Positions 1 through 64,000 of a stretch of DNA of 64,000 nucleotides are shown piece after piece. The notes beneath the pieces are model-generated. The model was not told the DNA's origin. It did no database searches and was given only the letters and a program-made list of their open reading frames with translations. Both the position numbers and the translations under genes were made by a program. The stretch covers positions 22,292 to 86,291 of the forward strand of contig PBLA01000001.1 in NCBI GenBank assembly GCA_002722245.1. The letters are read 5' to 3'. This stretch comes from Flavobacteriales bacterium. Lineage in GTDB: Bacteria > Bacteroidota > Bacteroidia > Flavobacteriales_C > GCA-002722245. Numbering within the stretch: the first letter of the stretch is position 1; the number at the start of each line of letters is the position of its first letter.

Positions 1-172
1 CGAGAAAACCGATTAGAAAGAGTGTCCAAAACCAACTTGTGAAAATAAAACTGGCAATAATCAGAAGGGCGCAAGGAACACCATAAAGCCATTCTTTTTT
101 CACCAATGATATTGTGGCAACGGATATGTACTTTTTCTTTTCGAGCTCGTATCTTTTTGTGATTACTTTCAT
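1..172 (-). CDS. hypothetical membrane protein, N-terminal fragment (gene runs off the window start)
   Basis: ATG at 172-170 (minus) opens a frame with no stop down to position 1: MKVITKRYELEKKKYISVATISLVKKEWLYGVPCALLIIASFIFTSWFWTLFLIGFL. The hydrophobic stretch suggests a TM helix. No family recognised. Confidence 0.3.
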   Translation of the reverse strand, partial: MKVITKRYELEKKKYISVATISLVKKEWLYGVPCALLIIASFIFTSWFWTLFLIGFL

Positions 173-406
173 ACAAGAAAAATTTCGTGCAAAGATACAA
201 TATTTATAGGCAGTAATGGTAGTTAATGAATGGGTTTACTTATAAACAATGTTAAATTATATTACTCAACAGATGTTTTGCCCGATTATTGATCAGATAG
301 CTTGAACTATTCGGTAAAATGATTGTTTCTCTCTTAGTCATAGACTAAACCAATAAATTTGTAAGAATTATTGATGTTTGGCCGCATTGTTTTACGTTGT
401 ATTTTT

Positions 407-414
407 TAGTTTTG
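407..414 (+). promoter_or_regulatory. Bacteroidetes -7 promoter box TAGTTTTG, 4 nt upstream of ATG 419
   Basis: Exact match to TAnnTTTG. The gap to the start codon is only 4 nt (415-418). Confidence 0.45.
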
Positions 415-418
415 AAAT

Positions 419-1309
419 ATGTTACTTGATAAACGAATACCCTTAAGTTATATAGTTAAAAAGGTTAAAATGGAAATTTTGGTGGTATTGCTATTTACTA
501 CTGCTATTATTTTCGCCAAACAGTATTTACATATACCATTTGAATTACCACCTACGATACCTGCAGGTTTAGGTACTGCTATATCGCTTGTTCTTGCTTT
601 TAAACTTAATCAATCCTATGACCGATGGTGGGAGGCTAGGAAGATTTGGGGAGCTATCGTAAATGACTCTCGTTCTTTAAGTATTCAATTTATCAATTTT
701 ACACTGGATCAATCTCGACACGAAATTAGAGATTGTATTTATCGTCAGATTGGTTGGTGTTATGCGCTTTCTAATGCATTAAGAAAAACAGGTGACTATT
801 CCAGATCAGCATCTTTTTTATCCAAAGAAGAATATGCTGCTGTTAAAAGTTCTTCTAACGCACCTCTTTTGATAGCGAGCTTTATTTCATCGGATATTCG
901 AACATTATTTAAAGATGGGCAGTTAAATCAATTTCAACAGGTTCAAATGGATGATACCATGGTGCGCTTAGTAGCCTCAATGGGTAAGGCGGAACGTATT
1001 AAGAATACTGTTTTTCCAAAAACATACCGAATGTTTTTAACGTTTTTTGTGTACATATTCCTTTTAACATTGGCCATTTCATTATCAGATCTTCATCCTG
1101 CTTTTGAAATTCCTTTATTAGTTACAATTGCCTTGCCTTTTTTCTTATTAACGAAAACGTCTGTTGCGATTCAAGACCCTTTTGAGGACTTACCAACTGA
1201 TACATCAATGCTTGCTATTTCCGAGACAATTGAAACAAACTTAAAGGAGTTAATACAAGATCAATCTCCTGTTGTGAAGGAATCTGATCGAGAGTTTTAC
1301 TATATGTAA
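419..1309 (+). CDS. bestrophin-family (UPF0187/YneE-like) anion channel homologue
   Basis: About 4 TM segments plus the signature 'LNQSYDRWWEARKIWGAIVNDSRS' typical of bacterial bestrophin homologues. Size of about 296 aa fits. Confidence 0.75.
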   Translation: MLLDKRIPLSYIVKKVKMEILVVLLFTTAIIFAKQYLHIPFELPPTIPAGLGTAISLVLAFKLNQSYDRWWEARKIWGAIVNDSRSLSIQFINFTLDQSRHEIRDCIYRQIGWCYALSNALRKTGDYSRSASFLSKEEYAAVKSSSNAPLLIASFISSDIRTLFKDGQLNQFQQVQMDDTMVRLVASMGKAERIKNTVFPKTYRMFLTFFVYIFLLTLAISLSDLHPAFEIPLLVTIALPFFLLTKTSVAIQDPFEDLPTDTSMLAISETIETNLKELIQDQSPVVKESDREFYYM

Positions 1310-1318
1310 ACGGGTATT

Positions 1319-1891
1319 TTGAGCAAAACACATTATTACTTTAAACTTAATAAACCACCTAAAGTACTTAGTCAGTTTGTTCGTGTGCAAAAACGTAAGA
1401 AGCGTCTTTTAGGGGAATTATATGATTTTCCTGAGCACACGATGTCTGTTGGGCGTTTAGACGAGAATTCAGAGGGCTTATTATTGCTCACAACCAATGG
1501 AAGAGAAAGTGATCGGATTTGTAGATCGGGTGTGGAAAAAGAATATTATGTTCAGGTTGATGGATGTATTACCCATGAAGCGATTCTCCAATTACAACAA
1601 GGAGTAGAGATTGGTGTAAATGGTGAAAAATATCTCACTAAACCCTCTAAAGTATTCGTGCTTGACAAGACTCCGTACAATGAGCCTGGGTATAGGATTA
1701 GAGATGATAGACATGGTCCAACATCTTGGGTGTCCATTACGATAAAGGAAGGGAAATTTCGTCAGGTACGAAAAATGACTGCAGCGGTTGGTTTTCCAAC
1801 ATTGCGTTTAGTTCGTTGGCGAATTGGAAACATTACTTTAGAAGGCATGAAATCAGGTGAAGTCGTAGCGTTAAATTTTTTTGACGCCTAA
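1319..1891 (+). CDS. pseudouridine synthase, RsuA/RluE family (no S4 domain)
   Basis: Catalytic motif 'VGRLDENSEGLLLLTTNG' (GRLD..S.GLLLLT.D/N). 'KFRQVRKM' is near the C-terminus. TTG start 10 nt after the upstream stop. Confidence 0.85.
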   Translation: MSKTHYYFKLNKPPKVLSQFVRVQKRKKRLLGELYDFPEHTMSVGRLDENSEGLLLLTTNGRESDRICRSGVEKEYYVQVDGCITHEAILQLQQGVEIGVNGEKYLTKPSKVFVLDKTPYNEPGYRIRDDRHGPTSWVSITIKEGKFRQVRKMTAAVGFPTLRLVRWRIGNITLEGMKSGEVVALNFFDA

Positions 1892-1963
1892 ACTGTATCT
1901 TTTTAAAATCTACTGCATTATACTAGTGGTTGAGTAAACCAACTGCCTTATATACATAAAGAT

Positions 1964-1995
1964 AAAGCGCCCTTCGTCCGGGGCGCTTTTTTATT
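1964..1995 (+). terminator. rho-independent terminator
   Basis: Stem GCGCCC (1967-1972) pairs with GGGCGC (1981-1986), 8-nt loop, followed by TTTTTTATTTTT. Confidence 0.8.
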
Positions 1996-2079
1996 TTTAT
2001 CTCTGATTTTTTAGTGAGTGTGCTTTAAAAAGACATTTGAATACTTCAAATACGGATATAATGGATGCCTTAAACATTG

Positions 2080-2087
2080 TATATTTG
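2080..2087 (+). promoter_or_regulatory. -7 promoter box TATATTTG for valS
   Basis: Exact TAnnTTTG 17 nt upstream of ATG 2105. It lies inside the ORF-track N-terminal extension (2018-2104). Confidence 0.5.
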
Positions 2088-2104
2088 CATCAAATTTTGA
2101 AGTT

Positions 2105-4729
2105 ATGAGCAGTTTAGCAAAAACCTATGATCCGTCGAAAGTAGAGGAGAAATGGTATGACTACTGGATGAAGAATGATTTGTTTAGTAGCAAGCCTGAT
2201 GAAAGAGAGGCTTATACTATTGTTATACCTCCGCCGAACGTGACAGGTCAATTGCATTTAGGCCATACATTAAATAATACACTCCAAGATGCGTTGATTC
2301 GCAAGGCAAGATTGGAAGGTAAAAATGCATGTTGGGTTCCCGGAACCGATCATGCATCCATTGCTACTGAAAATAAAGTTTTGGACTTGTTAGCCGAGCA
2401 AGGAATTAAAAAAGAAGACCTTACACGAGATGAGTTTTTAAAGCACGCTTGGGATTGGACGGATAAATACGGAGGAATCATTTTAAAGCAGTTGAGAAAA
2501 CTAGGCGCTTCATGTGACTGGGATAGAACCGCTTTTACGATGGATAAGAATTTACACGATTCCGTTATCAAAGTTTTTGTTGATTTATTCAATAAGGGAT
2601 ACATCTATCGTGGAGCTAGAATGGTGAATTGGGATCCAATGCGTAAAACGGCACTTTCTGATGAAGAAGTTTATCATACTGAAGAAAATTCAAGATTATT
2701 TCACATTAAATATCAAATTGCAGGAAGTGATGAGTTTTTAACCATCGCTACAACACGGCCTGAAACTTTATTGGGAGATACGGCAATTTGTGTAAACCCT
2801 AATGATGAAAGATATACTCACCTAAAAGGTGCTAAAGCAATTGTACCTCTTGTGAACCGAGAAATTCCTGTGATTTTTGACGAGTATGTTGATATGGAAT
2901 TTGGTACAGGTGCTTTAAAGGTAACACCAGCACACGATATTAATGACTACAACTTAGGTGCAAAACATGATTTGGAGTCTATTGAAATTTTAAATGATGA
3001 CGGCACTTTAAATGAATCGGCTCAATTATATGTTGGCGTTGATCGTTTTGAAGCGAGAAAGAAAATCGCGAAAGAATTAGAAGAAAAAGGACAGCTGGAT
3101 AAGATTGAGGATATTCGAAATAAAGTAGCGCGTTCGGAAAGATCTAAAGTTGTTATTGAGCCTAAGCTATCTACGCAATGGTTCTGTAAAATGGAAGAGA
3201 TTGCCAAGCCTGCTTTAGATCAGGTTTTAGATAATACCATTGAGTTTTTCCCAAAGAATGCTGTAAATACCTACAAGCATTGGTTAGAGAATATTAACGA
3301 TTGGTGTATTTCCCGTCAGTTGTGGTGGGGACAACAAATTCCGGCTTATTTCTACGGAAAAGGTCAGAATGATTTTGTTGTTGCTGAAACAGCTGAAGAG
3401 GCATTAAAGTTAGCTCAAGATAAAACAGGGAAATCTGATTTAAAAGCTGAGGACCTAAGTCAAGAGACTGATGTGGTGGATACTTGGTTCTCATCGTGGT
3501 TATGGCCAATGTCTGTTTTTAACGGAGTTTTAGAGCCAGACAATGAAGAGTTTAATTACTACTACCCCACAAATGTGTGTGTCACTGGTCAAGATATAAT
3601 CTTCTTCTGGATTGCCAGAATGATTATGGCTGGATTAGAATATAAAAATCAGTTCCCATTTAAAGATGTTTACTTCACTGGTTTAGTGCGTGATGAGAAG
3701 CGTAGAAAAATGAGTAAGAGTTTAGGAAACTCGCCAGACTTATTTGAAACCTTTGAAAAGTATTCAGCAGACGGTGTTCGGTTAGGGGTGTTGTTATGTG
3801 CTCCTGCTGGGAATGACTTGTTATACAGTCATGATTTAAGTAAGCAGGGTAGAAATTTTGCGAATAAGGTTTGGAATGCTTTACGATTAGTTGATGGTTG
3901 GAAAATAGATGAATCTTTGGAGCAACCTGAATTAAAGCCTGCAATAGAATGGTTTGATGCTAAACTAAGAGCTGCTGTGGTTAAGGTGAATGATTCATAC
4001 TCGAAGTATAGATTATCAGAGGCTGCAATGGAAATCTATAAATTGATTTGGGATGATTTTTGTTCTTGGTATTTAGAAATGATTAAGCCAGGGTTTGAGC
4101 AGCCAATTTCGAGAGAAATTTATGATGCCACCATGAACTTTTTTGATGAATTAATGGTTTTATTGCACCCAATGATGCCCTTCATTACAGAAGAGGTTTG
4201 GCAGAATGTAAAAGAAAGAAAAGAGGGTGCGTCTATTATGACTGCCTCTTGGCCTTCTGCTGAAGGTGAGAATGAAGAACTTATTTCTTTTGGTGAGAAA
4301 ATGCAAGAGTTAGTTTCGGGAATCAGAAACTTACGAAGTCAGCAAGGAATGAGTCCTAAAGATGCTATTGACGTTTTTATTTCATCTTCTGATAAAGGAT
4401 ATGAAACCTATAAGGGGTTAATTGCTAAGTTGGCTAATGTATCCAAGTTAGAATACACTTCGGAAAGTATTTCTGGAGCGAAGTCGTTCATTATTGGAAC
4501 GGATGAAATTTTCATTCCAGTTGAAATCGATACTGAAAAAGAGAAAGCTGAAATGCAAAAAGAGCTTGATCGTCAGAAAGGTTTCTTAAAAGGAGTAGAG
4601 AAGAAGTTAAGTAACGAAAGATTTGTGAACAATGCTCCTGAGGCAGTTGTTGCTTCGGAAAAGAAAAAACAAGCTGATGCGATTGCTAGAATTGAGATTT
4701 TGCAGAAGTCTTTAGCGGAGTTGAGTTAA
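2105..4729 (+). CDS. valS: valine--tRNA ligase
   Basis: Class I signatures 'PPPNVTGQLHLGH' (HIGH) and 'KMSKSLGN' (KMSKS), plus a C-terminal coiled coil. Start moved to 'MSSLAKTYDPSKVEEKWY' (874 aa) because the promoter box lies at 2080-2087. Confidence 0.97.
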   Translation: MSSLAKTYDPSKVEEKWYDYWMKNDLFSSKPDEREAYTIVIPPPNVTGQLHLGHTLNNTLQDALIRKARLEGKNACWVPGTDHASIATENKVLDLLAEQGIKKEDLTRDEFLKHAWDWTDKYGGIILKQLRKLGASCDWDRTAFTMDKNLHDSVIKVFVDLFNKGYIYRGARMVNWDPMRKTALSDEEVYHTEENSRLFHIKYQIAGSDEFLTIATTRPETLLGDTAICVNPNDERYTHLKGAKAIVPLVNREIPVIFDEYVDMEFGTGALKVTPAHDINDYNLGAKHDLESIEILNDDGTLNESAQLYVGVDRFEARKKIAKELEEKGQLDKIEDIRNKVARSERSKVVIEPKLSTQWFCKMEEIAKPALDQVLDNTIEFFPKNAVNTYKHWLENINDWCISRQLWWGQQIPAYFYGKGQNDFVVAETAEEALKLAQDKTGKSDLKAEDLSQETDVVDTWFSSWLWPMSVFNGVLEPDNEEFNYYYPTNVCVTGQDIIFFWIARMIMAGLEYKNQFPFKDVYFTGLVRDEKRRKMSKSLGNSPDLFETFEKYSADGVRLGVLLCAPAGNDLLYSHDLSKQGRNFANKVWNALRLVDGWKIDESLEQPELKPAIEWFDAKLRAAVVKVNDSYSKYRLSEAAMEIYKLIWDDFCSWYLEMIKPGFEQPISREIYDATMNFFDELMVLLHPMMPFITEEVWQNVKERKEGASIMTASWPSAEGENEELISFGEKMQELVSGIRNLRSQQGMSPKDAIDVFISSSDKGYETYKGLIAKLANVSKLEYTSESISGAKSFIIGTDEIFIPVEIDTEKEKAEMQKELDRQKGFLKGVEKKLSNERFVNNAPEAVVASEKKKQADAIARIEILQKSLAELS

Positions 4730-4749
4730 GTTGTTAAATCGTTAGAGGT

Positions 4750-5706
4750 GTGCCTATTTATAATTTTCCATACCGCTTAAAGTTTAAAACTCCCTTTAAA
4801 ATCGCATCGGTAGAGCGAACAGGGACAGATAACTTATATCTTAAGTTTACAAAAGACGGTTTTGTAGGTTGGGGAGAGGCCGTTTTTCCACCCTACATTG
4901 AGGAAAATCAGCAAACAGCAATTACACGTTTGGCTGATTTGAATTGGGGGTTTTTGGATGAAGCTGAATTGTTTCGATTAATTCAACAGAACCAAATTAT
5001 TTTAAAACAGGAACCATCCTTAGCTTGTGCTATGGAATGTTGTTTATTGAACTGGTTGGCGGCATTTAAAAAAATAGGGCTTCACGCGCTCTTGGGATTA
5101 AATGAAGTAAAAAAAGAAACCTCATATACGATTGGTATAAGTTCGGATCAAGCGATGGAGGAAAAGGTGGTTAATACGCCTGAAGCGACTTATTTTAAGT
5201 TAAAGGTTAATGAAAACGAAATAGAAAGAATTGTTAATACCTATGTTTCTCTTACCTCTAAACCTTTTGTTGTAGATGCTAACCAGGGTTTTTCTAATCG
5301 TGAAAAGGCGTTGTATTGGGCTTCTGAATTAGATAAAATGGGTGTTGCTTATTTTGAACAACCGTTTGATAAAGAGGATTTTGAATCGCATGAGTGGCTC
5401 AAAAATCATGTAAACATTCCCATTATTGCGGATGAGTCTTTTCAACGCATTACTGATCTTGAAAAAGCATTTAAATCCTTCGATGGGATTAATGTTAAAA
5501 TAATAAAAACGGGTGGTGTGTTGGAGGCTAAAAGGTGTTTGCTACAAGCAAAAAAATTAAAGATGATAACGGTTTTAGGCTGTATGTCTGGTTCGTCTAC
5601 TTCTATTCAGTCTGCATCTGCATTACGTGATTTGGCGGATTTTGTGGATTTGGATGGTGTGTATTTAATTGAAAATGACCCTGATTTGAATAAAATGGGA
5701 ATGTAA
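4750..5706 (+). CDS. dipeptide epimerase (L-Ala-D/L-Glu epimerase-like), enolase superfamily
   Basis: MLE-subgroup catalytic pattern: 'YFKLKV' (KxK), 'VDANQGF', 'FEQP', 'IIADES', 'NVKIIKTGG'. GTG start 20 nt after valS. Confidence 0.75.
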   Translation: MPIYNFPYRLKFKTPFKIASVERTGTDNLYLKFTKDGFVGWGEAVFPPYIEENQQTAITRLADLNWGFLDEAELFRLIQQNQIILKQEPSLACAMECCLLNWLAAFKKIGLHALLGLNEVKKETSYTIGISSDQAMEEKVVNTPEATYFKLKVNENEIERIVNTYVSLTSKPFVVDANQGFSNREKALYWASELDKMGVAYFEQPFDKEDFESHEWLKNHVNIPIIADESFQRITDLEKAFKSFDGINVKIIKTGGVLEAKRCLLQAKKLKMITVLGCMSGSSTSIQSASALRDLADFVDLDGVYLIENDPDLNKMGM

Positions 5707-5804
5707 AATACCATTCTTGGCTATTTATTTATGTATACGTATTATTTTGAGCCAATTGTCAAATTTTTGACGATTAATTTACTGAAGGAGTGTATTTTTA
5801 GGGT

Positions 5805-7049
5805 ATGAACAGAGTCGCATTATTTCTTACCGTAATTTCTTTAATTGGACTGGCTTTTGACGTTTACTTTTATCATGGGGTAAAAAGTGTTTTTAATACT
5901 GGAAAGTATTCAAGTTATTTTAAATACGGTTATTGGACGGTAAGTTATTGTTATTACCTCTATTCTGTTATTACAATTACCTTATTGTTATTTGGTTATG
6001 AGGCGGGAAGGTTTGGTAAAATACTTGGCCAGGTATTTTTTTTCCTTTTATTTCTTCCTAAGGTGCTTTCCTCTGTGTTTTTAATTTTTGATGATATTAT
6101 TCGTTTAGTTCGGTTTTTAATTGGAAGTTTCTTTTCTAAGGATGTGTCTGGACGTACGGCAGAATCAGGAATAAGTAGGTTACGTTTTTTACAATTGTCT
6201 GCATTAGGTTCATTTGGATTGTTATTAAGTTCTCTAACTTATGGTGTGATAAAAGGTGGATATAATTACACCGTTCAGAAGTTGAAAATTAAAATCCCGA
6301 ATCTCCCAAAGGAGTTTGAAGGAATGAAAATTGCGCAGGTTTCAGATTTACATGTGGGAAGTTTTATGAGCTTGGAACCCATGAAAGAGGCGGTTAATTT
6401 GATTAATGAACAAGATGTTGATATGCTTTTTTTTACGGGTGATTTGGTAAATGATAAGGCAGAGGAGGCTTTAGATTTTATTGATGTATTCAAAAATATT
6501 AAACACAAGGTTTATTCTGTTTTAGGTAATCATGATTATCCTGAGTATATATACGCTAGGGATGATCACGCTTCCAGAAAGCATAACTTTGATTTAATGG
6601 TGGATATTCATAAAAAAATGAATTTTGATTTGCTTTTAAATGAGCATCGTATAGTTGAGCGAAACGGGAAGAAGATGGCCATTATTGGTATTGAAAATTG
6701 GGGAAGTAGTTTCTCTAAATATGGTGATATGAAAAAAGCTTATGAAGGTACGCAAGAGGCTGATATGAAATTGTTGCTTTCTCATGATCCAAGCCACTGG
6801 GATTTGCAGGTGCGACCTGACTACTCGGATGTAGCTGTTACATTCTCTGGCCATACACATGGTATGCAATTTGGTGTTGAAGCTTTTGGGGTTAAGTTTA
6901 GTCCTGCTCAGTGGGTGTATAAACAATGGGCTGGGTTATACAAAGAAGGTCCTCAGCAACTTTATGTGAATAGGGGATTAGGTTTTATTGGTTATCCCGG
7001 AAGGGTGGGTATAAGCCCTGAAATTACGGTTTTTGAACTTACTTCCTAA
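5805..7049 (+). CDS. membrane-anchored metallophosphoesterase (calcineurin-like)
   Basis: N-terminal TM helices, then phosphoesterase motifs 'VSDLHVG', 'TGDLVND', 'GNHDY', 'SGHTHG'. A near-consensus box TATTTTTA (5793-5800) lies 4 nt upstream of the ATG. Confidence 0.85.
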   Translation: MNRVALFLTVISLIGLAFDVYFYHGVKSVFNTGKYSSYFKYGYWTVSYCYYLYSVITITLLLFGYEAGRFGKILGQVFFFLLFLPKVLSSVFLIFDDIIRLVRFLIGSFFSKDVSGRTAESGISRLRFLQLSALGSFGLLLSSLTYGVIKGGYNYTVQKLKIKIPNLPKEFEGMKIAQVSDLHVGSFMSLEPMKEAVNLINEQDVDMLFFTGDLVNDKAEEALDFIDVFKNIKHKVYSVLGNHDYPEYIYARDDHASRKHNFDLMVDIHKKMNFDLLLNEHRIVERNGKKMAIIGIENWGSSFSKYGDMKKAYEGTQEADMKLLLSHDPSHWDLQVRPDYSDVAVTFSGHTHGMQFGVEAFGVKFSPAQWVYKQWAGLYKEGPQQLYVNRGLGFIGYPGRVGISPEITVFELTS

Positions 7050-7063
7050 TAGTAGAGGTTTCG

Positions 7064-7747
7064 TTAATGTGCTTGATCTCCGAGGTTAAAGGCATATTGA
7101 ATAATATTTGCCCCCATTTGAAGCGCTTTTGTTCGTGTTTCTTTGTCGTCATTATGTACTTCTTGATCTTCCCATCCATCCCCTAAATCAGATTCGTAGG
7201 TGTATAGTACAACAAGTTTACTTTCATGAAATAAGCCAAATGCTTGCGGTGGTTTATTGTCATGTTCATGAATTTTAGGTAGTCCATTTTGAAAATCAAA
7301 GGTTTGATGAAATATGGGATGTGCGTAAGGAAGTTCAATAAGTTTTTGGTTAGGAAATACTTTTTTTAGTTCTCTTCGAATAAATTTATCCATACCGTAA
7401 TTGTCATCAATATGAAGGAAACCTCCATTTGTAAGGTATTTTTTTAAATTATTGACATCATTTCCTGATAAAATGATATTGCCATGACCTGTAAGATGTA
7501 AAAAAGGATAGTTGAAAATTTCTTCACTCCCTACATGAACTTGCCCTGGTGTAGGATGAATGTCTGTTTTGAGTTGTTTGTTGCAAAATTTTATGAGATT
7601 GGGTACGGATGTGGGGTTGGCATACCAGTCACCGCCACCATTGTATTTTAAAACAGCTATTGAGTATGAAGAGGGTGCTGTAAAGGAATAGACTAAAATT
7701 CCTATACAGATTGAAAAAAATAACGCAATGAGGTGCTTAGTGTTCAT
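7064..7747 (-). CDS. DUF4159-like secreted protein
   Basis: N-terminal signal/anchor. 'LKYNGGGDWYANPTSVPNL' resembles the DUF4159 core. Its position next to rsmE is typical for Bacteroidetes. Assignment is from memory of the family. Confidence 0.5.
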   Translation of the reverse strand: MNTKHLIALFFSICIGILVYSFTAPSSYSIAVLKYNGGGDWYANPTSVPNLIKFCNKQLKTDIHPTPGQVHVGSEEIFNYPFLHLTGHGNIILSGNDVNNLKKYLTNGGFLHIDDNYGMDKFIRRELKKVFPNQKLIELPYAHPIFHQTFDFQNGLPKIHEHDNKPPQAFGLFHESKLVVLYTYESDLGDGWEDQEVHNDDKETRTKALQMGANIIQYAFNLGDQAH

Positions 7748-8432
7748 AGTTCATGTTGATGATTGTGCAGGCAACAATTCCGGCAGTTTCTGTTCTTAAA
7801 CGTGATTCGCCTAAACTAATTGGCTGAAAGCCATTTTTTAAGGCGAGTTGAATTTCTTCTTCTGAAAAATCTCCTTCTGGACCAATTAGGATTAGTGTTT
7901 CTTCTCGAAAACTAAGACTTTTTAGGTGCGTTTTTTGTCCTTCGGAACAATGTGCTACAAACTTATTTTTTATGTTGGATTTAACAATTTCATTTACCTC
8001 AGTTAAAGGGTTCAGTTTTGGGAAGTGAAAGTTCTTACTTTGCTTACAGGCAGAGGTGATAATCCTGTTGAGCCGTTCTTGTTTAATACTTTTTCGTTCA
8101 GAATGAAAGCTTAATAGCGGGGTGATTTGAGAAACGCCTATTTCAGTTACTTTCTCTAAAAAAAATTCGAATCGATCAATATTTTTAGTGGGAGCTATTG
8201 CTATGTGTAGGGGTGGTGTGATTTGAGTGAAATGCTTAGTGGATTGAACAGTGTAAAAACATTTTTTTGGACTGGCTTCAGTAATTAATGCAGAATGAAG
8301 ATCCCCATTTCCGTTAGTAATTAGTATTGTGTCGCCTTTTGATTTTCGAAGGACTCGAATACAGTGTTTGCTTTCTGATTCATTTAAATGTCCTGCGATA
8401 ATTTCAGAATTGCTTGCGGTAAAGACTTGCAT
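7737..8432 (-). CDS. rsmE: 16S rRNA (uracil1498-N3)-methyltransferase
   Basis: 'HCIRVLRKSKGDTI' PUA-like N-terminus and SPOUT C-terminus 'LIGPEGDFSEEE...LGESRLRTETAG'. Confidence 0.85.
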   Translation of the reverse strand: MQVFTASNSEIIAGHLNESESKHCIRVLRKSKGDTILITNGNGDLHSALITEASPKKCFYTVQSTKHFTQITPPLHIAIAPTKNIDRFEFFLEKVTEIGVSQITPLLSFHSERKSIKQERLNRIITSACKQSKNFHFPKLNPLTEVNEIVKSNIKNKFVAHCSEGQKTHLKSLSFREETLILIGPEGDFSEEEIQLALKNGFQPISLGESRLRTETAGIVACTIINMNYEH

Positions 8433-8466
8433 GGAATAAAATTAATCTTTTGCTTGAAATAGAGGG

Positions 8467-9315
8467 CTATTCTTGGTGATAGTTTTCGTAAGCTTTAGCC
8501 ATAATGGTGTATACTAATGGATATTTGTCAGCTAGGTAATCAAAAGATTGGGTCATTTTTTTCTTTCCAAACTCCCCTCCGGAAAACATCCAAAAGAAAA
8601 CATTGTAAATTTGCTTTTCATTAAAACCTTCTAATTCTTTAAATAAAATTTCTTTGTTTGAATTGATAATTGGTATGGATTCGAAATAAAATTTCTTGGT
8701 GTTTTTACCTGCAACTCTCATGTCGGTGTGTTGAGCGAAAAGTATAAATAATGAAATGTAAGTATTCCTTCCTACAAATTTGGGTCGAAAAATAGTTTGG
8801 ATATATCGCTTCGCTTCTTTTTTTAAGTTGACTTCCTCTACGAGCGAAGAGAAGAAAATTTCAAGTTCAATTCCACTTTTTGGAAATCGGTTTAGAAACG
8901 CACGTTTATAACTTAAATTGGTTTTATTATGAACCATATGTTTATAGGATTCACGCAAACGCGCACATTCCTCTTGAAGCACTTGCTTGTCAATATCTAA
9001 TAAGAAGTTCTCGGTGTATCGCTCTAATTTTTGGATTTCAAATTCCTTTAAAACTACGGGGTGGAAATACTTGTTTTTGACGCCAGCGATGAGTTTGAAT
9101 GTTCCCATTTTTGGTAATGGAAGAGAATAGTTTCCAAATTTATCGGTCACAGTTTGTGCAATAACCCTTTTCTTTTCATGTAATTGTATTTTAACATTGG
9201 GAATAGGGAAGCCTTGTTTACTCGTAATTTTACCATTGAGTTCAAAGGGCTCACTGGAGCTATAAAAAGCGAATCCAATTATACTTATTAGAACAAAATG
9301 TGTGAATTTCTTCAT
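8467..9315 (-). CDS. hypothetical secreted protein with N-terminal carboxypeptidase-regulatory-like beta domain
   Basis: Signal peptide, then 'LNGKITSKQGFPIPNVKIQLHEK...TDKFGNYSL' (CarboxypepD_reg-like pattern). The C-terminal helical part is unassigned. Confidence 0.4.
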   Translation of the reverse strand: MKKFTHFVLISIIGFAFYSSSEPFELNGKITSKQGFPIPNVKIQLHEKKRVIAQTVTDKFGNYSLPLPKMGTFKLIAGVKNKYFHPVVLKEFEIQKLERYTENFLLDIDKQVLQEECARLRESYKHMVHNKTNLSYKRAFLNRFPKSGIELEIFFSSLVEEVNLKKEAKRYIQTIFRPKFVGRNTYISLFILFAQHTDMRVAGKNTKKFYFESIPIINSNKEILFKELEGFNEKQIYNVFFWMFSGGEFGKKKMTQSFDYLADKYPLVYTIMAKAYENYHQE

Positions 9316-9424
9316 ACCCCCCTTACGGCGATGAAGATTTTTGGTTTTGTCTATATGTGATATGGATAAAAAAGGGTTGAGTTTTCTGTTTAGCTTTTCA
9401 GAAACTTAGTAACTTAAAAATTCT

Positions 9425-10822
9425 ATGGAATATGCAATCGTTGATATTGAAACAACTGGTGGATTTGGCGCTAAAAATAAGATTACTGAGATTGCAATTA
9501 TTATTCATAATGGGGTGAAAGAGCTTGAGCGTTATTCTACTTTAGTTGATCCACAAGCATTTATTCCAAAAAATATTACGGCGTTAACGGGCATTACAAA
9601 CGAAATGGTAGAAGGTGCACCTCCTTTTTATGAGGTAGCTAAAACGGTTTGGGAAATGACAGAGGGGAGAATTTTTGTAGCGCACAATGTGGGTTTTGAT
9701 TACAATATTATTCGGAATGAGTTTAGCGAATTGGGTGCAAAATTTCAACGTAAAAAACTTTGTACTGTGCGATTGGCAAAAAAAATCTTCCCTGGTAAAC
9801 CCTCTTATAGCCTTGGTAATTTGTGTGAAGGGTTGGGTATTCCATTAAAAAATAGGCACAGAGCGCTTGGAGATACAGAGGCAACAGCATTGCTTTTTAA
9901 AATGATGATTAGCATGAAAAGTGATGATGCTTTTCAAAAAGAATTAACTACGTTAAATAAGGAAGCAAAGCTACCTGCTAAGCTTGATGCGGACGTTTAT
10001 CATAGGCTACCTGAAGGGTGTGGCGTGTATTATTTTTACAACGAGAGTAAGGAAGTTATTTATGTTGGTAAAGCGAAGAATATAAAGAAGCGGGTTACGC
10101 AACATTTTACGGCTGTAGATTCTTCCACTCGAAAGAATAATATGATGCGTGACATTGCTGATGTTTCATATGAGCTTACGGGCTCTGAACTCGTTGCGCT
10201 TTTAAAAGAATCTGAGGAAATAAAAACAATTTCACCATTATTTAATCGAGCACAAAAACGCATTAGAATGAATGCGGGTATTATTCGTTATTTTGATCAA
10301 AATGGTTATTTAAGATTGGGGATTGATCGAAAATCAACGTTGAATGCGCCGTCTTTTTTAAAGTTCTCTTCTCAACAGGATGCGCGTAGCTTTTTACATC
10401 GTTTAGTGGACAAAGGGAATCTGTGTCAAAAGATGGTTGGGTTACAAACAGGTGAAGGGGGGTGTTTTGAAGTCCAATTGGGAATGTGTAATGGGGCTTG
10501 TATAAAAGAAGAATCTCCTGATGTATATAATGCAAGAGTGAGTAAGGCTTTGAAGAATGTTTCGCTTGCTGGCGATAGTTATTTAATTAAAGATGTTGGT
10601 CGTGATCGCGATGAGTTTTCAGCGATATGGATTCAGAATGGTGCTTATAAAGGATTTGGTTTTTTTAGTCATGATGTTCATGATCCTCAACTAATAAAAG
10701 AGGGTATTACTCAGGCAATGGATAATAGAGACGTTATTATGATTATTAAATCGTATTTATCACGGCATTCATTACCTATTATTCCTATTGAAAACACGAG
10801 GGAGAAAGGGGAGTTATTTTAG
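9425..10822 (+). CDS. DEDDh 3'-5' exonuclease (DnaQ/epsilon-like) fused to a GIY-YIG nuclease domain
   Basis: ExoI 'AIVDIETTG', ExoII 'FVAHNVGFDYNI', ExoIII 'HRALGDTEA'. These are followed by GIY-YIG 'GVYYFYNESKEVIYVGKAKNIKKRVTQH'. Confidence 0.8.
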   Translation: MEYAIVDIETTGGFGAKNKITEIAIIIHNGVKELERYSTLVDPQAFIPKNITALTGITNEMVEGAPPFYEVAKTVWEMTEGRIFVAHNVGFDYNIIRNEFSELGAKFQRKKLCTVRLAKKIFPGKPSYSLGNLCEGLGIPLKNRHRALGDTEATALLFKMMISMKSDDAFQKELTTLNKEAKLPAKLDADVYHRLPEGCGVYYFYNESKEVIYVGKAKNIKKRVTQHFTAVDSSTRKNNMMRDIADVSYELTGSELVALLKESEEIKTISPLFNRAQKRIRMNAGIIRYFDQNGYLRLGIDRKSTLNAPSFLKFSSQQDARSFLHRLVDKGNLCQKMVGLQTGEGGCFEVQLGMCNGACIKEESPDVYNARVSKALKNVSLAGDSYLIKDVGRDRDEFSAIWIQNGAYKGFGFFSHDVHDPQLIKEGITQAMDNRDVIMIIKSYLSRHSLPIIPIENTREKGELF

Positions 10823-11710
10823 TGTTATGTGGCTTATAATGTCCTCTATTTGCTGCGGAGTAAACCATGTTATTTCTTTATTTCGCTTAAAAAAAGTCAG
10901 TTGTCTTTTGGCAAATCTTCGTGTGTTTTGTTTTACTAGTTCAATGGCCTTTTGAGTGTTTTGGGGATTTTGGTAAAACTCTTGGTAACCCACAGTTTTT
11001 AAACAGGTTAAATCTTTGTTTGATTCAAGGGCACGAACTTCGTCCAGTAAGCCATTTTTAATCATTACATCAACTCTCTGGTTGATGTTTTTATATACTT
11101 CGGCTCGATCAAGGTTCAATCCAATCCATGTGATATTAAATGGCCGTATCTTTTTCTGAAGATTTCTAAAGGTGGAATAGGGCTGACCAGAGACTCTGTA
11201 GGTTTCAAGTGCGCGTATGACTCTATGTGGATTTTGTTGGTCTACCTGCTCAAAATAGATCGGATCAACTTTTTTAAGTTCAGTTTGTAAAACTTGAAGC
11301 CCTTCTGTTTTCCATATTTGAATCAATTGATCTCGAACGTCTGGGTTACAGGGAATGTCATCTAATCCATAACAAACTGCATTCACAAATAACCCGCTTC
11401 CACCTACGAGAATAGCTTTGTTTTGAGTTTGAAAGATGTTTTCAAGTTTTTGTATGGCTTCTTTTTCAAAATCACCTGCGGTATAGTTTTGTTGGATGGA
11501 TAAGTGATTTATAAAATGATGAGGGACACCTTCCATCTCTTGGGATGTAGGTTTGGCAGTGCCTATGGCCATTTCTTGGTAAAACTGTCTGGAGTCTGCG
11601 CTAAGTATTTCGCAATTAAAATGCTTGGCGATTTTGATACTAAGTGCAGTTTTCCCTATAGCCGTAGGGCCTACAATAACAATAAGTTGTTTCTCCGGAT
11701 TGGTGGACAA
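10814..11710 (-). CDS. miaA: tRNA dimethylallyltransferase
   Basis: P-loop 'IVGPTAIGKTALSI', 'SADSRQFYQEMAIGTAKP', 'YAKRQLTFF'-like 'FAKRQLTFF'. Confidence 0.92.
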   Translation of the reverse strand: MSTNPEKQLIVIVGPTAIGKTALSIKIAKHFNCEILSADSRQFYQEMAIGTAKPTSQEMEGVPHHFINHLSIQQNYTAGDFEKEAIQKLENIFQTQNKAILVGGSGLFVNAVCYGLDDIPCNPDVRDQLIQIWKTEGLQVLQTELKKVDPIYFEQVDQQNPHRVIRALETYRVSGQPYSTFRNLQKKIRPFNITWIGLNLDRAEVYKNINQRVDVMIKNGLLDEVRALESNKDLTCLKTVGYQEFYQNPQNTQKAIELVKQNTRRFAKRQLTFFKRNKEITWFTPQQIEDIISHITLK

Positions 11711-11713
11711 GAT

Positions 11714-12244
11714 TTAAATATCTAGGTCATCAATATTTTCAAAGGTTGGTTCATCGTCCTCATCTTCATTGAGAAGAGCATCAGATGGTTCTTCTAAATC
11801 ATCAAATGTGATATCGGACAACTGGTTGACCTCTGGGGAATAACTTCCAACTTCTGCTAAGAGAACAGGTACGTCTTCTTTGATTTCTGTATTTTCTCCT
11901 ATTCGTTCAATTTTAAATTTTTTGGGAAATAAGAAATCATAGGTGAATTTGTAATATTTAACATCTTGTTCAACAGATTGTGCAATTGTGAATTCCTGCA
12001 TAAGGATATTTACTGATTCATGCTCCATCGTACCCATATCCATTAGGGTTATTTCTAAACCTTCTTCCCAGTTTTCTGTACACGTGTAAAAGCTTGCCAT
12101 TTCACCTTCTTGAAGTCCGTAGGCATCCAAAATCGCAAAGTGAAAATCTTCTAAGGTTTTGTCTTCCTGAATTAAGATGTCTCTGTAGATTTCTTCTTCG
12201 TTGCCTTCAATATTGGGTGAAATTCTGTAAACAAATGCTTTCAT
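11714..12244 (-). CDS. hypothetical protein with acidic C-terminal tail (possibly pRiA4b ORF-3-like fold)
   Basis: The N-terminal pattern 'IYRDILIQEDKTLEDFHFAILDAYG' loosely resembles PF07929. The C-terminus is poly-D/E. Weak assignment. Confidence 0.3.
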   Translation of the reverse strand: MKAFVYRISPNIEGNEEEIYRDILIQEDKTLEDFHFAILDAYGLQEGEMASFYTCTENWEEGLEITLMDMGTMEHESVNILMQEFTIAQSVEQDVKYYKFTYDFLFPKKFKIERIGENTEIKEDVPVLLAEVGSYSPEVNQLSDITFDDLEEPSDALLNEDEDDEPTFENIDDLDI

Positions 12245-12284
12245 GGGTTGTCTTTAAACTATTAATGTAACAAATATGCAGATT

Positions 12285-13703
12285 TTAGTTGATTTTCTTC
12301 ACTAAAGTGAGTCCAATTTCTTGTCCTTTTTTTTCCATGAACGCAATAGCTGCTTTTCGTTCATTGGGTATGTGCCCCTCTAAGATGGCTTCTTTTATGG
12401 CTTCTTTAATTTCACCAATTTTAGGAGAGGGGTTTAAATCAAAGGCCTCAATAATTTCTTTTCCGTCAACAGGAGGTTGAAAATTTCTAATTTGATCTCG
12501 TTCTTCAACGTCTTTGAGTTTTTGTCGAACCAATTGGAAGTTGTTCAGGTATTTTGCAACCTTTTGTTTGTTTTTTGAAGTGATATCAGCTTCACAGAGG
12601 GTCATTAAGTCGTCTACGTCATTTCCTGCGTCAAAAAGGAGTCTTCTCACGGCTGAGTCCGTAACTACTTCTTGAGCAAGTACAATTGGCCGCAAATGAA
12701 GGTTTACCAGTTTTTGAACAAATTTCATTTTCTGGTCCAATGGTAGCTTTAATCGTTTAAATATTTTCGGCACCCACTTGGCTCCCAAAGGTTCATGGCC
12801 ATGGAAGGTCCACCCTGCTTTTTTATCAAATCTTTGGGTGGCCGGTTTAGCGATGTCGTGCAATAATGCAGCCCATCTTAACCATAAATTATTGGTGTTT
12901 ACACTGATATTATCGACTACCTGTAGGGTGTGGTAAAAATTATCTTTATGTTTTTGACCGTTCATTTCTTTTACTCCCTGAAGTTTTACCATTTCAGGAA
13001 AGAATTGATGAAGTAATTTCGTGTTGAACAGGAGCTTTAAGCCAACCGAGGGGACAGGGGCAAGCATAATTTTATTAAACTCATCCATAATCCGCTCTAC
13101 TGATACAATTTTAAGTCGCTCTGCATTTTGCTGAATGGCTTCAAACGACTTTTCTTCAATTGTAAAACCTAATTGTGTGGCAAATCGAATGGCTCGCATC
13201 ATTCTTAAAGGATCGTCGCTGTATGTGATAGAAGGATCTAATGGTGTGATTAGTCGTTTATCCTTCATATCTTTTAAGCCACCAAAAGGATCAATAAGTT
13301 TCCCGTAATTTGCCTTTTCTAAACTTAATGCCAAGGCATTAATAGTGAAGTCTCTTCGTTCTTGATCTTCTTCAAGAGAGCCGTCTTCAACAATAGGTTT
13401 TCGAGAATCGCGCGTGTATGATTCTTTACGGGCTCCTACAAATTCAATTTCCAATCCTTTGTAATTAAAGGCTGCTGTTCCAAAGGATTTGAAAACAGCA
13501 ACTTTTGGATTTCCTACTTTTTTAGCTGCAGCTAACGCTAATTCGATGCCTTTTCCTTCTACGACAATATCAATGTCCTTTGATGGTCTTTTCAGGTAAA
13601 GATCTCTCACGTATCCACCAATTACAAATGCTCTCACATTAAGTTCGGCGGCTGTTTCAGAAATAATTTCAAAAATTTTATGTTTCAGCAAATCTTTACT
13701 CAA
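12285..13703 (-). CDS. tRNA nucleotidyltransferase/poly(A) polymerase family protein with HD domain (CCA-adding enzyme-like)
   Basis: '[22 protein letters not shown]' nucleotidyltransferase head, '[12 protein letters not shown]', HD region 'LLHDIAKP'. Confidence 0.85.
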
Positions 13704-14261
13704 TTAAGGTCGGATTATTTCTACTTCATCACCATTTAGTTTTACAATCCTTGATGGTGTACTTGTAGGAGTGTAGTCGGTTTGCAAATTTAAGGCATAA
13801 TCTATAGCCTCCAAAATAGCAGGAGAAAGTTCTTCATAGGTTTGTGCTGCAGGGGATCCACTGATATTCGCTGAAGTGGATACGATGGGCGCTCCAAATT
13901 GCGTGATTAATGTCTTAATTTGAGGGTGCCCTGTTATTCTAAAAGCTAAACTATGATCATCTGCGAGAAGTGAAGGGGGTAAACCTTTAATGTTTGAGAA
14001 AATCACAGTTGTGGGGCGATCCGATAAAAGCCATTCTCTTTGCTTTTTATTGATCACGCCAACATAGTGTTCCAGCATTTCAATGGAGTCTACTAAAACG
14101 ATAAATGATTTGTTAGATGGTCTATTTTTTATGGTGTAAATACGTTCAATTTGCGCCTCACTTAAAGCAGAACAGCTTAAACCCCATACTGTTTCTGTAG
14201 GCGTTGCTATTACTCCAGGTTTTTTTAGATGGTATAGTGCTTCTTGGATTTTTTTTTCCAT
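13704..14261 (-). CDS. tsaC: L-threonylcarbamoyladenylate synthase (TsaC/YrdC family)
   Basis: 'IATPTETVWGLSC', 'KNRPSNKSFIVLV', 'STSANISG' YrdC/Sua5 motifs. 185 aa single-domain form. Confidence 0.85.
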   Translation of the reverse strand: MEKKIQEALYHLKKPGVIATPTETVWGLSCSALSEAQIERIYTIKNRPSNKSFIVLVDSIEMLEHYVGVINKKQREWLLSDRPTTVIFSNIKGLPPSLLADDHSLAFRITGHPQIKTLITQFGAPIVSTSANISGSPAAQTYEELSPAILEAIDYALNLQTDYTPTSTPSRIVKLNGDEVEIIRP

Positions 14262-14265
14262 GACC

Positions 14266-14273
14266 CAAATTTA
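14266..14273 (-). promoter_or_regulatory. -7 promoter box TAAATTTG (minus strand), 4 nt upstream of tsaC ATG
   Basis: Plus-strand caaattta at 14266-14273. Only 'ggtc' separates it from ATG 14261. Confidence 0.45.
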
Positions 14274-14347
14274 CAATAGTTATATAGAATTTAAAGTTTG
14301 TTTTTTTTAGGTGTTAAAACAATTCCTATTTTTATTTTATTTCAATT

Positions 14348-14722
14348 ATGTTGAAGCGTTTATTTTTAATTAGCATCTTATCTGTTTTTCTTTTTGGATG
14401 CAAAAAAGATGAGAGGTTAGAGGAGTATCTTTTTAAGTCATGGACATTGCATTGGAAGCAGTGTGGTTTGTATTACAATAGATATAATGCTCAACTAACT
14501 TTTACTGAAACTGATACTACAAATTTTGGCATTTATTCGGAGCAGGGTTATAATGATGTTACGTTTGATTTTACTATACTAAGTGATCAGGAGGTTCTCT
14601 TATATAATGCTACTGATGATCAGTGGGATGGGGTGCTCAACATTCATTCTTTCGGAAATAATAGATTGGAGATTTCAAGACCCAAAAAAGGATGCGAAAA
14701 TGAATTGTTTCAATTTAATTAG
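14348..14722 (+). CDS. hypothetical lipoprotein
   Basis: Lipobox 'FLFGC' at residues 14-18. No recognisable family. Confidence 0.5.
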   Translation: MLKRLFLISILSVFLFGCKKDERLEEYLFKSWTLHWKQCGLYYNRYNAQLTFTETDTTNFGIYSEQGYNDVTFDFTILSDQEVLLYNATDDQWDGVLNIHSFGNNRLEISRPKKGCENELFQFN

Positions 14723-14751
14723 TTTGGAATGGTTTTTGTTCCTTGAGTAAC

Positions 14752-15345
14752 ATGAGGTATTTAGTCATTTTTTTTCTGGTGTTCACTTTTTCGCTTTCTG
14801 CTCAAAGTGAGCAGGATCAAGCGGTGTTTAAACATAAGGTGTGGAGAGTGGTTGATGTTTCGAATACGAAACAGAGTTTTTTTGATGAACAAGATAAGTA
14901 TTTAGGGAGTAGAGAGGTGTTTGCCACTCAAACCATATACAAGGACAAATGGAAACGGACAATCAAGGTAATCCAAACAGCCACAGTAAATCAACCTCCT
15001 GTAGAAAAGATCAAAAGAAATAGCAGGAAGGAGGATGTTAATGTTCGCAGAGCAAACCAGGTTATTGTTCGAAGAAATAAAGCGTGGTTTTATGATGAAA
15101 ATGGAAAGGTAACGCGAACTGCGAAAAGAAGAGGGCGAAAAGTGTTTTTTCATCAATCGGACGGGAAGCTAATTGGATATAAAGTATATAGAAGAGATGG
15201 TTCTAAAATTTACAAGGATGCTCGTGGAAGGACAACAGGGAGCAGTCATATTGATAAATCAGGAAGGTTGATTTACAGAGCAAAAAACAGGAGGTTGAGA
15301 ACACCAAGAGTTTTATTTGAGGATCCGTTCTTATACTCTCGATAA
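14752..15345 (+). CDS. hypothetical secreted, highly basic protein with YD-like short repeats
   Basis: Signal peptide 'MRYLVIFFLVFTFSLSAQ'. The C-terminal half has repeated D-x-x-G-K/R-hydrophobic units (YDENGKVTRT, SDGKLIGYKVY, RDGSKIYKDA, DKSGRLIYRA). ATG 14752 preferred over TTG 14743. Confidence 0.5.
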   Translation: MRYLVIFFLVFTFSLSAQSEQDQAVFKHKVWRVVDVSNTKQSFFDEQDKYLGSREVFATQTIYKDKWKRTIKVIQTATVNQPPVEKIKRNSRKEDVNVRRANQVIVRRNKAWFYDENGKVTRTAKRRGRKVFFHQSDGKLIGYKVYRRDGSKIYKDARGRTTGSSHIDKSGRLIYRAKNRRLRTPRVLFEDPFLYSR

Positions 15346-15376
15346 GAGTACTGTTGATGTAGGTATTCTAGTGTAT

Positions 15377-16960
15377 TTAAAATTCACTGGTGAAGTGAAA
15401 CTCAATATCGGTATACTTCTCCTGTGCTAAATCAAGTGCATATCTCGAATCTGCTAAGAAAACATCTCTTCCGTCCTTATCTTTCGCAAGGTTATGAAGT
15501 TTTCGCAATTTAAAGTCTTTTAATTGTTCTTCGTTTTCACTAGTAAACCAACATGCTTTAAATAAGTTGATTGGTTCGTAACGACATTTAGCATTGTATT
15601 CGTGCTCTAAACGGTATTGAATAACTTCATACTGAAGTTGACCAACTGTCCCAATGATTTTACGGTTGTTGTCTACTTTCGTAAATAACTGAGCAACACC
15701 TTCATCCATTAATTGGTCAACACCTTTATTGAGTTGTTTTGTTTTTAATGGATCAGCGTTTTCAATGTATTTGAACTGTTCTGGAGAGAAAGACGGAATT
15801 CCGCTGAACATAAACTTTTCTCCTTCGGTTAAAGTATCTCCAATTTTGAAGTTTCCTGAATCGTATAAACCAACGATGTCACCTGCGTAAGAATCTTCAA
15901 CTACTTCTTTCTTTGAAGCCATGAAAGCTGTTGGGTTTGAGAATTTTAACTTTTTGTTGTTTCTTACATGAAGGTAATTTGTGTTTCTTGAGAATTTACC
16001 TGAAACTATCTTTACGAAAGCAATTCTATCACGGTGTTTAGGATCCATGTTTGCATGAATTTTAAACACAAAACCAGAGAACTTTTCGTCGTATGGAGAG
16101 ATCTCTCTGATGTCCGATTCTTTTGGTTGTGGCTTAGGAGCGATCCTAACGAAACAGTCCAATAATTCCTGAACCCCAAAGTTATTTAAAGCAGAGCCAA
16201 AGAACACAGGAGAAACCTTTCCTTCAAGGTATTTCTCATTGGTGTATTCAGGATAAACCGTTTCAATGAGCTCTAACTCTTCTCTTAATGTTCCAGCAGC
16301 ATCAGATCCAACGATATCATCTAATTCACTTGATTCAATATCATTAACAGAAACAACATCACTCACATGCTGTTTATTTTCAGAAGAAAATAGGTTTAAT
16401 CCCTTTTCATAGATATTATAAACGCCTTGAAAGTCATCTCCTTGACCTATCGGCCAAGATAAAGGATGAACATTAATTCCTAATTTCTGCTCAACTTCAT
16501 CTAGTAAATCAAACGCATCTTTTCCATAACGATCCAATTTATTAATGAAAACAATGATAGGGGTATCGCGCATTTTACATACCTCAACCAGTTTTTCAGT
16601 TTGCGCTTCAACACCTTTTGCTACATCAATAACTACTATAACCGAATCAGCAGCTGTAAGGGTCCGATAGGTGTCTTCTGCAAAATCTTTGTGACCAGGG
16701 GTGTCCAAGATATTTATTTTTAAACCTTGGTAACCAAATCCCATTACGGAAGTAGCAACAGATATTCCTCTTTGCTTTTCAATCTCCATAAAATCGGAAG
16801 TAGCTGATTTTTTAATTTTATTAGATTTTACAGCACCTGCAGTTTGAATGGCACCTCCAAAAAGAAGAAGTTTTTCCGTTAAGGTTGTTTTACCAGCATC
16901 TGGGTGAGAAACAATAGCAAACGTTCTCCTTAAATCGATTTCTTCTTGCAGTTTAGACAT
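15377..16960 (-). CDS. prfC: peptide chain release factor 3
   Basis: '[29 protein letters not shown]', 'DTPGHKDF', 'NKLDR' GTPase motifs. 527 aa. Confidence 0.95.
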
Positions 16961-16979
16961 GTCAACTAATTTTGAGGTG

Positions 16980-16987
16980 CAAAGTTA
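16980..16987 (-). promoter_or_regulatory. -7 promoter box TAACTTTG (minus strand) for prfC
   Basis: Plus-strand caaagtta. 19 nt upstream of ATG 16960. Confidence 0.5.
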
Positions 16988-17065
16988 ACCATTTGTTGTG
17001 AGGGGAGCGAAGAAATGGGTGGTACTCTTTTTGAAAATAAAGGGTTTCTACCCGTAAATTATATA

Positions 17066-17073
17066 TAGTTTTG
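17066..17073 (+). promoter_or_regulatory. -7 promoter box TAGTTTTG, 4 nt upstream of nth ATG
   Basis: Exact TAnnTTTG. Gap 17074-17077 (tgct), then ATG 17078. Confidence 0.45.
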
Positions 17074-17077
17074 TGCT

Positions 17078-17707
17078 ATGAAAAAGGCAGATAAGGTTGC
17101 TGAAATTATTTCGATTTTACAAAAGGAGTTTCCAGATACTCCTGTTCCCTTAGATCATAAGGATGAATATACGTTATTGATTGCTGTTTTATTGTCTGCG
17201 CAATGTACTGATGAGCGCGTGAATAAAATTACACCCTTGTTATTTGAAAAAGCAGATAATCCTATGGATATGCTGCAATTAACTGTGGATGAAATTCGCG
17301 AAATTATAAAGCCTTGTGGTTTATCTCCACGAAAGTCTAAAGCTATTTACGACTTGTCTCAAATCCTAATGGATGAACATGGAGGACAAGTTCCGGCTTC
17401 TTTTGAATCATTAGAGGCTTTACCTGGGGTTGGGCATAAAACAGCTTCAGTAGTTATGGCTCAAGCATTTAATGTTCCTGCGTTTCCAGTGGATACCCAT
17501 ATTCATCGATTGATGTATCGTTGGGGATTGAGTAATGGGAAAAATGTGGAACAAACAGAAAAGGATGCCAAGCGTTTGTTTCCAAAGGAAATTTGGAATG
17601 ATCTTCATTTACAAATTATATTCTTCGGAAGAAAATATTGTCCAGCAAGAGGACATAAGGTTGAGGCGTGTCCTATATGCTCGAAGCATGGTAGAAAAGG
17701 TATTTAA
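17078..17707 (+). CDS. nth: endonuclease III (HhH-GPD DNA glycosylase/lyase)
   Basis: 'LLSAQCTDERVN', HhH 'LEALPGVGHKTASVVM' with the catalytic Lys, 'VDTHIHRL' with the catalytic Asp. The C-terminal Cys cluster is atypical (see findings). Confidence 0.88.
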   Translation: MKKADKVAEIISILQKEFPDTPVPLDHKDEYTLLIAVLLSAQCTDERVNKITPLLFEKADNPMDMLQLTVDEIREIIKPCGLSPRKSKAIYDLSQILMDEHGGQVPASFESLEALPGVGHKTASVVMAQAFNVPAFPVDTHIHRLMYRWGLSNGKNVEQTEKDAKRLFPKEIWNDLHLQIIFFGRKYCPARGHKVEACPICSKHGRKGI

Positions 17708-17719
17708 TTTTTACCACAA

Positions 17720-18727
17720 TTATTCGTGTCCTCTTTTTAGGGAAAATAATGATTTTACTGTAACAATGTTAAGAGGGAATTCAAGTAGAACGTGTAAAAA
17801 GCTAAGGAAAAATAATACGGTGAATCCTAGCTTATAATCAAGGAAATAGAGTAGAATAGAAATTAGCCAGAAACCAATAATGATATAGGCTTTTTTTCCT
17901 TTAAGTGTTTTTTGCCAACCAATAATGGAGGTTTTTGAGAACCAGTTTAGATAATGGTATGTGTAGGCAAATGAAATGAATATTTGAACTTTTATGGCTA
18001 TTGAAAATATGTTCCTTTTTTCGGGGCTAAACCATTCGGTTAGGATTGAACTTACCCCAATCATATTGGTGGCGGTAAAATTGCTTTGCACTTCTTTTGA
18101 AACGATTAGTGGTTGTGATGGAATATTAAGCGTGGAAATTATAAATGGAACTAACGCAATAAGAATAGAGAGGTAATAGCCCGGTTTACTTTTTGACTTT
18201 CGAGCTCCAAATAAAACGAAAAGCAAGGTAAATATATACACATGAACTACCGTGGGAATTAAAAACCCTAATAGATTGAAAAAATTAGGCTTTAGTTGAT
18301 CAAAAAGAAAAATAAGACCAATAATGGGTAGTAAAGAAAAAACTCTGAATATTGTTTTTTTAACCGAAACAAGAATTACAGAAAAAAGAAGAGCCCCTGT
18401 AATTAATCGGGATCCAATAATATTCGCGAGGTGTATTTCTTGGGAGATTTGAGTGTTTAATAAGTCATCAATGTACCTTGATATAGGAAAAATGGAAATT
18501 ACTAGGCAGCATGTGATAAAAAAGTATATCCAGTGCTTGGACCGTTTAAAAAAGTAATCTTTTTTGTTTAGCCAGTTAATTTCCGTGAGGTAGTGAAGCG
18601 GACCTAAAATTGCATAGGAGAACAGAAAAAGTTCAAATGGGACTTTTATAGCAATAGCCAATGATACAAAAACCAGGAGGATGTTTATTCGGTCAATGTT
18701 TTTTGGATCATTTAAACTTAATGCCAT
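17720..18727 (-). CDS. polytopic membrane protein of unknown function with duplicated His motif
   Basis: About 9-10 hydrophobic segments. 'LHYLTEINWLNK' and 'VVHVYIF' occur in the N-terminal half, 'YHYLNWFSK' and 'FLHVLLEF' in the C-terminal half. Lies 31 nt downstream of the 1551-aa gene on the same strand. Confidence 0.6.
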   Translation of the reverse strand: MALSLNDPKNIDRINILLVFVSLAIAIKVPFELFLFSYAILGPLHYLTEINWLNKKDYFFKRSKHWIYFFITCCLVISIFPISRYIDDLLNTQISQEIHLANIIGSRLITGALLFSVILVSVKKTIFRVFSLLPIIGLIFLFDQLKPNFFNLLGFLIPTVVHVYIFTLLFVLFGARKSKSKPGYYLSILIALVPFIISTLNIPSQPLIVSKEVQSNFTATNMIGVSSILTEWFSPEKRNIFSIAIKVQIFISFAYTYHYLNWFSKTSIIGWQKTLKGKKAYIIIGFWLISILLYFLDYKLGFTVLFFLSFLHVLLEFPLNIVTVKSLFSLKRGHE

Positions 18728-18758
18728 AATGTAAATCCGTTATTTGATTTTAGTCCTG

Positions 18759-21700
18759 TTATTTAGACATTCTGGATTTAAACTTTCGCATGGATCGCTC
18801 TGTGCCCAACATAAACGAGTAGGGGCCTTTCTCTTTTGGACCTTTGAATTCTCTTTTATCGGGTTTTAACTCAGTAATAATTGCATTAAAGGCGGCATCA
18901 GATGAAATTACCCTCATTACTCCATTGTTATAGTCAAAGAAGTACCATGTTTCTTCGTCTATTTCAATATAGATCGTTAGTCGCTCTCGGGTTTTCTTTC
19001 TCACAAGTTCAATGTGTCCGTTCACAAACTTGTTTACTTGTTTTTTGTCTATCACTCCAATACCTATTTTGTTTCCTTGTGATTTAAAGGATTGAGTGGT
19101 TTGATCCCATTCCATTTTTACATCCGAAAACATAATGTTGTGACGAACCTCTTTGGCAACTTTTTTAAAGGCTCCGTAAAGGTTTAGTTCGGATACTAAT
19201 TTGTCTCCAAGTTCTTTTCCTGCCATTTCTCTTATGGCTTTACCGTATACTAATCGTGTATTGTCTACGGGTTCCAGTTTAGGGTTACCTAGCATATTGT
19301 CCAACATGTGTGTCCACATTTTTTCGTCGAGGAAAAAATCAACAGCAAGCGCTCCATCTACTTTTACACCATTGGTAAATGGATCATGGTTTACTACACC
19401 ATAGTTAGTGAAGTTGACTTGCCCTAGTTTTTCATTGCCAAGTTGAATTTTACCTTCACCTCGAACGGAACACATTTGCGTATTTAAGGCAACAAAATTT
19501 CCAGGGAAGTTAGATTCTCTTAATTTTTCTTTGTTAGACAGCTGGTATTCATCTTCTTTTTCGTTGTAATTTAAAAAGCCATGGGCTGAAATTAAACTGT
19601 TGTCACTATGGTATTTTTGTGGCGATAAAAATGCGGAATAGAGATGCGTGGAATCTACTTTTAGTAAAACTCCAGATCCCAATTTTGTTCCTTTTGCTTT
19701 GCCCGGAAGCCATGCTTGAATTCCTTCTTCAACAGGAATTAATACATTAGCAGGGTCAATGTCACTTTCAAATCCAATCCAAGCTTTAGCAAGCTTTTTA
19801 CAATCATGTTGTAAATAAGTGGCTCCACGGAAATTCATCCCTTTCTTGGTGGCTTCTATTTTAGAAGTTCCTTTAAAGTGGAAATGGTCACTGAGCATGA
19901 ATTTGTCATCTTCTTTAATATCACCGCTTGCTACGGTTTGGTAGGCTGAATCTACACGTACATTGTTAAAGTGAATGAGTTGCTTTTTCCCTTTTCCATC
20001 AACATATTCGTAATCTCCTTCTGCGGTGTAATCTCTTCGTGCGATAACTTTTACTTTTGCTTTTGTAATTGTGTGGTATTTTGTAGTGATATTGGCGATG
20101 ATTTTAGCGTCTTCTAAAGGCTTCATATTGGCGTTTTTTCGCACCTCAACTTCTCCATCGCTAGTAAAAACTCGTGCATCAGCTACATTGATGAATTTTA
20201 CTTCATGGGCTTTTATAATGTATTTCCGCAAATCGTAGTTGGCTTTTGGTGAGATAAAGCGCAAGGAATCTTGAGAGGGGAGTGTTGAAATAAACTCGGA
20301 CCCTGATAAATCGAGATCGTCACGACCTTCTTGTGCTCCAGCATCTGTTGTTTTCTTGGATTTCTCAGAAGAAGATAGTTCAAGTTCATACTTGTCCATA
20401 AACCATTTGAATTTATCCATGAAACAGATGTATTTATTCATAGGGAAATCAACAAAAGAAGCTCCTCCGTTTGCTAAAAATTCTCCTTCGCGTTTTATAA
20501 AATCAATTTTTGCATTTACATCGTTTGTGGCAAACGCAATACCTCCGTTTTCCCCCTCGGATGTAAGGGTGTCTGCCTTTAATTTGAAGTCGGAGGTGTC
20601 GGCATTAAAAGTCATGTTTTGAAATTCAAAAATTTGTGATTTTAAGTCGGCATTTTCAAATTCTATCCTTCCTTTTCCTGTTAATTCTTTAGGGTCGTAG
20701 CGCAAAACTCCGTGCATAAATGCTTTGTCGTCGTACATTTTCATAGGAATTTCTCGCTTAGCCATTTTGAAATAGTCGTCCGAAGAGTAATAGGCCACAT
20801 TTACTTTTTGTCCCTCTACTTTAGGGTACTCAACGCCTGATTTTTGCGGCTCAATAATGGAACTTTGGGCTGGAGCATTCATGGAATCTAAATAGAATAC
20901 AAAGGCATTTGATTTTGTGGTACTTGTGATGTATTCAAAGTCTCCGTCACCCATTAAACCTTGATTACTTAAGTTAATTTCGTTGTAAAAGGTTGCTTTT
21001 CCTCCGTAAACTGGATAACCTTCGGGTGGGGTTTTTCGCTTAAAGCCAAGAGAGTGATCAGGCATTAGTTTCAAGGGTTCTCTAAAATCAGGAAAGATGC
21101 CTCCTGAATAAAATGTTCCTGGGAAATTTAATGCCTTGTCAGAGAAGGTTCCCATACTGTCTACTGTAAAGGTGTCTAGTTGAAAATATACTTTATCAGG
21201 GTCATAGGCCTTTCCTCTGAGGTTTCGTTTGTTGTAACGGACATATGATTTTTTATCTGAATGGAAGAGGGGATATTGCGGAAAGGAATCAGAAAGAATA
21301 CCTGATTTATTAAATGGCCAGTCAATTTCCAGTTTTCCAGATATATCTTCTATGACACTTCGAACCATGGTAATAGGAACTTGTAATTTACCATCTGCTC
21401 GGGTTCGCCATTTACTCTTATCAAGCATTCCTGCTTTTAATCGTACAGAATCTAATTCGTTTAATCCTATTCCGAAATCGTCGTAGTTAAATTCAAAATT
21501 TTTACCCCAAAATTCAAAACGTTCTGATCGGATTATTCCACCAAATGACATGGCTCGGTTTCGGTGGATTTTTAGGGTTTGGTTTTCAGGAATAAAACCT
21601 GTTTTCCTTGCTCTACTTAATGCCACACCATTTACTCCACGAAGGGTGATGTCATAATTAATGAGGTTCATGCTTGCGTTGGCCTCGCCTTTAATGTCGG

Positions 21701-23414
21701 AAACGATTTCAATGTTGTCATAATCTCCTTTCTTTGATTTGGCATTCATCCATTCAAATAATCTGTCTTGAACGGTGACTATTCCTTCTTCAATATTGTA
21801 AATTAGGAATCCTTTTGCGGCTAATCGTACACAAAGTCGTTGAACAGATTGGTAGTCTTTCCGAATATAATTGGCTAAATCAGCATCTTTAAAAGTGCGT
21901 TCTTCAAAGTTTTCGTCCATTACAAATTTCTTAATACTGTATAAAGGGTGTACACTTTGTAAACCTTGCATTTGCATGAATTTGTCGTTGGAAAAGAAAC
22001 TGTTTGATTCCAATCGCATTATACCAGAACTGGATCCCGGTATCGTTAGGAAGTCCATGTAATCCTTGTCAATTTGCCATTTTAACCACTCGATTTCCAT
22101 ATCCATTCTGTGAAAGGTGTTATAATAGGGTGACGCGCCAATTCCTTTCCCTTCGCAATAGAGGGTAAGTTCTCTTTTATTTGTAAGGAATTTCAATTGA
22201 AGGGCAGGATGGAAGATAGAATCCGTGTCAAGTGCCATGGTTATTGCGGCATAACGGGTTGCAATTCTTTTGTCATCAATTTTAAAGGATTGAGATTTTG
22301 CGATGAGAAATGGCTTGCCATGTCGTTTGATGGTGATTTTAGCAAGTTTTCCATCTACGATTTTACCAATGAAGTTTTTTCCTTTGATCATGAATCCTCC
22401 TTCATAATCTAAGCTGTCTTCGATTTCTTCAATTAATACTTTACCTGAATAGGATTCAAAACGAGGATAGGTAGCATTGTTGGTATCCACATTCGCTAAA
22501 AGTTTTTCTTCTAGCTTACCTTTGAGCATGTAGTCAAAGTATTTGGTGTTTTTATAATCTACTGAATCAGCTTTGTATTTAGAGGATTTTAACTCAATTG
22601 TATACTCGCTTAATTCGGCATAAGATTGTTCCTCGGGTATTCCTGCGCGGGTCCATAATACGCGTCCACCTTTTCCTTTCCATTTTCCTGTGGTAGGATA
22701 AAACGCTCCTTTTGTATTGTATATTCTGGCGGTGTCATTTTTTGCCACGCAATACAGATCCATGCGTGGAAAAACAACTTTTGGTAAACTGTCATAATCA
22801 AATGAAAATGTTGGTGAGGTTCCCTGCCATTTTACATTTTGAGTCACGTATACAGAGTTGTATAAAAAGATATTATTACAATTTGTAAGAAATACAGTGA
22901 AATATCGCTTTTTGTCGTCAATGAGCTTATTCACAGTGATATTCCATGCGTCAAAGGAATCTTCTGATTGAAAAGTGGTGAAAAAACTGATTACGGAGTA
23001 GAGGTAAATTTTAAAATCAGGGATGGCTTTCATCCGCTTTTTTAACATCTTATTACACATCATAATAATCATTTGAATTTGGTAGTTGTTCAACTTTCCA
23101 CTTTCAAAACCATAAACAAATGTGCTGGATGCGTTTAATTTCTTGAGTCTTTTTTGATAAACTAAATTGGCAATTTTATATATTTTTTCTTCTTGTTTCG
23201 GTTTTACAAGGTCCATTGGCCAAAGTGCTCTAAATTCGGCCATGATTAAGTCTGCCTCTTCCTCACTGGTTTTTCGAATAAATCCCTCTAATTCTTCAAT
23301 GAATTGCTCTTTATCATTGGAAAATTGCTTAAATGTTTGCCCTTGAAGTCCAAAACAGCAAAGAGCAATTATTGAGGTTATTATTATTTTTTTGTAAAAG
23401 CCAGGCATAACCAA
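18759..23414 (-). CDS. very large (1551 aa) secreted or envelope protein of unknown function
   Basis: Uninterrupted ORF with N-terminal signal/anchor 'KKIIITSIIALCCFGLQGQ'. Composition is rich in K/F/D/N/G and looks beta-rich. No catalytic motif recognised. The start overlaps the prmA 3' end. Confidence 0.8.
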   Translation of the reverse strand: MVMPGFYKKIIITSIIALCCFGLQGQTFKQFSNDKEQFIEELEGFIRKTSEEEADLIMAEFRALWPMDLVKPKQEEKIYKIANLVYQKRLKKLNASSTFVYGFESGKLNNYQIQMIIMMCNKMLKKRMKAIPDFKIYLYSVISFFTTFQSEDSFDAWNITVNKLIDDKKRYFTVFLTNCNNIFLYNSVYVTQNVKWQGTSPTFSFDYDSLPKVVFPRMDLYCVAKNDTARIYNTKGAFYPTTGKWKGKGGRVLWTRAGIPEEQSYAELSEYTIELKSSKYKADSVDYKNTKYFDYMLKGKLEEKLLANVDTNNATYPRFESYSGKVLIEEIEDSLDYEGGFMIKGKNFIGKIVDGKLAKITIKRHGKPFLIAKSQSFKIDDKRIATRYAAITMALDTDSIFHPALQLKFLTNKRELTLYCEGKGIGASPYYNTFHRMDMEIEWLKWQIDKDYMDFLTIPGSSSGIMRLESNSFFSNDKFMQMQGLQSVHPLYSIKKFVMDENFEERTFKDADLANYIRKDYQSVQRLCVRLAAKGFLIYNIEEGIVTVQDRLFEWMNAKSKKGDYDNIEIVSDIKGEANASMNLINYDITLRGVNGVALSRARKTGFIPENQTLKIHRNRAMSFGGIIRSERFEFWGKNFEFNYDDFGIGLNELDSVRLKAGMLDKSKWRTRADGKLQVPITMVRSVIEDISGKLEIDWPFNKSGILSDSFPQYPLFHSDKKSYVRYNKRNLRGKAYDPDKVYFQLDTFTVDSMGTFSDKALNFPGTFYSGGIFPDFREPLKLMPDHSLGFKRKTPPEGYPVYGGKATFYNEINLSNQGLMGDGDFEYITSTTKSNAFVFYLDSMNAPAQSSIIEPQKSGVEYPKVEGQKVNVAYYSSDDYFKMAKREIPMKMYDDKAFMHGVLRYDPKELTGKGRIEFENADLKSQIFEFQNMTFNADTSDFKLKADTLTSEGENGGIAFATNDVNAKIDFIKREGEFLANGGASFVDFPMNKYICFMDKFKWFMDKYELELSSSEKSKKTTDAGAQEGRDDLDLSGSEFISTLPSQDSLRFISPKANYDLRKYIIKAHEVKFINVADARVFTSDGEVEVRKNANMKPLEDAKIIANITTKYHTITKAKVKVIARRDYTAEGDYEYVDGKGKKQLIHFNNVRVDSAYQTVASGDIKEDDKFMLSDHFHFKGTSKIEATKKGMNFRGATYLQHDCKKLAKAWIGFESDIDPANVLIPVEEGIQAWLPGKAKGTKLGSGVLLKVDSTHLYSAFLSPQKYHSDNSLISAHGFLNYNEKEDEYQLSNKEKLRESNFPGNFVALNTQMCSVRGEGKIQLGNEKLGQVNFTNYGVVNHDPFTNGVKVDGALAVDFFLDEKMWTHMLDNMLGNPKLEPVDNTRLVYGKAIREMAGKELGDKLVSELNLYGAFKKVAKEVRHNIMFSDVKMEWDQTTQSFKSQGNKIGIGVIDKKQVNKFVNGHIELVRKKTRERLTIYIEIDEETWYFFDYNNGVMRVISSDAAFNAIITELKPDKREFKGPKEKGPYSFMLGTERSMRKFKSRMSK

Positions 23415-24217
23415 TTCTCTTTATTCAGTTTATTAATAGGGGTTAAGTTGTGTTGGATTGCGCAATCTGAAATTGCGTGTTCATCAAAAAGTAAAAATCC
23501 ACTTAAAACCAATTGTCCTCCTTGTTTTAATATTCTAGCATACTCAGTCATTTGATCCATGAGTATGTTTTTATTGATGTTTGCAAAAACAACATCAAAT
23601 GAACGGTTAGAAATTTGTTCTTTTCCGCCTTTTTTTATGTTCAATTCAACATGGTTATTCTGGGCGTTTTCTATGCAATTTGCTACAGCACCCTCCTCGA
23701 TATCAATAGCCTCTACATATTGCGCTCCCATTTTTTTAGCAAGGATAGCTAATACACCAGTTCCTGTTCCCATGTCCAGAACATCTTTCCCCTTTAAGTT
23801 GATGCACTGCATATTCTGTACCATCATGTAAGTGGTTTCGTGATGCCCAGTCCCAAATGACATTTTGGGTGAAATTTTTACGTAATGCTGAGTATTGTAT
23901 TCACCGCTATGAAACGGGGCAATTATCGCACACCAATCACCTACAATAATTGGTTCAAAGGATGACTCCCAAACTTTATTCCAATTTTCACTAGGAATCT
24001 CTTCCAATATGTAGGAGAGCTTAATTTCCCCTCGATCGCTTAATGCAATGATGAATGATTCCAGTTCAGAAGTGAAATGAATTGAGGGTATGTAAGCATT
24101 AAATCCATTAGGAGTTTCCTCGAAGCTGTCACAGCCTTTTTCTCCAAGTTCATCTATAAATAGATCAACCCAGGGATCCCTGGGTTGAATATTTAATGCT
24201 ATTTTGTGATAGTTCAT
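23384..24217 (-). CDS. prmA: ribosomal protein L11 methyltransferase
   Basis: SAM motif 'VLDMGTGTGVLAI', 'SFGTGHHETT', 'ANI' PrmA pattern. Confidence 0.9.
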   Translation of the reverse strand: MNYHKIALNIQPRDPWVDLFIDELGEKGCDSFEETPNGFNAYIPSIHFTSELESFIIALSDRGEIKLSYILEEIPSENWNKVWESSFEPIIVGDWCAIIAPFHSGEYNTQHYVKISPKMSFGTGHHETTYMMVQNMQCINLKGKDVLDMGTGTGVLAILAKKMGAQYVEAIDIEEGAVANCIENAQNNHVELNIKKGGKEQISNRSFDVVFANINKNILMDQMTEYARILKQGGQLVLSGFLLFDEHAISDCAIQHNLTPINKLNKENWLCLAFTKK

Positions 24218-24978
24218 TAATTGAAAGCAGTGATGATTCCAATGAAGTCTTCTGCTTTCAGTGATGCTCCTCCAATTAAACCTCCGTCTACGTCTTTCTT
24301 TCCAAAAATTTCGGCTGCATTCGATGGCTTACATGATCCACCGTAAAGAATCGGGGTTTCATTTGCGATTCCCTCACCGTATTGTTCAGTAACACAACTT
24401 CTAATAAATGCATGCATATCTTGAGCTTGATCTGGAGAGGCTGTTAAACCTGTTCCAATTGCCCAAACCGGCTCATAAGCAATAACGACTTTAGCAAAAT
24501 CTTCTGCGCTTAAATGAAACAATTCTGCTTCAATTTGACCTCCAACGATTTTGTTTTGTTGTCCACTTTCTCTTTCCTCTTTAACTTCTCCACAGCAGTA
24601 AATAGGTGTGAGTCCTTGTGCAAGAACAGCATCAACTTTTTTTGCAATATCTGTAGAGTTTTCCCCAAAATATTCTCTTCGCTCGGAGTGTCCGATAATG
24701 ACATATCCTACACCAACGCTTTTTAACATCTCTGCTGAAATTTCTCCGGTGTAAGCACCGCTTGCCTCTTGATGAACGTTTTGTGCAGAAACATTTACCG
24801 CTGAACCTCCGGCTGCTTTAACTGCTTCGGATAAGTTTACATAAGGTGGGGATACAACCACCGTTACATCGCTTGCGTCTACTTTTGCTAATTCATTTTT
24901 TAAATCTTCAACCAACTGTACTCCTTCATTTACAGTTTTGTTCATTTTCCAGTTTCCTGCAACAATTTTACGTGCCAT
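24217..24978 (-). CDS. tpiA: triose-phosphate isomerase
   Basis: 'AGNWKMN', 'IIGHSERR', 'AYEPVWAIGTG', 'ILYGGS'. Confidence 0.95.
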   Translation of the reverse strand: MARKIVAGNWKMNKTVNEGVQLVEDLKNELAKVDASDVTVVVSPPYVNLSEAVKAAGGSAVNVSAQNVHQEASGAYTGEISAEMLKSVGVGYVIIGHSERREYFGENSTDIAKKVDAVLAQGLTPIYCCGEVKEERESGQQNKIVGGQIEAELFHLSAEDFAKVVIAYEPVWAIGTGLTASPDQAQDMHAFIRSCVTEQYGEGIANETPILYGGSCKPSNAAEIFGKKDVDGGLIGGASLKAEDFIGIITAFN

Positions 24979-24988
24979 AACTCAATTT

Positions 24989-26353
24989 TTATTTATTTAA
25001 AAAGTCTTTCTCAATATCTTCAAAGGTCGGGAAATCATAGTAATGCCATTTATCCAAAACCAAATCTTTTTTCCACAAAAATAATCCGGGACTTGCTCGA
25101 ATCATTGTTTTTAATTCTTTATCATCACAGTTGTAGAATTTTACTTTTGTTTTCATTTCTTGACGGAAGGCATCAATTTTATTTACATCGTATTCCGAAG
25201 TAAGAACTGAAAAGTAAAATGTTTGATTTTTATTGAGTGGATAGAGTTCCTGAAATTTCTTGTAATATTTTTCTCCTTTGGATGATTTGTTGAAATGCCA
25301 TCCATCATTGGCCATAGTAAACTCACCGAAAAAGCTGAGATCTCTAATTACTAACACAAAGCGATAATTGGTGTCATTTAACATGATTTGTATTTTATCC
25401 TCATCATCCTGAAAAGAATAGGCTGTGAGGTCAGTTATTTTAGGATCTTCATCTGGTTTGAAAATCATCGTGGTGTCTTTTATTAAAGTCCAGTCGTCTT
25501 TTAGCGCTTCGGGAATAGCAATTACTTTATTGGTTTGTCCTGTACTTTTTATATTAATTAGTTTAATGTTTAATTCCCCATCTACTTCTCTAAAATAAGG
25601 CTGGGTGGAATCATTTGGATTAATATATGGCTTCCAATTTTGATAATCGTCTGGGTAGTTTGCCATTTCAGCAATTGCGCCATTGGTTTTGTGCTGAAGC
25701 TTATATAAAATAAGAGGATTCCCTTTTTTTGTTTCCATTTGCTCTAAGAGATGATTGCCTATTGCATAAGCTCTGTGATCTGCATATGGAAGGTGATTGT
25801 ATGCGTAAAAGGTGAATAAAAAGAATGTTATCCAGGAGGAAAAGAGTACAATTTTATCTCCTACTGGAGTTAAAAAAGAGTTTATCTTTTTTCGAGCTAA
25901 AACAATTGGAATAATCCACACGAGAAGGTAAAGATCTTTTAAGAAGCTCGTTTTTGGCGTTAGTGGGATAAAATCTCCAAAGCATCCACATGATCTTACT
26001 AAGTCCCAATACCAACTTACAAATGTGAGGAAGGTAAAGAATATGATGAGTACTAATAGCCATAGGGCTACTCTGCGCATATTAATCCCTAATAAGGTGA
26101 GAATTCCAAGAACAATTTCAAATACAACAATGAAAATAGAGAGAGGCAAGGCGATATGCGCCATCCATTCCATGGGCACGGCAAGAAGGCCCATGCCATT
26201 TTCTGAAAGAATTTTTGCAAATACCTCAAAGTATTCTTCTAGCTTATAGGAAAATCCTAAAGCGTCATTGGCTTTAATCAATCCTGAGAATATGAATAGA
26301 CCTCCAATTTGAATTCTGCAGATCCAAACAATTATTTTGAAAATTAAGTTCAT
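24989..26353 (-). CDS. DoxX-family membrane protein with large C-terminal extracytoplasmic domain
   Basis: The N-terminal DoxX/MauE-like 4-TM region has a 'SCGCFGD' motif. Part of the conserved Bacteroidetes neighbourhood with DUF1599 and folP. Confidence 0.6.
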   Translation of the reverse strand: MNLIFKIIVWICRIQIGGLFIFSGLIKANDALGFSYKLEEYFEVFAKILSENGMGLLAVPMEWMAHIALPLSIFIVVFEIVLGILTLLGINMRRVALWLLVLIIFFTFLTFVSWYWDLVRSCGCFGDFIPLTPKTSFLKDLYLLVWIIPIVLARKKINSFLTPVGDKIVLFSSWITFFLFTFYAYNHLPYADHRAYAIGNHLLEQMETKKGNPLILYKLQHKTNGAIAEMANYPDDYQNWKPYINPNDSTQPYFREVDGELNIKLINIKSTGQTNKVIAIPEALKDDWTLIKDTTMIFKPDEDPKITDLTAYSFQDDEDKIQIMLNDTNYRFVLVIRDLSFFGEFTMANDGWHFNKSSKGEKYYKKFQELYPLNKNQTFYFSVLTSEYDVNKIDAFRQEMKTKVKFYNCDDKELKTMIRASPGLFLWKKDLVLDKWHYYDFPTFEDIEKDFLNK

Positions 26354-26408
26354 TTTTTCCTGTTTCCTCTGAATTTATAAAATCAAAGGAAATCTTTCTT
26401 TTTTTTAA

Positions 26409-26963
26409 CTAAACATTAACGCTTTTCGCTTCTCCAAGTCGAATTAACGCAAAAATGGAGTAATTAATCATATCCAAGTAATTGGCATCTAATCCTTCGC
26501 TAACGATGGTTTTACCTTCATTATCTTCAATAGATTTAACTCTAAGTAATTTCATTAAGATTAAATCGGTGAGTGAACTAACGCGCATTTCTCGCCAAGC
26601 TTCACCGTAATCATGATTTTTATTCGCCATTAAATCTTTGGCAGTTTTTAAATAACCAGCGTGAAGATTGGCTATTTTTTGTTCGTTGGTATCTTCACCA
26701 ACAGCTGCTCCTAATTCAAGTTGAATGATCGCCATTACGCAATAGTTGATTATACCAATGTATTCGGGTACAATTCCTTCTCCAACTTTTGACTCTCCCT
26801 TTTGTTCGAGTGTTCTTATTCGTTGGGCTTTAATAAAAATTTGATCCGTGAGCGAGGTGGTTCGTAGTATTCTCCAAGCGGTTCCGTAATCCTTCATTTT
26901 TTTCAAAAATAAGTCGGAACATTTAGCGATTATAACATCAAATTCTGCAGCTGTGTTGCTCAT
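26409..26963 (-). CDS. DUF1599 domain protein (tandem duplicated domain)
   Basis: Two copies of the same module: 'KMKDYGTAWRILRTTSLTDQIFIKAQRIRTLE' and 'KNHDYGEAWREMRVSSLTDLILMKLLRVKSIE'. Confidence 0.7.
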   Translation of the reverse strand: MSNTAAEFDVIIAKCSDLFLKKMKDYGTAWRILRTTSLTDQIFIKAQRIRTLEQKGESKVGEGIVPEYIGIINYCVMAIIQLELGAAVGEDTNEQKIANLHAGYLKTAKDLMANKNHDYGEAWREMRVSSLTDLILMKLLRVKSIEDNEGKTIVSEGLDANYLDMINYSIFALIRLGEAKSVNV

Positions 26964-26967
26964 TTTT

Positions 26968-26975
26968 TATTTTTG
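26968..26975 (+). promoter_or_regulatory. -7 promoter box TATTTTTG, 6 nt upstream of folP ATG
   Basis: Exact TAnnTTTG inside the 18-nt gap between the divergent DUF1599 gene (ATG 26963) and folP (ATG 26982). Confidence 0.45.
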
Positions 26976-26981
26976 CTTGAT

Positions 26982-27836
26982 ATGAACGTGAAAGATAACC
27001 CATTTTCCAAAAAGTTTTGTATTCAAATTGGAGAGAAAACAATTGATTTTTCAACACCCAAAATAATGGGCGTGTTAAATGTGACGCCAGATTCATTTTT
27101 TGATGGCGGAAAAAACAATTCTTTGGAGAATGCATTGCTGCAAGCGAAGAAAATGATTGAGGAGGGTGTAGATATAATTGATATTGGAGGCTATTCTTCA
27201 AGACCAGGTGCGGCAGAAGTATCTCTAGAGGAAGAATTAGCACGAACAGTTCCTATTGTGCGAGCGATTCATGAACGGTTTCCTGAAGTAATCCTCTCAA
27301 TTGATACGTTTAGAAAAACGGTTGCTGAAATGAATATTGATGCAGGTGCTCTTTTTGTGAATGATATTTCTGCAGGGAATTTAGATGCAGAGATGATTCC
27401 TTGGATAAAGGCTAAGCGAATTCCTTACATTGCGATGCATATGAGAGGAAATCCGCAAACCATGAAAACGCATTGTGAATATGATAATTTATTGCAGGAT
27501 GTTGTTGCTGAACTTTTAGATTCCTTAAAAGAGCTAGAGGACGACCATCCACTAATTTTAGATCCTGGTTTTGGGTTTTCCAAAACGGTGGATCAAAATT
27601 ATGAACTCATGAATAATTTGGATTGTTTTGCGAAGTTGAAGCAGCCTTTCTTAGTAGGTGTTAGTAGGAAATCTATGATTTATAAAGTGTTAAATTCTCG
27701 TCCTGAATATGCTTTAAATGGAACCACTGTTTTGAATACTGTTGGTGTTTTAAGTGGGGCAAGTGTTTTACGGGTTCATGATGTAAAAGAGGCTAAAGAA
27801 TGTGTTAATCTTTTGAATAAAGTATTGGCGTCATAA
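26982..27836 (+). CDS. folP: dihydropteroate synthase
   Basis: 'IMGVLNVTPDSFFDGG', 'DIIDIGGYSSRPGA', 'DPGFGFSKT', 'GVSRKSMI'. ATG 26982 preferred to TTG 26973, which lies in the -7 box. Confidence 0.9.
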   Translation: MNVKDNPFSKKFCIQIGEKTIDFSTPKIMGVLNVTPDSFFDGGKNNSLENALLQAKKMIEEGVDIIDIGGYSSRPGAAEVSLEEELARTVPIVRAIHERFPEVILSIDTFRKTVAEMNIDAGALFVNDISAGNLDAEMIPWIKAKRIPYIAMHMRGNPQTMKTHCEYDNLLQDVVAELLDSLKELEDDHPLILDPGFGFSKTVDQNYELMNNLDCFAKLKQPFLVGVSRKSMIYKVLNSRPEYALNGTTVLNTVGVLSGASVLRVHDVKEAKECVNLLNKVLAS

Positions 27837-27901
27837 AACTACTTTATTTCTTTTGGACGGCATCTTAAGTGCTCACAAAGGTAGGGGTAGAATCAACAAT
27901 G

Positions 27902-29068
27902 TTAGGCAATTACACCGGATCCAATTAATTCATTTTCATCGTACCATGCCGCAAATTGACCGGAAGCAATTCCTCTTTGGTTTTCGGTAAATGTCATATA
28001 AATCCCCTCTCTCGTCATGCATAAGGTAGCTTCACAAAGTGCTTGGCGATATCGTATACGACTCAAGTATTGCCGCGTTTCTCCAGGGGTCATTTTCAAA
28101 TCTTCTCTTGTCCAATGAATTTCATCAGCGGCAATAAATAATCCTTTTCTATTTAAACCAGGGTGATCATGACCTTGGCCTGCGTAAACAATGTTTTTGT
28201 GAATATCTGTTTCAATTACAAAAAGAGGTTCGATTTTACCTCCAACACCTAATCCTTTTCTTTGTCCTACTGTGAAAAAATGAGCGCCATTATGATGTCC
28301 TACAATTGTGCCTTGGTCGGGTTGATGTTGGTAGGGTGTAGTTAATTCTTTAAGGGATTGCTTCTTCTTGTTATAAATTGAGGCATTTTTAGGGATTTCA
28401 ATAATTTCTCCTTTTTTTGCTTTTAATTGTTGTTGAAGGAATTCAGGTAAATGTACTTTGCCAATAAAGCAAAGACCTTGAGAGTCTTTTTTATTTGCGG
28501 TAACCAATTTTTGCTCTTCTGCAATTTTTCGCACTTCTGATTTTTGTAAATGCCCTATTGGAAATAAAGCTTTAGCGAGTTGATTCTGTTTAAGCTGACA
28601 AAGAAAATAGCTTTGATCTTTGTTTTTGTCTTCGCCTGCTTTGAGTTGATAAATAGTTTGTTTATCTCGCTCAAAGGATGATTTTTGACAATAATGTCCC
28701 GTTGCAACATAATCTGCACCCAGTTCTAAACATTTATCTAGAAAAACATCGAATTTTATTTCTCGATTACAAAGAACATCTGGATTCGGTGTTCTTCCCT
28801 TTTCATATTCATTGAACATGTAATCAACGATACGTTCTTTGTATACCTGTGAAAAGTCAATAACTTGAAAGGGGATGTCTAATTTTTCAGCCACTAACAA
28901 AGCGTCTGTTGAGTCTTCAACCCATGGACATTCCGCTTCTAATGTTACGGAGGCATCCACCCAGTTTTTCATGAAAAGCCCGATAACTTCATATCCTTGC
29001 TCTTTCAATAAGTAGGCCGCTACACTGGAATCAACGCCACCACTTAATCCTACAACAACTCTTTTCAT
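27902..29068 (-). CDS. mnmA: tRNA 2-thiouridine(34) synthase
   Basis: PP-loop '[15 protein letters not shown]', 'NPDVLCN', 'KDQSYFL', 'DSQGLCFIG'. Start set at '[11 protein letters not shown]'. Confidence 0.93.
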
Positions 29069-29141
29069 AATGTAAAGATAGTTATTTGTGAATGGATATC
29101 CTTTTGATTCCATGAGTTAAACATTGTTTATCTTTACAGTT

Positions 29142-30152
29142 ATGTCAGGAAGTAATTTTATAGATTACGTTAAGATTAATTGTAAGTCTGGTAATGGTGG
29201 TGCGGGTTCAAGCCATCTTTTTAGGGATAAGTTAACCTCAATGGGTGGCCCTGATGGCGGAGATGGGGGAAGAGGAGGTCACATTATTATCCGAGGAAAT
29301 GCGCAGCACTGGACATTACTGCACTTAAAATATAGAAAGCATATTAAAGCCACTCATGGGGAAGCGGGAGGAAAAAGTACAAGTACGGGTGCAGAGGGTG
29401 AGGATGTGTATTTGGATGTTCCAATAGGAACAATTGCTAAAAACGCTGAGACAGGCGAGGAAATTGGTGAGATTTTAGAGGACGGGCAAGAGCTTATTCT
29501 AGTAGAGGGAGGAAAAGGCGGATTAGGAAATGCGCATTTTAAAAATGCAGTTCGCCAAACGCCACGATATGCTCAAAAAGGATTACCAGGCGAGGAGCAA
29601 TGGGTAATTCTTGAGTTAAAAGTTTTAGCCGATGTAGGTTTAGTAGGTTTTCCAAATGCAGGTAAGTCCACATTGCTTTCCGTAGTTAGTGCAGCTAAAC
29701 CAGAGATTGCTAATTATCCATTTACCACGTTAGTTCCTAATCTTGGTATAGTAGGGCATAGAAATGATCAGTCTTTTATAATGGCTGATATTCCAGGGAT
29801 TATTGAGGGGGCCTCAGAGGGTAAAGGGATTGGGTTGCGTTTTTTAAGACACATTGAACGAAATTCAATTCTACTTTTTCTGATTCCTGCTGATGCAGAT
29901 GATATTGTAAAGGAATATGAAATCCTTTTGAATGAACTTGAAAAATATAATCCTGATTTGTTAGAAAAAAATCGGTTGCTAGCGATTTCAAAATGTGATA
30001 TGCTTGATGACGAATTACAGGAAGAAATAGCAAAGACGTTGCCGATAGATGTGCAAACTCTTTTTATTTCTGCTGTCGCACAAAAGGGTATTCAAGCCTT
30101 GAAAGATGCTCTTTGGGATAAAATTAGTAATGATCCTTTTGCTGAGGGATAA
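29142..30152 (+). CDS. obg: GTPase Obg
   Basis: Obg fold '[14 protein letters not shown]...[12 protein letters not shown]'. G-domain '[11 protein letters not shown]', 'DIPGIIEGA', 'SKCD'. Start set at '[10 protein letters not shown]'. Confidence 0.93.
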
Positions 30153-30157
30153 TTTGA

Positions 30158-30733
30158 ATGATTGATTTACTTCTACATATTGATCATGATTTATTCACAT
30201 TTTTAAATGGATTGCATTCGGCCTGGATGGATCCTATTCAGTACTGGATCAGTAATAAATTTATTTGGATTCCTTTTTATGCTTTTTTGTTGTTTCTTCT
30301 TTTTAAACACTATAAAAAAAGAGCTGTTTTAGCCGTTGTTTTTATTGTTTCGCTGATTACTTCAACGGATCAGTTGTCAGGTTTTTCTAAACGGTATGCT
30401 GGTAGATACCGGCCGTGCAGAGAGGAGTCATGGCATCGTCCTCGGCCACATCTTGTGGATAATCACTGCGGAGGAGCTTACGGCTTTTTTAGTGCGCATG
30501 CCTCTAGTGCATTTGGGCTAGCTGTATTTGTGGGTACGCTTCTCATGCCTGTGTTTAACCATGCGCGAAAGTATATGTTGTTTTGGGCGGCAATCGTAGC
30601 TTATAGTAGAGTGTATCTAGGTGTACATTATCCCTCTGATATTTTTGTTGGAGCCTTAGTTGGCTTGTTTTTAGGATTTCTTTTTACAGCGCTCTTTAAA
30701 TGGCTCAGTCAAGTGGAGTTTAGTTCAAAATAG
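30158..30733 (+). CDS. PAP2-family phosphatase (membrane)
   Basis: PAP2 motifs 'KRYAGRYRP', 'FFSAHAS', 'SRVYLGVHYPSD'. Confidence 0.85.
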   Translation: MIDLLLHIDHDLFTFLNGLHSAWMDPIQYWISNKFIWIPFYAFLLFLLFKHYKKRAVLAVVFIVSLITSTDQLSGFSKRYAGRYRPCREESWHRPRPHLVDNHCGGAYGFFSAHASSAFGLAVFVGTLLMPVFNHARKYMLFWAAIVAYSRVYLGVHYPSDIFVGALVGLFLGFLFTALFKWLSQVEFSSK

Positions 30734-32231
30734 CTTTTCTTGAAAAGTCTGATTTATTTTTTACCCAAGATTTAATGAACTCTTTTTTCATATCATTTTC
30801 TGAGTTTTCTATTTCTTCGAGTCTGTTGTGTAATTGTTTAAATTGAATCTTTTGAAGAGTGTCATCACCGAAACATATAAGTAGTTTGTGAAACGTTTTA
30901 GAGAGTTCTTTTAAAATATCATTGCTAGCATCACATTTTTGAAGGGCGCGTTCAAGGTTTTTTGATGAAGATTCAAACAATTCGAAATTTTTAGATTCTA
31001 GATAAACAATGGTCGTAAGTAGTTTTTTAGAATGAATCATATTTTGATAATCCAAATTGTCTGACTTAAGAATGATGTTCTTTAAACTGCCTAAAACACC
31101 TTTGTTTCTTCCACATCTTAATTGAGCCCAAGCTAAATTAATGAGCAGAGTATTGTGAAGACTTGTGCCTAATTTTGTTCTTTTATTTAGCACAAAATCC
31201 TCAACTTTTTTAACCTGTAAAAAGATTTTGTTCAAGTCGTTTTGAATTAAGTAAAACTCCTGTTCTATATTCAAAAAGTATCCGTAATCGCTGTTTTTAC
31301 TATAATAAGTAATGGTGTTGTCATTGAAAAAAATATTACTTTTTTCTAAAAACAATGCTATTTCATTGTTTTTATTCTGATTCTTTAAGTAGTTTATTTT
31401 AAAGAATAATGCATGGATGTATTTTGTTGGCAGGAGCTTTATTTGTAATTCATTAGAGTGAAATAATAATAGGATTTTATCCACAAATTTCTCTGCTTCA
31501 ACAAGATTATTAGTTAGCTCATAGTAGTTTCTTAATGAATTGTAATACAGTAGTTTATTGTGTTTTAACTCTATTTTCTCTTTAGGCTGTGTAATGTCTT
31601 TTAAACGAAGGTTGTTTTGAGGTTCAACAATACCGGAAGATGCTTGCTTATTGTTTGAGATGGCAAGCATATCCAGATTGTTGTTGTAAATTTCGTTATT
31701 GAGTTGAATTGCTTTGCTCAGCTTTGCTTGGTCATGTTTAAAAGCTGATAATTCATCCCAATTCGGAAATTCATTCATTTTTGCTAAACAATGCAGTTTT
31801 AACCTTTTAATTTCTTGTGTTGAACCCAATAACCCAATCTCATTTGACAGTTCTTCTGCTTTCTTTAGCTTTCTTAAGGCTTGATGATATAAGCCTTTGT
31901 TTTGAAGAATTTCAACAGCGTCTATAATTCTTCTTACTCGTACGGAAGGAAGTGTATCAGCGTTATAAAATGTTAAACTTTTCACAACCAATTCGTACAA
32001 ATATTTTTTTAAGGAAGGATATCTCTTTTCTATTGGAGTTCCTTTAAATTTTTCTTTAATGGCTTCCTCATTGAATACTTCTTGCTTATCAATTTCTTCA
32101 AATAAACGGATATAATCATTTTTCTTGCTAGGCGTTTGTTGTTTGGCCAATAATTTAAAATATCTTTTTTCCGTTTGAGAAAGGTTTTTAATGAGTTCGT
32201 GTAGGTAATTTTGAACTTTAGGTTTTGTCAT
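30720..32231 (-). CDS. hypothetical all-helical repeat (TPR-like) protein
   Basis: 503 aa with helical-repeat character and no recognised motif. ATG 32231 chosen because the TTG at 32261 lies inside a -7 box. Confidence 0.55.
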   Translation of the reverse strand: MTKPKVQNYLHELIKNLSQTEKRYFKLLAKQQTPSKKNDYIRLFEEIDKQEVFNEEAIKEKFKGTPIEKRYPSLKKYLYELVVKSLTFYNADTLPSVRVRRIIDAVEILQNKGLYHQALRKLKKAEELSNEIGLLGSTQEIKRLKLHCLAKMNEFPNWDELSAFKHDQAKLSKAIQLNNEIYNNNLDMLAISNNKQASSGIVEPQNNLRLKDITQPKEKIELKHNKLLYYNSLRNYYELTNNLVEAEKFVDKILLLFHSNELQIKLLPTKYIHALFFKINYLKNQNKNNEIALFLEKSNIFFNDNTITYYSKNSDYGYFLNIEQEFYLIQNDLNKIFLQVKKVEDFVLNKRTKLGTSLHNTLLINLAWAQLRCGRNKGVLGSLKNIILKSDNLDYQNMIHSKKLLTTIVYLESKNFELFESSSKNLERALQKCDASNDILKELSKTFHKLLICFGDDTLQKIQFKQLHNRLEEIENSENDMKKEFIKSWVKNKSDFSRKAILN

Positions 32232-32258
32232 TAAAGAATAGTTAGGGGCGAGTAGCTT

Positions 32259-32266
32259 CAAAAGTA
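32259..32266 (-). promoter_or_regulatory. -7 promoter box TACTTTTG (minus strand)
   Basis: Plus-strand caaaagta. 27 nt upstream of ATG 32231. Confidence 0.45.
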
Positions 32267-32471
32267 AAGGAATCTCCTAATGAACTCATTCTTACTTTTT
32301 GTAAAACTTACGCGTTAAAGAACGATTAATGGTTGTTTAAACCATTGTAAATATTTATTAATTAAGTTTTTTAATGTTTCTTGTTTAGGGTGCCGTAAAG
32401 GGTCGTTTAATGAAAAAATTGAGGTTTGTAAGTGACAGGATTTTGTGAATAAATACCCCTCTAATCCTTAA

Positions 32472-33998
<1,527 letters not shown>

Positions 33999-34016
33999 TA
34001 ATTTAATTATTTCGAA

Positions 34017-35981
34017 ATGAGATTTCAAAAACTACTTATTATAGCAGCTTTATTTGGAAGTACTTTTGTGAGTGCTCAATCCAAAAAAATTAACCCTCAA
34101 TTAGAGGATGAATGGTTGATAGCGATAAATGGTGATACCATCACAGCTGGTGATTTTTGGTATGCTTTTGTGAAAAATGCCGATGAGGAAAAGCCCATAA
34201 ATCTTGATTCATTAAAGAAATACAAAAAACTTTATGACAAATTTCTACTTAAGGTTACTGAAGCGAAATCATTAGGATATGATACCACGCCAAAGTTTTT
34301 AAAGGAATTTAAAGGGTATAAAAATCAGTTGGCCGAGTCTTATTTGAAAGATAAATCGGTAACGGACAAATTAATACAAGAGGCATTTGATCGATCAAGA
34401 ATTGATGTTGAAGCCAGTCATATTTTGGTTAAGGTTCCTTACGATGCTATGCCTGAGGATACACTTAAGGCATTTGAAAAAGCATTAAGCATCATGAATA
34501 AGGCTAATAATGGAGTAGATTTTACCCTTTTAGCAAAAAAGTATTCTGATGATAATGGTGGTAAAAATGGCGGTTACCTTGGTTATTTTTCAGTTTTAAG
34601 AATGGTTTATCCCTTTGAAAATATGGCTTACAACACAAAACCGGGTGAAATTAGTAAGCCGTTTAGATCGCGTTTTGGATATCATATCATAAAGGTTCAT
34701 TCTAATCGAAAAGCGGTAGGTGAGGTAAAGGTGGCTCATATTATGACAATTGCCAAAGAGGGAATGGATCCGAAAAAATTAGTAGATGCTGAAAAAAATA
34801 TTAGAGAGATTTATGAAATGGTTAAAGAAGGTAAAAATTTCGCCGAATTAGCGCGTAAATTCTCAGAGGATTTAAACACATCAAATAGAGGAGGAGAATT
34901 ACCTTGGTTTGGACCGAATAAATTTTTACCTGAGTTTGAAAATGCAGCATTTAGTTTAGCGAATAATGGGGATGTATCCGAACCTGTTAAAACACCTTAT
35001 GGTTGGCACATTATTAAACGCATTGATCGTAAAGAATTATCGTCTTATGATGATATGAAAAATGAACTTCGAAATAAAGTGTCGCGATCCGATAGAGCTG
35101 CCTTAAGTAAAACTGTTGTGATCAATAGGATTAAAAAGGAGTATGAATTTATCGAGTATCGATCTGGAATTGATAATTTTTACACATTCTGTGACACCAC
35201 GTTAATTACAGCAAAATGGAAAGCTCCAGCAGATAAAGAACTTACTGATAAAATGTTTGATTTTGCGGGCGTTACGTATACTCAAAAGGAATTTGCTGAG
35301 TATTTAGCCCAAACCTTGGTTCCTAAAAAAGGAGGGAGCTTTCAAAGAATTGTGCAATATTCATATGAAAATTGGATGACTGATATTATTGAAAGTCATG
35401 AAAAAAGTTTGTTGACTACAAAATACCCAGATTATGGTCGTCTCTTAAGAGAATATAAAGATGGAATTATTTTGTTTGATTTAACAAGTGAAAAGGTATG
35501 GAATAAATCTGTTGTTGATACCGCAGGGTTAAGAGCTTTTCATAACGATATAAAGGATCAATGGCAGTGGAATGAACGTATGGATGGTGTTGTATATAAG
35601 TGTATTGATGAGGCAACAGCAGTAGCAGTAAGGAAATTACTTAAAAAAGGACGAGGTGATGATGTGATTTTGGAGAATATAAATGTGGATTCTAAGCTTA
35701 ATGTAAGAGTAGAGGCAGGAGTTTATGAAGCGAAGTCACGCCCTGAGCTCAATGGATTGAAGTTTAAAAAAGGTGTTTCAAAAGTGTTGAATCAGAATGG
35801 TAATTTTATTGTTTTGAAGGTTGATAAAGTGTTACCAGTTGAATCAAAATCATTGAGTGAGGTAAAAGGAATGGTTACTGCTAAATACCAGGATTATCTA
35901 ATGGATGTTTGGCTAAAGGAGTTGAGAGAAAAATATGAGATTGTATATAACGATGATGTGTTTAAGCAATTAGCTCCTTGA
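34017..35981 (+). CDS. peptidylprolyl isomerase (two parvulin/PpiC domains, SurA-like periplasmic chaperone)
   Basis: Signal peptide, then two parvulin cores: 'VEASHILV...GGYLGYF...FGYHIIKV' and 'VKVAHIM...GGELPWFG...YGWHIIKR'. Confidence 0.85.
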   Translation: MRFQKLLIIAALFGSTFVSAQSKKINPQLEDEWLIAINGDTITAGDFWYAFVKNADEEKPINLDSLKKYKKLYDKFLLKVTEAKSLGYDTTPKFLKEFKGYKNQLAESYLKDKSVTDKLIQEAFDRSRIDVEASHILVKVPYDAMPEDTLKAFEKALSIMNKANNGVDFTLLAKKYSDDNGGKNGGYLGYFSVLRMVYPFENMAYNTKPGEISKPFRSRFGYHIIKVHSNRKAVGEVKVAHIMTIAKEGMDPKKLVDAEKNIREIYEMVKEGKNFAELARKFSEDLNTSNRGGELPWFGPNKFLPEFENAAFSLANNGDVSEPVKTPYGWHIIKRIDRKELSSYDDMKNELRNKVSRSDRAALSKTVVINRIKKEYEFIEYRSGIDNFYTFCDTTLITAKWKAPADKELTDKMFDFAGVTYTQKEFAEYLAQTLVPKKGGSFQRIVQYSYENWMTDIIESHEKSLLTTKYPDYGRLLREYKDGIILFDLTSEKVWNKSVVDTAGLRAFHNDIKDQWQWNERMDGVVYKCIDEATAVAVRKLLKKGRGDDVILENINVDSKLNVRVEAGVYEAKSRPELNGLKFKKGVSKVLNQNGNFIVLKVDKVLPVESKSLSEVKGMVTAKYQDYLMDVWLKELREKYEIVYNDDVFKQLAP

Positions 35982-36877
35982 TGATGAATTATAAAAACTA
36001 TAAATGCTTCAAGGCTACCCTTAAAAGGTGGCCTTTTATGCTTATTATGGTTTTAGTTTTAACAAATTGTAGTGAACGTAAAGGAATTGGAAAATCTAAA
36101 GGTGAACTTATTGCAGAAGTTGGAGAACACCGGTTAACTGCCGACGAATTGGTGAAAGTGTTTGGAGATCAATGGCGTCAAAAGCATGAAAAGGTTAAGG
36201 ACTTTGTTAGAATTTGGGTAAAAGATAAAGTGGTAGGGGTTGTGGCTGAAAAGCAACTTGCTGAAGAAGATAAAGATTTTAAGGAAGAAATTATTGCTTA
36301 CAAAAACTCTTTGCTGAAGTATACATTTGAACAAAAAATGTTGGACTCTGCATTATCCTTAGTTGTAGATGAACAGGAGATTGCGGAATATTTACAAAAG
36401 AACAAAAAGAACTTTCAGTTGAAAGAAAATATTGTTCGAGTGCGGTACGTTAAAGTCCCCAAAAAGCATAAAAAACTTAACCAGCTTCGATATATGATTC
36501 AATATAAAGATTCGTTAAGGAAAGAAAAGTTTTTTGATTTAATTCAAAAAGAAAATATTTTTTGTGAAGCAAACGATAGTGTATGGCATAAGCTTGATGA
36601 CTTAAAGAATTTAATTCCATTTAAATTATATAATGATGAGCATTTTTTAAGACATTATAATTACACCGAAGCACCTGATGGAGATTTTATTTGGGTTATA
36701 TATTTTTCGGAAAATCGTTTAAAGAAAGGGGTTTCTCCATTGGAAATGGTGAGGGATCAAATTCAAGCAATTATTATTAACAGGCGAAAACAAAAGCTCA
36801 TCCAAGAGTTTGAAAAATCACTTTACCTTGATGCATTAAAAAACAAGGATATTAAAATATATGCAGATTATGAATAA
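35978..36877 (+). CDS. hypothetical lipoprotein (SurA-N-like chaperone-associated)
   Basis: Lipobox 'LVLTNC'. ATGA overlap with the upstream PPIase gene. No parvulin core present. Confidence 0.5.
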   Translation: MMMNYKNYKCFKATLKRWPFMLIMVLVLTNCSERKGIGKSKGELIAEVGEHRLTADELVKVFGDQWRQKHEKVKDFVRIWVKDKVVGVVAEKQLAEEDKDFKEEIIAYKNSLLKYTFEQKMLDSALSLVVDEQEIAEYLQKNKKNFQLKENIVRVRYVKVPKKHKKLNQLRYMIQYKDSLRKEKFFDLIQKENIFCEANDSVWHKLDDLKNLIPFKLYNDEHFLRHYNYTEAPDGDFIWVIYFSENRLKKGVSPLEMVRDQIQAIIINRRKQKLIQEFEKSLYLDALKNKDIKIYADYE

Positions 36878-38237
36878 CTATAGATGCTTGATGCTGTGTT
36901 GCTTCTTGTCAATTATGGCTGCAGCCCAAAAAGATCCAATCTTAATTGATGAAGTTTCTGCAGTAATTGGAAAAAATGCCATTTTCAAAAGCGAGATTAT
37001 GAGTTCTGCCGAACAATTAAAAATGCAGGGCGCTCCGAATGATTTATCTACTGAGTGTTATGTATTACAAGAACGACTTTTTGAAAAGTTGTTGGTCCAC
37101 AAAGCGGAGGTAGATAGTATTGAAGTTTCGGATAGTGAAATTGACGATGCGATAGATCGAAGAATGAGTTATATGCTCATGCGTTTAGGAGGCTCTGAAA
37201 TTGAATTTCAAAAATTTTACGGGAAGAGCGTGTTGCAATTTAAGAAAGAAATCAGGGGGACAGTAGCAGATAATATCTTGGCTCAAAAAGTTCGTTCAAA
37301 CATTACTAGAGATGTTTCGGTAAGCCCTACTGATGTAAAAAACTATTTTTCTTCGATACCTAAAGATTCGTTGCCTGTTGTTCCAGAGTCTTACAAAATA
37401 GCTCAATTAGTGATTAAGGCTAAGCCAAATAAAACAGAAAAAGAACGAGTTCGGAAAAAATTAGAAGATGTACGAAAACGTATACTGAATGGTTCTGATT
37501 TTGATTTGATGGCTCGAATCTATTCAAAGGATCCAGGATCTAGAGAGAGAGGTGGAGACTTGGGGTTTTTATCACGAAATCAATTAGTTCCTGAATTTAG
37601 TGCGGTGGCATTTAAACTTCAGGTTGGAGAGGTGTCTGAAATTGTTGAATCTCCTTTTGGTTTCCATTTAATTCAAATGTTGGAGAAAAAAGGAAATCTT
37701 ATTCATGCACGTCATATACTAATGATACCTGAAATTTATCCTACTGATATGAATATTGCAAAACAAAGAGCGGATAGTATTAAGTCGGTGATTAAATCTG
37801 GTGTCAATTTTAATAAACTCGCATCTGATTTGAGCGATGATGAACAATCAAAAATTAACGGAGGTGTTGTTAGAAACAATCAAACTGGAGGGAATTATTT
37901 TGAGGTAGAAGAATTAGAGCAAAGTTTGTATTTAAAGCTTCAGTCAATGAATGAGGGTGAGATAACAGAACCGGAGGTATTCAATATGATTGATAATTCA
38001 ATGGCGTATAGAATCATTTATTTGATGGATAAACTTGATTTTCACGTGGCAAATATTCAATCGGATTATGATAGAATTAAATCTGCAGCTTTATCTGCTA
38101 AACAAGAGCTTGAAGTGAAAAAATGGATTAATTCTCATTTAGAAGGAACGTTTATTAAATTACCCGAAAATTATAGAGGATGCCCGATTCTTAGCGTATG
38201 GTATGCAAATGAAACTAAACCTCTTGTAAAAAAATAA
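36861..38237 (+). CDS. peptidylprolyl isomerase, SurA-like
   Basis: Signal peptide, SurA-N-like region, parvulin core 'IAQLVIKA...GGDLGFLSRNQLVPEF...FGFHLIQM', and a second degenerate 'ARHILM' domain. Confidence 0.8.
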   Translation: MQIMNNYRCLMLCCFLSIMAAAQKDPILIDEVSAVIGKNAIFKSEIMSSAEQLKMQGAPNDLSTECYVLQERLFEKLLVHKAEVDSIEVSDSEIDDAIDRRMSYMLMRLGGSEIEFQKFYGKSVLQFKKEIRGTVADNILAQKVRSNITRDVSVSPTDVKNYFSSIPKDSLPVVPESYKIAQLVIKAKPNKTEKERVRKKLEDVRKRILNGSDFDLMARIYSKDPGSRERGGDLGFLSRNQLVPEFSAVAFKLQVGEVSEIVESPFGFHLIQMLEKKGNLIHARHILMIPEIYPTDMNIAKQRADSIKSVIKSGVNFNKLASDLSDDEQSKINGGVVRNNQTGGNYFEVEELEQSLYLKLQSMNEGEITEPEVFNMIDNSMAYRIIYLMDKLDFHVANIQSDYDRIKSAALSAKQELEVKKWINSHLEGTFIKLPENYRGCPILSVWYANETKPLVKK

Positions 38238-38239
38238 TT

Positions 38240-39208
38240 ATGTTGAATACGTTTGAGTCAGATGTAAAAGGTATTGATGCACTTGCTAAAGCATCAAGAA
38301 AGCTTGAAGATGAAATTTCAAAGGTCATTGTAGGGCAAAAGGATGTAGTGAAATCTATTATCATTTCCATTTTTTCTAATGGACATTCCTTACTAGTAGG
38401 GGTGCCTGGATTAGCAAAAACATTGTTAGTAAATACAATATCTCAAGCTCTTGGGTTGGAGTTTAATCGTATTCAATTTACACCTGATTTAATGCCAAGT
38501 GATATTATTGGCGCTGAGATATTAGGTGAAGATCGAAGCTTTAAATTTGTAAAAGGCCCCGTTTTTACTAATGTTTTATTAGCTGATGAGATTAATAGAA
38601 CGCCGCCAAAAACACAAGCAGCTTTATTGGAAGCGATGCAAGAAAAAAGAGTAACCATTGCTGGTAAAAGCATAGAGTTACCCACTCCCTTTTTTGTGTT
38701 GGCTACACAAAATCCAATTGATCAGGAAGGAACATATCCACTGCCTGAAGCACAGCTCGATCGTTTTATGTTTAATATATGGGTGGATTACCCATCAATA
38801 GAGGAGGAGGTGCAAGTGGTGAAGTCTACAACTTCAAACACCTCTGTTTCTGTATCACCAGTTTTGTCAGCTGATCAAATCTTAGCGTTTCAGGAATTAA
38901 TTCGAAAAATGCCTGTTGCAGACAATGTGTTAGAATATGCCGTTAAATTAGCTGTTAAAACAAGAAAAGAGTCTGAAATAGCCCCAGAGAATACGAAACT
39001 ATATTTAAGCTGGGGAGCAGGTCCTAGAGCTTCACAATATTTAGTGTTAGGAGCAAAAACACATGCTGCTTTAAATGGTAAATACTCGCCTGATATTGAG
39101 GACGTTCAAGCTGTAGCTCATCCTATATTAAGGCATAGGGTAATGAGAAATTATAAGGCCGAAGCAGATGGTGTTTCATTAAAGCAAATCATTGACTCAT
39201 TACTCTGA
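38240..39208 (+). CDS. MoxR-family AAA+ ATPase
   Basis: 'GHSLLVGVPGLAKT' Walker A, 'LLADEINR' Walker B, 'ATQNPIDQEGTYPLPEAQLDRF'. Confidence 0.9.
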   Translation: MLNTFESDVKGIDALAKASRKLEDEISKVIVGQKDVVKSIIISIFSNGHSLLVGVPGLAKTLLVNTISQALGLEFNRIQFTPDLMPSDIIGAEILGEDRSFKFVKGPVFTNVLLADEINRTPPKTQAALLEAMQEKRVTIAGKSIELPTPFFVLATQNPIDQEGTYPLPEAQLDRFMFNIWVDYPSIEEEVQVVKSTTSNTSVSVSPVLSADQILAFQELIRKMPVADNVLEYAVKLAVKTRKESEIAPENTKLYLSWGAGPRASQYLVLGAKTHAALNGKYSPDIEDVQAVAHPILRHRVMRNYKAEADGVSLKQIIDSLL

Positions 39209-39209
39209 T

Positions 39210-39863
39210 ATGTCATTACAGGTTAAAAATCTATCCGATGAACAATCGAAGCAATTAAGTTCGGGGAAGTATCTTCCTATTATGGAAGAATTTTACACAA
39301 TTCAAGGAGAAGGAAGAAAGGCTGGGAAACCTGCTTATTTTATTCGTATCGGAGGGTGTGATGTGGGATGTCATTGGTGTGATGTGAAAGAGAGTTGGGA
39401 CGCTTCATTACATCCGCTTAAAGCAGTGGATGATCTCATTCACAGATTAGAAGAAGTTCCAGCCAAGGATGTGGTTATTACAGGCGGTGAACCTACTATT
39501 TATAATTTGGATTATTTATGTGAGGTGTTGCACGCCAATGGTTATAAAACATTTTTGGAAACAAGTGGAGCGCATAAGTTTTCGGGAAGATGGAATTGGA
39601 TTTGTTTGTCTCCTAAAAAAAATCAGCCACCTAGGCCTGAGGTTTATTCATTTGCACACGAATTAAAGGTGATTGTGCATAATAAAAATGACTTTAAATG
39701 GGCGGAGCGTCATGCTGATAAAGTAAATAAGGATTGTAAACTTTACTTACAGCCCGAATGGAGTAAACTGGATGAAATGATGCCGTTAATCATTAATTAT
39801 GTCATGAAAAACCCTTCATGGAATATTAGTTTACAAACGCATAAATTCATGAAAATCCCGTGA
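39210..39863 (+). CDS. queE: 7-carboxy-7-deazaguanine synthase (radical SAM)
   Basis: 'FYTIQGEG', cluster 'GGCDVGCHWCD', 'ITGGEP'. ATG 39210 lies 1 nt after the moxR stop. Confidence 0.8.
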   Translation: MSLQVKNLSDEQSKQLSSGKYLPIMEEFYTIQGEGRKAGKPAYFIRIGGCDVGCHWCDVKESWDASLHPLKAVDDLIHRLEEVPAKDVVITGGEPTIYNLDYLCEVLHANGYKTFLETSGAHKFSGRWNWICLSPKKNQPPRPEVYSFAHELKVIVHNKNDFKWAERHADKVNKDCKLYLQPEWSKLDEMMPLIINYVMKNPSWNISLQTHKFMKIP

Positions 39864-39864
39864 T

Positions 39865-40224
39865 ATGAAACGAACTTTAATTGTTGGAGCAACAACAAAT
39901 CCAGCTCGATATGCTTATAAGGCTGCAGAAATGTTAACGGAGAGTGGTCATCCTATTGTTCCCATTGGAATAAAAAAAGGAGTTGTTTTTGGTGAAAAAA
40001 TTCAAAATAATTGGGAACAAATTCAAGGTATTGACACCGTTACTTTGTATGTTGGCCCTGCCAATCAACTTGAATATATGGATGCTATTATAGCGATCCA
40101 ACCAAAACGCGTTATCTTTAATCCAGGTACCGAAAACCCAGATTTTTATGCTAAGCTTGAATCTAATGGCATTGATTATGAGGTTGCGTGTACACTTGTT
40201 CTATTAAGAACAAACCAGTATTGA
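39865..40224 (+). CDS. CoA-binding domain protein (YccU-like)
   Basis: 119 aa. 'LIVGATTNPARYAY' and 'VIFNPGTEN' match the small CoA-binding family pattern. Confidence 0.7.
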   Translation: MKRTLIVGATTNPARYAYKAAEMLTESGHPIVPIGIKKGVVFGEKIQNNWEQIQGIDTVTLYVGPANQLEYMDAIIAIQPKRVIFNPGTENPDFYAKLESNGIDYEVACTLVLLRTNQY

Positions 40225-40264
40225 AAATAAGTTATTATCTTATTGTTTTCTACTAATGATGATA

Positions 40265-40840
40265 TTACCTGGAGCTTGATAGGTTGTTTTGTAAAGCGAT
40301 TAACTTATCAAAAACGTTAAGATCAGGTATAATAATTTTAATTGTTTTTATGTTATTGTTGTATTGAATTCGAGCAACTGTGTGTTCTCTCTCTACTGAT
40401 TGAATATGATCCCATGGAATAATTTCTGAATAAGAACCTGGAAGTTTAATTCCATTTTTATAAATTCTTATTGAATTCATAGTGCTTTGATATTTCATTC
40501 CAAAATACATTGCCAGAATCAAGGGTGCCACATAAATAAAAGGACTTTCTCGTTTAAATAAGTCCAGAAAATAGTCAATCGCATATTCCAATATAAAATA
40601 CAGTCCCAATGAAATGAATAGCGGTAGTGTATTTTTTAAAGAAACTCCCACTCTTATGGAGAAAATAATTGAATGAACGTCTTTTTTATGTAGTGTACCT
40701 ATATAGTAGCCAAAACCAATACAACATGTATTTATAAAAACTACAATGGGAAGTAGAAGCGGGAAGTCATAATGACCCAGAACATAAATGATTAAAAAAG
40801 AGAGGGTAATAGTTGCTTCAAAAATTCTATTTATCATCAA
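40265..40840 (-). CDS. hypothetical membrane protein with C-terminal soluble (PH-like?) domain
   Basis: 4 TM segments followed by about 70 soluble residues. ATGA overlap with the upstream ftsB-like gene. Confidence 0.5.
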   Translation of the reverse strand: MMINRIFEATITLSFLIIYVLGHYDFPLLLPIVVFINTCCIGFGYYIGTLHKKDVHSIIFSIRVGVSLKNTLPLFISLGLYFILEYAIDYFLDLFKRESPFIYVAPLILAMYFGMKYQSTMNSIRIYKNGIKLPGSYSEIIPWDHIQSVEREHTVARIQYNNNIKTIKIIIPDLNVFDKLIALQNNLSSSR

Positions 40841-41148
40841 TCCAGCATAAATATATCTTCACCATCTTTTTTCATCAAATAGTGCTCCCGCGCATATTTC
40901 TCCATGAACTCACTATTGTTCATGTTTCGAAGAAAAATAGTATTCTTTGCAGTTTCTATTTTTAATCGTCGTAGCTCTTTTTTTAATTCATTTTTTTGTT
41001 GGATTAATTCTGCATGAAAAAAGAAATTATAGTGATCAAAGAAAGAAATCCAAACAAGAAAAACAAAACTGGTTAAGAAGAATCGATTTTTAAAAAAGGC
41101 AGGGATGTTTTCTATTAAGTTCACCTTTTGAAGATAGTGGAATATCAC
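40837..41148 (-). CDS. septum formation initiator (FtsB/DivIC-like)
   Basis: About 100 aa with a single TM ('FLTSFVFLVWISFF') followed by a coiled coil 'ELIQQKNELKKELRRLKIE'. Non-ATG (GTG) start, so the exact start is uncertain. Confidence 0.6.
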   Translation of the reverse strand: MIFHYLQKVNLIENIPAFFKNRFFLTSFVFLVWISFFDHYNFFFHAELIQQKNELKKELRRLKIETAKNTIFLRNMNNSEFMEKYAREHYLMKKDGEDIFMLD

Positions 41149-41250
41149 GATGGATATTATCTGGTCTTTATTTTGTTTTAAAAAACCACTTTTTAATAAG
41201 TGATCAACATCAATAGCTTACCCCATTATGGAGTTCATTCTTAACCTGTC

Positions 41251-42087
41251 TTAAGTCAATGATTTTTTTCTCACCTTTTGCCAACCTAAAACGCTGAAAA
41301 GTCCTAATCCCATTAATACACCAATAGCAGGAACTGTAGGTATATCGAGAAATAGCGCAATAAAGTGACCACAGATACAACTCATAATACCAAAGCAAAC
41401 AGCAATGATCAAAAATGGTTTAAGTTTTTGAGTTATGACATGCGCAAATGATGCAGGTACAACTAATAATCCAATGACCATTATTGCTCCAACACTATCG
41501 AAACTATATACTGTGGAAACGCTTGACAGACCCAAAAGAAGATAGTTCCAAAAAGGAATAGAAATCCCTATAGATTTCGCGTATGCTTGATCAAAGCTGG
41601 TTAATTTAAAGCCTTTCAATCCCAGTAAAACAATAGGAGCTGTGATTAAAGAAATAATAATCAAATTAAAAGTAGGAGTGGGTATTCCCCATGTTTTAGG
41701 AACGATAGGGATCGTGTTAATGTCGCCAAATAAGACGCAGTCCACATCAATATCAGCATTTTTTGCTTGTGAAGTAATGAGTATAATTCCAATTGCAAAA
41801 AGGAGTGTGTAAATAATTCCAATTGAACTATCTTTTCCAAAACCTCCTATTCGATTCAACCACTCAATTAACAAAATAGCGATAATCCCAAATCCACTTG
41901 CACCAAGAAGCATCCAGAAAGAGTTGATTTCACCTGAAATCATAAAAGCAATAACAATACCAGGTAAAACAGCATGAGATAAGGCATCACCAATAAGACT
42001 CATTTTTCGAAGTACAAGAAAACTTCCCAGTAAACTGGAGTTTATGCCGATAATGCATGCAGTGAGTATAATCCAAAAATCAAACAT
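41251..42087 (-). CDS. metal ABC transporter permease (ABC-3/TroD-ZnuB family)
   Basis: 8-9 TM segments. 'GDALSHAVLPGI' is the ABC-3 signature. The start overlaps the upstream stop (TAATG). Confidence 0.88.
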   Translation of the reverse strand: MFDFWIILTACIIGINSSLLGSFLVLRKMSLIGDALSHAVLPGIVIAFMISGEINSFWMLLGASGFGIIAILLIEWLNRIGGFGKDSSIGIIYTLLFAIGIILITSQAKNADIDVDCVLFGDINTIPIVPKTWGIPTPTFNLIIISLITAPIVLLGLKGFKLTSFDQAYAKSIGISIPFWNYLLLGLSSVSTVYSFDSVGAIMVIGLLVVPASFAHVITQKLKPFLIIAVCFGIMSCICGHFIALFLDIPTVPAIGVLMGLGLFSVLGWQKVRKKSLT

Positions 42088-43385
42088 TAGTCTTCGTAAG
42101 GGATATTTTGTTGATGCGGATCGCTCGTTGGCCTCCCCAGTGTTTTTAATAATTCTGTTTCAAGGGATTTAGTCATGATGTGCTCAATGGATTCAGCACT
42201 TTCATGAACATGATCGGATTGTATTTGCATAAACTTTTCCATGTAAAGCTCCCACAATCTATGTATCCTAATAATTCTCTTTGCCTCTGCAATTCCTTTT
42301 TCAGTAAGCGTCCAAGCCCCATTCGCTTCAATTACAAACTTTTTTCTTTTTAAGATACTCAACCCTTTACTGAGATCAAAAGAAGCAAAAGGATGAAAAT
42401 TTTGAATCATTTGAACAGAATAACTTTGATCAAATTGGTTTTTGTGTTCACCTAATTTATACAGCGTTTTTAGGACATTATCCGAGATTATTTTATTTCG
42501 GTTTTGAATCCCCATTATTTTTTTTGTGATTAATCCCTTTCGAGATAGTAATGCGGACAAAATAGCGATGGTGGATAGTACTACAATAATCCAGGGGCCT
42601 GTAGGCATGTCTGGAAACAGATAGGAAACAAAAACACCCAAAATACTGCTTAAAGCTGCAAACGCACCAGACAATAAAATAGATTTTTTAAAGTGGTTGG
42701 TCCAGAAAAATGCAGAAGAGGCAGGAGTAATAATTAATGCACTCATCAGAATTATTCCAACTGTTTGAATTCCAATAGCAGTGCTCACGATAATTAATCC
42801 TGAAATTAGACTTTGAACAAGTTTGTTATTTAAACCAATTGTGTTTGCAAATCCCTGATCAAACAATGCAATTTTGAAGTGTCTATAAAATAAAATAACA
42901 ACCCCTAAAACAAGTCCACATAATCCACAAAAGAGATAGAGGTCTTTTCGAACAATCGTAGCTGCTTTTCCAAACAGAAAATCAGAAAGACCACTCTGCT
43001 GACTATTTCCTGAGTGTTGTATAATACTTAACAAAATAACACCTAAACTAAAGAGCACTGATAAGGCAATTGCAATGGCTGCATCTTTTTTAATTCGTGA
43101 GATTTTTGTTAACCAGTCTACAAGGAATACGGCAATTGCTCCAGCAAACATTCCTCCAGCTATTAAATAAATTGGATTTTTAACCCCAGAGAGCATAAAT
43201 CCTAAACATACACCTGGTAAAACAGAGTGGGAAACGGCATCAACAATTAATGCTTTTTTATTTAAAACAACTAAAACCCCTACAATACCGCACGTAAAAC
43301 CTAAAATTAACGTTCCAAAAAAAACGTTCGAAATATTGGCGTCTTGAAAAGAAAAAAAATAAATAAAATCGTCCCAAAATTTCAT
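42087..43385 (-). CDS. metal ABC transporter permease fused to a C-terminal DtxR/MntR-type repressor domain
   Basis: The first ~300 residues are ABC-3 permease ('VDAVSHSVLPGV'). The last ~130 aa align to the free-standing repressor encoded at 45094-45756: 'IRIHRLWELYMEKFMQIQSDHVHESAESIEHIM...LGRPTSDPHQQNIP' vs 'IRKHRLWEVFLVEKLKFGWDEIHEIAEQLEHIK...LGYPKNDPHGDPIP'. ATG 43385 lies 1 nt after the ATPase stop. Confidence 0.85.
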   Translation of the reverse strand: MKFWDDFIYFFSFQDANISNVFFGTLILGFTCGIVGVLVVLNKKALIVDAVSHSVLPGVCLGFMLSGVKNPIYLIAGGMFAGAIAVFLVDWLTKISRIKKDAAIAIALSVLFSLGVILLSIIQHSGNSQQSGLSDFLFGKAATIVRKDLYLFCGLCGLVLGVVILFYRHFKIALFDQGFANTIGLNNKLVQSLISGLIIVSTAIGIQTVGIILMSALIITPASSAFFWTNHFKKSILLSGAFAALSSILGVFVSYLFPDMPTGPWIIVVLSTIAILSALLSRKGLITKKIMGIQNRNKIISDNVLKTLYKLGEHKNQFDQSYSVQMIQNFHPFASFDLSKGLSILKRKKFVIEANGAWTLTEKGIAEAKRIIRIHRLWELYMEKFMQIQSDHVHESAESIEHIMTKSLETELLKTLGRPTSDPHQQNIPYED

Positions 43386-43386
43386 G

Positions 43387-44172
43387 TTACTCTCGAATTG
43401 GAAATTGTCGTTGTTTGTATACTTCACCCAATTGCTCAAGAATACTCAGATTACCTCCGTAAGTTTTTTGCAGAAGTTCAGTAGTATATACGTCGTTAGT
43501 GGGACCACTCGCAACGATTCGTTTGTTAATAAGAACCATCCAATCAAAATATTCCATTGCAGATTGAAGGTCGTGATGAACAACAAAAATTGTTTTTCCT
43601 TCCTGTTGAAGCGTTAAAAGAAGATCAACAATTGCTTTTTCACTGGCCATATCAACACCAGCAAAAGGCTCATCCATGAAGTACAAATCTGCCTCTTGAG
43701 CCAAAGCTCGGGCAATGAATACACGTTGTTGTTGTCCACCAGAAAGAGCCGAAATATGATGCTTTGCGAAATCCATCATTTTTACTTTTTTAAGCGCATC
43801 AATAGCAATTTGTTTATCCTGTTTTGTTAGGCGTTTGAAAAGACTTTTTTTACCATATCTTCCCATTTCTACAACATCAAGGACAGTTGCAGGAAAATCC
43901 CAGTCAACCGATTCTTTCTGGGGTACATAAGCTATTTTTTGTCGAACCTTTTTTAAAGGTTGATTAAAGATTTTTACATAACCACTTGCTGATGGAACAA
44001 GTTCCATCATGGCTTTTAATAGGGTGGATTTACCCGCACCATTTGGCCCTATAATACCGACCATTTTCCCCTTAGGAATGTTAAAATCCACATTCCATAA
44101 TACGGGTTTATTATTATAGGCAACCGTTAAATCGTGAATTTCAACAATAGCCTCTTCTACATGCTTAATCAT
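43387..44172 (-). CDS. metal ABC transporter ATP-binding protein
   Basis: Walker A 'GPNGAGKST', signature 'LSGGQQQR', Walker B 'LYFMDEP'. Confidence 0.92.
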   Translation of the reverse strand: MIKHVEEAIVEIHDLTVAYNNKPVLWNVDFNIPKGKMVGIIGPNGAGKSTLLKAMMELVPSASGYVKIFNQPLKKVRQKIAYVPQKESVDWDFPATVLDVVEMGRYGKKSLFKRLTKQDKQIAIDALKKVKMMDFAKHHISALSGGQQQRVFIARALAQEADLYFMDEPFAGVDMASEKAIVDLLLTLQQEGKTIFVVHHDLQSAMEYFDWMVLINKRIVASGPTNDVYTTELLQKTYGGNLSILEQLGEVYKQRQFPIRE

Positions 44173-45092
44173 TTGCTTAATGCGCTAACAATTGTTTGGG
44201 TATTTTTTTTAATCATTTTAATGTAGGTTTCTGCACCACTTTGAGCATCACCTAAACCATCGCTGTAGAGCGTTCCACCAATTTTTAGGTCTAGTCCTTT
44301 TGATCGGCACCCTTCAATGATTGCATTGATATTTTTTCTAGAAACAGAATTTTCTATGAAAATGGCAGGGATTTTTCTACTTACTATAAGATCAGTTAAT
44401 TCTGTTATTCCGCGAACAGAAATATCGGATGCGGTTGATATACCTTGTACACCTTTTACTTCAATACCAAATGCTCGTCCATAATATCCGAATGCATCGT
44501 GCGCTGTAATCAACACCCTAATTGAATCAGGTATTTTATTCATTTCACGTTTAACATAAAGTTCAGTGGCTAATAATTTTTTTGTGTAGGATTTTGTTGC
44601 AGAATCAATATAGTTTTGATGAATAGGGAATTTTTTGGAAAATTCTTTTCCTACAAGTTCTACGGATGTTGCAAATAAATTAACATCATGCCAAAAATGT
44701 GGGTCATGAGCTGTTCCAAACTCTGTAGTTGCTCTTAATCTTTCCTCAGGTACAATTTCTCCGAGTTTAACCACATGACGAGATTTTCCTATTTCATCAA
44801 TAGCATCCAGCAAGTTAGATTCAAAGTGAATACCATTACAGGCAACAGATTCTGCGTTTAACATCGCTTTCATTTCAGATGCTTTACTCTTGTAGGTATG
44901 GGGGTCAACTCCAGGACCCATTAATGCTTCGATTTCAAAGGGTGTAGGAGGAAGGATGTTCTTCATAGCATCAGCAATTACACCTGTTGTACAAATTACA
45001 TGAACGCTCGAAGATGACATCTTATTTTCATGCGATGAACATCCAATTATAATAAGAATGGAAAGAAGGGGAAGATAAAGCAGGTTTTTCAT
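44169..45092 (-). CDS. metal ABC transporter substrate-binding lipoprotein (TroA/ZnuA/PsaA cluster A-I)
   Basis: Lipobox 'IIIGC'. Metal-ligand contexts 'GVDPHTY' and 'DPHFWHD'; 'AHDAFGY'. ATG 45092 lies 1 nt after the repressor stop. Confidence 0.88.
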   Translation of the reverse strand: MKNLLYLPLLSILIIIGCSSHENKMSSSSVHVICTTGVIADAMKNILPPTPFEIEALMGPGVDPHTYKSKASEMKAMLNAESVACNGIHFESNLLDAIDEIGKSRHVVKLGEIVPEERLRATTEFGTAHDPHFWHDVNLFATSVELVGKEFSKKFPIHQNYIDSATKSYTKKLLATELYVKREMNKIPDSIRVLITAHDAFGYYGRAFGIEVKGVQGISTASDISVRGITELTDLIVSRKIPAIFIENSVSRKNINAIIEGCRSKGLDLKIGGTLYSDGLGDAQSGAETYIKMIKKNTQTIVSALSK

Positions 45093-45093
45093 A

Positions 45094-45756
45094 TTATTTT
45101 TCTTTGGAAACATTAAGGTTTTTAGCCACTAATTCTGAAAATGTCCGTTCAGTTTTTTGATTGACCAAAACTTTTAAGGACTTGTCAAATTGAAAGAAAT
45201 CTAAAATTTCAATGGATGAACCCAGTTTGAGGTCGATACTATCTAAATATCTTAAGAAATCTTTGGAGTCTTCAGAGACACCAATTAAAATTGATTTTTC
45301 ACCAATTGATAAATCATTTAATTTGTATTTTTTTAGAGTATGAAACTCGCCTTTTTTGTTTGGAATGGGATCACCATGAGGATCGTTTTTTGGATATCCC
45401 AAGTGCTCGTCCAATTTATCAATAAGTTTTGCGGATTTAATGTGCTCCAATTGCTCAGCAATTTCATGAATTTCATCCCATCCGAATTTAAGTTTCTCTA
45501 CCAAAAAAACTTCCCACAAACGATGTTTTCTTATTACATGTAATGCAATTTGTTCACCTTCTTTTGAAAGTGTTGTTCCTTGATATTTTATATAGTTTAC
45601 TAAACCTTTGTCGGCCAATTTTTTTACCATATCGGATACCGAGGAAGCTTTTGTAGAGAGCTCTTCAGCAATTGCATTGGTGGAAACTCCTTCTTTTGAT
45701 GGTCCGCTTAACTTAAAAATTGCTTTTAGATAATCTTCGGTGGTACTGGTTTGCAT
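45094..45756 (-). CDS. DtxR/MntR-family metal-dependent transcriptional repressor with C-terminal FeoA/SH3-like domain
   Basis: wHTH 'TEDYLKAIFKL...TNAIAEELSTKASSVSDMVKKL', dimerisation/metal region 'HRLWEVFL...IHEIAEQLEH', 'DPHGDPIP', then an SH3-like tail. Confidence 0.9.
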   Translation of the reverse strand: MQTSTTEDYLKAIFKLSGPSKEGVSTNAIAEELSTKASSVSDMVKKLADKGLVNYIKYQGTTLSKEGEQIALHVIRKHRLWEVFLVEKLKFGWDEIHEIAEQLEHIKSAKLIDKLDEHLGYPKNDPHGDPIPNKKGEFHTLKKYKLNDLSIGEKSILIGVSEDSKDFLRYLDSIDLKLGSSIEILDFFQFDKSLKVLVNQKTERTFSELVAKNLNVSKEK

Positions 45757-45783
45757 TTACTCTAAGATTTAGACAAAGATAAA

Positions 45784-45791
45784 CAAATTTA
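45784..45791 (-). promoter_or_regulatory. -7 promoter box TAAATTTG (minus strand) of the metal-uptake operon
   Basis: Plus-strand caaattta. 27 nt upstream of ATG 45756. Overlaps the palindrome at 45787-45804. Confidence 0.5.
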
Positions 45792-45804
45792 GACTTGTCT
45801 AAAT
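45787..45804. promoter_or_regulatory. candidate DtxR/MntR operator: perfect 8-2-8 palindrome ATTTAGAC-TT-GTCTAAAT
   Basis: Perfect inverted repeat read directly from the sequence. An extra ATTTAGAC half-site lies at 45767-45774, 20 nt away. Confidence 0.55.
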
Positions 45805-45934
45805 ACCGTGTTTGGTGTAACTAAAAATATTGGCAAACAGTTGTTTTAGCTGTTTTTTATAGAAATCGATGATAAAATATATTTAGTTCGTAGTTTCTTT
45901 TTTTGAAATCTGAATTTGGTTAACTTAGAAAGTA

Positions 45935-46342
45935 ATGAAAAAGCTTCTTTTTTTGGTGCTTACTCTTACAGTTTTAGGTTGCACGAATAATAATGGTACG
46001 GTATTATGGAGAGTTTGGTATGCTGTTCAGGTACCGCCTAATTACGATTTGAAAATCACCTACAATTCGGATAAGTTTTTTGATTCGGGCGTGCATGATA
46101 CGATTTATGTTCATGACAGTAGCTATGTACAGCAATTAGATGGTTTTTGGATCGGTCAACGCCTTCAAGAGAACAAAGAACATGGCTATTATATAAATAT
46201 TAAAATTGATTCCTTAACACCTTATGATGGTCATTTAGGTGTATTTGTATATGCGAATGATACATCTTTACTGGATTCTGTTTTATATCCATATGGAAGA
46301 AAAGAAATCACCCTTCAAGGTGATATTCCAATCAATTTTTAA
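45935..46342 (+). CDS. hypothetical lipoprotein
   Basis: Lipobox 'LTVLGC'. No family recognised. Confidence 0.5.
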   Translation: MKKLLFLVLTLTVLGCTNNNGTVLWRVWYAVQVPPNYDLKITYNSDKFFDSGVHDTIYVHDSSYVQQLDGFWIGQRLQENKEHGYYINIKIDSLTPYDGHLGVFVYANDTSLLDSVLYPYGRKEITLQGDIPINF

Positions 46343-46344
46343 CT

Positions 46345-46761
46345 ATGCAACGAAAAATTTTAATAACAGCGGCGGTTATGGGGGTATTATCCGTTATAAT
46401 TGGTGCTTGGGCTGCTCACGGTATACAAGGCGTGATTTTGGATTCTGATCCTGATAAAATGAGTAAAATTGATAGTTTTAAGGTTGGAGTTCGTTACCAA
46501 TTTTATCATACTTTTCTTCTTTTGTTTTTGAGTTTAATACCAATTGAACGGTTTTCTAGTTTATTGTCTATTGTGTATAGATTAGTTGTTATAGGCGTAG
46601 TCCTGTTTTCAGGATCAATTTATGCATTAGCGCTCAAAAGTCAACTCGGGCTTGAAGGGGCTACAAAGTTTCTAGGTCCTATAACTCCTATTGGAGGCTT
46701 AACGTTAATTGTTGCCTGGAGTATATTGGTGTTCTATGGTTTAAAACAAAAAAAAATATGA
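46345..46761 (+). CDS. DUF423 (YgdD/TMEM256-like) membrane protein
   Basis: 4 TM segments. 'GAWAAHG' near the N-terminus and a G-rich last helix are typical of DUF423. Confidence 0.65.
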   Translation: MQRKILITAAVMGVLSVIIGAWAAHGIQGVILDSDPDKMSKIDSFKVGVRYQFYHTFLLLFLSLIPIERFSSLLSIVYRLVVIGVVLFSGSIYALALKSQLGLEGATKFLGPITPIGGLTLIVAWSILVFYGLKQKKI

Positions 46762-48254
46762 TGGAGAATACATACGAAGGATATAAAGCTCATTTGCAAA
46801 AAATTGCCCATTTAAATTCAACTATGGCGTTATTAAGTTGGGATCAAGAAACCAATATGCCTAAAAAGGGAGCAGCGATCAGAGCGCAGCAGTTAAGTAC
46901 TTTGAGTACAATGGTACATGAATTGTTTACTGATCTTCGATTTGAAAACCTGGTAAATCATTTATTGGCAAAAAGTTGTTTTGGGTTTAAAGAGATGCGT
47001 AATCTTCAACTTACCAAGGAGTCTATTGAAGAAAATAAAAAACTTAATTCAGACTTCATTAAAAGGGCTGCAATTGCACGATCGGAGGCATTTCAATCAT
47101 GGGAACAAGCTCGAAGAGAAGAGCGTTTTTCTGTATTTATTCCGAGTCTTCAAAAAATTGTTGATTTAGAAAAAGAGAAAGCAGAACTATTAGGGTACAA
47201 CGATCATCCTTATGATGCCCTTTTAAACTTATATGAAAAAGATTCTACTGTTCATCAATTGAAGCAGGTTTTTACTCAGGTTAAGAACCATATCGTACCA
47301 TTTATTCAAGAAATATCAGCCAACGAACAGGTGGACGATTCCTTTCTGTATCAATATTATAATAAAGATGCACAATTTGATTTTAGTTTGGAGTTGTTAA
47401 ACTTTATGGGGTATGATTTTGATGCGGGAAGGCAAGATTTATCTACCCATCCTTTTACGATTAATTTTAGCGCTCATGACGTAAGATTGACTACAAGAGT
47501 CAATGAATATAATTTGTCGGAAGTGATTTGGAGTACCATTCATGAAGGCGGGCATGGGCTTTATGAGCAAGGTTTACCTATCAACCACTATGGGCTGCCA
47601 AGTGGTGAATATGTGAGTTTAGGTATTCACGAATCTCAGAGCCGGATTTGGGAAAATAACATTGGAAGAGCACTCCCTTGGTGGAAATTTTTATACCCTA
47701 AACTTCAAAAAGTCTTCCCTGAACAGCTTGGAGATGTTTCATTAGACCAGTTTTACAAGGCGATCAATAAGGTGCAGCCTTCTCTTATTCGAACCTCTGC
47801 TGATGAATTGACTTATCATGTGCATGTGATGATACGGTTTGAGATAGAGTGTAGCCTAATGGAGGGGGTAATTGAAGTTACAGATCTTGAGGAAGTTTGG
47901 AACGAAAAATACCAAGATTATTTAGGTGTAACACCTGATAAACCAACTGAAGGGATATTACAAGATATTCACTGGAGTCATGGAAGTTTAGGGTATTTCC
48001 CTACGTATTCAGTTGGAAGCTTTTATGCCGCCCAATTATATGCTCAAGCGGAAAAAGATATTCCTAATTTGGATGAAAAACTTGCCCAAGGAAAGACGAA
48101 TGATTTTTTAACCCTCATGCGGAAAAAGATTCATCAGTATGGTAAGTTATATCCCGCTGACCAGCTCGTGGAGCGTTTTAGCGGTGAGTCATTGAATATC
48201 AAGTATTTTATGGATTATGTTCATGAAAAATATCTCAAGATTTATGGTTTTTAA
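46758..48254 (+). CDS. carboxypeptidase M32 (Taq-type metallocarboxypeptidase)
   Basis: 'HPF' motif ('STHPFT'), zinc site 'IHEGGHGLYE' (HExxH), 'HESQSRIWEN', 'IRTSADELTY', 'DIHWS'. Confidence 0.88.
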   Translation: MMENTYEGYKAHLQKIAHLNSTMALLSWDQETNMPKKGAAIRAQQLSTLSTMVHELFTDLRFENLVNHLLAKSCFGFKEMRNLQLTKESIEENKKLNSDFIKRAAIARSEAFQSWEQARREERFSVFIPSLQKIVDLEKEKAELLGYNDHPYDALLNLYEKDSTVHQLKQVFTQVKNHIVPFIQEISANEQVDDSFLYQYYNKDAQFDFSLELLNFMGYDFDAGRQDLSTHPFTINFSAHDVRLTTRVNEYNLSEVIWSTIHEGGHGLYEQGLPINHYGLPSGEYVSLGIHESQSRIWENNIGRALPWWKFLYPKLQKVFPEQLGDVSLDQFYKAINKVQPSLIRTSADELTYHVHVMIRFEIECSLMEGVIEVTDLEEVWNEKYQDYLGVTPDKPTEGILQDIHWSHGSLGYFPTYSVGSFYAAQLYAQAEKDIPNLDEKLAQGKTNDFLTLMRKKIHQYGKLYPADQLVERFSGESLNIKYFMDYVHEKYLKIYGF

Positions 48255-48608
48255 TTTTTTTTTCATTGTTTGAGTAAGTCTGAGCTCCCCTTTTATTCAT
48301 GGTGTTCTACCAAAAATATTTACACATTTGATTCCTTTATTTAGTGGTTATGAAATTTAAACAGTTGTAACCCAACGATTAACACGACGTATCAAAAGAT
48401 GACAATTGGATTGTAATGTAAATTATATTCCTCTTAATATTTGATTTTTTTTGAAAACGACTTGAACAAGCTATTCAAAATGTGTTTTTTCTGATCAACT
48501 GTTTATGCAGTGGTGGTTATGAAGTGTTTTTAAAAATCAGAAAATCTTTCATTAGAGTAGTTTTTTAATTGTGTTATCAAATTAAAACTTAACTAAAACT
48601 CTAGTATC

Positions 48609-49337
48609 ATGGAAAATTTATTTTTAACAGCAACTTTAGAAGCGGGGGACTATGTAGGGTTTACCTTCTTCATCGGTAGTATGGCCATGCTAGCCGCTAC
48701 TGTATTTTTCTTTCTAGAAATGAAATCAGTTTCTGGAAAGTGGAGAACGTCACTATTGGTGTCGGGATTAATTACATTTATTGCCGCAGTGCATTATTAT
48801 TACATGCGGGATTTCTGGGTGGAAAACAAAACCTCACCAACAGAATTTCGATATATTGACTGGATTCTAACGGTTCCTTTGATGTGTGTTGAATTCTATT
48901 TAATTCTTAAAGCATTTGGAGCAAAAAAAGGGTTGCTTTGGAAAATGATTTTTTACTCGGTATGGATGTTAGTTACCGGTTATTTAGGTGAAACCGTTTT
49001 CAGAGAATCAAGCGCAACTTGGGGTGCCATTTCAACAATTGGTTATTTAGGTATATTTTATGAAGTATGGTTTGGATCTGCTAAGCAACTATCCAACAAT
49101 TCAAACAATCCTACTCTACAAAAAGCGTTTAGTGCACTTGCATGGTTTATTTTTGCAGGATGGGCTATTTATCCAATTGGATACATGACAATTCCAGGTG
49201 GGTTATTAAGTGGAGCATTACCTGCGGAATCAATGGATATCATTTATAACATTGGTGATGCAATTAACAAAATTGGATTTGGATTGGTTATTTATAGTTT
49301 AGCGATAAATAGCACAAATGAAACCTCTGCTGCATAA
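48609..49337 (+). CDS. proteorhodopsin (light-driven H+ pump, DTE motif, Met at tuning position 105)
   Basis: 7 TM segments. 'FRYIDWILTVPLMCVEFYLIL' gives R94/D97/T101/M105/E108 (green PR numbering). 'AVHYYYMR' gives H75. 'IGDAINKIGFG' gives D227/N230/K231 (Schiff-base Lys). Confidence 0.93.
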   Translation: MENLFLTATLEAGDYVGFTFFIGSMAMLAATVFFFLEMKSVSGKWRTSLLVSGLITFIAAVHYYYMRDFWVENKTSPTEFRYIDWILTVPLMCVEFYLILKAFGAKKGLLWKMIFYSVWMLVTGYLGETVFRESSATWGAISTIGYLGIFYEVWFGSAKQLSNNSNNPTLQKAFSALAWFIFAGWAIYPIGYMTIPGGLLSGALPAESMDIIYNIGDAINKIGFGLVIYSLAINSTNETSAA

Positions 49338-49380
49338 TCAATCTAATGGAAGGATAATTTTTTTAAAAAATTCATAAATA

Positions 49381-49415
49381 AAAAACCGAAGCAAAATTTG
49401 TTTCGGTTTTTTGTT
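49381..49415. terminator. bidirectional rho-independent terminator between the convergent rhodopsin and hydrolase genes
   Basis: AAAAA-CCGAAGCAAA...TTTGTTTCGG-TTTTTTGTTTT. The stem runs 49386-49406 with one G-U pair and is flanked by an A-run and a T-run. Confidence 0.75.
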
Positions 49416-49430
49416 TTAATAAAAAAACAT

Positions 49431-50489
49431 CTAATGATGCATTACTTTAGAGAGTAGTAAGCTTTGCACCATGCTATTTTCTGTTTTTTGATAATGGGAA
49501 CTGCAATACGTCATATGGCCGTATCCGATATTTTCATTTTTAAATTGAACATTACTGCCTTGAGATGTATAATAATTTGCTAACCACTGACCAATTACAG
49601 GTGGGCAAAGGTTATCATCCGATGCATGCCAAATACTTATGTTTTTTGTTTTGATTAATCTTGGATCGAACCCCCAATCATAACATACATCCTTTGCAGA
49701 TTCCCAACATATTCCTGCTGAACCTCTTTTGACACATCGTTCAACAGAACAGGACAACATCCTAATCAATGCGGTGTCTTGTTCCATATTATCGCACGAG
49801 TATACTAATGTTTTAACAGGTAAACTAGGGGAGAAGAGGTCGGTTGTTATATAAAAGGTAAAAAACATCCACGCGTTTAGCGGATGCTTTAATTGTTCGG
49901 TTGTTTTAAATTGGTCATGTCCCAAAGCTCCTTCAATATTTAATTCCTGTGTTAAATTGTTCGGCAATAAAGGGGCGTTTAAACCCAGTGCAGTACATCG
50001 TTCTTTATAAAAAAAGGCGGCAGCCATAGCATGGGGAGTTCCTTGAGAGTGCCCCGAAATCATAAAATGATCAATGTTTTCTTGTTCTAAAACAGCATAA
50101 AGGTCTTCGGATGCCCATTCAATAACTTTCCGTCCAATTTTCAAATCTGTATTTCCACATCCGGGTAGTGAAATGGATATGCCTCTTACATTTAATTCCT
50201 CACAAGATTTTTGGTGTATTAATTTTTCAAATGTGGCATCTAGCCCAGATCCATGAATATTAATTATCACGGGTGTGTTTGGGTCATTACTACCGTACGT
50301 AAAGTATTCAATTTTTCGTCCATTTGTATCTAAAGCAAGCTTTCCGCCTTCCGCTATCAATTGCTCTCGATTAATTTTAGATTGTCCATTACGTTTTATT
50401 ATAATTCCGCCTATTGTAAAAATCAAAAACAAACATAATCCTCCAATTATAGAATATTTACAAATTTTTTTTAATCTTTTCATATTCAA
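49431..50489 (-). CDS. membrane-anchored alpha/beta hydrolase
   Basis: N-terminal TM, 'INIHGSG' oxyanion region, nucleophile elbow 'SGHSQG', candidate Asp 'HASDDN' and His 'GYGHM'. Unusually Cys-rich. Confidence 0.7.
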   Translation of the reverse strand: MNMKRLKKICKYSIIGGLCLFLIFTIGGIIIKRNGQSKINREQLIAEGGKLALDTNGRKIEYFTYGSNDPNTPVIINIHGSGLDATFEKLIHQKSCEELNVRGISISLPGCGNTDLKIGRKVIEWASEDLYAVLEQENIDHFMISGHSQGTPHAMAAAFFYKERCTALGLNAPLLPNNLTQELNIEGALGHDQFKTTEQLKHPLNAWMFFTFYITTDLFSPSLPVKTLVYSCDNMEQDTALIRMLSCSVERCVKRGSAGICWESAKDVCYDWGFDPRLIKTKNISIWHASDDNLCPPVIGQWLANYYTSQGSNVQFKNENIGYGHMTYCSSHYQKTENSMVQSLLLSKVMHH

Positions 50490-50924
50490 TTATTGGTAAC
50501 CAGGTGTATTGCTTAAAGCGATTTTACTTTTTGCAAAGGTGCCGGTTCCAAAGGCAATTTCCTCTCCTTCTTCGTTATATAATGAAGATTCTCCTATCAT
50601 CAGATTAGTAGAGGTAAATCGTGTTTGTCCCATCGCTGTTATTAATCCATGGCGTGCGGGTTTGGTAATGTTTATGGTGAAAGACGTCGTTAATACGAAT
50701 ACGTCATATACAATCGAATTAACGGCAAAGAAAGCAGAATCATCTAAGAGTTTAAAATATACCAGTCCGTGCATAGCATTAAGAGCATGATAATATTTTG
50801 GTGCAAGTTGTAAAGTGATTTCAGACTGCCCCTTTGAAATATAGCAGGTTGTTGTGTCAAATATCATAGTATTGATATTGGCTTGTAAATACATGTTTTG
50901 AAGTTTTCTGTAATGATCCTTCAT
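50490..50924 (-). CDS. PaaI/4HBT-family hotdog-fold thioesterase
   Basis: 144 aa. 'NAMHGLVYFKLLDDSAF' (the H-G...D pattern of PaaI-type thioesterases). Its stop directly abuts the hydrolase start. Confidence 0.6.
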   Translation of the reverse strand: MKDHYRKLQNMYLQANINTMIFDTTTCYISKGQSEITLQLAPKYYHALNAMHGLVYFKLLDDSAFFAVNSIVYDVFVLTTSFTINITKPARHGLITAMGQTRFTSTNLMIGESSLYNEEGEEIAFGTGTFAKSKIALSNTPGYQ

Positions 50925-50984
50925 GTTCTGTTTTCAATTAACCTATCACTAGTACTATAATAATACTGCTTTTTTTGAATTGGG

Positions 50985-51398
50985 TTATTGAATTTCTATC
51001 CCTTCGTTGATTCGATGTTTTACAATAAAAGAATTTCCGCAGGCAAGTTTATGGGCCAATTTAGTGCCAGGTTGTACAACTCGCCAAAAAGGGGTGATGA
51101 ATCCGATATCTTTTCCATTTAGAAACTCCTCATAGGCAGCTTCAGCAACTATTCTTAAAAAAATACCTGTGGTTACAGGGCATGTTTTATGGGCATTGTA
51201 GGTAAGTGCTAAATCTTTTCTCATTGTTTTTAAATCACTTTGCCTACTAAAAGAAATGTTTTTAATGTAATCATCGATTATTGGCGGAGAAACAATTAGC
51301 ATTTTTGAACCTTCAGGTATATCCGCAAATGTTTTATTAATGATTTTTATTTGAAAGGATTTCTCACAATCTCGTTTTTCAATCCATGACTTAGGCAT
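50985..51398 (-). CDS. MGMT-family (alkyltransferase-like) DNA-binding-domain protein lacking the acceptor Cys
   Basis: 'IPEGSKMLI...TCPVTTGIFLRIVAEAAYEE...TPFWRVV' parallels the MGMT DNA-binding domain, with 'PFWRV' in place of 'PCHRV'. Confidence 0.5.
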   Translation of the reverse strand: MPKSWIEKRDCEKSFQIKIINKTFADIPEGSKMLIVSPPIIDDYIKNISFSRQSDLKTMRKDLALTYNAHKTCPVTTGIFLRIVAEAAYEEFLNGKDIGFITPFWRVVQPGTKLAHKLACGNSFIVKHRINEGIEIQ

Positions 51399-51451
51399 AA
51401 TTAATTTTTTAAAAGTTCCTTGGATAATTTTTTAGACGAAAAATCAATTGA

Positions 51452-51964
51452 TTAGTTCAAATTATAGAAGAAATCTTCATCAGATTGCGCTTGTTCTTTT
51501 ATTCCTGCAAGCGCTCGGATCATAATTCCTTTGATTTGTGTGTTTACGAGAAGCCATGTTAGAGGGTTAAAAAGTTTGTTTTTGGAATAGTAAGTGTATG
51601 TGTAAGTAACTTTTATTTTTCTATTCTCTAATTCCTCAACAGACCACTCGCCAATAGCTTTTTTAATAAAAAACAAACTATTAAACTCAAAATCATAGAG
51701 TGTCCATCTCCAATATTTATTTTCAACTCGTTCAAGAATGACATCCTTAAACATTCTTCCTTTTTTAACTAGAAGGTTTCCGTTATTCATTGGGTACCTT
51801 ATTCCGTTTATTTTACCCCAAGTCTCGTCTTCTTCAAAACCTGTAACAGGAGGTTGGAATAAATAGCCCTTCATAAAACGAGTTGCATCTCCCAAGATAG
51901 GTGCTTTAAATGCTCGCTCTCTACTGCATTCAAAAATGTCTTTTAGTTGATAACTGTACTGCAT
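51452..51964 (-). CDS. hypothetical protein, possibly SRPBCC/START-like fold
   Basis: 170 aa. The beta-rich core followed by a long C-terminal helix resembles SRPBCC proteins. No diagnostic motif. Confidence 0.35.
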   Translation of the reverse strand: MQYSYQLKDIFECSRERAFKAPILGDATRFMKGYLFQPPVTGFEEDETWGKINGIRYPMNNGNLLVKKGRMFKDVILERVENKYWRWTLYDFEFNSLFFIKKAIGEWSVEELENRKIKVTYTYTYYSKNKLFNPLTWLLVNTQIKGIMIRALAGIKEQAQSDEDFFYNLN

Positions 51965-52005
51965 GAATAACTAATAATAAAATGGGATCGGAATAAATTA
52001 AAAAA

Positions 52006-52755
52006 TTATTTGTTTTTACCGTTCTTTTCTAAAATTCTTACATAAATTAATTTATGTCGACTCTTTTGATTTTCTCTTTGTTCAATTTCGAATCTTCCAA
52101 TTGATTTGATGAGTGGAGTAAGCTTTTCAAAACCATAATTTCGTGAATCAAAGTTTGGACGTTTTTTTTGCAATAAACTTCCTACGTCTCCTAAAAAAGC
52201 CCATCCTTCATCATCGGATAAATCTCGTATTGTTGCAGAAATTAGCTGGATTTCCTTTTTGGTTATTTTATCAATTGTAGGTTCGCTATTATCCTTATTT
52301 TCGGCTTTTTCCTCCGAGCGCTTTTTTAAAATCTCAATGTAAATGAATTTATCGCAAGCTACAATGAATGGGTTTGGAGTTTTTTTCTCGCCTATACCAA
52401 TGACTTGCATCCCTGCTTCTTTAAGACGGGTAGCTAAACGTGTAAAGTCACTATCACTGGAAACTAAACAAAATCCGTTTACTTTTTCGCTGTAAAGAAT
52501 ATCCATGGCGTCTATAATCATTGCAGAGTCTGTGGCGTTTTTTCCAGTGGTGTATCCATATTGCTGAATAGGAGTAATCGCATTTTCCAACAGTAGATTT
52601 TTCCATTTATTTAAACCAGGCCTTGTCCAGTCTCCATATATTCTTTTAATAGAAGGGTTTCCATATTTTGTAATCTCCTCCATCATCTCCTTTACGTGGG
52701 CAGAAGGGATATTATCACCGTCTATTAATACAGCTATGTTTGAGTTGTTATTCAT
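52006..52755 (-). CDS. NYN (LabA-like PIN) ribonuclease domain protein with C-terminal OST-HTH/LOTUS domain
   Basis: 'IAVLIDGDNI', 'KNATDSAMIIDAMD', 'FCLVSSDSDFTRLATRLKEAG' (NYN acidic residues). C-terminal 'DEGWAFLGDVGSLLQKKRPNFDSRNYGFEKLTPLI' (LOTUS). Confidence 0.8.
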   Translation of the reverse strand: MNNNSNIAVLIDGDNIPSAHVKEMMEEITKYGNPSIKRIYGDWTRPGLNKWKNLLLENAITPIQQYGYTTGKNATDSAMIIDAMDILYSEKVNGFCLVSSDSDFTRLATRLKEAGMQVIGIGEKKTPNPFIVACDKFIYIEILKKRSEEKAENKDNSEPTIDKITKKEIQLISATIRDLSDDEGWAFLGDVGSLLQKKRPNFDSRNYGFEKLTPLIKSIGRFEIEQRENQKSRHKLIYVRILEKNGKNK

Positions 52756-52879
52756 TTGGTTCGCTTAAAAGCATTTTTGTCACACGCTCATTCATTATCT
52801 TATAAAGCGTAACGAAAATGGCGCTAACAATGATTCAAAAAGTATAAAATGGAAGAAGGAAATATGATAACAAATGAAT

Positions 52880-53563
52880 TTATTTTGAAAACTCATCAAC
52901 TTCCTGCTCCTCGATGATGTTTGCTATTTTGTGGCGTTTACCGAAAAGGTAGGTTTTGTTTTCATTGTTTTTAAGTAGTCTCTGAATGTTTTTTTGATGA
53001 GTGACAACAATTAAAACAGCCACAACGGAAGAAAAAATTACTAACGATAAAACTTGTGTTTTAAAGACTAATGATATAAATAATGGAAAGGCAATGCCCG
53101 CAAAAATCGAACCGAGTGATACATATTTAGTTGTGATTAGTATTAAAAGGAATAGGGCTAAGCTACACATTGCAGCAGGTGGATGAACAGCAAGAACAAT
53201 TCCTAAAAGAGTAGCGATCCCTTTCCCTCCTCTAAAACCTGCAAAAATTGGAAAGATATGACCTACAACTGCACAAAAACCGAAGGCTAACTTTAAATTT
53301 GTAAAGGGTGTAATATCATTTTGTCCATAACGCGATTGAAGCCAAACTAAATTGATTGCCAAGGCACCTTTCAAAATATCCAGTAATAATACAGGAATAC
53401 CCGCTTTTTTACCAAGAACTCTAAATGTATTGGTTGCTCCCGCATTCCCTGAACCATGCTCTCTAACGTCAATGCCATGAAAAGTTTTACCCACCCATAC
53501 TGCCGAAGGAATCGAACCAAGGATGTAAGCAAGCACTAACAATAAAACAATTGTAAACGTCAT
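52880..53563 (-). CDS. plsY: glycerol-3-phosphate acyltransferase PlsY
   Basis: 'YILGSIPSAVWVGK', 'HGSGNAGATN', 'FRGGKGIAT'. Confidence 0.9.
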   Translation of the reverse strand: MTFTIVLLLVLAYILGSIPSAVWVGKTFHGIDVREHGSGNAGATNTFRVLGKKAGIPVLLLDILKGALAINLVWLQSRYGQNDITPFTNLKLAFGFCAVVGHIFPIFAGFRGGKGIATLLGIVLAVHPPAAMCSLALFLLILITTKYVSLGSIFAGIAFPLFISLVFKTQVLSLVIFSSVVAVLIVVTHQKNIQRLLKNNENKTYLFGKRHKIANIIEEQEVDEFSK

Positions 53564-53681
53564 AACATGAATTACAAGCGTTTAAAGGTATAAAAATACA
53601 CACGTGTTTTCAATTTAAACACCAGATTTAATTAACATACAACCGTTAGATTTTAAAATCAATACGCTGTTTAAAAAAAGA

Positions 53682-54098
53682 TTATTTACAAAAGTCCAGT
53701 ATAATTAGGGCTATAATAAGATATCTTATGAATTTACCTGTAAGCATTGTGAAGAGGGTAAGGTATTTATTCGCTCTAAAAACACCTAGACCAATTGCGA
53801 TCACATCCCCAATAATTGGGGCCCAACATAAAAAACCTAACCAGCCACCTTTTTTCTCAATAATTTTCTGAAAACGTTCAATTTTATCACGCTTTACACG
53901 TAGGTATTTTTCAATCCAGTTCCACTTTGTTAGCCATCCTATCCAGTACGAAAACATGCCGCCGAGCGTATTTCCAATTGTTGCGATCACCAAAGCTGCA
54001 AACACATTGTGCTCATGAATAACAGCGGCGAAATGAATTTCTGAACTAAAAGGAATAAATGTAGCCGCGAGGAAAGATGATATAAATAATAAGAGCAT
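53682..54098 (-). CDS. YqaA/DedA-related (VTT domain) membrane protein
   Basis: 138 aa. 'FLAATFIPFSSE' and 'GNTLGGMFSYWIG' are typical of YqaA. Confidence 0.65.
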   Translation of the reverse strand: MLLLFISSFLAATFIPFSSEIHFAAVIHEHNVFAALVIATIGNTLGGMFSYWIGWLTKWNWIEKYLRVKRDKIERFQKIIEKKGGWLGFLCWAPIIGDVIAIGLGVFRANKYLTLFTMLTGKFIRYLIIALIILDFCK

Positions 54099-54155
54099 AA
54101 AAGTTTAACCCTTTATATTCAATGGATTTAATTCATGTAGATTAGGAGAATATGG

Positions 54156-54872
54156 TTAAATAGACATTAATTCCTTGAACCTTGAGGTTTGTCTTCTTGA
54201 AATTTCCAGTTTCTCTCCACTTTTTAAGGTAACCCTTAAACCGCCATTAAACCAAGCCTCAACTTTGTCAATCCACGTTAGGTTAATAATGTATTTTCTG
54301 GATATTCTAAAGAATTCTTTGTCATTTAAACGTTTTTCTAGGTTGTTTAATGACTTTAGAATCATAGGTTTACTTTCTTCAAAGTAAAGTCTTACATAAT
54401 TACCCTCAGATTCGAACATACGTACTTTGTCCATCTTAACAAACCAGCATTTTTCACCATCTTTGATGAAAATTTGTGAATCATAAGTAAGTTTATCGTC
54501 TGAGTTACTTGATTTGGATTCCTTTTCATCTTCTTTTACCTTTTCAATTGCTTTTTCAAGTCGATTAAGTTCAACCGGTTTAAGCACGTAATCGAGCGCA
54601 TTTACCTCGAACGCTTTTAGCGCGTATTCGTCGTAAGCAGTTACAAAAATGATATTAGGCACGATGTGTAGGTGTTCTAGTACTTCAAAACCGGTCATAC
54701 CAGGCATTTGGATATCAAGAAAAACTAAATCAGGATTTAATTCTTCAATTTTTTCAATTGCTTCCTCGCCATTTGTGGCCTCACCAATGATTTCAATTTC
54801 TGGAAATTTTTCCAAAAGTCTTGTGAGTTCTGTTCTTGCGAGTCGTTCATCATCAACTAATAAAGCTTTCAT
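54156..54872 (-). CDS. LytR/AlgR-family response regulator (REC + LytTR)
   Basis: REC 'ALLVDDE...LVFLDIQMPGMTG', with a C-terminal LytTR DNA-binding domain ('RISRKYIINLTWI'). Confidence 0.9.
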   Translation of the reverse strand: MKALLVDDERLARTELTRLLEKFPEIEIIGEATNGEEAIEKIEELNPDLVFLDIQMPGMTGFEVLEHLHIVPNIIFVTAYDEYALKAFEVNALDYVLKPVELNRLEKAIEKVKEDEKESKSSNSDDKLTYDSQIFIKDGEKCWFVKMDKVRMFESEGNYVRLYFEESKPMILKSLNNLEKRLNDKEFFRISRKYIINLTWIDKVEAWFNGGLRVTLKSGEKLEISRRQTSRFKELMSI

Positions 54873-55933
54873 ATTATATTTTTAGGGATTTTCAGTGTAG
54901 TAATAACCTCTTGGCTATTTAAATTTTGGATTTGAAATGATGCACGATCTTCAAAAATAAAGTTTAATCGTTGCTTACTGTTTTCAATACCAAATCCATT
55001 GGCGTCTTCGTTATGTTTAATTTTCGGATTGTACTGACCCGAATTAATAATTTCCATAATTAAAAACTCATTAGTAGAAGTAGAATTAATAATTAATCTA
55101 CCGCCATCAATTAATCGACTTATACCATGTTTAATCGCATTTTCGGCCAGAGTCTGGATTAACATTGGCGGAATATGATAGTTTAAACAAGAAGGTGAGG
55201 TATTGATTTCATAATACAAGCGCTCTTCCAAACGAATTTTTTCAAGATTTAAATAATCTTTTACCAATTTCAATTCTTCTTCAATTGTAATTAAACTTCT
55301 TTTTTCAAGCGTTAACGTATGACGAAGAATATTACTTAATTGAGTAATACCCTCTTTTGCTTTTTCAGTATCCTCATCAATCAAAGCTCTTAAACCATTC
55401 ATACTGTTAAATATGAAATGTGGATTCAATTGTGATTTAAATTTATTTAATTGAATTTCTTTTAATTTACTCTGTTGTGTTAAATTTTTAATTTCCTCTT
55501 TTTTAAAATTCCTAAAAAAGTAAACCGCAAAATAGAGTATTCCCCAAATAAAATAAACAGTACTGAACGTAGCGGACTGGGCTAAAAATTCGGCCAAAGT
55601 AATATCCTTAACCGATCCATTGTACCAACTTAATCGAATGAGGTATAATAAAAGAATATTTAGTGTTCCAACAATTAAACTTAGAATGGCCAGTTTATGA
55701 AATATTCTTGTAATTCCTTCATTACGCCATTGATATAAATTAAAGATGTATCGAACGAAATGAGAACAGCCAATACCTAACAAAACAAGGAAAATGGAAT
55801 AATAAATATCATTTTTACTAATTGTTCCCTTTGAAAGATAGTTGAATAAAAGATTAGCAAGTGTAAAGGCGGTCCAGCCTAATACTTGCAAGCTCAAATA
55901 CATTTGTTTTTTCTTAGAGATCATTAAGTACAA
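54869..55933 (-). CDS. sensor histidine kinase, LytS/YehU-type (His_kinase PF06580-like)
   Basis: 5-6 N-terminal TM segments, H-box 'LKSQLNPHFIFNSMN', ATPase 'ENAIKHG'. 4-nt overlap with the regulator gene. Confidence 0.88.
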   Translation of the reverse strand: MYLMISKKKQMYLSLQVLGWTAFTLANLLFNYLSKGTISKNDIYYSIFLVLLGIGCSHFVRYIFNLYQWRNEGITRIFHKLAILSLIVGTLNILLLYLIRLSWYNGSVKDITLAEFLAQSATFSTVYFIWGILYFAVYFFRNFKKEEIKNLTQQSKLKEIQLNKFKSQLNPHFIFNSMNGLRALIDEDTEKAKEGITQLSNILRHTLTLEKRSLITIEEELKLVKDYLNLEKIRLEERLYYEINTSPSCLNYHIPPMLIQTLAENAIKHGISRLIDGGRLIINSTSTNEFLIMEIINSGQYNPKIKHNEDANGFGIENSKQRLNFIFEDRASFQIQNLNSQEVITTLKIPKNII

Positions 55934-55990
55934 ATTAAGCCAATAGTTTTTACCAATGCAAAGCGCATTACATAAACGCGCATTGATTTT

Positions 55991-55998
55991 TATATTTG
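55991..55998 (+). promoter_or_regulatory. -7 promoter box TATATTTG for acpH
   Basis: Exact TAnnTTTG 17 nt upstream of ATG 56016, inside the ORF-track N-terminal extension. Confidence 0.5.
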
Positions 55999-56015
55999 GT
56001 CTTATTGTAGTAGAA

Positions 56016-56570
56016 ATGAATTTTTTGGCTCATTCCATATTATCTCCCGATTTACCCCTTGTTATGCTGGGTAATCTATCGGGTGACTTTGTAAAAGGAA
56101 GCAAATTTAATGGCATACATGATGATATTGCAAAAGGAGTAAAGATCCATCGCGCCATAGATCATTATACTGATCATCATGTAAATGTGAAAGAAGCTAA
56201 AAAACTCGTGAAAATGGATTTTGGATTATTTTCAGGAGTGGTTATTGATATGTTTTTTGATCATTTTGTTGCTGTTCAGCACACTAATTTAAACGCGCAT
56301 GTAACGTATGTATATCATGAAGCCAATATTCATTTTGAACTCCTTCCTCCAAAATTTAAACATGTTTTCCCATACATGGAAAAATATAATTGGCTGGAGG
56401 CCTATGCAGAATTGGCAAATCTTCGAAAAATCATGTGGCAAATGCGACAAAGAATAGGGGATAAGTCACCACTCGACAAAGCAGTTGATATTCTGATTTC
56501 CAATACAGTAGACTTTCAAGAGTTATTCCAAGAATTTTGGGTGGATATAAATAAGGAATTTAGTTTCTAA
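56016..56570 (+). CDS. acpH: acyl carrier protein phosphodiesterase
   Basis: Begins 'MNFLAHSILS', the characteristic AcpH N-terminus. 'GDFVKG', 'HRAIDHYTDHH'. 184 aa. Confidence 0.75.
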   Translation: MNFLAHSILSPDLPLVMLGNLSGDFVKGSKFNGIHDDIAKGVKIHRAIDHYTDHHVNVKEAKKLVKMDFGLFSGVVIDMFFDHFVAVQHTNLNAHVTYVYHEANIHFELLPPKFKHVFPYMEKYNWLEAYAELANLRKIMWQMRQRIGDKSPLDKAVDILISNTVDFQELFQEFWVDINKEFSF

Positions 56571-56587
56571 ATACTGGACTCATTACC

Positions 56588-56614
56588 TATATTTGTTCGC
56601 AAGAACTAAATTTG
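56588..56614 (+). promoter_or_regulatory. two tandem -7 boxes (TATATTTG 56588-56595; TAAATTTG 56607-56614) upstream of fabI
   Basis: Both match TAnnTTTG exactly, with gaps of 24 nt and 5 nt to ATG 56620. The ORF-track start at 56593 lies inside the first box. Confidence 0.5.
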
Positions 56615-56619
56615 AACTT

Positions 56620-57432
56620 ATGTCAAACGGAATACTAAAAGGTAAAAAAGGGATTATTTTTGGAGCTTTAGATGAGAATTCGATAGCTTGGAAAGTAGCC
56701 GTGCAAGCTGCTGCCGAAGGAGCAGAGTTTGTTTTAACAAATGCTCCAATCGCATTGAGAATGGGAGCGATCAATACATTAGCTGAGCAAACGAATTCAA
56801 AGGTTATTCCTGCTGATGCAACATCGGATGAAGATTTAGAAAAATTATTTACGGAGGCTCAAGAGTTTTTAGGAGGTAAAGTTGATTTTGTACTTCATTC
56901 AATCGGAATGTCGCCGAATGTTCGTAAAAAGAAACATTATACAGAACTTAATTATGATTTTTATCATAAAACCTTGGATATATCAGCAATGTCCTTTCAC
57001 AGAGTGTTAGCAGCTGCTAAAAAACTTGACGCAATTAATGAATGGGGGTCTGTAGTTGGTTTATCCTATATCGCAGCACAAAGAACGTTCCCTGATTATT
57101 CGGATATGGCTGAGGCTAAATCGTTATTAGAATCAATAGCCAGAAGTTTTGGATACCACTATGGTACAGAAAAAAATATACGAGTAAATACAATTTCCCA
57201 ATCTCCAACAATGACAACGGCAGGGAAAGGAATTAAAGGATTTAATGGTTTTTATAATTACGCAGATCAAATGTCTCCATTAGGGAACGCTCCAGCTGAG
57301 GACTGTGCAAATTATATTATCTCTTTATTTTCGGATTACACAAAATATGTGACGATGCAGAACTTATTTCATGACGGTGGTTTCTCTAATACTGGAGTTT
57401 CACAAGTAGTAATGGATAAGTTTGAAGAATAA
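56620..57432 (+). CDS. fabI: enoyl-[acyl-carrier-protein] reductase (NADH) FabI
   Basis: 'LKGKKGIIFGALDENSIAW', catalytic 'YIAAQRTFPDYSDMAEAKSLLE' (Y-x6-K type), 'NTISQSPTMTTAGKG'. Confidence 0.9.
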   Translation: MSNGILKGKKGIIFGALDENSIAWKVAVQAAAEGAEFVLTNAPIALRMGAINTLAEQTNSKVIPADATSDEDLEKLFTEAQEFLGGKVDFVLHSIGMSPNVRKKKHYTELNYDFYHKTLDISAMSFHRVLAAAKKLDAINEWGSVVGLSYIAAQRTFPDYSDMAEAKSLLESIARSFGYHYGTEKNIRVNTISQSPTMTTAGKGIKGFNGFYNYADQMSPLGNAPAEDCANYIISLFSDYTKYVTMQNLFHDGGFSNTGVSQVVMDKFEE

Positions 57433-57454
57433 AATAAAATAGAAAGGAATAAAA

Positions 57455-57492
57455 GAATAAAGCCCAGTTTATTAACTGGGTTTTATTTTTTC
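57455..57492. terminator. bidirectional rho-independent terminator (fabI / sulfotransferase)
   Basis: Stem CCCAGTT (57463-57469) pairs with AACTGGG (57474-57480), 4-nt loop. An A-rich run lies upstream and TTTTATTTTTT downstream. Confidence 0.75.
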
Positions 57493-58145
57493 CAAAGGCC
57501 AAGTAAATCGATATACTTAATTTGAAGGTTGTATCTAATTTGTTTTCTATAATATTTCAACCTTCCCATTTCTTTATCAATGTTTTTTCCCTTATCTGCT
57601 GAATTGTTCGCATGCGGAAAAGGGGTTTGGGGTATATCCTTTCCAAGAAAATTACACAACTCTTTCCATTGATCTCCTTTTATAAAGTCAAGTTCTAGAA
57701 AATCATCTGGACGATTTTTAAAGTAATTTCTTACATCCTCTATATGATCATTGTATACGCGCAACGTATTCTCTTTATCATCTTTTGGAAGCCCTTTTCC
57801 ACGTCCGTACAACCACTCGTGCTTCGGAGATCTTAACTTCCCAATATGTCTTGAAACGCTTTTGAACCAGGATTCAGGTTCGCGATACGTTAAAATAAAT
57901 TTTGAATTCGGATATAAACTGTCTAATTCCTTGTAGATATAATACCAAGGTGTGTCCTCAACCGCATCATAACCTTCTAAAAGACTTTGAATTTTAGTCC
58001 AGTTTTCTCTTAATATTGGCAATGTGGCTCTTCCTGTTGTGTCCTTTACACGATAGCCAAGTATTTTTAGTGCATCACGTAACGTAGACGTTCCTGTTTT
58101 TTGGAAGCCAACACCAATAATTAATCCTTGATTTGTTTTATTCAT
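57483..58145 (-). CDS. sulfotransferase-family protein
   Basis: N-terminal PAPS 5'-phosphosulfate-binding-loop-like 'GFQKTGTSTL', with 'LTYREPESWFKS' (3'-PB-like). ATG 58145 chosen because TTG 58157 lies in a -7 box. Confidence 0.6.
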   Translation of the reverse strand: MNKTNQGLIIGVGFQKTGTSTLRDALKILGYRVKDTTGRATLPILRENWTKIQSLLEGYDAVEDTPWYYIYKELDSLYPNSKFILTYREPESWFKSVSRHIGKLRSPKHEWLYGRGKGLPKDDKENTLRVYNDHIEDVRNYFKNRPDDFLELDFIKGDQWKELCNFLGKDIPQTPFPHANNSADKGKNIDKEMGRLKYYRKQIRYNLQIKYIDLLGLWKK

Positions 58146-58154
58146 AGCCTCAAG

Positions 58155-58162
58155 CAAAAATA
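58155..58162 (-). promoter_or_regulatory. -7 promoter box TATTTTTG (minus strand)
   Basis: Plus-strand caaaaata. 9 nt upstream of ATG 58145. Confidence 0.45.
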
Positions 58163-58195
58163 AGATTTAAAATGAACGTTAAAAAGAATCTGTTT

Positions 58196-58227
58196 TAACA
58201 AAAAGAAAGTCCCGTAAAAACGGGACT
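58196..58227 (-). terminator. rho-independent terminator of the M74-like peptidase gene
   Basis: Stem AGTCCCG (58208-58214) pairs with CGGGACT (58221-58227), 6-nt loop. On the minus strand it is followed by TTCTTTTTGTT. Confidence 0.75.
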
Positions 58228-58303
58228 AAACTACCTAATACTAACTTTCAAAAAAATTACCTGATTTCCATTACGGAGTCATTAGCTAAAAGTTTCTTAA
58301 TGT

Positions 58304-59068
58304 TCATAACTCTTGAAAGTCTATGTGATAGTGATCGTCATGAAGATCATTAATTGTTGGAGTCAGCGACTTTACAATATAGATACCACTGTTTTTTAAT
58401 AACTGTCCGAAATACCCCTCAAACAGTTCATCTTTGAATTCAACCTTGATAATTACTTTTGAAATCCGAAGACCTTGCTTTTTTCCTTCAGCCTTCAAAA
58501 TTAAAATATGATGTGCTATTTTTTCAAAATCAATCGAAATGCTAGAATCTTTACTATAAATACCTTCATTATTAAACGATAACCAATAATGGCCAACACC
58601 AATTGAATCCAGGCCATAATAAGGTTTGCCATCTTTTAATTTGGGTATCATAAAGTCAACGCTAAGGCCATTTTGATGAGTTCTGTGTGGCCACATTTTA
58701 CCACCGTGTTTATTTGAGCACTCCATTAATTGAAACCTTCTTTTCGGGTAGTTTTTTTCAAGTTCTTTATACCCATTAATAACAGTGTTTAATACTTTGT
58801 GGTGCGTAAAGGCTCTACCGCTTAAATAACTCTTCTCGTCGAAATAACTAAAATTTGTTCCCTTGTAAGGCATTAATTTAGCATGCTTTAGTCCTCCATT
58901 AGATACATGTCCAAATGATATACTGGGAGTAGAATCATTCATATTATTGTTTAAATAATCATCCAGTTTAATATTGGGACGTACAATTTTCTCGTTATTA
59001 TCCTCGGTAAAATTCGATTGACCGCAAGCCGATAATGAAACAACAATGAAATAAAATAAAAAGCGCAT
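58304..59068 (-). CDS. penicillin-insensitive murein endopeptidase-like (peptidase M74/MepA-like)
   Basis: Signal/lipobox 'VSLSAC'. Zinc-ligand contexts 'HRTHQNGLSVDF' and 'DDHYHIDF' parallel the MepA H-x-H and HQxGLDxD motifs. Confidence 0.6.
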   Translation of the reverse strand: MRFLFYFIVVSLSACGQSNFTEDNNEKIVRPNIKLDDYLNNNMNDSTPSISFGHVSNGGLKHAKLMPYKGTNFSYFDEKSYLSGRAFTHHKVLNTVINGYKELEKNYPKRRFQLMECSNKHGGKMWPHRTHQNGLSVDFMIPKLKDGKPYYGLDSIGVGHYWLSFNNEGIYSKDSSISIDFEKIAHHILILKAEGKKQGLRISKVIIKVEFKDELFEGYFGQLLKNSGIYIVKSLTPTINDLHDDHYHIDFQEL

Positions 59069-59147
59069 AAACCTTAAACGAAAATAAAAGCCAATTCTTT
59101 CACACTAAAGGTTAATAAAACTTAATAATAAATGGGAACATGAAAAT

Positions 59148-59600
59148 CTATCGAATTCGATCAACAGATCTTACTAAGTCATCATCCTTTTTCACTGCCT
59201 TATTGGCCATAAAAAATAAAACAGTCGTTATAGGAACAATGAATAAGGCGAAGCCAAAAGATATATTGGTTTCTTCACCTTGGTTCAATTTGTAAAATGT
59301 AACGAGCAAAAAAATTATTTCCGCAAACGTTGCTAAACCACCAATTTTGGAAAATTTTATCTGTCGTTTTCTGTTTTTGAATAAAAAGATTGTTACGAAA
59401 GCAAAAAGAGCAAGTACTAATCCTAAATAAAAGCTTTTAGAATCTCCACCAACAAGCATCTCATTCATATCAAAAACCCCCTTGCCAGTCACTTTATATA
59501 TTGAGTTCGATAGATTGTAGGTAAAATATGTTCCTGTGGCAAAAACCACTTGACCAATAGAAGCGAGTAAAAGATATAGAGATTGAATACGTTGAATCAT
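59148..59600 (-). CDS. DUF4293-like membrane protein
   Basis: Begins 'MIQRIQSLYLLLA' as DUF4293 members do. 4 TM segments. Confidence 0.5.
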   Translation of the reverse strand: MIQRIQSLYLLLASIGQVVFATGTYFTYNLSNSIYKVTGKGVFDMNEMLVGGDSKSFYLGLVLALFAFVTIFLFKNRKRQIKFSKIGGLATFAEIIFLLVTFYKLNQGEETNISFGFALFIVPITTVLFFMANKAVKKDDDLVRSVDRIR

Positions 59601-59610
59601 AATTTATTTT

Positions 59611-60162
59611 TTAAGCTAAAGCCTTTTGAATTAAAGATAAAATTGGCGCTGGATAATTAATTTCCAATGCAAATTTATGGGCTTTTGTTGACATTTTACT
59701 CCAAGTCTTTTGGATAATTTTAATCCATTTATCCTCGGAATAAGATTTTGTTTTAGCAAAGGAAAGTATGTGGTGTTCTAAAAATACAAGGCATGCCACG
59801 TCTTCAATGAGTTGAGTATTCGTATTTTTTCTCAAATCCTTTTTCGAGATCATTCCTTTCACCTCATCTATTAAAGACTCATCATACCCAACTTCACTCA
59901 AAATTTCAGCCGCTTTTTCTGCTTGGTAGGAGTAAAGCTTGATTCGCCATTGATAATACCCTTTTTTATCCATAGGATAATCGGATCTTGGAATATCCCA
60001 CCTTCTGAAATGCTGACATCTCGCAGCAAGTTCTTGAGCTTCTGAGTATGAAGGCTCAAGTTTTCCTAACCATTGAAAACATTGATGAGAATAATTTAAT
60101 GCTTCTTTTTTAGGATCTGTTTGAAGTACTTCTTCAATTTTCTTTACTGCTTCTTCAATCAT
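59611..60162 (-). CDS. DUF4202-like protein
   Basis: The helical protein with 'CQHFRRWDIPRSDYPMDKKGYYQWR' resembles DUF4202. 8-nt overlap with the upstream cysteine desulfurase gene. Confidence 0.45.
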   Translation of the reverse strand: MIEEAVKKIEEVLQTDPKKEALNYSHQCFQWLGKLEPSYSEAQELAARCQHFRRWDIPRSDYPMDKKGYYQWRIKLYSYQAEKAAEILSEVGYDESLIDEVKGMISKKDLRKNTNTQLIEDVACLVFLEHHILSFAKTKSYSEDKWIKIIQKTWSKMSTKAHKFALEINYPAPILSLIQKALA

Positions 60163-61300
60163 TTAGTAACAATTTAACAAGTGTTTTTATAAGCGCATCA
60201 ATATCATGAGTAGTTGAATACTTAGAAAAAGACACCCTAATGGCAGGCTGATCCATCGGAACACCAATCGCCTCTAATACATGTGATCCTTTATTGTTTC
60301 CTGAAGTACAGGCGCTACCTCCGCTTATGGCAATTCCTGCTAAATCAAGATTAAATAAAAACATGGAAACATCTTTATCCGTTTTAAAAGATACATTGAT
60401 AATAGCTGGAGAACTTTCTACCGTATTACCATTAATTGAGTATTGAATTTTTTCATGATTCAACTGGTCAATAAAATATGTCTTTAATTCAGATAACAAC
60501 GCAGTGTTTTTTACTTGTTCCTTTTTAGCATTAGAAAACGCTTCGTTTAAACCACATATTCCCCCTATATTTTCAGTTCCGCCTCTTAATCCTCTCTCTT
60601 GGTTTCCACCTGCAATAAAAGGTGCAGCATCAATATTTTGTTTTACAAAAAGAAAACCACATCCTTTAGGGCCATGAAATTTGTGCGCTGAACAACTTAA
60701 AAAATCGATATTTAGTTTTTTAACATCAATATTATAATATGGTAAGCTTTGAACCGTATCCGAGTGAAAGTAAGCATTATTTAATCCACATAAGTCAGCT
60801 ATTTGTTGAAGAGGTGCACAAGTACCAATTTCATTATTTACGTGCATAAGAGAAACAAGCGTTGTTTGTTTTTCTTTGAGCAACTTCGATAAGTGATTTA
60901 AATCTAAATTTCCTTGATTGTCAATAGTGACATATTCCACTTTAATGTCTTCAGGAAGAGATCTCAATGGATTTAAAATCGCATAATGTTCAATTTTAGA
61001 AGTAATGATTCTTCGCACTCCTAAACTTTTTACAGCCATCGAAATGGCGGTATTATTTGCTTCCGTTCCACCGGAAGTAAAAATAATTTCAGAAGGATGA
61101 GCCTGAATAAGCTGTGCTACACTCTTTCGAGCAACTTCAATTTGAGCTTTTGCTGCCCTGCCATAGGAGTGAATCGAGGAGGGGTTTCCAATTAGGTTTA
61201 AGTTGGTTTTATGCATAACATCAACTACCTCTTTTGATAAAAAGGTAGTAGCCGCATTATCTAAGTAAACCTTTGAATATGTTTTTGGACCATTGCTCAT
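60155..61300 (-). CDS. cysteine desulfurase (class V aminotransferase, NifS/IscS-like)
   Basis: 'YLDNAATT', 'FTSGGTEANN', PLP-Lys 'SAHKFHGPKG', active-site loop 'SGGSACTSG'. ATG 61300 preferred over TTG 61312. Confidence 0.88.
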   Translation of the reverse strand: MSNGPKTYSKVYLDNAATTFLSKEVVDVMHKTNLNLIGNPSSIHSYGRAAKAQIEVARKSVAQLIQAHPSEIIFTSGGTEANNTAISMAVKSLGVRRIITSKIEHYAILNPLRSLPEDIKVEYVTIDNQGNLDLNHLSKLLKEKQTTLVSLMHVNNEIGTCAPLQQIADLCGLNNAYFHSDTVQSLPYYNIDVKKLNIDFLSCSAHKFHGPKGCGFLFVKQNIDAAPFIAGGNQERGLRGGTENIGGICGLNEAFSNAKKEQVKNTALLSELKTYFIDQLNHEKIQYSINGNTVESSPAIINVSFKTDKDVSMFLFNLDLAGIAISGGSACTSGNNKGSHVLEAIGVPMDQPAIRVSFSKYSTTHDIDALIKTLVKLLLND

Positions 61301-61358
61301 GCGCCCTGTCAATTTTTGTGAACGGATAGATTAAAGGCGTAAAGACCTTCAATCACTT

Positions 61359-62750
61359 TTAGGCAATAATTTCTTTGATATCACCAATAATTTTAGCTGC
61401 AAGTACTTCTGCTTTTTCAGCGTTCGCACTCTCTGAATAAATCCTGATAATTGGTTCAGTATTAGACTTTCTTAAATGCACCCATTCCTCAGCAAAATCA
61501 ATTTTCACACCATCAACAGTATTAATGTTTTCATGGGCATATTTAGCCTCTATTTTTTCAAGAATCAAATCAACATCAATTTCAGGTGTTAATTCAATTT
61601 TGTTTTTACTTATATGGTAATTAGGATAGCTGTTTCTTAACGTCTTTGCCGACTTGCCAGTTTTAGCCATATGCGTTAAAATTAAAGCGATACCAACAAG
61701 CGCATCTCTACCGTAATGAAGGTCAGGGAAAATAACACCACCGTTTCCTTCACCGCCAATTACAGCATTTTGAGCCTTCATTTGATTTACAACATTCACC
61801 TCGCCAACAGCCGAAGGAAAGTACTGACCACCAGCTTTTTCAGTAACATCACGCAAAGCTCTGGTTGATGACATATTAGAAACAGTATTCCCTTTTCTTT
61901 GAGTCAAAATATAGTCTGCCACAGCTACTAATGTATATTCCTCTCCAAACATACTTCCGTCTTCACAAACCAATGCTAAACGATCCACATCAGGATCAAC
62001 AACAATACCAATATCAGCCTGATTATCAACAACGGTTTTAGATATATCAGTTAAATTTTCTGGTAGAGGTTCAGGATTATGCGGAAACTGACCATTTGGT
62101 TCACAGAAAAGTTCAAATACAGTGTTAACACCTAAAGCACGTAATAATTTAGGTAATACAATACCTCCAGTAGAATTAACAGCATCAATAGCGACCTTAA
62201 ATCCCGCATTTTTAATTGCATCTACATCCACTAGCTCATGCTTAAGAATTTCTTGAATATGAATATCAAAATAATCAGATCGTTCTGAAACAGAACCTAA
62301 ATCATCTACTTCAGCGTAATTGAAATCTTCTCGCTCGGCAATTTCCAATATTTCTAAACCATTATTATTGGAAATAAACTCTCCTTTAGCGTTAAGTAAC
62401 TTCAATGCATTCCATTGCTTAGGATTGTGCGATGCTGTCAAAATAATACCTCCACTGGCATGTTCAAGCGGAACAGCAATTTCAACAGTTGGAGTAGTAG
62501 AGAGTCCAAGATTAATAACATCAATTCCTAACCCAGTAAGTGTGGAAATAACAAGATTCTCAACCATTAAACCACTAATCCGTGCATCCCTACCCACTAC
62601 AACAGTAAGGTTTTCGTTCGATTGCTTTTTCAACCACTCAGCGTAGGCGCTAGTAAATTTTACAATGTCTAATGGACTTAATCCCTCACCGGGTTTACCT
62701 CCAATTGTACCTCTAATACCTGAAATCGATTTAATTAATGCCATTTTCAA
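61359..62750 (-). CDS. glmM: phosphoglucosamine mutase
   Basis: 'SISGIRGTIGG', phospho-Ser loop 'TASHNP', Mg site 'DPDVDR', 'GGEGNGG'. 463 aa Bacteroidetes-type GlmM. Confidence 0.88.
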   Translation of the reverse strand: MKMALIKSISGIRGTIGGKPGEGLSPLDIVKFTSAYAEWLKKQSNENLTVVVGRDARISGLMVENLVISTLTGLGIDVINLGLSTTPTVEIAVPLEHASGGIILTASHNPKQWNALKLLNAKGEFISNNNGLEILEIAEREDFNYAEVDDLGSVSERSDYFDIHIQEILKHELVDVDAIKNAGFKVAIDAVNSTGGIVLPKLLRALGVNTVFELFCEPNGQFPHNPEPLPENLTDISKTVVDNQADIGIVVDPDVDRLALVCEDGSMFGEEYTLVAVADYILTQRKGNTVSNMSSTRALRDVTEKAGGQYFPSAVGEVNVVNQMKAQNAVIGGEGNGGVIFPDLHYGRDALVGIALILTHMAKTGKSAKTLRNSYPNYHISKNKIELTPEIDVDLILEKIEAKYAHENINTVDGVKIDFAEEWVHLRKSNTEPIIRIYSESANAEKAEVLAAKIIGDIKEIIA

Positions 62751-62966
62751 TAAATAAAGGATACAAAATAAGAAATATTGATAGAAAACCGCCTATATTT
62801 CTTTATCTTAAGGAGGTTGTCTTTGTAAAATCTTGTAAATACGTTAATTACAAGGTTTCATGATTTTTTAACAAAAAAATTGTGGATAAGAAAGTGGTAG
62901 GATTATTGTCTATGTGTAAATAAATAACAAGATTTAATAAGCAAAGTCTAAAAACCTTAAAAGCCT

Positions 62967-64000
62967 ATGGAGTTTTTTGATGCGGGAGATGGTCAGCGGG
63001 AGTCCATACAAAGTGTTACTCGTTTTGAATCTATGGTTGCTAACCAAGAACAGTATTACTTTGATTGTGAAGAATTCCAAGATATTATAGAATACTATCT
63101 ATTAAGAACCGATTTTCAGCAAGCTAAAACAGTGGTGGATTATTCGTTAAATCTTCACCCAACTAGTATAGATTTAAAGCTTTTGAAAGCTCAAGTGTTA
63201 GTAGGGTTGTTACAATACAAGAATGCACTGGATTTAATTGAGAAAATTGAATTATTTGAACCCAATAATACAGATCTGTTTCTGGTAAAAGGAACTATTC
63301 TTAGTAAACTCAAAATGAGTGATCGAGCCATTGCATGTTTTAAGCAATGCTTATCAGATAGTGAGTATAAGGACGAAGTATATCATTTTATTGCCTCAGA
63401 GTATCAACGAAACCTAGAATATGAGGAAGCCATTAAATACTTTAAACTTTGTCTTCGTGAAAACCCTGAAAATGAAGCTGCACTTTATGAGGTAAACATG
63501 TGTTTCGAGTGCACTACTAAATTCGCTGAAGCAATTCAGTTTTACAACCAATTAATTGATGAATCGCCCTATTCAGAATCACTCTGGTTTAATTTGGCAG
63601 GAATGTATTGTAAGCTAGAATCCTGGGATAAAGCAATTGATTGTTATGATTATGCAATTGCAATTAATCCGCGTTTTTCTTCAGCCTATTTTAATAAAGC
63701 CAATGCGCTTGCAACGCATGGTGAGTATCATGCAGCTATTCAAGTGTATAAAGAGTCGTGTGATTATGAATCACCAACCTTCATCACTTATGCATATATT
63801 GGTGAATGTTATGAACGGTTAAAAGAATACGAAACGGGTCTTGAGTTTTACAAAAAATCAATTGCTCAAAACGAAGAATACGCTGAGGCATGGTTAGGTG
63901 TAGCAATTTGTCAAGATGGATTAGGGAAATCTAATGAGGCTTACGCTTCAATAACCAAAGCATTGGAACTTGATCACGAAGATCCCGATTTTTGGTATAC
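62967..64000 (+). CDS. tetratricopeptide-repeat protein, N-terminal part (gene runs off the window end)
   Basis: My translation from ATG 62967 stays open to 64000: MEFFDAGDGQRESIQSVTRFESMV...AIDCYDYAIAINPRFSSAYFNKANALATHGEYHAAIQVYKES...EAWLGVAICQDGLGKSNEAYASITKALELD. It contains several canonical 34-aa TPR units. It is absent from the ORF track because no stop codon is reached. Confidence 0.75.
   Translation, partial: MEFFDAGDGQRESIQSVTRFESMVANQEQYYFDCEEFQDIIEYYLLRTDFQQAKTVVDYSLNLHPTSIDLKLLKAQVLVGLLQYKNALDLIEKIELFEPNNTDLFLVKGTILSKLKMSDRAIACFKQCLSDSEYKDEVYHFIASEYQRNLEYEEAIKYFKLCLRENPENEAALYEVNMCFECTTKFAEAIQFYNQLIDESPYSESLWFNLAGMYCKLESWDKAIDCYDYAIAINPRFSSAYFNKANALATHGEYHAAIQVYKESCDYESPTFITYAYIGECYERLKEYETGLEFYKKSIAQNEEYAEAWLGVAICQDGLGKSNEAYASITKALELDHEDPDFWY

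Follow-up and report, generated by a model that had tools for sequence, protein, structure and literature searches.

A DtxR-like module fused to an ABC-3 permease beside a free-standing DtxR-family repressor in a Flavobacteriales operon

Described fusions and related importers

In the YtgC-YtgR fusion of Chlamydia trachomatis (CT069/CTL0325), as in the gene described here, an ABC-3 permease is followed by a C-terminal DtxR-like module that has no SH3 domain. The chlamydial domain is cleaved off and represses transcription (PMC5599777, PMC6504234, PMC7755916); the released fragment, at 28-30 kDa, is larger than the module alone (PMC5599777), and an eLife paper introduces YtgR as the sole regulator of this type known from Chlamydia. 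The chlamydial protein also carries a tryptophan-sensing WWW motif. To our knowledge, work on the fusion has been confined to Chlamydia, a genus in which genetic manipulation is difficult, and we know of no protease, cleavage signal or purpose of the tether reported there, nor of transport data for any YtgC-type fusion. The first-pass annotation of the present locus took such a membrane-tethered repressor to be little studied outside Chlamydia; the fusion as such is no new observation there, since Thompson et al. (2012), as summarized in a review (PMC5599777), already counted orthologous permease-repressor fusions in 11 bacterial phyla, and the fusion is abundant in Bacteroidota metagenomes, where we found hundreds of homologues. 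As a sequence finding, the architecture is thus ordinary: it is already known, annotated in Pfam and widespread. What the present analysis adds is its co-occurrence with a free-standing repressor (44 of 64 loci), a recurrent palindrome, and a contrast in the conservation of the recognition helices of the two proteins.

Two further systems frame the comparison. The troABCD-troR operon of Treponema pallidum, like the operon studied here, encodes two ABC-3 permeases, a single ATPase and a DtxR-family repressor. In T. pallidum a separate repressor of two domains is encoded at the 3′ end and no domain is fused to either permease, whereas in the present operon the gene for the free repressor, a protein with a FeoA/SH3 domain, stands at the 5′ end and a DtxR-like module is attached to one of the permeases. 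In ModBC and MetNI, a regulator-related ligand-binding domain fused to the transporter mediates trans-inhibition, a precedent that counts for reading the present module as a tethered sensor. The analogy with ModC of ModBC and the C2 domain of MetN is functional only, in that a regulator-related cytoplasmic domain senses the imported substrate: there the domain belongs to the ATPase subunit and has no DNA-binding fold, whereas the module described here sits on one permease and keeps a winged-helix fold. The explanation developed below, of a YtgC/YtgR-family protein whose fused module acts as a metal sensor while the free repressor acts on the operator, has in our judgement an even chance of being right as a whole.

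The fusion gene and its operon

In the window, a 64,000-nucleotide stretch of contig PBLA01000001.1 from a marine Flavobacteriales-like genome, five genes follow one another in the order repressor, TroA-like binding protein, ATPase, permease-R and permease, with the fusion in fourth place (Table 1); the open reading frame list and Pfam together bear out the order binding protein-ATPase-permease(R)-permease noted earlier from sequence. The start codon of the second permease shares one base with the stop codon of the fusion. The free repressor matches PF01325 (3.3e-18), PF02742 (2.2e-30) and FeoA (1.4e-7), and its best solved relatives are 5zr4 (E 2.4e-40), SloR, DR2539 and ScaR. Among solved structures, the binding protein is closest to T. 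pallidum TroA (1toa, E 3.1e-64), a protein that binds both Zn and Mn, and the best NCBIfam matches of the ATPase are Mn/Fe ABC ATP-binding proteins, at scores under the curated cut-offs. The five genes very probably make up a Tro/Ytg-type Mn/Zn/Fe uptake operon.

Table 1. Operon genes, regulatory sites and fusion-protein regions, with their positions in the window
Feature	Position	Strand	Basis
Candidate operator, perfect 8-2-8 palindrome ATTTAGAC-AA-GTCTAAAT	45787..45804	.	read directly
Putative Bacteroidetes-type -7 box TATCTTTG	45781-45774 (feature 45767..45781)	minus	sequence read
Free-standing DtxR/MntR repressor, 220 aa, three domains	45094..45756	minus	wHTH, metal/dimerisation, FeoA/SH3-like
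Cluster A-I substrate-binding protein, TroA-like, 314 aa	44169..45113	minus	PF01297 1.5e-59
ABC ATPase subunit, 261 aa	43387..44172	minus	PF00005 5.4e-33, no extra regulatory domain
Permease-DtxR fusion gene	42087-43385	minus	single ORF, 432 aa, no internal stop
Permease domain, ABC-3/PsaC-like, aa 1-284	42534..43385	minus	PF00950 on aa 15-279, E 4.8e-60 (Pfam); model similar to PsaC 7kyp
Linker, aa 285-298	42492..42533	minus	first half of predicted continuous helix 285-314 into DtxR helix 1
Divergent winged helix, aa 299-360	42306..42491	minus	helix 1 (N303), helix 2, helix 3, beta wing
Metal-binding/dimerisation domain, aa 361-432	42090..42305	minus	PF02742 on aa 361-429, E 3.3e-21 (Pfam); no SH3 tail
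Second permease subunit, 278 aa, YtgD/TroD-like	41251..42087	minus	PF00950 4.1e-51, no extension

The open reading frame list enters the fusion at 42087..43439 with a TTG start; the ATG at 43385 is, on sequence comparison, the biologically supported start, because homologues open with MKFWDDF or MSVWNDF. Read from there, one uninterrupted frame encodes both the permease and the DtxR-like domain, as had been claimed, with PF00950 and PF02742 scoring in the same protein and the C-terminal region thus recognized as DtxR family. The proposed profile check of the architecture came out as expected for these two domains and failed for the third, PF01325, which gave no match at E <= 0.01 in the fusion protein. 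The absence of an SH3/FeoA tail was also confirmed: Pfam finds no FeoA/SH3 domain in the protein, whose C-terminus lies 3 residues past the I-P motif. Among the 120 homologues listed, 110 are 420-439 aa long, and nearly all carry both precomputed Pfam domains; a frameshift or assembly artefact was ruled out on the ground that nearly all full-length listed homologues match in length and architecture. An internal translation start for the R module was likewise rejected: the homologues do not keep M291, and 59% of them have Lys there.

To gauge its spread, the R domain alone was compared with 1.84 billion representatives, which returned 444 clusters at E <= 1e-10; in nearly all of the best 150 of these 444 the match lies at the C-terminus, and most of those 150 are full-length proteins of about 405-470 aa, the rest being shorter fragments. 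A word-indexed search with the same domain mostly returned fragments and free-standing Flavobacterium repressors (34-39% identity) and no chlamydial names, which were supplied by the exhaustive representative search and a cluster look-up. The comparison with Chlamydia was made through a protein from a metagenome-assembled Chlamydiota genome, P0371 (‘metal ABC transporter permease [Chlamydia sp.]’), and relatives of it from Parachlamydia and Waddlia, in place of CT069; the nearest relatives of P0371 include Parachlamydiaceae, Parachlamydia and Waddliaceae. Residues 15-429 of the window protein align with residues 13-449 of P0371 at 29% identity (E 7e-59), end-to-end homology that upholds the proposed YtgC-YtgR-like architecture, and the two proteins have in common the signature HRLWELY..VH.SAE..EHI.T..DPH.Q.IP together with [DE]N.LK in helix 1. 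The chlamydial locus L090 has the same ytgABCD-like order, binding protein-ATPase-permease(R)-permease, and, as the one Chlamydiota locus examined, shows no adjacent free DtxR-type repressor. In contrast to the chlamydial situation, the first gene of the window operon encodes a canonical DtxR/MntR repressor with three domains as a separate protein, so that the fused module is not the sole DtxR-type regulator of its operon. By family, the fusion gene is very probably a member of the YtgC/YtgR group.

This kinship raises the main alternative to a tethered sensor. As in YtgR, the module could be proteolytically released, or could act on DNA while still tethered; it would dimerise, bind metal and repress the operon and possibly further genes, alongside the free-standing repressor or partly redundantly with it. 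The end-to-end homology and common gene order favour this course, as do the experiments that established both cleavage and repression in C. trachomatis YtgCR; by homology these are the default expectation here, which weighs against a tethered sensor. On balance we nevertheless consider it rather unlikely, for reasons found in the linker and in the winged helix.

In an AlphaFold2 model of the fusion protein (pLDDT 86), the permease half resembles PsaC of PsaBC (7kyp; Foldseek E 5e-15, target-normalised TM-score 0.86-0.92). DSSP assigns helix 262-280 and then helix 285-314, which runs through the linker, and in the homologue alignment G284 is invariant while K288 and N295 are at least 90% conserved. 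The conserved residues G284, K288, N295, K298, D302, N303, K306 and Y309 fall on one face, and a continuous helix with a conserved face supports a stable tether. A short, predicted helical linker with conserved positions is unlike a disordered cleavable tether and so argues against release as in YtgR, although a linker modelled in this way neither proves nor excludes cleavage.

Metal site, winged helix and operator

The metal-binding and dimerisation domain is the best-kept part of the module. Its residues H375, E379, H394, E398, E401 and H402, followed by D422-P-H424..I428-P429, align with the DtxR ligand set H79, E83, H98, C/E102, E105 and H106; each of the six ligands is at least 95% conserved in 110 homologues, in which N303 is invariant, and across the window protein and about 100 relatives conservation is at least 87-100% at all six to seven ligand positions and in the DPH..IP motif. 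Overall, the domain matches the permease in conservation (58% versus 54%). Conservation of this kind, in the ligands and in the domain around them, indicates strong purifying selection on metal binding. The two paralogues of the window had been described as aligning residue for residue over about 130 aa; the alignment stands over 71 aa (fused residues 359-429 against residues 62-132 of the free repressor, 41% identity, BLASTP E 7e-15), and the preceding 60 or so residues gave no BLASTP alignment. The motifs said to be common to both, HRLWE, H-E-x-A-E-x-x-E-H and DPH..IP, are indeed present and all lie inside the 71-aa stretch, and the alignment verifies a Glu in both paralogues at the position of DtxR Cys102. 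The fused module thereby has the ligand set of the 5zr4/SloR/ScaR/DR2539 group. From this Glu a Mn-type selectivity had been deduced: the ligand pattern is Mn-type, whereas specificity for Mn does not follow, given an invariant Asn in the fused domain and the TroA-like binding protein. That Asn occupies the position of DtxR Met10, where the free repressor has Asp, and which we take to be equivalent to Asp8 of MntR.

A sister clade of related loci (L003, L007, L008/L013) still has a C-terminal extension, equally long, from which every metal ligand has been lost. In L003, L007 and L013, the degenerate metal site coincides with the absence of both the free repressor and the operator, changes that probably represent one evolutionary event. 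Because the extension can evidently persist without binding metal, the clade lends some weight to a purely structural or vestigial role, in which the module would sense nothing, regulate nothing and persist only to cap the permease as a folded cytoplasmic domain. For the window protein and its ligand-bearing relatives such a role is very improbable, as the conservation of the ligands, of DPH..IP and of the domain as a whole relative to the permease tells against it.

The region before the 71-aa stretch is a divergent winged helix. In the model it comprises helices 299-314, 324-330 and 335-347 and a wing at 351-360, and the R module matches DR2539 (8pw0) and IdeR (2it0) over approximately 131 columns at a target-normalised TM-score of 0.72-0.76 (Foldseek). 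With phmmer, query residues 23-151 (fused residues 302-430) align with ScaR residues 5-130 at E 2.9e-9. PF01325 gave no match at E <= 1 in eight fused homologues, the chlamydial one included. Homology with the DtxR winged helix nevertheless includes these approximately 60 residues, because the ScaR alignment and the match of the AlphaFold model to the two-domain fold both extend through them. The module is thus like DR2539 and IdeR in predicted fold and like ScaR in sequence over both domains, and it is unlike the free Mn-responsive repressors in being membrane-tethered, in lacking a PF01325 score, in its invariant Asn and in its poorly conserved recognition helix.

The related loci were drawn from a metagenome scan, and 64 of them have a visible operon head; a free DtxR-family repressor is encoded nearby in 44 of the 64, while 20 have no adjacent one. 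Conservation of the two proteins, measured as mean pairwise identity, was compared in 37 matched genomes that carry both modules. For the free repressor, identities were 59% in the winged helix-turn-helix (wHTH), 70% in the recognition helix KASSVSDMVKKL and 69% in the metal/dimer domain, versus 25%, 30% and 58% for the corresponding parts of the fused module (37 loci each), and the recognition helices of the fused and free proteins are unrelated in sequence. Loci that lack an adjacent free repressor do not keep the wHTH of the fused module any better than the others do (26% versus 24%). A control set of 118 Chlamydiota-centred homologues had 22% identity in the wHTH core and 65% in the metal/dimer domain; we accordingly downgraded the proposition that a relaxed wHTH proves loss of DNA binding, as the wHTH evolves fast family-wide, including in a phylum where the domain binds DNA, and its low conservation is no proof of lost DNA binding.

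The palindrome ATTTAGACAAGTCTAAAT reported in the first-pass annotation is present at its position upstream of the operon, 30 nt 5′ of the free repressor’s ATG, and this sequence occurs just once in the window. A candidate operator core, TTAGAC-NN-GTCTAA, lies 5′ of most related operons: with up to 2 mismatches and within 300 nt of the operon head, the core TTAGAYNNRTCTAA was found in 30 of 40 loci with a free repressor and, within the same distance upstream, in 10 of 23 without a same-strand upstream free repressor, against a background of 35 in 2000 random 330-nt windows. Next to the palindrome, TATCTTTG is plausibly a -7 box, the Bacteroidetes promoter -7 consensus being TAnnTTTG; similar boxes occur 3′ of the palindrome in L002, L004 and L005, and an extra operator half-site, GTCTAAAT at 45774-45767, overlaps it. 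A sigma-70 promoter scan returned 17 promoter-like sites where 21 were expected, with a consensus sigma-70 model from which Bacteroidota elements differ, and a terminator scan was likewise uninformative. An Rfam search of the window and of the leaders of L003, L007 and L009 matched no RNA family, riboswitches included, so an additional Mn-riboswitch layer is not supported.

With the operator and the free recognition helix conserved and the fused helix poorly so, the palindrome is more likely to be bound by the free repressor, which is probably the main reader of the operator. The description of the fusion as a membrane-tethered repressor accordingly found no support, the winged helix being 25-30% identical in the fused module versus 59-70% in the free repressor in the presence of a conserved operator. 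The same evidence bears on release as in YtgR: the fused recognition helix is 30% conserved, versus 70% for the free one, in genomes that have a conserved operator in common; with the two helices unrelated, it is unlikely that both read the same palindrome; the fused wHTH is no better kept where an adjacent free repressor is missing; and PF01325 does not score. Set against these points, the module keeps a winged-helix fold and all of its metal ligands, Chlamydiota, in which the domain binds DNA, have a fast-evolving wHTH as well, and five loci (L009, L027, L038, L042 and L089) keep the operator without an adjacent free repressor, so that the fused domain could repress there unless a free repressor is encoded elsewhere.

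A possible tethered cytoplasmic metal sensor

In the reading that we prefer, the free-standing repressor would mainly control transcription of the operon: loaded with metal, it would bind the palindrome directly 5′ of the predicted -7 box, which the extra half-site overlaps. As a second cytoplasmic metal sensor, and not a reader of the conserved operator, the fused module would make the transporter itself responsive to metal occupancy in the cytoplasm. The last transmembrane helix of the permease is predicted to run through the short helical linker into the cytoplasmic two-domain DtxR-like module, and metal held between helix 1 (N303) and E398/E401/H402 may fix the orientation of the helix continuous with TM8. 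Import could thereby be braked in a manner resembling trans-inhibition, or transporters could dock or pair in a metal-dependent way. Each transporter combines two unlike permease subunits, of which one bears R, whereas repressors of the DtxR family work as dimers, so that R, while tethered, cannot form the canonical dimer within a single transporter. We propose this sensor role tentatively, as possible and somewhat short of probable, and the module keeps a complete winged-helix fold that a pure metal sensor would not obviously need, which counts against it.

The dimer interface left unpaired by a single R per heterodimeric transporter also suggests a different partner. The tethered module might heterodimerise with the free repressor and recruit or sequester it at the membrane, feeding transporter abundance or occupancy back to transcription. 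Both paralogues are encoded in one operon in 44 of 64 loci, the HRLWE helix of the dimerisation domain is common to both, and the clade that lacks the free repressor and operator has a decayed fused metal/dimer domain. The HRLWELY motif is, however, equally conserved in fusions of the Chlamydiota type, including at L090 with no adjacent free repressor, and hence is no adaptation to a paralogous partner; the decayed clade, moreover, probably counts as a single event. Such capture of the repressor is improbable.

Returning to the tethered sensor, we regard it as doubtful that the module in Bacteroidota, and perhaps in the whole family, would be a cis-acting cytoplasmic sensor rather than primarily a transcription factor, gating its importer and leaving transcription to the free repressor of the operon. 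The contrast in conservation, with the metal site kept and the DNA-reading surface not, amounts to a prediction that separates release from tethering, and the question that it opens is why a metal sensor should be tethered to its own importer, and whether it is released or acts on the transporter. Free-living Bacteroidota offer a tractable system for that question, with a simple five-gene operon, a conventional repressor and a well-defined operator. If the sensor reading is true, two paralogous DtxR modules would form a two-tier homeostat, and the fused one would provide the first trans-inhibition mechanism located on the permease subunit of a metal-ion ABC importer.

Operon and architecture of the fusion

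The permease-DtxR fusion lies in one operon of five tightly packed genes (see table). For its start codon, the longest ORF would open with a TTG at 43439 and share 53 nt with the 3′ end of the ATPase gene, but the N-termini of homologues (MKFWDDF...) favor the ATG at 43385, giving the length already stated in the first-pass annotation. Within this single ORF, Pfam identifies an ABC-3 permease at residues 15-279 (PF00950, E 4.8e-60) and the metal-binding and dimerization domain of DtxR proteins at residues 361-429 (PF02742, E 3.3e-21), with no match to the FeoA domain that the free repressor carries; the fusion is real and had been correctly described. The PF01325 model did not recognize the fused winged helix, and the NCBIfam matches, to models of Mn/Zn permeases and of MntR/DtxR, all stayed below threshold.

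Coordinates of operon genes, promoter elements and features of related loci (L numbers; all other positions are in the window)
Feature	Position	Strand	Details
Free repressor	45756-45094	minus	220 aa; PF01325 + PF02742 + FeoA (Pfam)
Binding protein	45113-44169	minus	314 aa; ZnuA/PF01297 (Pfam)
ATPase	44172-43387	minus	261 aa; ABC_tran (Pfam)
Permease-DtxR fusion	43385-42087	minus	432 aa; PF00950 + PF02742 (Pfam)
Second permease	42087-41251	minus	278 aa; ABC-3 (Pfam)
Operator palindrome	45787-45804		ATTTAGAC-AA-GTCTAAAT
-7-like box	45781-45774		TATCTTTG
Extra half-site	45774-45767		GTCTAAAT
Sister-clade fusion	L003:6001-7284
Sister-clade fusion	L007:6001-7290
Sister-clade fusion	L008:1166-2437
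Sister-clade fusion	L013:2765-4036
Operator region, Saprospiraceae-like locus	L009:4009-4070		GTTTAGACTAGTCTAAAC, then CAAAGGTAATTATGATTACCTTTG
Peptidase_M50 gene, Chlamydiota locus	L090:8546-10501		651 aa

The fused module had been proposed to match the free repressor residue for residue over 130 amino acids. This holds for 71 residues (fusion 359-429 versus repressor 62-132, 41% identity, E 7e-15 by BLASTP), which include every motif listed, but was overstated for the N-terminal half, where the approximately 60 preceding residues are too diverged for BLASTP alignment; these still align to ScaR by phmmer (ScaR residues 5-130, E 2.9e-9). An AlphaFold2 model of the full fusion built from 54 homologues (mean pLDDT 86, pTM 0.74) places the last transmembrane helix at 262-280, followed by a single continuous helix (285-314) comprising the linker and DtxR helix 1, helices at 324-330 and 335-347, a beta wing (351-360) and a long helix (362-385). 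In Foldseek searches of the PDB, the N-terminal part matched PsaC of the pneumococcal Mn importer (7kyp, E 5e-15, target-normalized TM-score about 0.9), and the C-terminal part matched two-domain DtxR-family repressors over about 131 columns, namely DNA-bound Deinococcus radiodurans DR2539 (8pw0, 0.76) and the IdeR-DNA complex (2it0, 0.72). The module is thus predicted to have the full fold of DtxR domains 1 and 2, despite the silence of PF01325. Along the linker and helix 1, residues G284, K288, N295, K298, D302, N303, K306 and Y309 are conserved at roughly 3-4 and 7-residue spacing, which on the predicted continuous helix implies that a single conserved face packs onto the surface of a partner.

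Alignment to the DtxR sequence equates fused H375, E379, H394, E398, E401 and H402 with DtxR H79, E83, H98, C102, E105 and H106, and the M10 position with N303 in the fused module and Asp in the free repressor. Glu occupies the Cys102 position in both paralogues, as first noted, and together with Asp at the Met10 position of the free repressor this forms an Mn-type pattern. The closest solved relatives of the free repressor are likewise Mn-responsive regulators (5zr4, SloR, DR2539 and ScaR), and the binding protein has Treponema pallidum TroA as by far its best solved relative (E 3e-64), with ligand positions that we read, from the sequence and by comparison with TroA, as His-His-His-Asp. The earlier reading of Mn-type selectivity fits this pattern, and Mn is plausible, but Zn or Fe is also possible, and the fused module has Asn at the Met10 position.

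A widespread family with chlamydial members

A whole-protein search returned 2038 proteins at E ≤ 1e-10. Among the 120 homologues listed, 110 are 420-439 residues long, nearly all of these with both precomputed Pfam domains, and where the source gives a name it is Flavobacteriales, Crocinitomicaceae, Saprospiraceae, Cyclobacteriaceae or 'Bacteroidetes'; the few of this length without PF02742 are degenerate proteins of a sister clade (L003, L007, L008/L013). One homologue, P0001, shares 99% identity with the window protein and by eye differs only at V143I, K340R and S343N, the last two within the predicted recognition helix (335-347). An exhaustive search with the fused module alone against 1.84 billion cluster representatives gave 2772 matches at E ≤ 1e-3 and 444 at E ≤ 1e-10, with named members including a Planctomycetota MAG and a 'Chlamydia sp.' protein (P0371). 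Nearly all of the best 150 matches place the module C-terminally, mostly in full-length proteins of about 405-470 residues and otherwise in shorter fragments, which indicates that fused modules form a large clade of their own and are not recent copies of local free repressors.

P0371, whose nearest relatives include proteins named Parachlamydiaceae, Parachlamydia and Waddliaceae, aligns with residues 15-429 of the window protein (29% identity, E 7e-59), and both carry the signature HRLWELY..VH.SAE..EHI.T...E.EL...L..PT.DPH.Q.IP. The order binding protein-ATPase-permease(R)-permease, proposed to be that of ytgABCD, is found in both operons. The literature we searched covers such fusions in Chlamydia only; according to a 2017 review (PMC5599777), Thompson et al. 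reported orthologous fusions in 11 bacterial phyla. The YtgC-YtgR-like architecture was thus rightly recognized, its occurrence outside Chlamydia is not new, and the window gene genuinely belongs to a known, widespread fusion family. In the Chlamydiota MAG locus, the ytgABCD-like operon encoding P0371 is followed directly by a Peptidase_M50 gene (site-2 protease family, faint PDZ matches); the review describes the protease that acts on YtgC as unidentified, and this intramembrane metalloprotease is an obvious candidate. No gene of this type flanks the window operon.

Operator and divergence of the two modules

The palindrome noted in the first-pass annotation is perfect, occurs once in the window and lies thirty nt upstream of the free repressor ATG. 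Six nt downstream of it, a -7-like box that we take to fit the Bacteroidetes consensus TAnnTTTG overlaps the extra half-site, which suggests, by analogy with DtxR/IdeR double-dimer sites, two adjacent repressor-binding positions across the promoter. We compared loci obtained by exact protein look-up (nine) and metagenome scan (80). Of the 64 with a visible operon head, 44 encode a free DtxR-family repressor close by, in most cases as the operon's first gene, and 20 do not. The core TTAGAYNNRTCTAA (at most two mismatches, no more than 300 nt ahead of the operon head) was found at 30 of 40 loci with a same-strand upstream free repressor and 10 of 23 others, compared with 35 of 2000 random 330-nt windows, and typically lies 40-60 nt ahead of the start codon. 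At a Saprospiraceae-like locus with an intact fusion and no adjacent free repressor (L009), an operator precedes the binding-protein gene by about 290 nt, with a 10-4-10 palindrome after the operator, and the long leader has no Rfam match.

Across 37 genomes encoding both proteins, mean pairwise identities for the free repressor and fused module, respectively, were 77% and 53% in helix 1, 59% and 25% in the winged-helix core, 70% and 30% in the recognition helix, and 69% and 58% in the metal/dimer domain. In a five-genome alignment, the free recognition helix (K-A-S-S-V-S-D-M-V-K-K-L) is nearly constant, whereas its fused counterpart varies freely; hydrophobic core residues (L305, Y309, L342, L345, W358, L360) are retained in the fused winged helix while its surface varies, and this region is no better conserved without an adjacent free repressor (26%) than with one (24%). 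The conserved operator and conserved free recognition helix together point to the free repressor as operator reader; recognition of this site by the fused module, whose helix is unrelated and variable, is unlikely. Of the proposal that the fused domain is a membrane-tethered repressor acting on the palindrome, the DtxR fold and metal site stand, while the variable helix argues against the proposed target.

YtgR-like release and repression nevertheless has precedent, since in Chlamydia YtgR is cleaved and represses the ytg and trpBA promoters (PMC5599777, PMC6504234, PMC7755916). Among 118 fused proteins around P0371, identity was 44% in the permease, 22% in the winged-helix core, 28% in the recognition helix and 65% in the metal/dimer domain, so a fast-evolving winged helix is common to the whole family, including a phylum with known repression. 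The relaxed helix therefore speaks against the fused module reading the Bacteroidota operator without proving loss of DNA binding; we regard release and repression here as the main alternative reading, though less likely than not.

Among 110 homologues, the six fused metal-site residues are at least 95% conserved and N303 is invariant. Identity in the metal/dimer domain (58%) is on a par with that in the permease (54%). These alignments indicate strong selection on the fused metal site and make a vestigial domain most improbable, although the sister clade does keep the length of the extension and its winged-helix part (55% identity) after losing every metal ligand, with the metal/dimer part decayed to 37% and PF02742 silent. 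Where the operon head is visible, this clade also lacks the free repressor gene and TTAGAC..GTCTAA operator; the losses probably reflect a single event. One source name assigns the clade to Crocinitomicaceae, and in L008 a FUR-family gene lies 2 kb downstream.

Possible role of the tethered module

The window operon has both free repressor and operator. Of its two different permease subunits, one carries a strongly conserved cytoplasmic DtxR-type metal site, tethered to TM8 through a short helix. Metal-loaded free repressor would occlude the promoter, and the fused module would be a second metal sensor. DtxR proteins act as dimers and only one permease subunit bears the module, so the canonical DNA-binding dimer is out of reach for a tethered module inside a single transporter. 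The options left are release, pairing between transporters, pairing with the free repressor (which we judge improbable) and action on the transporter as a monomer. Through the conserved helix face and N303, at the position of the DtxR helix-1 metal ligand, metal occupancy could be mechanically linked to TM8 as a trans-inhibition-like brake on import. This would resemble trans-inhibition in ModBC and MetNI, in which the transporter carries a fused domain related to the ligand-binding domain of a regulator, and we tentatively prefer a tethered sensor to the other readings. What this analysis adds is that in Bacteroidota the fusion is conservedly paired with a free paralogue encoded in its operon and with a defined operator, and that a strongly conserved metal site stands beside a freely evolving DNA-reading surface; together these features make the purpose of the tether experimentally approachable outside Chlamydia.

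Follow-up and report, generated by a model that had tools for sequence, protein, structure and literature searches.

Why should the operon of a metal importer encode two DtxR-family modules, one as a soluble repressor and the other joined to a permease? We considered this question for five minus-strand genes in a 64,000-nucleotide stretch of a contig from a marine Flavobacteriales bacterium, referred to here as the window. The genes form the operon of a metal ABC importer of the Tro/Ytg type (cluster A-I), ordered 5' to 3' as repressor, TroA-like binding lipoprotein, ATPase, permease-DtxR-like fusion, and second permease (Table 1). The fusion belongs to the already known YtgC-YtgR type. The locus also has a soluble repressor as first gene, and its fused copy keeps the metal-sensing half, not a conserved DNA-reading surface. 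The reading that we favor, at slightly short of an even chance, is that the soluble repressor controls the operon and the tethered module is a metal sensor attached to the transporter. Its transcriptional step, with the soluble repressor acting on a palindrome, is well supported; the sensor step of the tethered module is one that we infer.

Operon structure and importer genes

The initial annotation described a tightly coupled five-gene unit, and re-reading the sequence together with gene calls gave the same coordinates and the same four junctions. Independent gene calls on public contigs with an identical protein also gave lengths of 220/307/261/432/278 aa, and the junctions were found in relatives as well (e.g., loci L005, L033, and L045). 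The near-zero spacing of the five genes is real, and it is not remarkable; tight or overlapping gene junctions are ordinary in bacterial operons. The hairpin that may mark the end of the transcript had a z-score of -1.8, which is not significant, and the terminator scan had no match there.

Table 1. Features of the importer operon and its upstream region, with positions in the window.
Feature	Position	Strand	Details
Soluble repressor gene	45756..45094	-	220 aa; then TAA-T-ATG
Binding protein gene (TroA-like substrate-binding lipoprotein)	45092..44169	-	307 aa; PF01297 1e-59; signal peptide and lipobox ...IIIGC; then ATGA overlap
ATPase gene (ABC ATPase)	44172..43387	-	261 aa; PF00005 5e-33; then TAA-C-ATG
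Fused permease gene, DtxR-like module in frame	43385..42087	-	432 aa; then TAATG overlap
Membrane part of fused permease, ABC-3/TroC-like	42534..43385	-	Residues 1-284; PF00950 5e-60
Connector, basic helix	42489..42533	-	Residues 285-299; unbroken from just past last membrane helix into module helix 1
Winged helix-turn-helix of tethered module	42306..42488	-	Residues 300-360; invariant DN.LK motif in helix 1
Metal-binding/dimerization half of tethered module	42087..42305	-	Residues 361-432 and stop codon; PF02742 3e-21
Second permease gene (ABC-3, TroD-like)	42087..41251	-	278 aa; PF00950 4e-51; ends shortly past last membrane helix
Weak hairpin, then U-run	41180..41205	-	RNA fold; 46 nt past last stop codon; candidate transcript end
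Candidate operator	45788..45803	.	Perfect palindrome TTTAGAC-AA-GTCTAAA (core TTAG-N6-CTAA); inverted repeat I5
Extra half-site	45767..45774	.	Direct repeat D1 of ATTTAGAC (GTCTAAAT on coding strand); 20 nt from palindrome arm
Two TAnnTTTG motifs	45774..45791	-	TAAATTTG at 45791..45784, TATCTTTG at 45781..45774; candidate promoter element

The binding protein was best likened to Treponema pallidum TroA (1toa, 3e-64), and the two aligned with identity in the four motifs DPH, DPHxW, AHDAFGY, and SD, which we take to hold the His/His/His/Asp metal ligands of TroA. In having the TroA/PsaA/ZnuA fold and a His-His-His-Asp site with no His-rich loop, it is of the Tro type. The NCBIfam models nearest to the ATPase were those of Mn/Fe ABC ATPases, all under cut-off. 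The ATPase carries no extra domain; the operon's extra domain is on the permease.

Soluble repressor and predicted operator

That the operon opens with a soluble, three-domain DtxR-family repressor, as initially annotated, is borne out by domain matches above the Pfam cut-offs: PF01325 (3e-18), PF02742 (2e-30), and PF04023 (1e-7), for a winged helix-turn-helix (wHTH), a metal-binding/dimerization domain, and an SH3-like (FeoA) domain. Structures in the PDB covered residues 5-199, with matches to 5zr4 (2e-40), SloR (5cvi, 3e-32), and ScaR (3hrs, 9e-27). The protein scored under the cut-off of every NCBIfam equivalog, and by sequence it is classed with the SloR/ScaR/MntR-like repressors of the DtxR family.

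Conserved ligands in the repressor are E7, D8, H78, E82, H97, E101, E104, H105, D125, and H127, positions that presumably map onto the metal sites of ScaR, SloR, and MntR. The helix-1 ligand D8 is Asn in 42 of 45 orthologues, and the Trp of an HRLWE motif occurs in all Bacteroidota orthologues except one. The ligand positions are of the D/N-E-E-H and E-D-H type and include no Met or Cys, and this O/N-only set points to Mn(II), with Zn or Fe also possible. Across 45 genomes, pairwise identity was 0.50 in the HTH and wing and 0.61 in the recognition helix, and the DNA-facing positions were conserved.

The palindrome upstream of the repressor gene has arms of 8 + 8 nt with 100% complementarity, and the start codon is 32 nt downstream. 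It lies outside the region that the initial annotation covered and was missed there. Within the window, it is the sole match to TTAG-N6-CTAA outside coding sequence. The form TTTAG-N6-CTAAA precedes the first gene in 35 of the 44 repressor-carrying loci, as well as in 10 of the 19 loci that have the fused module and whose retrieved DNA includes no repressor gene (81 matches overall in 933 kb of locus DNA). Of the two TAnnTTTG motifs, which approximate the consensus of the Bacteroidetes -7 promoter element, one overlaps the operator arm and the other the extra half-site. The full -33/-7 promoter pattern had no match in the region upstream of the repressor gene.

We interpret TTTAG-N6-CTAAA as a predicted site that is likely an AT-rich palindromic operator overlapping the transporter promoter, and the soluble repressor as the likely autoregulator of the operon through this palindrome. 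A single promoter ahead of the repressor gene would drive all five genes, and the metal-loaded repressor would bind the promoter-overlapping operator and silence the whole operon, including its own gene.

Structure of the permease-fused module

Pfam matches in the fused protein span residues 15-279 (ABC-3) and 361-429 (PF02742). Its AlphaFold model, a monomer with partners absent, matched PsaC (7kyp) with a target-normalized TM-score of 0.9. In this model, residues 285-315 form one continuous helix, and the tethered wHTH appears as helices 324-330 and 335-347 with a wing at 351-360 (pLDDT 81-93). Foldseek recovered the full two-domain DtxR fold for the module (DR2539, about 130 aligned columns, rmsd 1.9 Å), with matches also to IdeR, DtxR, and SloR that covered both the wHTH and the dimerization domain; an SH3-like domain was absent. 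As modeled, a second DtxR-like module with a complete wHTH and dimerization fold is joined to the TroC-like permease.

The connector showed little variation in length. Measured between the PTGP motif and the ligand Asn, it was 39-40 residues long in all 241 fused proteins in which both motifs were found, including metagenome-assembled genome (MAG) proteins labeled Chlamydia sp. and Planctomycetota. By contrast, the length of the HTH segment ranged from 56 to 80 residues.

Conserved metal ligands and a variable DNA-reading face

A second DtxR copy on the permease had also been claimed. The fusion itself stands on PF02742 and Foldseek, but the N-terminal DNA-binding signature went undetected: PF01325 had no sequence match in the window's fused protein, where this domain was seen only as a fold, and among fused members only 2 of 40 matched even at E<=1. 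When an HMM was built from the N-terminal domain of the repressor, its median score was 4 bits on fusions versus 110 on itself, compared with 63 versus 136 bits for an HMM of the repressor's dimerization domain. Fused proteins from other phyla, including a MAG protein labeled Chlamydia sp., lack the PF01325 match too, so a divergent HTH is no proof of lost DNA binding.

The tethered HTH is the fastest-evolving part of the fused protein. Across the 45 genomes, pairwise identity was 0.23 in the HTH and wing, 0.28 in the recognition helix, 0.32 in the connector, 0.55 in the membrane domain, and 0.61 in the dimerization half, and the DNA-facing positions of the HTH were not conserved. Relatives 70-80% identical overall to the window's fused protein were 43% identical in the HTH region and about 80% in the rest. 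With a recognition helix this variable and an operator that is conserved, the comparison argues against operator-specific reading by the tethered module. We therefore regard the earlier description of "two homologous DNA-binding modules" as overstated, given the scarcity of PF01325 matches and an HTH identity less than half that of the soluble repressor at a shared, conserved operator. The winged-helix fold and a net positive HTH charge (median +4) were kept in all relatives, which suggests that the tethered head still does something, a point against the sensor reading.

The metal-binding half showed the opposite tendency. Module ligands equaled those of the soluble repressor at every aligned position, with the motifs E/D-N-x-L-K, HRLWE, H..E..EH, and DPH in common. 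Residues H375, W378, E379, H394, E401, and H402 were invariant in 81 sequences, and D422 and H424 nearly so. A module that only aids permease folding, assembly, or stability, or that is an evolutionary remnant, with no metal-dependent regulation, would be in keeping with the fast-evolving HTH region and with the loss of the C-terminal DPH..IPY motif in one subclade (P0036, P0041, and P0045). We find this hardly credible, since the roughly ten metal-ligand positions that are invariant or nearly so across very distant genomes, the 434 clusters at 50% identity that retain the module (E<=1e-10), and the fixed connector length indicate strong purifying selection on metal binding.

Since the ligands in the two modules are equivalent, it is conceivable that both sense one metal and even that they heterodimerize. 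A distinctly improbable account builds on this: the tethered module would pair, in a metal-dependent way, with a soluble repressor monomer, holding it at the membrane or yielding a dimer in which one of the DNA-reading heads is defective. The strength of repression would then depend on how abundant the transporter is. The dimerization halves are 41% identical over 71 residues, and both paralogues carry HRLWE, whose Trp was found in none of the PDB relatives compared by alignment. In the free-standing protein P0209, a repressor-like HTH is joined to a dimerization half of the fusion type, which suggests that the halves are interchangeable. The module is present on just one of the two permeases; if these pair as they do in other two-permease importers, each transporter would have a single module and so lack a partner.

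Distribution among relatives

The distribution of the module tells against this account. The five-gene order with the extra soluble repressor was found in 44 of 80 related species-level loci, almost all in Bacteroidota; the two-paralogue arrangement is the majority form in related Bacteroidota loci and hence not unusual. In a Chlamydia sp. MAG and a Planctomycetota MAG, a module bearing HRLWE and EN.LK is present with no soluble repressor encoded next to it. The protein of the Chlamydia sp. MAG, P0238 (not C. trachomatis CT069), matched the module at E 7e-16, has the motifs EN.LK, HRLWE, H..AEE.EH, and DPH, and has a connector of 40 residues. Together with the 19 loci lacking a nearby repressor gene, these cases indicate that titration of the soluble repressor, which the initial annotation had raised as a possible function, is not the ancestral or general role of the module.

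Proposed role of the tethered module

Instead, we propose that the module, a probable homologue of Chlamydia YtgR, would here be mainly a cytoplasmic metal sensor on the transporter and would not read the operator as a second repressor. Metal bound by DtxR-family proteins bridges helix 1 to the dimerization domain. The bridge in the fused protein would run from the invariant Asn303 to Glu398, Glu401, and His402, and helix 1 of the module would be a rigid, fixed-length extension of the last membrane helix, so that metal binding would exert a pull on the permease and restrict import as soon as the cytoplasm is replete. Such fast feedback inhibition would complement slower transcriptional repression. 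If the two permeases pair, a lone transporter, with its one module, would be unable to form a DNA-binding dimer.

The main rival to the sensor reading, in our judgment rather unlikely, follows YtgR: the fusion would be cleaved, and the freed two-domain module would dimerize, bind metal, and act as a second sequence-specific repressor of the operon promoter or of other genes, beside the soluble repressor and perhaps at a different metal threshold. There is experimental precedent in Chlamydia, with the same architecture and gene order (PMC5599777, PMC6504234, PMC7755916). The high-confidence two-domain fold, the intact ligand set, and the positive HTH would suit such a role, as would a non-canonical HTH that is family-wide and includes Chlamydiota. 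However, in the recognition helix of the module, the residues that face DNA vary across genomes that share a conserved operator, whereas those of the soluble repressor are conserved, and no second conserved operator type was found in the promoters of the loci examined. The connector is also a fixed-length, continuous helix and not a flexible linker of variable length, and a second repressor would be redundant with the canonical one already first in the operon. The palindrome upstream of operons with no nearby repressor gene (10 of 19) favors the released repressor and weighs against the sensor reading, as the fused module could bind there, unless those genomes have a soluble repressor gene at another locus. 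The only fusion studied experimentally, that of C. trachomatis, yields on cleavage a DNA-binding repressor, which likewise counts against the sensor reading.

More doubtfully than for this operon, we suggest that the module fused to ABC-3 permeases may be primarily a built-in cytoplasmic metal gauge, acting through coupling by a rigid helix of fixed length and trans-inhibition, and that in Bacteroidota, with transcription left to a canonical soluble paralogue, the DNA-reading head may have been freed from constraint. This would cover a family of hundreds of clusters in several phyla.

Comparison with known systems

The repressor resembles the Mn-responsive SloR, ScaR, and MntR (M. tuberculosis, 5zr4) over all three domains, and it adjoins a Mn/metal ABC importer, its presumed target. 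It differs from them in the helix-1 Asn of most orthologues and the HRLWE Trp of nearly all Bacteroidota orthologues, and its operator is a predicted one.

The operon shares with T. pallidum troABCDR a binding protein closest to TroA, two different permease genes, and an in-operon DtxR-family regulator, which in that system is TroR and autoregulates the operon (PMC5599777). TroR is free-standing and the product of the last gene, whereas the regulator here is encoded by the first gene and includes an SH3-like domain. In addition, a TroR-like two-domain module is here fused to the TroC-like permease.

In MetNI and ModBC, the transporter carries a cytoplasmic domain that binds the substrate and stops import when substrate is replete (trans-inhibition). 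The logic proposed here is alike as a functional analogy only, since those regulatory domains are at the ATPase C-terminus and have an unrelated fold, in contrast to a DtxR-family module on one permease. In the literature, we found no experiment supporting trans-inhibition in any ABC-3 importer.

The closest counterpart is C. trachomatis ytgABCD, which likewise encodes a binding protein, an ATPase, an ABC-3 permease joined to a DtxR module (YtgC-YtgR, CT069/CTL0325), and a second ABC-3 permease; in both, the module is two-domain and has no SH3-like domain. Fusions of this type are reported from 11 phyla (PMC5599777), and that of C. trachomatis is the only member studied experimentally. There, YtgC-YtgR is cleaved, and the freed domain is a DNA-binding repressor of ytgABCD and trpBA (PMC5599777, PMC6504234, PMC7755916), with immunoblot evidence for release of the repressor domain (PMC5599777, PMC7755916). 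Cleavage and DNA binding are thus demonstrated for YtgR, whereas the fused protein here is known from sequence and model. YtgR is the sole such regulator in Chlamydia; here, the operon opens with the gene for a canonical soluble repressor of the DtxR family, and a conserved predicted operator fits that repressor. If the metal-gauge reading is true, the cleaved repressor of Chlamydia would be a special case within a broader, different mechanism.

Gene content and identity of the operon

The five minus-strand genes of the operon and all of their junctions are exactly as the initial annotation described them, and the same five products are called independently on public contigs carrying an identical fused protein, a Tara Oceans run included. 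The overlapping junctions are ordinary operon features and are found again in relatives. The nearest named relatives are Flavobacteriales and Crocinitomicaceae metagenome-assembled genomes (MAGs).

Positions of the operon genes, the candidate operator and flanking genes in the window
Feature	Position	Strand	Description
DivIC/FtsB-like gene	40837–41148	-	103 aa; begins about 100 nt past the operon's last stop codon
Second permease	42087..41251	-	278 aa
Fused permease	43385..42087	-	432 aa; TAATG overlap with next gene
ATPase	44172..43387	-	261 aa; junction to next gene TAA-C-ATG
Binding lipoprotein	45092..44169	-	307 aa; ATGA overlap with next gene
Repressor	45756..45094	-	220 aa; junction to next gene TAA-T-ATG
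Palindrome	45788–45803		TTTAGAC-AA-GTCTAAA, perfect; 32 nt upstream of repressor start codon
Predicted lipoprotein	45935–46342	+	135 aa; no Pfam hit; divergent from operon
DUF423 membrane protein	46345–46761	+	next after predicted lipoprotein

Pfam finds the full set of three DtxR-family domains in the repressor (PF01325, PF02742 and a FeoA/SH3-like domain), which aligns over nearly its full length with M. tuberculosis MntR (5zr4, 2e-40), SloR and ScaR. Its ligand set, which consists of O and N ligands only, is of the Mn-sensor type. Residue 8 of the window's repressor (about 45733–45735), the ligand position in helix 1, is Asp, which places it in a minority: 42 of 45 orthologues have Asn, and the fused modules have Asn in 69 of 81 cases and His in the other 12. 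This substitution might shift metal preference.

The binding protein best matches T. pallidum TroA (1toa, 3e-64), and the four motifs with TroA's His/His/His/Asp metal ligands are identical in it. Domain searches identified the ATPase and both permeases as standard ABC-3 importer components. None of the five proteins reached any NCBIfam equivalog cut-off, so curated models do not name the metal, Mn, Zn or Fe, that is imported.

Distribution of the fused permease and the candidate operator

The fused architecture is widespread: a single search gave over 2000 homologues. Of the top 120, most had a PF02742 hit and none had PF01325. The module alone matched 434 clusters (50% identity) at E<=1e-10, mostly as the C-terminal end of 410–470-aa proteins. 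We compared 80 loci from species-representative genomes, nearly all Bacteroidota, and 44 of them had the window's five genes in the window's order, so the two-paralogue arrangement is a common Bacteroidota form and not a peculiarity of the window. An intact same-strand repressor gene directly upstream was absent from 23 loci, 19 of them without any repressor gene in the fetched stretch and four with a nearby other-strand or split copy.

The perfect palindrome upstream of the repressor gene is followed 20 nt downstream by an extra GTCTAAA half-site, and both are overlapped by candidate TAnnTTTG motifs, two in all, which resemble the Bacteroidetes -7 element. The palindrome is the only non-coding match to TTAG-N6-CTAA in the window; all other matches lie inside coding sequence, and no further regulon members were seen in the window. 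Of the 44 five-gene loci, 35 likewise have a TTAG-N6-CTAA palindrome upstream of their first gene, as do 10 of the 19 loci without a repressor gene in the fetched stretch. The whole unit is predicted to be one operon that the soluble repressor would autoregulate by binding the conserved palindrome, a well-supported reading.

Six relative loci, L003, L015, L018, L023, L036 and L041 (Pontibacter), have no such palindrome in the region some 100 nt ahead of the repressor gene. At least L023, L036 and L041 have short-repeat arrays there instead, inverted in L023 and L041 (e.g. GTGAGTGAGCGATTGAGTGAATGAGTG ... CATTCACTCAACCGCTCACTCAC).

Generic scans for promoters, terminators and Rfam families contributed nothing further. 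Counts of sigma-70 promoters and terminators across 40800–46400 were not above those of shuffled sequence and are uninformative. The Bacteroidetes -33/-7 pattern had no match within or upstream of the operon and a window total not above chance, which speaks neither for nor against internal promoters. Rfam gave no matches in the whole window, and therefore no riboswitch. The operator-bearing intergenic region, 178 bp long, separates the operon from the divergent lipoprotein gene. Downstream, a weak hairpin with a U-run lies 3' of the last gene and is all that stands before the DivIC/FtsB-like gene, so read-through into that gene is possible.

Several relatives depart from the common layout. In locus L083, a gene of 114 aa that matches 23S_rRNA_IVP (PF05635) (5443–5787) lies between the two permease genes, both of which look split. 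Gaps of ~800 nt at the same place in L011, L078 and L079 are possibly the same insertion. Short proteins that seemed to be free-standing modules (P0130 and similar) were rejected as such; the one checked, in L083, belongs to this operon with both permease genes apparently broken and probably results from a frameshift or faulty assembly. A free-standing two-domain protein of 134 aa (P0209), from an ENA metagenome contig of 1.1 kb, combines a canonical repressor-like helix-turn-helix (HTH; PF01325, 7e-15) with a dimerisation half resembling the fused-module type, and could derive from recombination between the two paralogues.

Fold, metal ligands and connector of the tethered module

The tethered module retains a DtxR-like fold. 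We modelled the fused permease with AlphaFold2 on a 40-sequence alignment (mean pLDDT 80; 81–93 across residues 300–390). The model has a PsaC-like membrane domain, an unbroken helix (285–315) running from just past the last membrane helix into module helix 1, a winged HTH (helices 324–330 and 335–347, wing 351–360) and three dimerisation-domain helices. Foldseek aligned the module with DR2539, IdeR, DtxR and SloR over about 130 columns (rmsd 1.9–2.9 A). The second repressor domain proposed in the initial annotation is real as a fold, but it lacks the SH3-like domain.

At each aligned position the module has the same metal ligand as the soluble repressor, and these ligands are nearly invariant across 81 fused sequences (E/D302, N303, K306, H375, W378, E379, H394, E398, E401, H402, D422 and H424; position 303 is His in 12). 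The module would thus sense the same metal as the soluble repressor. A vestigial module is contradicted by these invariant ligands, and we consider it very improbable. In one subclade (P0036, P0041 and P0045, 62–67% identical to the window's fused protein), HNLWE replaces HRLWE and unrelated sequence stands where the DPH..IPY ligand motif would be at the C-terminus; of the two metal sites, one has probably been lost there.

The connector is fixed in length. Among fused proteins in which both motifs were found, the PTGP motif, with which the last membrane helix begins, and the ligand Asn were 39 or 40 residues apart in 241 of 241, among them MAG proteins with the labels Chlamydia sp. and Planctomycetota. 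By comparison, the HTH segment varies from 56 to 80 residues.

Divergence of the DNA-reading head

No other part of the fused protein is as poorly conserved as the DNA-reading head, whereas in the soluble repressors of the same genomes the reading surface is conserved.

Mean pairwise identity by region, same 45 genomes for both proteins
Region	Fused protein	Soluble repressor
HTH and wing	0.23	0.50
Recognition helix	0.28	0.61
Dimerisation half	0.61	0.71
Membrane domain	0.55	
Connector	0.32	

In relatives that share 70–80% overall identity with the window's protein, identity is 43% in the HTH and about 80% in the flanking domains. Within the module's recognition helix, conservation is confined to buried positions (L338, G341, L342 and L345), and positions equivalent to the DNA-contacting residues of DtxR are variable.

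PF01325 matched two of 40 fused members at E<=1. The hit is likewise missing from fusions of other phyla, including P0238, a MAG protein labelled Chlamydia sp. that stood in for C. trachomatis CT069 in our Chlamydia comparisons, so a non-canonical HTH sequence is family-wide. For that reason we rejected the missing hit as proof of lost DNA binding. Alone it proves nothing, because the C. trachomatis member is reportedly cleaved and then binds DNA (PMC5599777, PMC6504234, PMC7755916). A similar released repressor is a real but rather unlikely explanation here. The argument that still stands comes from comparison: in one and the same set of genomes, the operator is conserved, and so is the reading surface of the soluble repressor, but that of the module is not. 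Where neither a repressor nor the palindrome was nearby, fused HTHs scored higher (median 11.4 versus 4.7 bits; one-sided p 0.006, n=9 versus 58), a weak trend towards a more canonical HTH that is suggestive only, as all scores are low and the comparison ignores phylogeny.

Possible role of the module

A conserved metal site, a fixed-length connector and a freely varying DNA-reading surface together lead to a testable hypothesis, that the module regulates the transporter and not the promoter. Helix 1 would bear a ligand while forming a rigid, fixed-length extension of the membrane helix, and the module is encoded in just one of the operon's two permease genes. These features, with the sensing of the same metal, favour feedback control of the transporter itself. 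We tentatively prefer the full account, a single autoregulated operon with such feedback, though with somewhat less than even confidence. The initial annotation had suggested that the module might form heterodimers with the soluble repressor. Such pairing, if metal-dependent, cannot be its general role, because the module also occurs without an adjacent repressor, and we regard it as improbable.

Comparison with known systems

Mn, Fe and Zn are toxic in excess, so metal importers need fast shut-off; we know of no account of how ABC-3 importers are controlled post-translationally. Full-text literature searches found no description of the two-regulator form or of a transporter-regulating role for the module. 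To our knowledge, the permease-DtxR fusion has been studied in Chlamydia only, where genetics is hard and the fusion is the sole regulator. Bacteroidota offer a natural comparison, with the same fusion beside an adjoining conventional repressor in hundreds of species, including the cultured genera Algoriphagus, Pontibacter, Ekhidna and Chryseobacterium. The value of the locus lies mainly in a testable hypothesis and culturable hosts. If the module regulates the transporter, the reading of the Chlamydia system would change; otherwise, this is simply one more YtgCR-like operon, and one of its regulators is redundant. Among known systems, Chlamydia ytgABCD with its YtgC-YtgR fusion comes closest. 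The locus has the architecture of the YtgCR type, but its first gene encodes a canonical soluble paralogue; its binding protein is Tro-like and its soluble repressor SloR/MntR-like.

Follow-up and report, generated by a model that had tools for sequence, protein, structure and literature searches.

A phylum-conserved palindrome in the presumed −33/−7 promoter of a Flavobacteriales metal-uptake operon: the probable operator of a manganese-type DtxR-family repressor

The palindrome that precedes the metal-uptake operon described here is, with a probability of roughly 0.85, the main operator (O1) of the adjacent DtxR-family regulator, a putative manganese-type repressor of the kind represented by TroR, SloR and DR2539. 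The operator is conserved across the Bacteroidota, yet it is an ordinary case of a well-known operator kind. An earlier note on this DNA had proposed a candidate DtxR/MntR operator in an autoregulated arrangement, and both proposals are supported: the motif is conserved upstream of orthologous regulators, O1 scores highly against a matrix derived from them, and the regulator gene heads the operon downstream of the site. The features concerned, all from the 64-kb stretch of DNA that was analyzed (referred to below as the window), are listed in Table 1.

Table 1. Positions of the candidate operator sites, promoter elements and operon genes in the window.
Feature	Position	Strand	Remarks
Proximal operator O1 (candidate)	45787..45804	.	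Perfect 8-2-8 palindrome, direct sequence read
Decayed distal operator remnant O2, TTTTTAGTTACACCAAAC (minus-strand reading)	45810..45827	.	About 22-23 bp upstream of O1
Weak third site O3, TTTATCTTTGTCTAAA (minus-strand reading)	45768..45783	.	Overlaps -7 box and likely start region
Probable -7 box TATCTTTG	45774..45781	-	Bacteroidota type TAnnTTTG; 17 nt upstream of ATG
-7 box of the earlier note, TAAATTTG	45784..45791	-	TAnnTTTG match; formed by palindrome arm plus TTG
DtxR-family metalloregulator, 220 aa	45094..45756	-	PF01325, PF02742, PF04023; first operon gene
TroA-like metal-binding lipoprotein, ZnuA family	44169..45113	-	PF01297
ABC transporter ATPase	43387..44172	-	PF00005; 4-nt overlap with preceding gene
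ABC-3 permease with C-terminal DtxR-type metal-binding/dimerization domain	42087..43439	-	PF00950 (residues 33-297), PF02742 (379-447)
Second ABC-3 permease, last operon gene	41251..42087	-	PF00950

O1 reads ATTTAGACTTGTCTAAAT; its arms, ATTTAGAC and GTCTAAAT, are perfectly reverse-complementary and flank a central TT that is not self-complementary, so that in 6-6-6 notation the same site becomes ATTTAG-ACTTGT-CTAAAT. Direct reading of the sequence bears out both the perfect 8-2-8 repeat and the minus-strand ATG at 45756 of the earlier note, and places the start of the regulator 31 nt downstream of O1. A second copy of ATTTAGAC, in the same orientation, occurs at 45767–45774, 20 nt from the same-orientation arm of O1. 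Taken alone, the palindrome is unremarkable by chance: the window contains seven perfect 8-2-8 inverted repeats (21 when spacers of 0–6 are admitted), the 8-mer ATTTAGAC is found in four copies against 3.4 expected, and about one occurrence of the pattern at ≤3 mismatches is expected by chance. Rarity was therefore dropped as an argument for function, and the functional case rests on conservation.

Conservation was assessed in 123 Bacteroidota orthologue loci among the matches listed, with 49–86% protein identity to the regulator. The close relatives (n = 12) came from a metagenome scan, for which gene starts were derived by tblastn, and the genome-contig matches listed are relatives at 50–61% identity. 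The motif TTTAGAY-NN-RTCTAAA was sought at ≤1 or ≤2 mismatches over 250 nt ahead of the regulator gene, and was present in 93/123 and 109/123 of the loci among the matches listed, respectively. When these upstream zones are resampled with a Markov model, 0.10 sites are expected, against the 95 found in the loci among the matches listed, and 57.7 kb of other intergenic DNA provides only five. All five of these non-proximal sites belong to loci without a proximal site, and in three cases the site precedes an Nramp gene that is itself upstream of the regulator, so in such loci the site marks the start of the operon. Loci bearing the motif span the Flavobacteriales, Sphingobacteriales, Cytophagales, Saprospiraceae and Chitinophagales; no recognizable site was found in 9 to 14 of the 123 loci among the matches listed. 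The earlier note had pointed to a palindrome missing from orthologous promoters as the outcome that would speak against an operator; in fact the palindrome recurs throughout the phylum.

Together, 102 orthologous sites yield the consensus ATTTTTAGAC-WW-GTCTAAAAAT, in which TTTAG and CTAAA are 98–99% invariant and the inner six bases read AC-WW-GT. When a matrix built from these sites (with the window excluded) was run over the window, O1 scored 20.5 bits and was the sole match above 5 bits in 64 kb; the next best of the ~64,000 positions reached 4.7 bits, and with all other matches at or below that value no further regulon members were found in the window. In 12/12 close relatives a site aligned with O1 is centered at −36 to −40 from the ATG, and its columns are invariant while the flanking intergenic sequence cannot be aligned even at 77–86% protein identity. 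More distant homologues, 38–46% identical, keep TTAG-N6-CTAA upstream of the gene. The partner genes vary among loci—a divergent TonB-dependent receptor, ZIP, ZnuA-type ABC or Nramp transporters, all for metal uptake—and the regulator gene is the constant partner of the motif whichever transporter adjoins.

The regulator combines a winged-helix, a metal-binding/dimerization and an FeoA/SH3-like domain, and has 33 solved homologues. Its top solved relatives are 5zr4 and 6o5c (M. tuberculosis MntR and MtsR, respectively), SloR, DR2539 and ScaR (E = 2e-40 to 1e-26), with IdeR and DtxR weaker at 1e-15 to 1e-11. In a BLASTP alignment to DtxR, the sequence of which was checked against PDB 1bi0, His78, Glu82 and His97 of the regulator pair with His79, Glu83 and His98, and Glu104 and His105 pair with Glu105 and His106; in the primary site, Asp8 pairs with Met10 and Glu101 with Cys102. 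The manganese type is marked by Asp or Asn at the DtxR Met10 position and Glu at the Cys102 position of the primary site (PMC11672702). By this alignment the metal ligands of the regulator are of the manganese type, and Mn(II) is its most likely effector; the partner genes of its relatives (Nramp, ZIP, TroA-type ABC, TonB-dependent receptor) fit manganese without proving it.

Downstream of O1, the tro-type gene set is complete in one unit: DtxR-like repressor, TroA-like cluster A-I binding protein, ATPase and two ABC-3 permeases, with reading frames that overlap or abut (the start of the TroA-like gene overlaps the regulator stop by 20 nt). The metal preference of TroA (Zn, Mn or Fe) is debated. 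TroA of Treponema pallidum (1toa) is the best solved match of the binding protein (E = 3e-64), and T. denticola TroR is reported to respond to manganese and iron alike (PMC2628430). The first permease carries, at its cytoplasmic C-terminus, a domain that is 41% identical to the metal-binding domain of the regulator itself and keeps the ligand motif. No DNA-binding domain was detected in the permease linker, even at E up to 1. The fusion is present in all TroA-type operons of this kind, in several Bacteroidota orders, and a literature search on permease–DtxR fusions returned nothing relevant.

For the position of O1 within the promoter, the −7 and −33 elements were presumed from the promoter consensus of Bacteroides and Flavobacterium. 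Two adjacent matches to TAnnTTTG make the start site ambiguous. The earlier note had placed the −7 box at TAAATTTG, which is indeed the reverse complement of 45784–45791 and overlaps the palindrome arm by 5 nt. If TAAATTTG were the true box, the same operator would act on a start near 45780 and the third half-site would lie in the 5′ leader; TAAATTTG is a perfect match to the consensus, and both boxes are available in the window genome. However, it lies 4 nt from the O1 centre, a spacing with no counterpart in the 109 other loci among the matches listed, and at the equivalent position close relatives have TAAATTTA, TAAATTTT or TAAAATTG. Conservation falls instead on TATCTTTG, which starts 14 nt from the O1 centre and belongs to a conserved class with 13–17 nt spacing that comprises, among the matches listed, 28 other loci and the window, 29 in all. 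It aligns with TAYMTTTR in 12/12 close relatives, 16–18 nt from the ATG, and the TA..TTT columns are invariant in the alignment of the 13 close sequences. On the basis of consensus and conservation TATCTTTG is the probable −7 box and the resemblance of TAAATTTG to one is probably fortuitous; a promoter that uses TAAATTTG is, in our view, unlikely. With the conserved box at TATCTTTG, the palindrome would not overlap the −7 element, as the earlier note had it, but would fill the spacer between −33 and −7. A sigma-70 promoter and terminator scan of 45650–46000 gave two weak plus-strand matches and no terminator, from a model that is uninformative for Bacteroidota promoters.

Across the phylum the spacing falls into two classes. 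The palindrome centre lies 13–17 nt from a TAnnTTTG box on either side in 66/110 loci among the matches listed, and otherwise lies 32–36 nt from the box, abutting the −33 position. Measured to the regulator's own −7 box, the centre is 32–36 nt upstream, about −45 from the start, in 69 loci among the matches listed. This position is compatible with activation, and according to a review IdeR activates iron-storage genes, so that the site could be imagined as an activator or dual-function site at which metal-bound regulator recruits RNA polymerase, as happens with certain DtxR/MntR proteins at genes for efflux or storage. Yet the window site appears to lie within the core promoter, with ~14 nt between its centre and the −7 box downstream, and the genes concerned serve uptake, a class that this family represses; moreover, in 36 of the distant-class loci (among the matches listed) the site is also 16–17 nt from a divergent −7 box, the repressor position for the divergent gene. 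Recruitment of polymerase from O1 is consequently regarded as very improbable. Much the same holds for a different regulator, of the Fur/Zur family or another winged-helix factor, that binds the palindrome and shares a metal regulon with the DtxR-like protein. Fur or Zur control is common for metal-uptake operons, and a second DtxR-like paralogue adjoins the regulator in some related loci. Against this, the motif tracks the regulator gene irrespective of the transporter, its TTTAG-N6-CTAAA form is proven for a homologous manganese sensor, the more distant homologues retain its core, and the window operon has no second soluble regulator; a different occupant of the site is highly unlikely. A functionless AT-rich inverted repeat, which the seven perfect repeats in the window and the 8-mer at its expected frequency would permit, is scarcely credible given a fixed promoter position across the phylum, with 95 sites found for 0.1 expected (among the matches listed), and invariant site columns within unalignable flanks.

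O1 does not stand alone in the close clade, where a tandem array of three recurs, made up of a distal, a proximal and a weak site that covers the −7 box, with spacings of 23 and 19–21 bp; the window has one strong site of the three. The third half-site of the earlier note is where it was placed, at 45767–45774, but is better read as the right arm of a weak site, O3, than as a free half-site. O3 differs from TTTAGAYNNRTCTAAA by two mismatches, is centered 20 bp from the O1 centre and scores 3.7 bits, the fourth-best matrix match in the window. Sites of 3.3–10.2 bits stand at the same position (−18/−19) in loci L093, L083, L089, L090 and L092, so that O3 is conserved in only 5/12 close relatives; 13/110 loci among the matches listed have an exact RTCTAAA half-site between main site and ATG, against 4.4 in shuffles. 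In 10/12 close relatives the distal site, 23 bp upstream of the proximal site, scores ≥3.2 bits, and in L087, L089 and L090 it reaches 24–27 bits; the alignment shows its left arm, TTTT(T)AG, to be conserved. The corresponding O2 of the window has a best matrix score of −6.8 bits; it was set aside as a functional site and is treated as decayed.

The closest known parallel in layout is the operator ATTTTAGTCGCGCCTAAAAT of DR2539 from Deinococcus radiodurans, in the promoter of dr1709 (Nramp), which has the same TTTAG-N6-CTAAA arrangement as O1 and, like O1, AT-rich outer flanks. DR2539 is a manganese sensor that controls a manganese importer, and the third-best solved homologue of the regulator (E = 6e-31). 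It has been crystallized as one dimer on ATTTTAGTCGCGCCTAAAAT (PDB 8pvt, 8pvz and 8pw0), and T and A within TTTAG proved critical; the bases critical for DR2539 are the invariant ones in the Bacteroidota sites. The wing tyrosine is common to both proteins (Tyr59 in DR2539, Tyr58 in the window regulator). They differ in the recognition turn (A-P-A in DR2539, K-A-S here) and their operators in the inner six bases, which are GC-rich TCGCGC in ATTTTAGTCGCGCCTAAAAT and ACTTGT in O1; the promoter is of the sigma-70 type for DR2539 but probably of the Bacteroidota −33/−7 type here, where the regulator gene itself would be the first gene controlled.

SloR of Streptococcus mutans, the second-best solved homologue, provides the parallel for the array. 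Its SREs at sloABC and mntH are 6-6-6 inverted repeats, like O1, and occur two or three in tandem at ~22 bp centre to centre, overlapping the −35 and −10 elements; SloR homodimers bind them cooperatively and repress the manganese ABC importer by promoter exclusion. The close clade of the window likewise has a three-site array. The hexamer is AATTAA for SloR and ATTTAG here, sloR lies downstream of sloABC whereas the window regulator comes first in its operon, and here a single site of the three is strong. The Treponema tro operon (troABCDR) has the same gene set as the window operon, and the TroR operator, compared by description, is an 18-bp dyad that lies on or near the promoter, like O1; in Treponema the regulator is last rather than first, and the extra DtxR-type domain on the first permease is found here.

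DtxR of Corynebacterium diphtheriae shares family and fold with the window regulator but senses Fe(II) and has Met10 and Cys102 in place of Asp and Glu. The earlier note had set the motif apart from the published DtxR and B. subtilis MntR boxes and suggested that it may be lineage-specific. This suggestion is not supported: the quoted DtxR box contains TTAG-N6-CTAA, and the layout is that of the DR2539 operator and, in 6-6-6 form, of the SloR sites. On reading the 19-bp tox-type box, TTAGGTTAGCCTAACCTAA, TTAG-N6-CTAA is found twice, offset by 5 bp. DtxR binds such a box as two dimers, as in the DtxR- and IdeR-DNA structures. Unlike it, O1 looks like an 18-bp site for a single dimer. Within the phylum, the only biochemically characterized DtxR-family regulator found in the literature searched is PgMntR (PG1044) of Porphyromonas gingivalis, which binds the promoter region of a manganese transporter with binding enhanced by Mn(II). 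PgMntR differs from the window regulator by its twin FeoA domains and by Cys108 in its primary site, falls outside the at least 160 loci retrieved, and has no operator sequence defined in its paper, where the terms palindrome, operator and footprint are absent. No defined operator for a Bacteroidota MntR/DtxR protein was found in the literature searched, which takes in few subscription journals or regulon databases.

The proposed control of the operon is as follows. When metal is sufficient, one metal-loaded dimer (most likely with Mn(II)) would occupy ATTTAG-N6-CTAAAT. O1 would lie between −33 and the −7 box TATCTTTG and fill that spacer, so a bound repressor would keep RNA polymerase off the promoter of the regulator, the TroA-like binding protein, the ATPase and the two permeases. 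Under metal scarcity, the apo-protein would leave the DNA and the operon be transcribed, including the regulator; with O1 in the core promoter of an operon that the regulator heads, the arrangement would be one of negative autoregulation. O3, 20 bp downstream and over the −7 box and likely start, may add cooperative binding, as for SloR. O2, 23 bp upstream, is intact in relatives and decayed in the window genome.

The fused permease permits a further, doubtful extension, in which O1 and the permease-borne copy of the repressor's metal domain would together form a metal sensor with two levels. The membrane-tethered domain could allow cytoplasmic metal to gate the transporter directly; alternatively, it could pair with the soluble repressor in mixed dimers, coupling the occupancy of O1 and O3 to transporter abundance. 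Separately, and with the same doubt, the phylum-wide motif would delineate a manganese regulon of the Bacteroidota to which a dedicated TonB-dependent outer-membrane receptor belongs.

The existing picture of how DtxR-family repressors work is unchanged by this finding, which adds a probable example of a DtxR-family site fitted into the unusual −33/−7 promoter of the Bacteroidota. What it provides is a usable, phylum-wide operator model for the manganese-type DtxR regulator of the Bacteroidota, ATTTTTAGAC-WW-GTCTAAAAAT at ~26 bits, and a matrix that allows manganese and metal-uptake regulons to be predicted in marine Flavobacteriia and in other Bacteroidota genomes and MAGs.

On direct reading, the sequence description from which the earlier note had set out was exact at every point: the 8-nt arms of the palindrome O1, ATTTAGAC and GTCTAAAT, are perfectly complementary around a central TT, a further copy of ATTTAGAC lies 20 nt from the same-orientation arm, the regulator reading frame (220 aa) opens with an ATG at 45756 on the minus strand, and TAAATTTG is the reverse complement of 45784–45791. 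By itself, the palindrome is statistically unremarkable. The 64-kb window (35% G+C) contains seven perfect 8-2-8 inverted repeats and 21 with spacers of 0–6, the 8-mer ATTTAGAC occurs four times against 3.4 expected, and about one match to the palindrome pattern with up to three mismatches is expected by chance; the significance of O1 therefore had to rest on context and conservation. A separate 22-bp perfect palindrome, G+C-rich despite the composition of the window, sits at the junction of the minus-strand ORFs 23384–24217 and 24217–24978.

Features of the metal-uptake operon, its promoter region and other parts of the window
Feature	Position	Strand	Annotation
DtxR-family regulator, 220 aa	45094–45756	−	PF01325 (N-terminal DNA-binding), PF02742 (metal-binding/dimerisation), FeoA/SH3-like domain
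ZnuA-family binding protein	44169–45113	−	domain search
ABC ATPase	43387–44172	−	domain search
ABC-3 permease with additional C-terminal PF02742 domain	42087–43439	−	domain search
Second ABC-3 permease	41251–42087	−	domain search
O1, proximal operator candidate	45787–45804		ATTTAGAC TT GTCTAAAT
O2, decayed distal site	45810–45827		TTTTTAGTTACACCAAAC; −6.8 bits
O3, weak third site	45768–45783		TTTATCTTTGTCTAAA; 2 mismatches, 3.7 bits
Further half-site	45767–45774		ATTTAGAC
Predicted −7 box	45774–45781	−	TATCTTTG
−7 box of the earlier note	45784–45791	−	TAAATTTG
Divergent upstream gene	45935–46342	+	135-aa predicted lipoprotein, without Pfam match
Proteorhodopsin-type gene	48609–49337	+	Bac_rhodopsin, E = 3e-44
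22-bp palindrome	24166–24187		CAACCCAGGGATCCCTGGGTTG

The regulator gene is the first of a closely packed minus-strand operon. As the best solved relative of the binding protein is Treponema pallidum TroA (E = 3e-64), the operon is tro-like, with the regulator placed first. The nearest solved relatives of the regulator (5zr4, SloR, DR2539, ScaR and 6o5c; E = 2e-40 to 1e-26) represent the Mn-sensing branch, compared with E = 1e-15 to 1e-11 for IdeR and DtxR. In an alignment to DtxR, whose sequence was verified against PDB 1bi0, Asp8 and Glu101 of the regulator align with Met10 and Cys102, Glu104 and His105 with Glu105 and His106, and the ancillary His78, Glu82 and His97 are retained; Mn and Fe sensors are told apart by Asp/Asn for Met10 and Glu for Cys102 (PMC11672702). 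Manganese is the likelier effector, with iron and zinc kept as possible effectors by the TroA-type binding protein and by the response to both Mn and Fe reported for T. denticola TroR (PMC2628430). An identical regulator protein is recorded in marine Flavobacteriales MAGs, and the proteorhodopsin-type gene located 3 kb away from the operon is consistent with a photoheterotrophic marine flavobacterium. The divergent lipoprotein gene starts ~130 nt from the palindrome; in other loci the upstream neighbor of the regulator belongs to other protein clusters, most often the TonB-dependent receptor (49 loci).

Conservation was assessed in 160 loci encoding regulator relatives, 80 listed from species-representative genomes and 80 from metagenomes. 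The former, among the matches listed, show 50–61% identity, are all from Bacteroidota and span Flavobacteriales, Sphingobacteriales, Cytophagales, Saprospiraceae and Chitinophagales; the latter include 12 close relatives at 71–86% identity. Gene starts were fixed by tblastn, and counts refer to the 123 loci that reach 49% identity and have upstream sequence fit for analysis. The palindrome, which the earlier note had proposed to seek in orthologous promoters, is present there: TTTAGAY-NN-RTCTAAA occurs within 250 nt upstream of the regulator with at most one mismatch in 93/123 loci, and with at most two in 109. At the stricter threshold, 95 sites fall in 30 kb of upstream sequence versus 6 in the other 676 kb, and first-order Markov resampling of the same AT-rich zones gives an expectation of 0.10 (maximum 1). 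Five sites lie in 57.7 kb of other intergenic DNA of these loci, all in loci without a proximal site. In L070, L075 and L076 the site is 5′ of an Nramp gene, itself the immediate, co-oriented upstream neighbor of the regulator gene, and therefore marks the operon start; in two Pontibacter loci (L026:1782 and L030:1837) the sole good copies are 5′ of a gene of FabH-like (KAS III-like) type, which stands before the regulator in the same orientation and is an unusual start to a metal operon. A symmetrised matrix of 102 unique sites, with the window left out, has the consensus ATTTTTAGAC-WW-GTCTAAAAAT (25.7 bits), with TTTAG and CTAAA 98–99% invariant; in a scan of the whole window O1 scores 20.5 bits, against 4.7 bits for the runner-up position. 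Upstream of the genes for distant homologues (38–46% identity, some on G+C-rich contigs), TTAG-N6-CTAA is still found, as in TTTTTAGGCACTCCTAAATTT and GTTAGCCATATCTAAC.

Promoter studies in Bacteroides fragilis and Flavobacterium johnsoniae reportedly define a TAnnTTTG box with a −33 TTTG at ~19-nt spacing. TAnnTTTG occurs 65 times in the window versus 96 ± 9 in shuffles (100/100 higher), a deficit expected of a signal avoided outside promoters. Across 110 loci, the distance from palindrome centre to this box is sharply bimodal, 13–17 nt in 29 loci (window included) and 32–36 nt in 69, and 36 loci have a divergent box 16–17 nt off on the opposite side; by these distances, the site in 66/110 loci occupies the spacer just upstream of a flanking gene's −7 box, and in the remainder it is directly adjacent to −33. 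The window holds two adjacent boxes. TATCTTTG is 14 nt from the palindrome centre, within the conserved class, and aligns with TATCTTTG, TACCTTTG or TATATTTR in 12/12 close relatives, invariably 16–18 nt from the ATG. TAAATTTG, taken as the −7 box in the earlier note, matches the consensus equally, but its distance of 4 nt from the centre recurs in no other locus, and the close relatives carry TAAATTTA, TAAATTTT or TAAAATTG there. The −7 box is therefore placed at TATCTTTG, and the geometry based on TAAATTTG is unlikely. With the predicted box, the palindrome would cover roughly −33 to −17.

Upstream of the regulator, the window and its close relatives can be aligned only in a few blocks, one of which is the −7 box. 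Another is the proximal site (centre −36 to −40), present in 13/13; the distal site (centre −59 to −63) reaches at least 3.2 bits in 10/12 relatives and 24–27 bits in L087, L089 and L090, and its counterpart in the window, O2, is decayed. A weak third site, centred at −18 or −19 in the window and five relatives, takes its left arm from TTTATCT of the −7 box and has G(T/C)CTAAAT as its right arm. The spacings are 23 bp (distal–proximal) and 19–21 bp (proximal–third). The third half-site claimed previously is thus present, as the right arm of O3. Exact half-sites between main site and ATG occur in 13/110 loci versus 4.4 in shuffles (maximum 10 in 500), an excess that stems partly from loci where the scan took the distal site as main; as judged from sequence, a real third element is plausible.

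Across the collected loci the motif tracks the regulator gene rather than any one transporter. Its partners vary, comprising a divergent TonB-dependent receptor (49 loci), a downstream ZIP transporter (41), a ZnuA-type ABC system (33), an Nramp–Usp fusion (18) and a second, membrane-anchored DtxR-like paralogue (9), all metal-acquisition functions. As the sole constant among the loci, the regulator is the most economical candidate for the palindrome-binding protein, and recognition by a different protein is very improbable. In the 49 receptor loci (L003, L006, L012, L021, L031, L050 and 43 more) the palindrome is common to the regulator and the receptor (~757 aa; CarboxypepD_reg, Plug and barrel domains), whose −7 box is 16–17 nt from the palindrome centre, which suggests a metal-regulated outer-membrane uptake step. 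The paralogue (~340 aa), directly 3′ of the regulator in L031, L046, L065, L103, L106, L107, L108, L122 and L123, combines a hydrophobic N-terminal segment with PF02742 and a FeoA domain; PF01325 was not detected in it at these nine loci. Sphingobacteriales-type loci (L013, L033, L035, L041, L052, L079 and others) have, 3′ of the regulator, a gene for a 623-aa fusion of Nramp and a universal stress protein domain; in L070, L075 and L076 this fusion precedes the regulator, with the palindrome upstream of the fusion gene.

DtxR binds as two dimers, and in the DtxR box quoted in the earlier note TTAG-N6-CTAA can be read twice, with a 5-bp offset. The target of the D. radiodurans Mn sensor DR2539 in the dr1709 (Nramp) promoter is the quasi-palindrome ATTTTAGTCGCGCCTAAAAT; in crystals a single dimer occupies it, with wing Tyr59 in the minor groove, and mutating the thymines and adenine of TTTAG abolished binding. 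The window site, ATTTAG-ACTTGT-CTAAAT, shares the arm and 6-bp spacing, and the wing tyrosine is kept (Tyr58, invariant in the regulator alignment), whereas the recognition turn is A-P-A in DR2539 and K-A-S in the window regulator, which fits the differing inner bases. The elements bound by S. mutans SloR are of 6-6-6 form (AATTAA-N6-TTAATT): sloABC has three, separated by 4 bp and covering 72 bp across its −35 and −10, and mntH has two that act cooperatively, a tandem layout that parallels the array of the window's close clade. The operators of Treponema TroR are 18-bp dyads at the tro promoter. The motif thus represents the Bacteroidota form of a design shared across the family; TTTAG-N6-CTAAA agrees with DR2539 in arm and spacing and with SloR in 6-6-6 layout, and the suggestion of a lineage-specific operator is not borne out. 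The earlier interpretation thus holds in substance, as an operator, but not in its −7 box or lineage-specificity. PgMntR of Porphyromonas gingivalis, the sole characterised relative found within the phylum, has no defined operator, and the motif was not found described in the literature, incomplete coverage making this weak evidence that it is unpublished.

From the sequence, position and conservation of O1 and the family membership and ligand signature of the regulator, we infer that a metal-loaded dimer of this Mn-type regulator would occupy O1 and keep RNA polymerase from the predicted −33/−7 promoter, thereby repressing both the regulator gene and the genes of the TroA-type importer; metal limitation would release the regulator and induce the operon. 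Weak O3, over the −7 box, may contribute cooperativity. We assign this account a probability of roughly 85%. An activating role of the site appears as improbable as binding by another protein, and a chance palindrome, compatible with the counts in the window but not with recurrence in orthologous promoters, can be dismissed almost entirely.

The first ABC-3 permease carries a DtxR-type metal-binding/dimerisation domain (residues 379–447) that is 41% identical to the corresponding domain of the regulator and retains both HRLWE and H-x3-E-x2-E-H; a search of the 77-aa linker detected no DNA-binding domain. Among the collected TroA-type operons, the fusion occurs in all whose permease is at least 45% identical and whose ORF is long enough to reach it (L081, L082, L086, L087, L089, L092, L001, L028, L026, L030 and L110); a second operon type, with 345–375-aa permeases, lacks it. 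The domain may act as a metal gate on the cytoplasmic side or pair with the soluble repressor. The operator model, unsurprising to specialists, is an aid to regulon prediction in Bacteroidota, and the conserved fusion of a permease to a DtxR-type metal-sensing domain is the most interesting by-product of the analysis.

Follow-up and report, generated by a model that had tools for sequence, protein, structure and literature searches.

A stand-alone Bacteroidota-type proteorhodopsin gene from an uncultured marine Flavobacteriales bacterium, with the residues of a green-tuned proton pump and a fenestration glycine

The stretch of DNA analysed here, 64,000 nucleotides of a Flavobacteriales contig (the window), carries a proteorhodopsin (PR) gene at positions 48609..49337 of the + strand. 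The reading frame opens with an ATG, encodes 242 amino acids and closes with a TAA stop at 49335-49337, and no other ORF of at least 50 amino acids overlaps 48609-49337 on either strand. A preliminary description, made from the letters of the DNA, had presented this ORF as complete, and the full-length product and its Pfam match bear this out: the PF01036 HMM search proposed there aligns residues 17-234 with an E-value of 2.9e-44 (151.6 bits against a cut-off of 24.6). An in-frame TAA, read directly at 48594..48596 of the + strand, closes the frame 12 nt 5' of the ATG, and none of the four intervening codons (aac tct agt atc) is a start. Stops are likewise numerous in each of the three forward frames within the 354-nt spacer that precedes the gene, thus leaving no frameshifted N-terminal or signal-peptide segment hidden 5' of the rhodopsin. 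The earlier statement that this TAA rules out an N-terminal extension consequently holds. In a start-region alignment of ten related loci the rhodopsin ATG is an invariant column, while the DNA on its 5' side is AT-rich and unalignable.

The AT-rich spacer (48255..48608, + strand) separates the rhodopsin gene from an M32 carboxypeptidase gene and presumably holds the promoter and the 5' leader. The exact Bacteroidetes-type TAnnTTTG element is absent from the + strand of this spacer, where two adjacent -7-like boxes with one mismatch each (48558-48565 and 48566-48573, + strand) are candidates only, and a sigma-70 scan upstream of the rhodopsin scored no higher than shuffled sequences and gave no convincing promoter. 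On the 3' side a hairpin (49376..49416), located between an A-run and a T-run, starts 38 nt past the rhodopsin stop and lies between the rhodopsin gene and a convergent alpha/beta-hydrolase gene. The hairpin corresponds to the inverted repeat I5, with 20-nt arms that are 90% complementary, and folds as RNA with -21.9 kcal/mol (z = -5.0), a value that none of 200 shuffles equalled. Its G-C pairs are too few for the consensus terminator scan, which did not flag it, and the element is probably a bidirectional intrinsic terminator. With a long spacer on the 5' side and a terminator hairpin on the 3' side, the rhodopsin gene is most likely monocistronic.

The genes 5' of the rhodopsin on the same strand encode a 135-aa protein with no Pfam match, a DUF423 protein and the M32 carboxypeptidase, and the same gene arrangement is found on at least 13 independent contigs. 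The composition of the rhodopsin gene (36.2% GC) is close to that of the window (35.2%), the skew is flat across the gene, and neither a mobile-element signature nor notable direct or inverted repeats flank it. Essentially all window ORFs of at least 100 amino acids were covered by Pfam or by precomputed annotation and have housekeeping functions only, including a tRNA synthetase, RF3, TIM, IMPDH, PPIases, MoxR, PlsY, FabI and others, together with a Zn/Mn ABC transporter and its DtxR-type repressor. Neither Rfam families nor tRNAs were found in scans of the entire 64-kb window. A LytTR/histidine-kinase pair at 54156-55933 was considered as a linked regulator, since 17 related loci have such a pair no more than 10 kb from the rhodopsin; the pairs share only ~30% identity, the loci are phylogenetically clustered and the proteins are probable paralogues, and this candidate was set aside.

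Similarity searches place the protein firmly. With phmmer against the PDB, the top matches are the two structures of NM-R1, the rhodopsin of Nonlabens marinus S1-08 (9JOV/9JOU, E 2e-86), followed by green PR (2e-56), blue PR (6e-50; the PRs together reach down to 8e-50), Exiguobacterium rhodopsin (4e-33), xanthorhodopsin and Gloeobacter rhodopsin (1e-23 to 3e-27), the Na+ and Cl- pumps (about 1e-11) and bacteriorhodopsin (BR; about 1e-9). An NCBIfam search with the protein returned no match. The AlphaFold2 model, built from a 40-sequence alignment, displays seven long transmembrane helices and a disordered segment at residues 1-7, with a pLDDT of 93.5 and a pTM of 0.90, and a Foldseek comparison of this model with the PDB again puts NM-R1 first (9JOU, TM 0.89/0.94, rmsd 1.7 Å, 60% identity), ahead of green (GPR) and blue (BPR) proteorhodopsin. 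The assignment of the protein to the proteorhodopsin clade is thus well supported by the ranking of both sequence and fold similarity. NM-R1 pumps protons with a DTE motif in which Asp87 is the acceptor and Glu98 the donor, and its two entries show it with myxol (9JOV) and with zeaxanthin (9JOU) (bioRxiv 10.1101/2024.11.08.622755).

NM-R1 is the closest solved relative by both sequence and fold, ~60% identical along its full length, and has in common with the window protein the DTE motif, the His, Met105, the fenestration Gly and the Tyr/Met ring contact. NM-R1 likewise lacks a signal peptide, the acceptor Asp being residue 87 there and residue 84 here, an offset of only +3. The NM-R1 host is a cultured member of the Flavobacteriaceae that produces myxol and zeaxanthin. 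GPR, from SAR86 eBAC31A08 (PDB 2L6X, 7B03, 8CNK), is more distant at ~46% identity and displays the same catalytic residues. Position 105 is of the green type in both proteins, Leu in GPR and Met in the window protein. Xanthorhodopsin and Kin4B8 (PDB 3DDL, 8I2Z), of the antenna-bearing XR family, share the fenestration Gly and the DTE pump chemistry with the window protein but only about 28-29% of its residues, and belong to a separate clade.

The functional residues were located in a MAFFT alignment of the window rhodopsin to three references, GPR, NM-R1 and BR. The NM-R1 reference was the PDB chain returned by phmmer; residues 22-247 of the GPR reference match the GPR chain in the PDB, and the numbering of the BR reference gives D85, T89, D96, W182, Y185, D212 and K216 correctly. 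The strings 'FRYIDWILTVPLMCVEF', 'AVHYYYMR', which contains His62, and 'GDAINKIGF' are all found in the window protein. The helix C motif, as aligned to the three references, extends from the codon of Arg81 to that of Glu95 (48849..48893, + strand) and comprises Arg81 (GPR R94), the Schiff-base proton acceptor Asp84 (48858-48860, + strand; GPR D97), Thr88 (GPR T101), the spectral-tuning residue Met92 (48882-48884, + strand; GPR position 105) and the proton donor Glu95 (48891-48893, + strand; GPR E108). His62 (48792..48794, + strand), the partner of the acceptor Asp, aligns with GPR His75, and such pairing of this histidine with the acceptor is a typical proteorhodopsin trait. Trp185 and Tyr188 correspond to GPR W197 and Y200. 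In helix G the clade-invariant segment from Asp217 to Lys221 (49257..49271, + strand) contains the equivalents of GPR D227, N230 and K231 at Asp217, Asn220 and Lys221; the last of these (49269-49271, + strand) aligns with both GPR K231 and BR K216 and is the retinal Schiff-base lysine. Every pump residue named in the preliminary description (R94, D97, T101, E108, H75, D227, N230 and K231) is thereby recovered in the alignment. The same applies to its assertion that position 105 is Met and not Gln, Met being the green-type state usual in Bacteroidota (bioRxiv 10.1101/2024.11.08.622755). Judged from Met92 at this site, the pigment would be green-tuned.

These residues make a green-type outward H+ pump a well-supported reading of the sequence, and the protein likely works as such. 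Several members of its sequence cluster carry the automatic JGI name 'sensory rhodopsin', the sole point for reading the protein as a sensory rhodopsin, or as a Na+/Cl- pump, and not as a proton pump. That reading is highly improbable and was rejected on motif, similarity ranking and neighbouring genes: helix C displays DTE, not the NDQ of Na+ pumps or the NTQ of Cl- pumps, Glu95 and His62 are both kept, the Na+ and Cl- pumps fall far behind the proton pump NM-R1 in the phmmer ranking, and the rhodopsin gene is flanked by those of the M32 peptidase and the alpha/beta hydrolase, with no transducer or MCP/HAMP gene beside it. Neither phmmer nor Foldseek groups the protein with sensory, Na+ or Cl- rhodopsins, so the original assignment to the proton pumps stands.

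The N-terminal tail, MENLFLTATLEAGD, comprises 14 residues, none of them Lys or Arg, and its net charge is -3. No hydrophobic stretch precedes helix A, which begins at residue 15 in the AlphaFold2 model, within two residues of the earlier estimate of a start about 12 residues before this helix. The stop 12 nt upstream and the acidic tail, which lacks a hydrophobic core, agree with the earlier proposal that a cleavable signal peptide of the kind found in the SAR86 prototype is missing; GPR possesses such a peptide at its N-terminus, and the window protein does not. Type I rhodopsins adopt an N-out topology and follow the positive-inside rule. The charges of the loops, +2 in AB, +3 in CD and +1 in EF on the cytoplasmic side and -1 in each of BC, DE and FG on the outer side, and the acidic tail fit N-out insertion under these established rules, the tail probably being translocated and left uncleaved.

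Among 5.8 billion proteins searched, relatives number in the thousands, and the clade alignment was made from the window protein and its best 120 matches. These best 120 of the thousands of relatives are 78-100% identical to the window protein and mostly 237-245 amino acids long, with a few of up to 263; the named ones come from Flavobacteriales, Crocinitomicaceae, Ekhidna, Cyclobacteriaceae, Flammeovirgaceae and other Bacteroidota MAGs. Reference genomes contributed a further 80 loci with 62-91% identity in Flavobacteriales, Cytophagales and Saprospiraceae. The uncultured Bacteroidota PR clade, which includes Schleiferiaceae, Roseivirgaceae and Saprospiraceae, shares 73-91% identity with the window protein and keeps all key residues. 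A search of representatives at 50% identity gave unnamed sequences, many of them partial, and taught nothing further. His62, Arg81, Asp84, Thr88, Met92, Glu95, Trp185, Tyr188, Asp217, Asn220 and Lys221 are invariant in all 121 members of the clade alignment, and a short N-terminus, with 9-15 residues before the helix-A tyrosine, is present in 113 of them. Both Met105 and the short N-terminus are therefore characters of the clade and not peculiar to the window gene, and the absence of a signal peptide is, as far as these sequences tell, the clade norm. Met105 together with Gly at the position equivalent to xanthorhodopsin (XR) residue 156 has been ascribed to 'almost all PRs of Bacteroidota' (bioRxiv 10.1101/2024.11.08.622755).

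That glycine, located in helix E, is Gly139 in the window protein (codon 49023..49025, + strand) and corresponds to XR Gly156, NM-R1 Gly142 and BR Trp138. The column is ungapped, with 'ATWGAIST' in the window protein aligned to 'WLWGLFSG' in NM-R1 and 'FVWWAIST' in BR, and each of the 121 clade members has Gly at this position. MAFFT put GPR Pro150 in this column, a placement that is unreliable because the GPR segment is gapped there and that leaves the column formed by the window protein, NM-R1 and BR unaffected. [quoted passage not shown] Thus GPR, with a bulky Phe at XR position 156, has no antenna (bioRxiv 10.1101/2022.08.24.505090), whereas the window protein displays Gly at this site. 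Gly at XR156 is needed for the carotenoid to gain access to the retinal ring, and the change of the fenestration Gly to Phe in Kin4B8 abolishes carotenoid binding; KR1, EinA29G6 and TsPR, three flavobacterial PRs with the fenestration, bind zeaxanthin or lutein, and their energy transfer amounts to 35-40% (bioRxiv 10.1101/2022.08.24.505090). NM-R1 similarly holds myxol and zeaxanthin via its fenestration (bioRxiv 10.1101/2024.11.08.622755). The invariance of Gly139 and this literature on fenestrated PRs make a green PR with a xanthophyll antenna the likeliest full description of the window protein.

The pocket that surrounds the carotenoid ring is less well kept. Six ring-holding residues of NM-R1 were compared (W139, L143, Y194, M195, W201 and Y202), and two of the six are retained, Y194 as Tyr192 and M195 as Met193. 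In contrast, W139, L143, W201 and Y202 are replaced by Ala136, Ala140, Leu199 and Leu200, respectively, and these four replacements are mostly clade-wide in the 121-member alignment. With four of the six residues changed, antenna binding or selectivity may differ from that of NM-R1. The exchange of these four residues for smaller or aliphatic ones, the lack of any carotenoid biosynthesis gene within the 64-kb window and the status of XR156 Gly as necessary, and perhaps not sufficient, for an antenna (bioRxiv 10.1101/2022.08.24.505090) speak for a green proton pump that binds retinal alone and uses no carotenoid antenna in vivo, the pump that the preliminary description had envisaged. This is an unlikely but by no means negligible reading, for Gly139 is unchanged throughout the clade, all four fenestrated flavobacterial PRs tested to date (NM-R1, KR1, EinA29G6 and TsPR) bound xanthophylls, and the conserved Tyr192 and Met193 have equivalents that touch both rings in NM-R1. 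On balance, we rate the chance that the protein binds and uses a xanthophyll antenna at roughly even. Gly139 had been overlooked in the preliminary description, as had the absence of blh from the window.

The blh gene, which encodes beta-carotene 15,15'-dioxygenase (PF15461), lies directly 3' of the rhodopsin in two Pfam-annotated relatives, and adjoins the rhodopsin in 73 of 82 related loci, in 72 of these on the same strand and at no more than 1.5 kb. On the same strand it is found within 400 nt downstream in 32 of the 82 loci, within 400 nt upstream in 33 and within 1.5 kb downstream in 7, and a single locus displays it upstream on the opposite strand. The loci without blh include three that are not assessable, as their contigs end early on the left, and six with adequate flanks. 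PR-blh adjacency is described as the usual state (PMC5932025). In the 64-kb window no blh was detected by tblastn with seven diverse Blh queries, the best match having an E-value of 0.058; this match, at ~25.6-25.9 kb, lies inside a MauE/DoxX membrane-protein gene and was judged compositional. Neither is there a blh remnant in the 354-nt spacer by tblastn, nor any blh, crt or RPE65-type gene in the window or the 10 kb that adjoin it on the left. Thus the rhodopsin gene stands solo, unpaired with blh, and this is its one unusual trait. The closest relative (locus L001, 91% identity) likewise has no adjoining blh and is located between an ion-channel gene and the histidine operon. It has no flanking gene in common with the window, nor do the other loci of the clade share the neighbours of the window gene.

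The departure from the arrangement seen in most related loci, repeated in this closest relative, would be accounted for if the genome had no blh at all and the opsin were made in a cell where the pump needs environmental retinal, or where the apo-protein stays idle. We regard this as improbable: the portion of the genome covered is only ~74 kb, and blh may lie elsewhere; the six related loci with adequate flanks also have no adjoining blh; and the intact functional residues, together with an identical or near-identical protein on many metagenome contigs, point to selection on a working pigment. A related and equally doubtful proposal is that the lineage gained or moved the rhodopsin alone, without blh, that it possibly has no retinal-forming enzyme and would use scavenged retinal and perhaps a xanthophyll, and that the Ala/Leu pocket would give it a different antenna preference.

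The region around the gene differs between related lineages. Four related lineages were found via the M32 peptidase (78, 76, 73 and 68% identity), and the contig of the 73% lineage, 131 kb in length, also carries a 90%-identical IMPDH. The trio formed by the 135-aa protein, DUF423 and M32 is kept in all four lineages, and one of them (L100) additionally keeps the whole metal-transporter block. The rhodopsin is absent after M32 in all four, and a different set of genes occupies that place in each. The preliminary description had called the rhodopsin accessory, in line with these lineages, which keep the upstream genes and have no rhodopsin there. A further locus, L087, with 98.6% DNA identity, loses collinearity with the window at ~51477, where the gene of a T9SS-secreted protein stands in place of the 137-aa, 144-aa and hydrolase genes; this locus ends before the rhodopsin position, and two metagenome DNA scans gave no match to its junction gene. 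On all 13 contigs that encode the identical M32 protein, the rhodopsin adjoins it. The rhodopsin gene is thus located at a synteny breakpoint, at the edge of a conserved block and in a region that differs from one species to another. Such a context fits an independent gain, loss or relocation of the rhodopsin gene and is no proof of horizontal transfer.

Taken together, we hold with high confidence that the gene encodes a Bacteroidota-type green proton-pumping PR that likely binds a xanthophyll and is specified by a stand-alone gene. The sequence, the fold, the residues and the gene context are observed here, and pumping, colour, antenna binding and the source of retinal follow from them by inference. 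The seven-helix protein would bind all-trans retinal at Lys221 and, under green light, pump H+ outward and so add to the proton-motive force. By homology with GPR and NM-R1, light would isomerise the retinal, the Schiff-base proton would pass to Asp84, held by His62 and Arg81, and Glu95 would reprotonate the Schiff base from the cytoplasmic side, while Met92 at the tuning site would render the pigment green-absorbing. The acidic 14-residue tail would be translocated without cleavage, with helix A acting as the first membrane anchor. Gly139 would open the retinal pocket to the lipid, where a hydroxylated xanthophyll such as zeaxanthin or myxol may pass blue-light energy to the retinal, as in NM-R1, KR1 and TsPR. 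Retinal would have to be supplied by a blh in another part of the genome or enter from outside the cell.

The rhodopsin gene marks its uncultured marine Flavobacteriales host as a likely photoheterotroph and adds one more fenestrated PR of Bacteroidota, a group thought to harvest blue and green light through retinal and a xanthophyll. Unpaired with blh and located at a synteny breakpoint, it is a small, clean example of a rhodopsin gene that can be gained, lost or moved alone, and the absence of blh beside it prompts the question of the chromophore's source. Beyond annotation its significance is little: the protein is ordinary, is already deposited and belongs to the fenestrated Bacteroidota proteorhodopsins with Met105 and no signal peptide, of which NM-R1 is the closest characterised member. 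A 100% identical protein is deposited at NCBI as MBL55608.1, 'MAG: rhodopsin [Flavobacteriales bacterium]', the cluster member P0396, which is also present in JGI, ENA, Logan and Tara, and Tara/ENA contigs of 78-93 kb carry DNA that is 99.96-100% identical to the window. The window's own IMP dehydrogenase shares a cluster of at least 90% identity with MBL55591.1, which lies 17 accession numbers below MBL55608.1, and a count of ORFs in the window from the gene of this enzyme to that of the rhodopsin also gives 17.

Two Saprospiraceae MAGs carry a DUF423-M32 peptidase pair 3–4 kb upstream of a blh-rhodopsin pair, in neighbourhoods that span positions 482-7317 of L056 and 4-6066 of L062. Since DUF423-M32 lies near the rhodopsin in both MAGs, as M32 and DUF423 lie upstream of the rhodopsin in the window, the neighbourhood recurs in another order of Bacteroidota, a recurrence that could reflect either coincidence or old synteny. 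On the minus strand, window positions 54156-55933 encode a 238-aa response regulator of the LytTR type together with a 354-aa histidine kinase (PF06580); the distance from this pair to the window rhodopsin is 5 kb. Similar pairs are found no more than 10 kb from the rhodopsin in 17 related loci, belonging to Ekhidna, Saprospiraceae and Roseivirgaceae, and display approximately 30% identity to the window pair. Their proximity to the rhodopsin may result from chance, paralogues of these proteins being abundant, or may represent a true linkage. The gene convergent with the rhodopsin encodes an alpha/beta hydrolase (49431-50489, minus strand), which displays a weak, sub-threshold match to Chlorophyllase (E 1.3e-4; 21.3 bits, where the cut-off is 26), and this hydrolase was found adjoining the rhodopsin in none of the related loci.

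Alignment A2, which comprises the upstream regions of the rhodopsin genes, reveals that several related loci carry an A-rich motif resembling TTAAACAAA, located approximately 30–60 nt ahead of the rhodopsin start. This motif occupies positions 48574-48590 of the window, where it takes the form TTATCAAATTAAAAC, and is aligned with the upstream regions of L002-L006 and L081. Within the rhodopsin gene itself, several independent short-read assemblies of the window's genome are broken, the Logan contigs L093-L098 ending at approximately 49150-49280. Such breaks are the pattern expected for a conserved gene common to co-occurring populations.

Collinearity with L087, a strain displaying 98.6% DNA identity to the window, is lost at approximately position 51477. 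A gene for a T9SS-secreted DUF8202/Por_Secre_tail protein of approximately 615 aa (L087 18683-20552) takes the place, in L087, of the hydrolase gene and the genes for the 137-aa and 144-aa proteins found in the window. A gene encoding an NYN ribonuclease domain fused to an OST-HTH/LOTUS domain (window 52006-52755, minus strand) adjoins this variable segment. Elsewhere in the window, three sizeable minus-strand ORFs of 335 aa (17720-18727), 1551 aa (18759-23414) and 513 aa (30720-32261) have no Pfam match at E 0.001 or better, and neither tRNA genes nor Rfam families at gathering score were detected in the whole 64 kb. An ABC-3 metal-transporter permease (42087-43439, minus strand) carries a fused C-terminal PF02742 domain, the DtxR-type metal-binding and dimerisation domain. 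The operon to which this fused permease belongs also encodes ZnuA, an ATPase and another permease, as well as a DtxR/FeoA repressor (45094-45756) that is a protein of its own.
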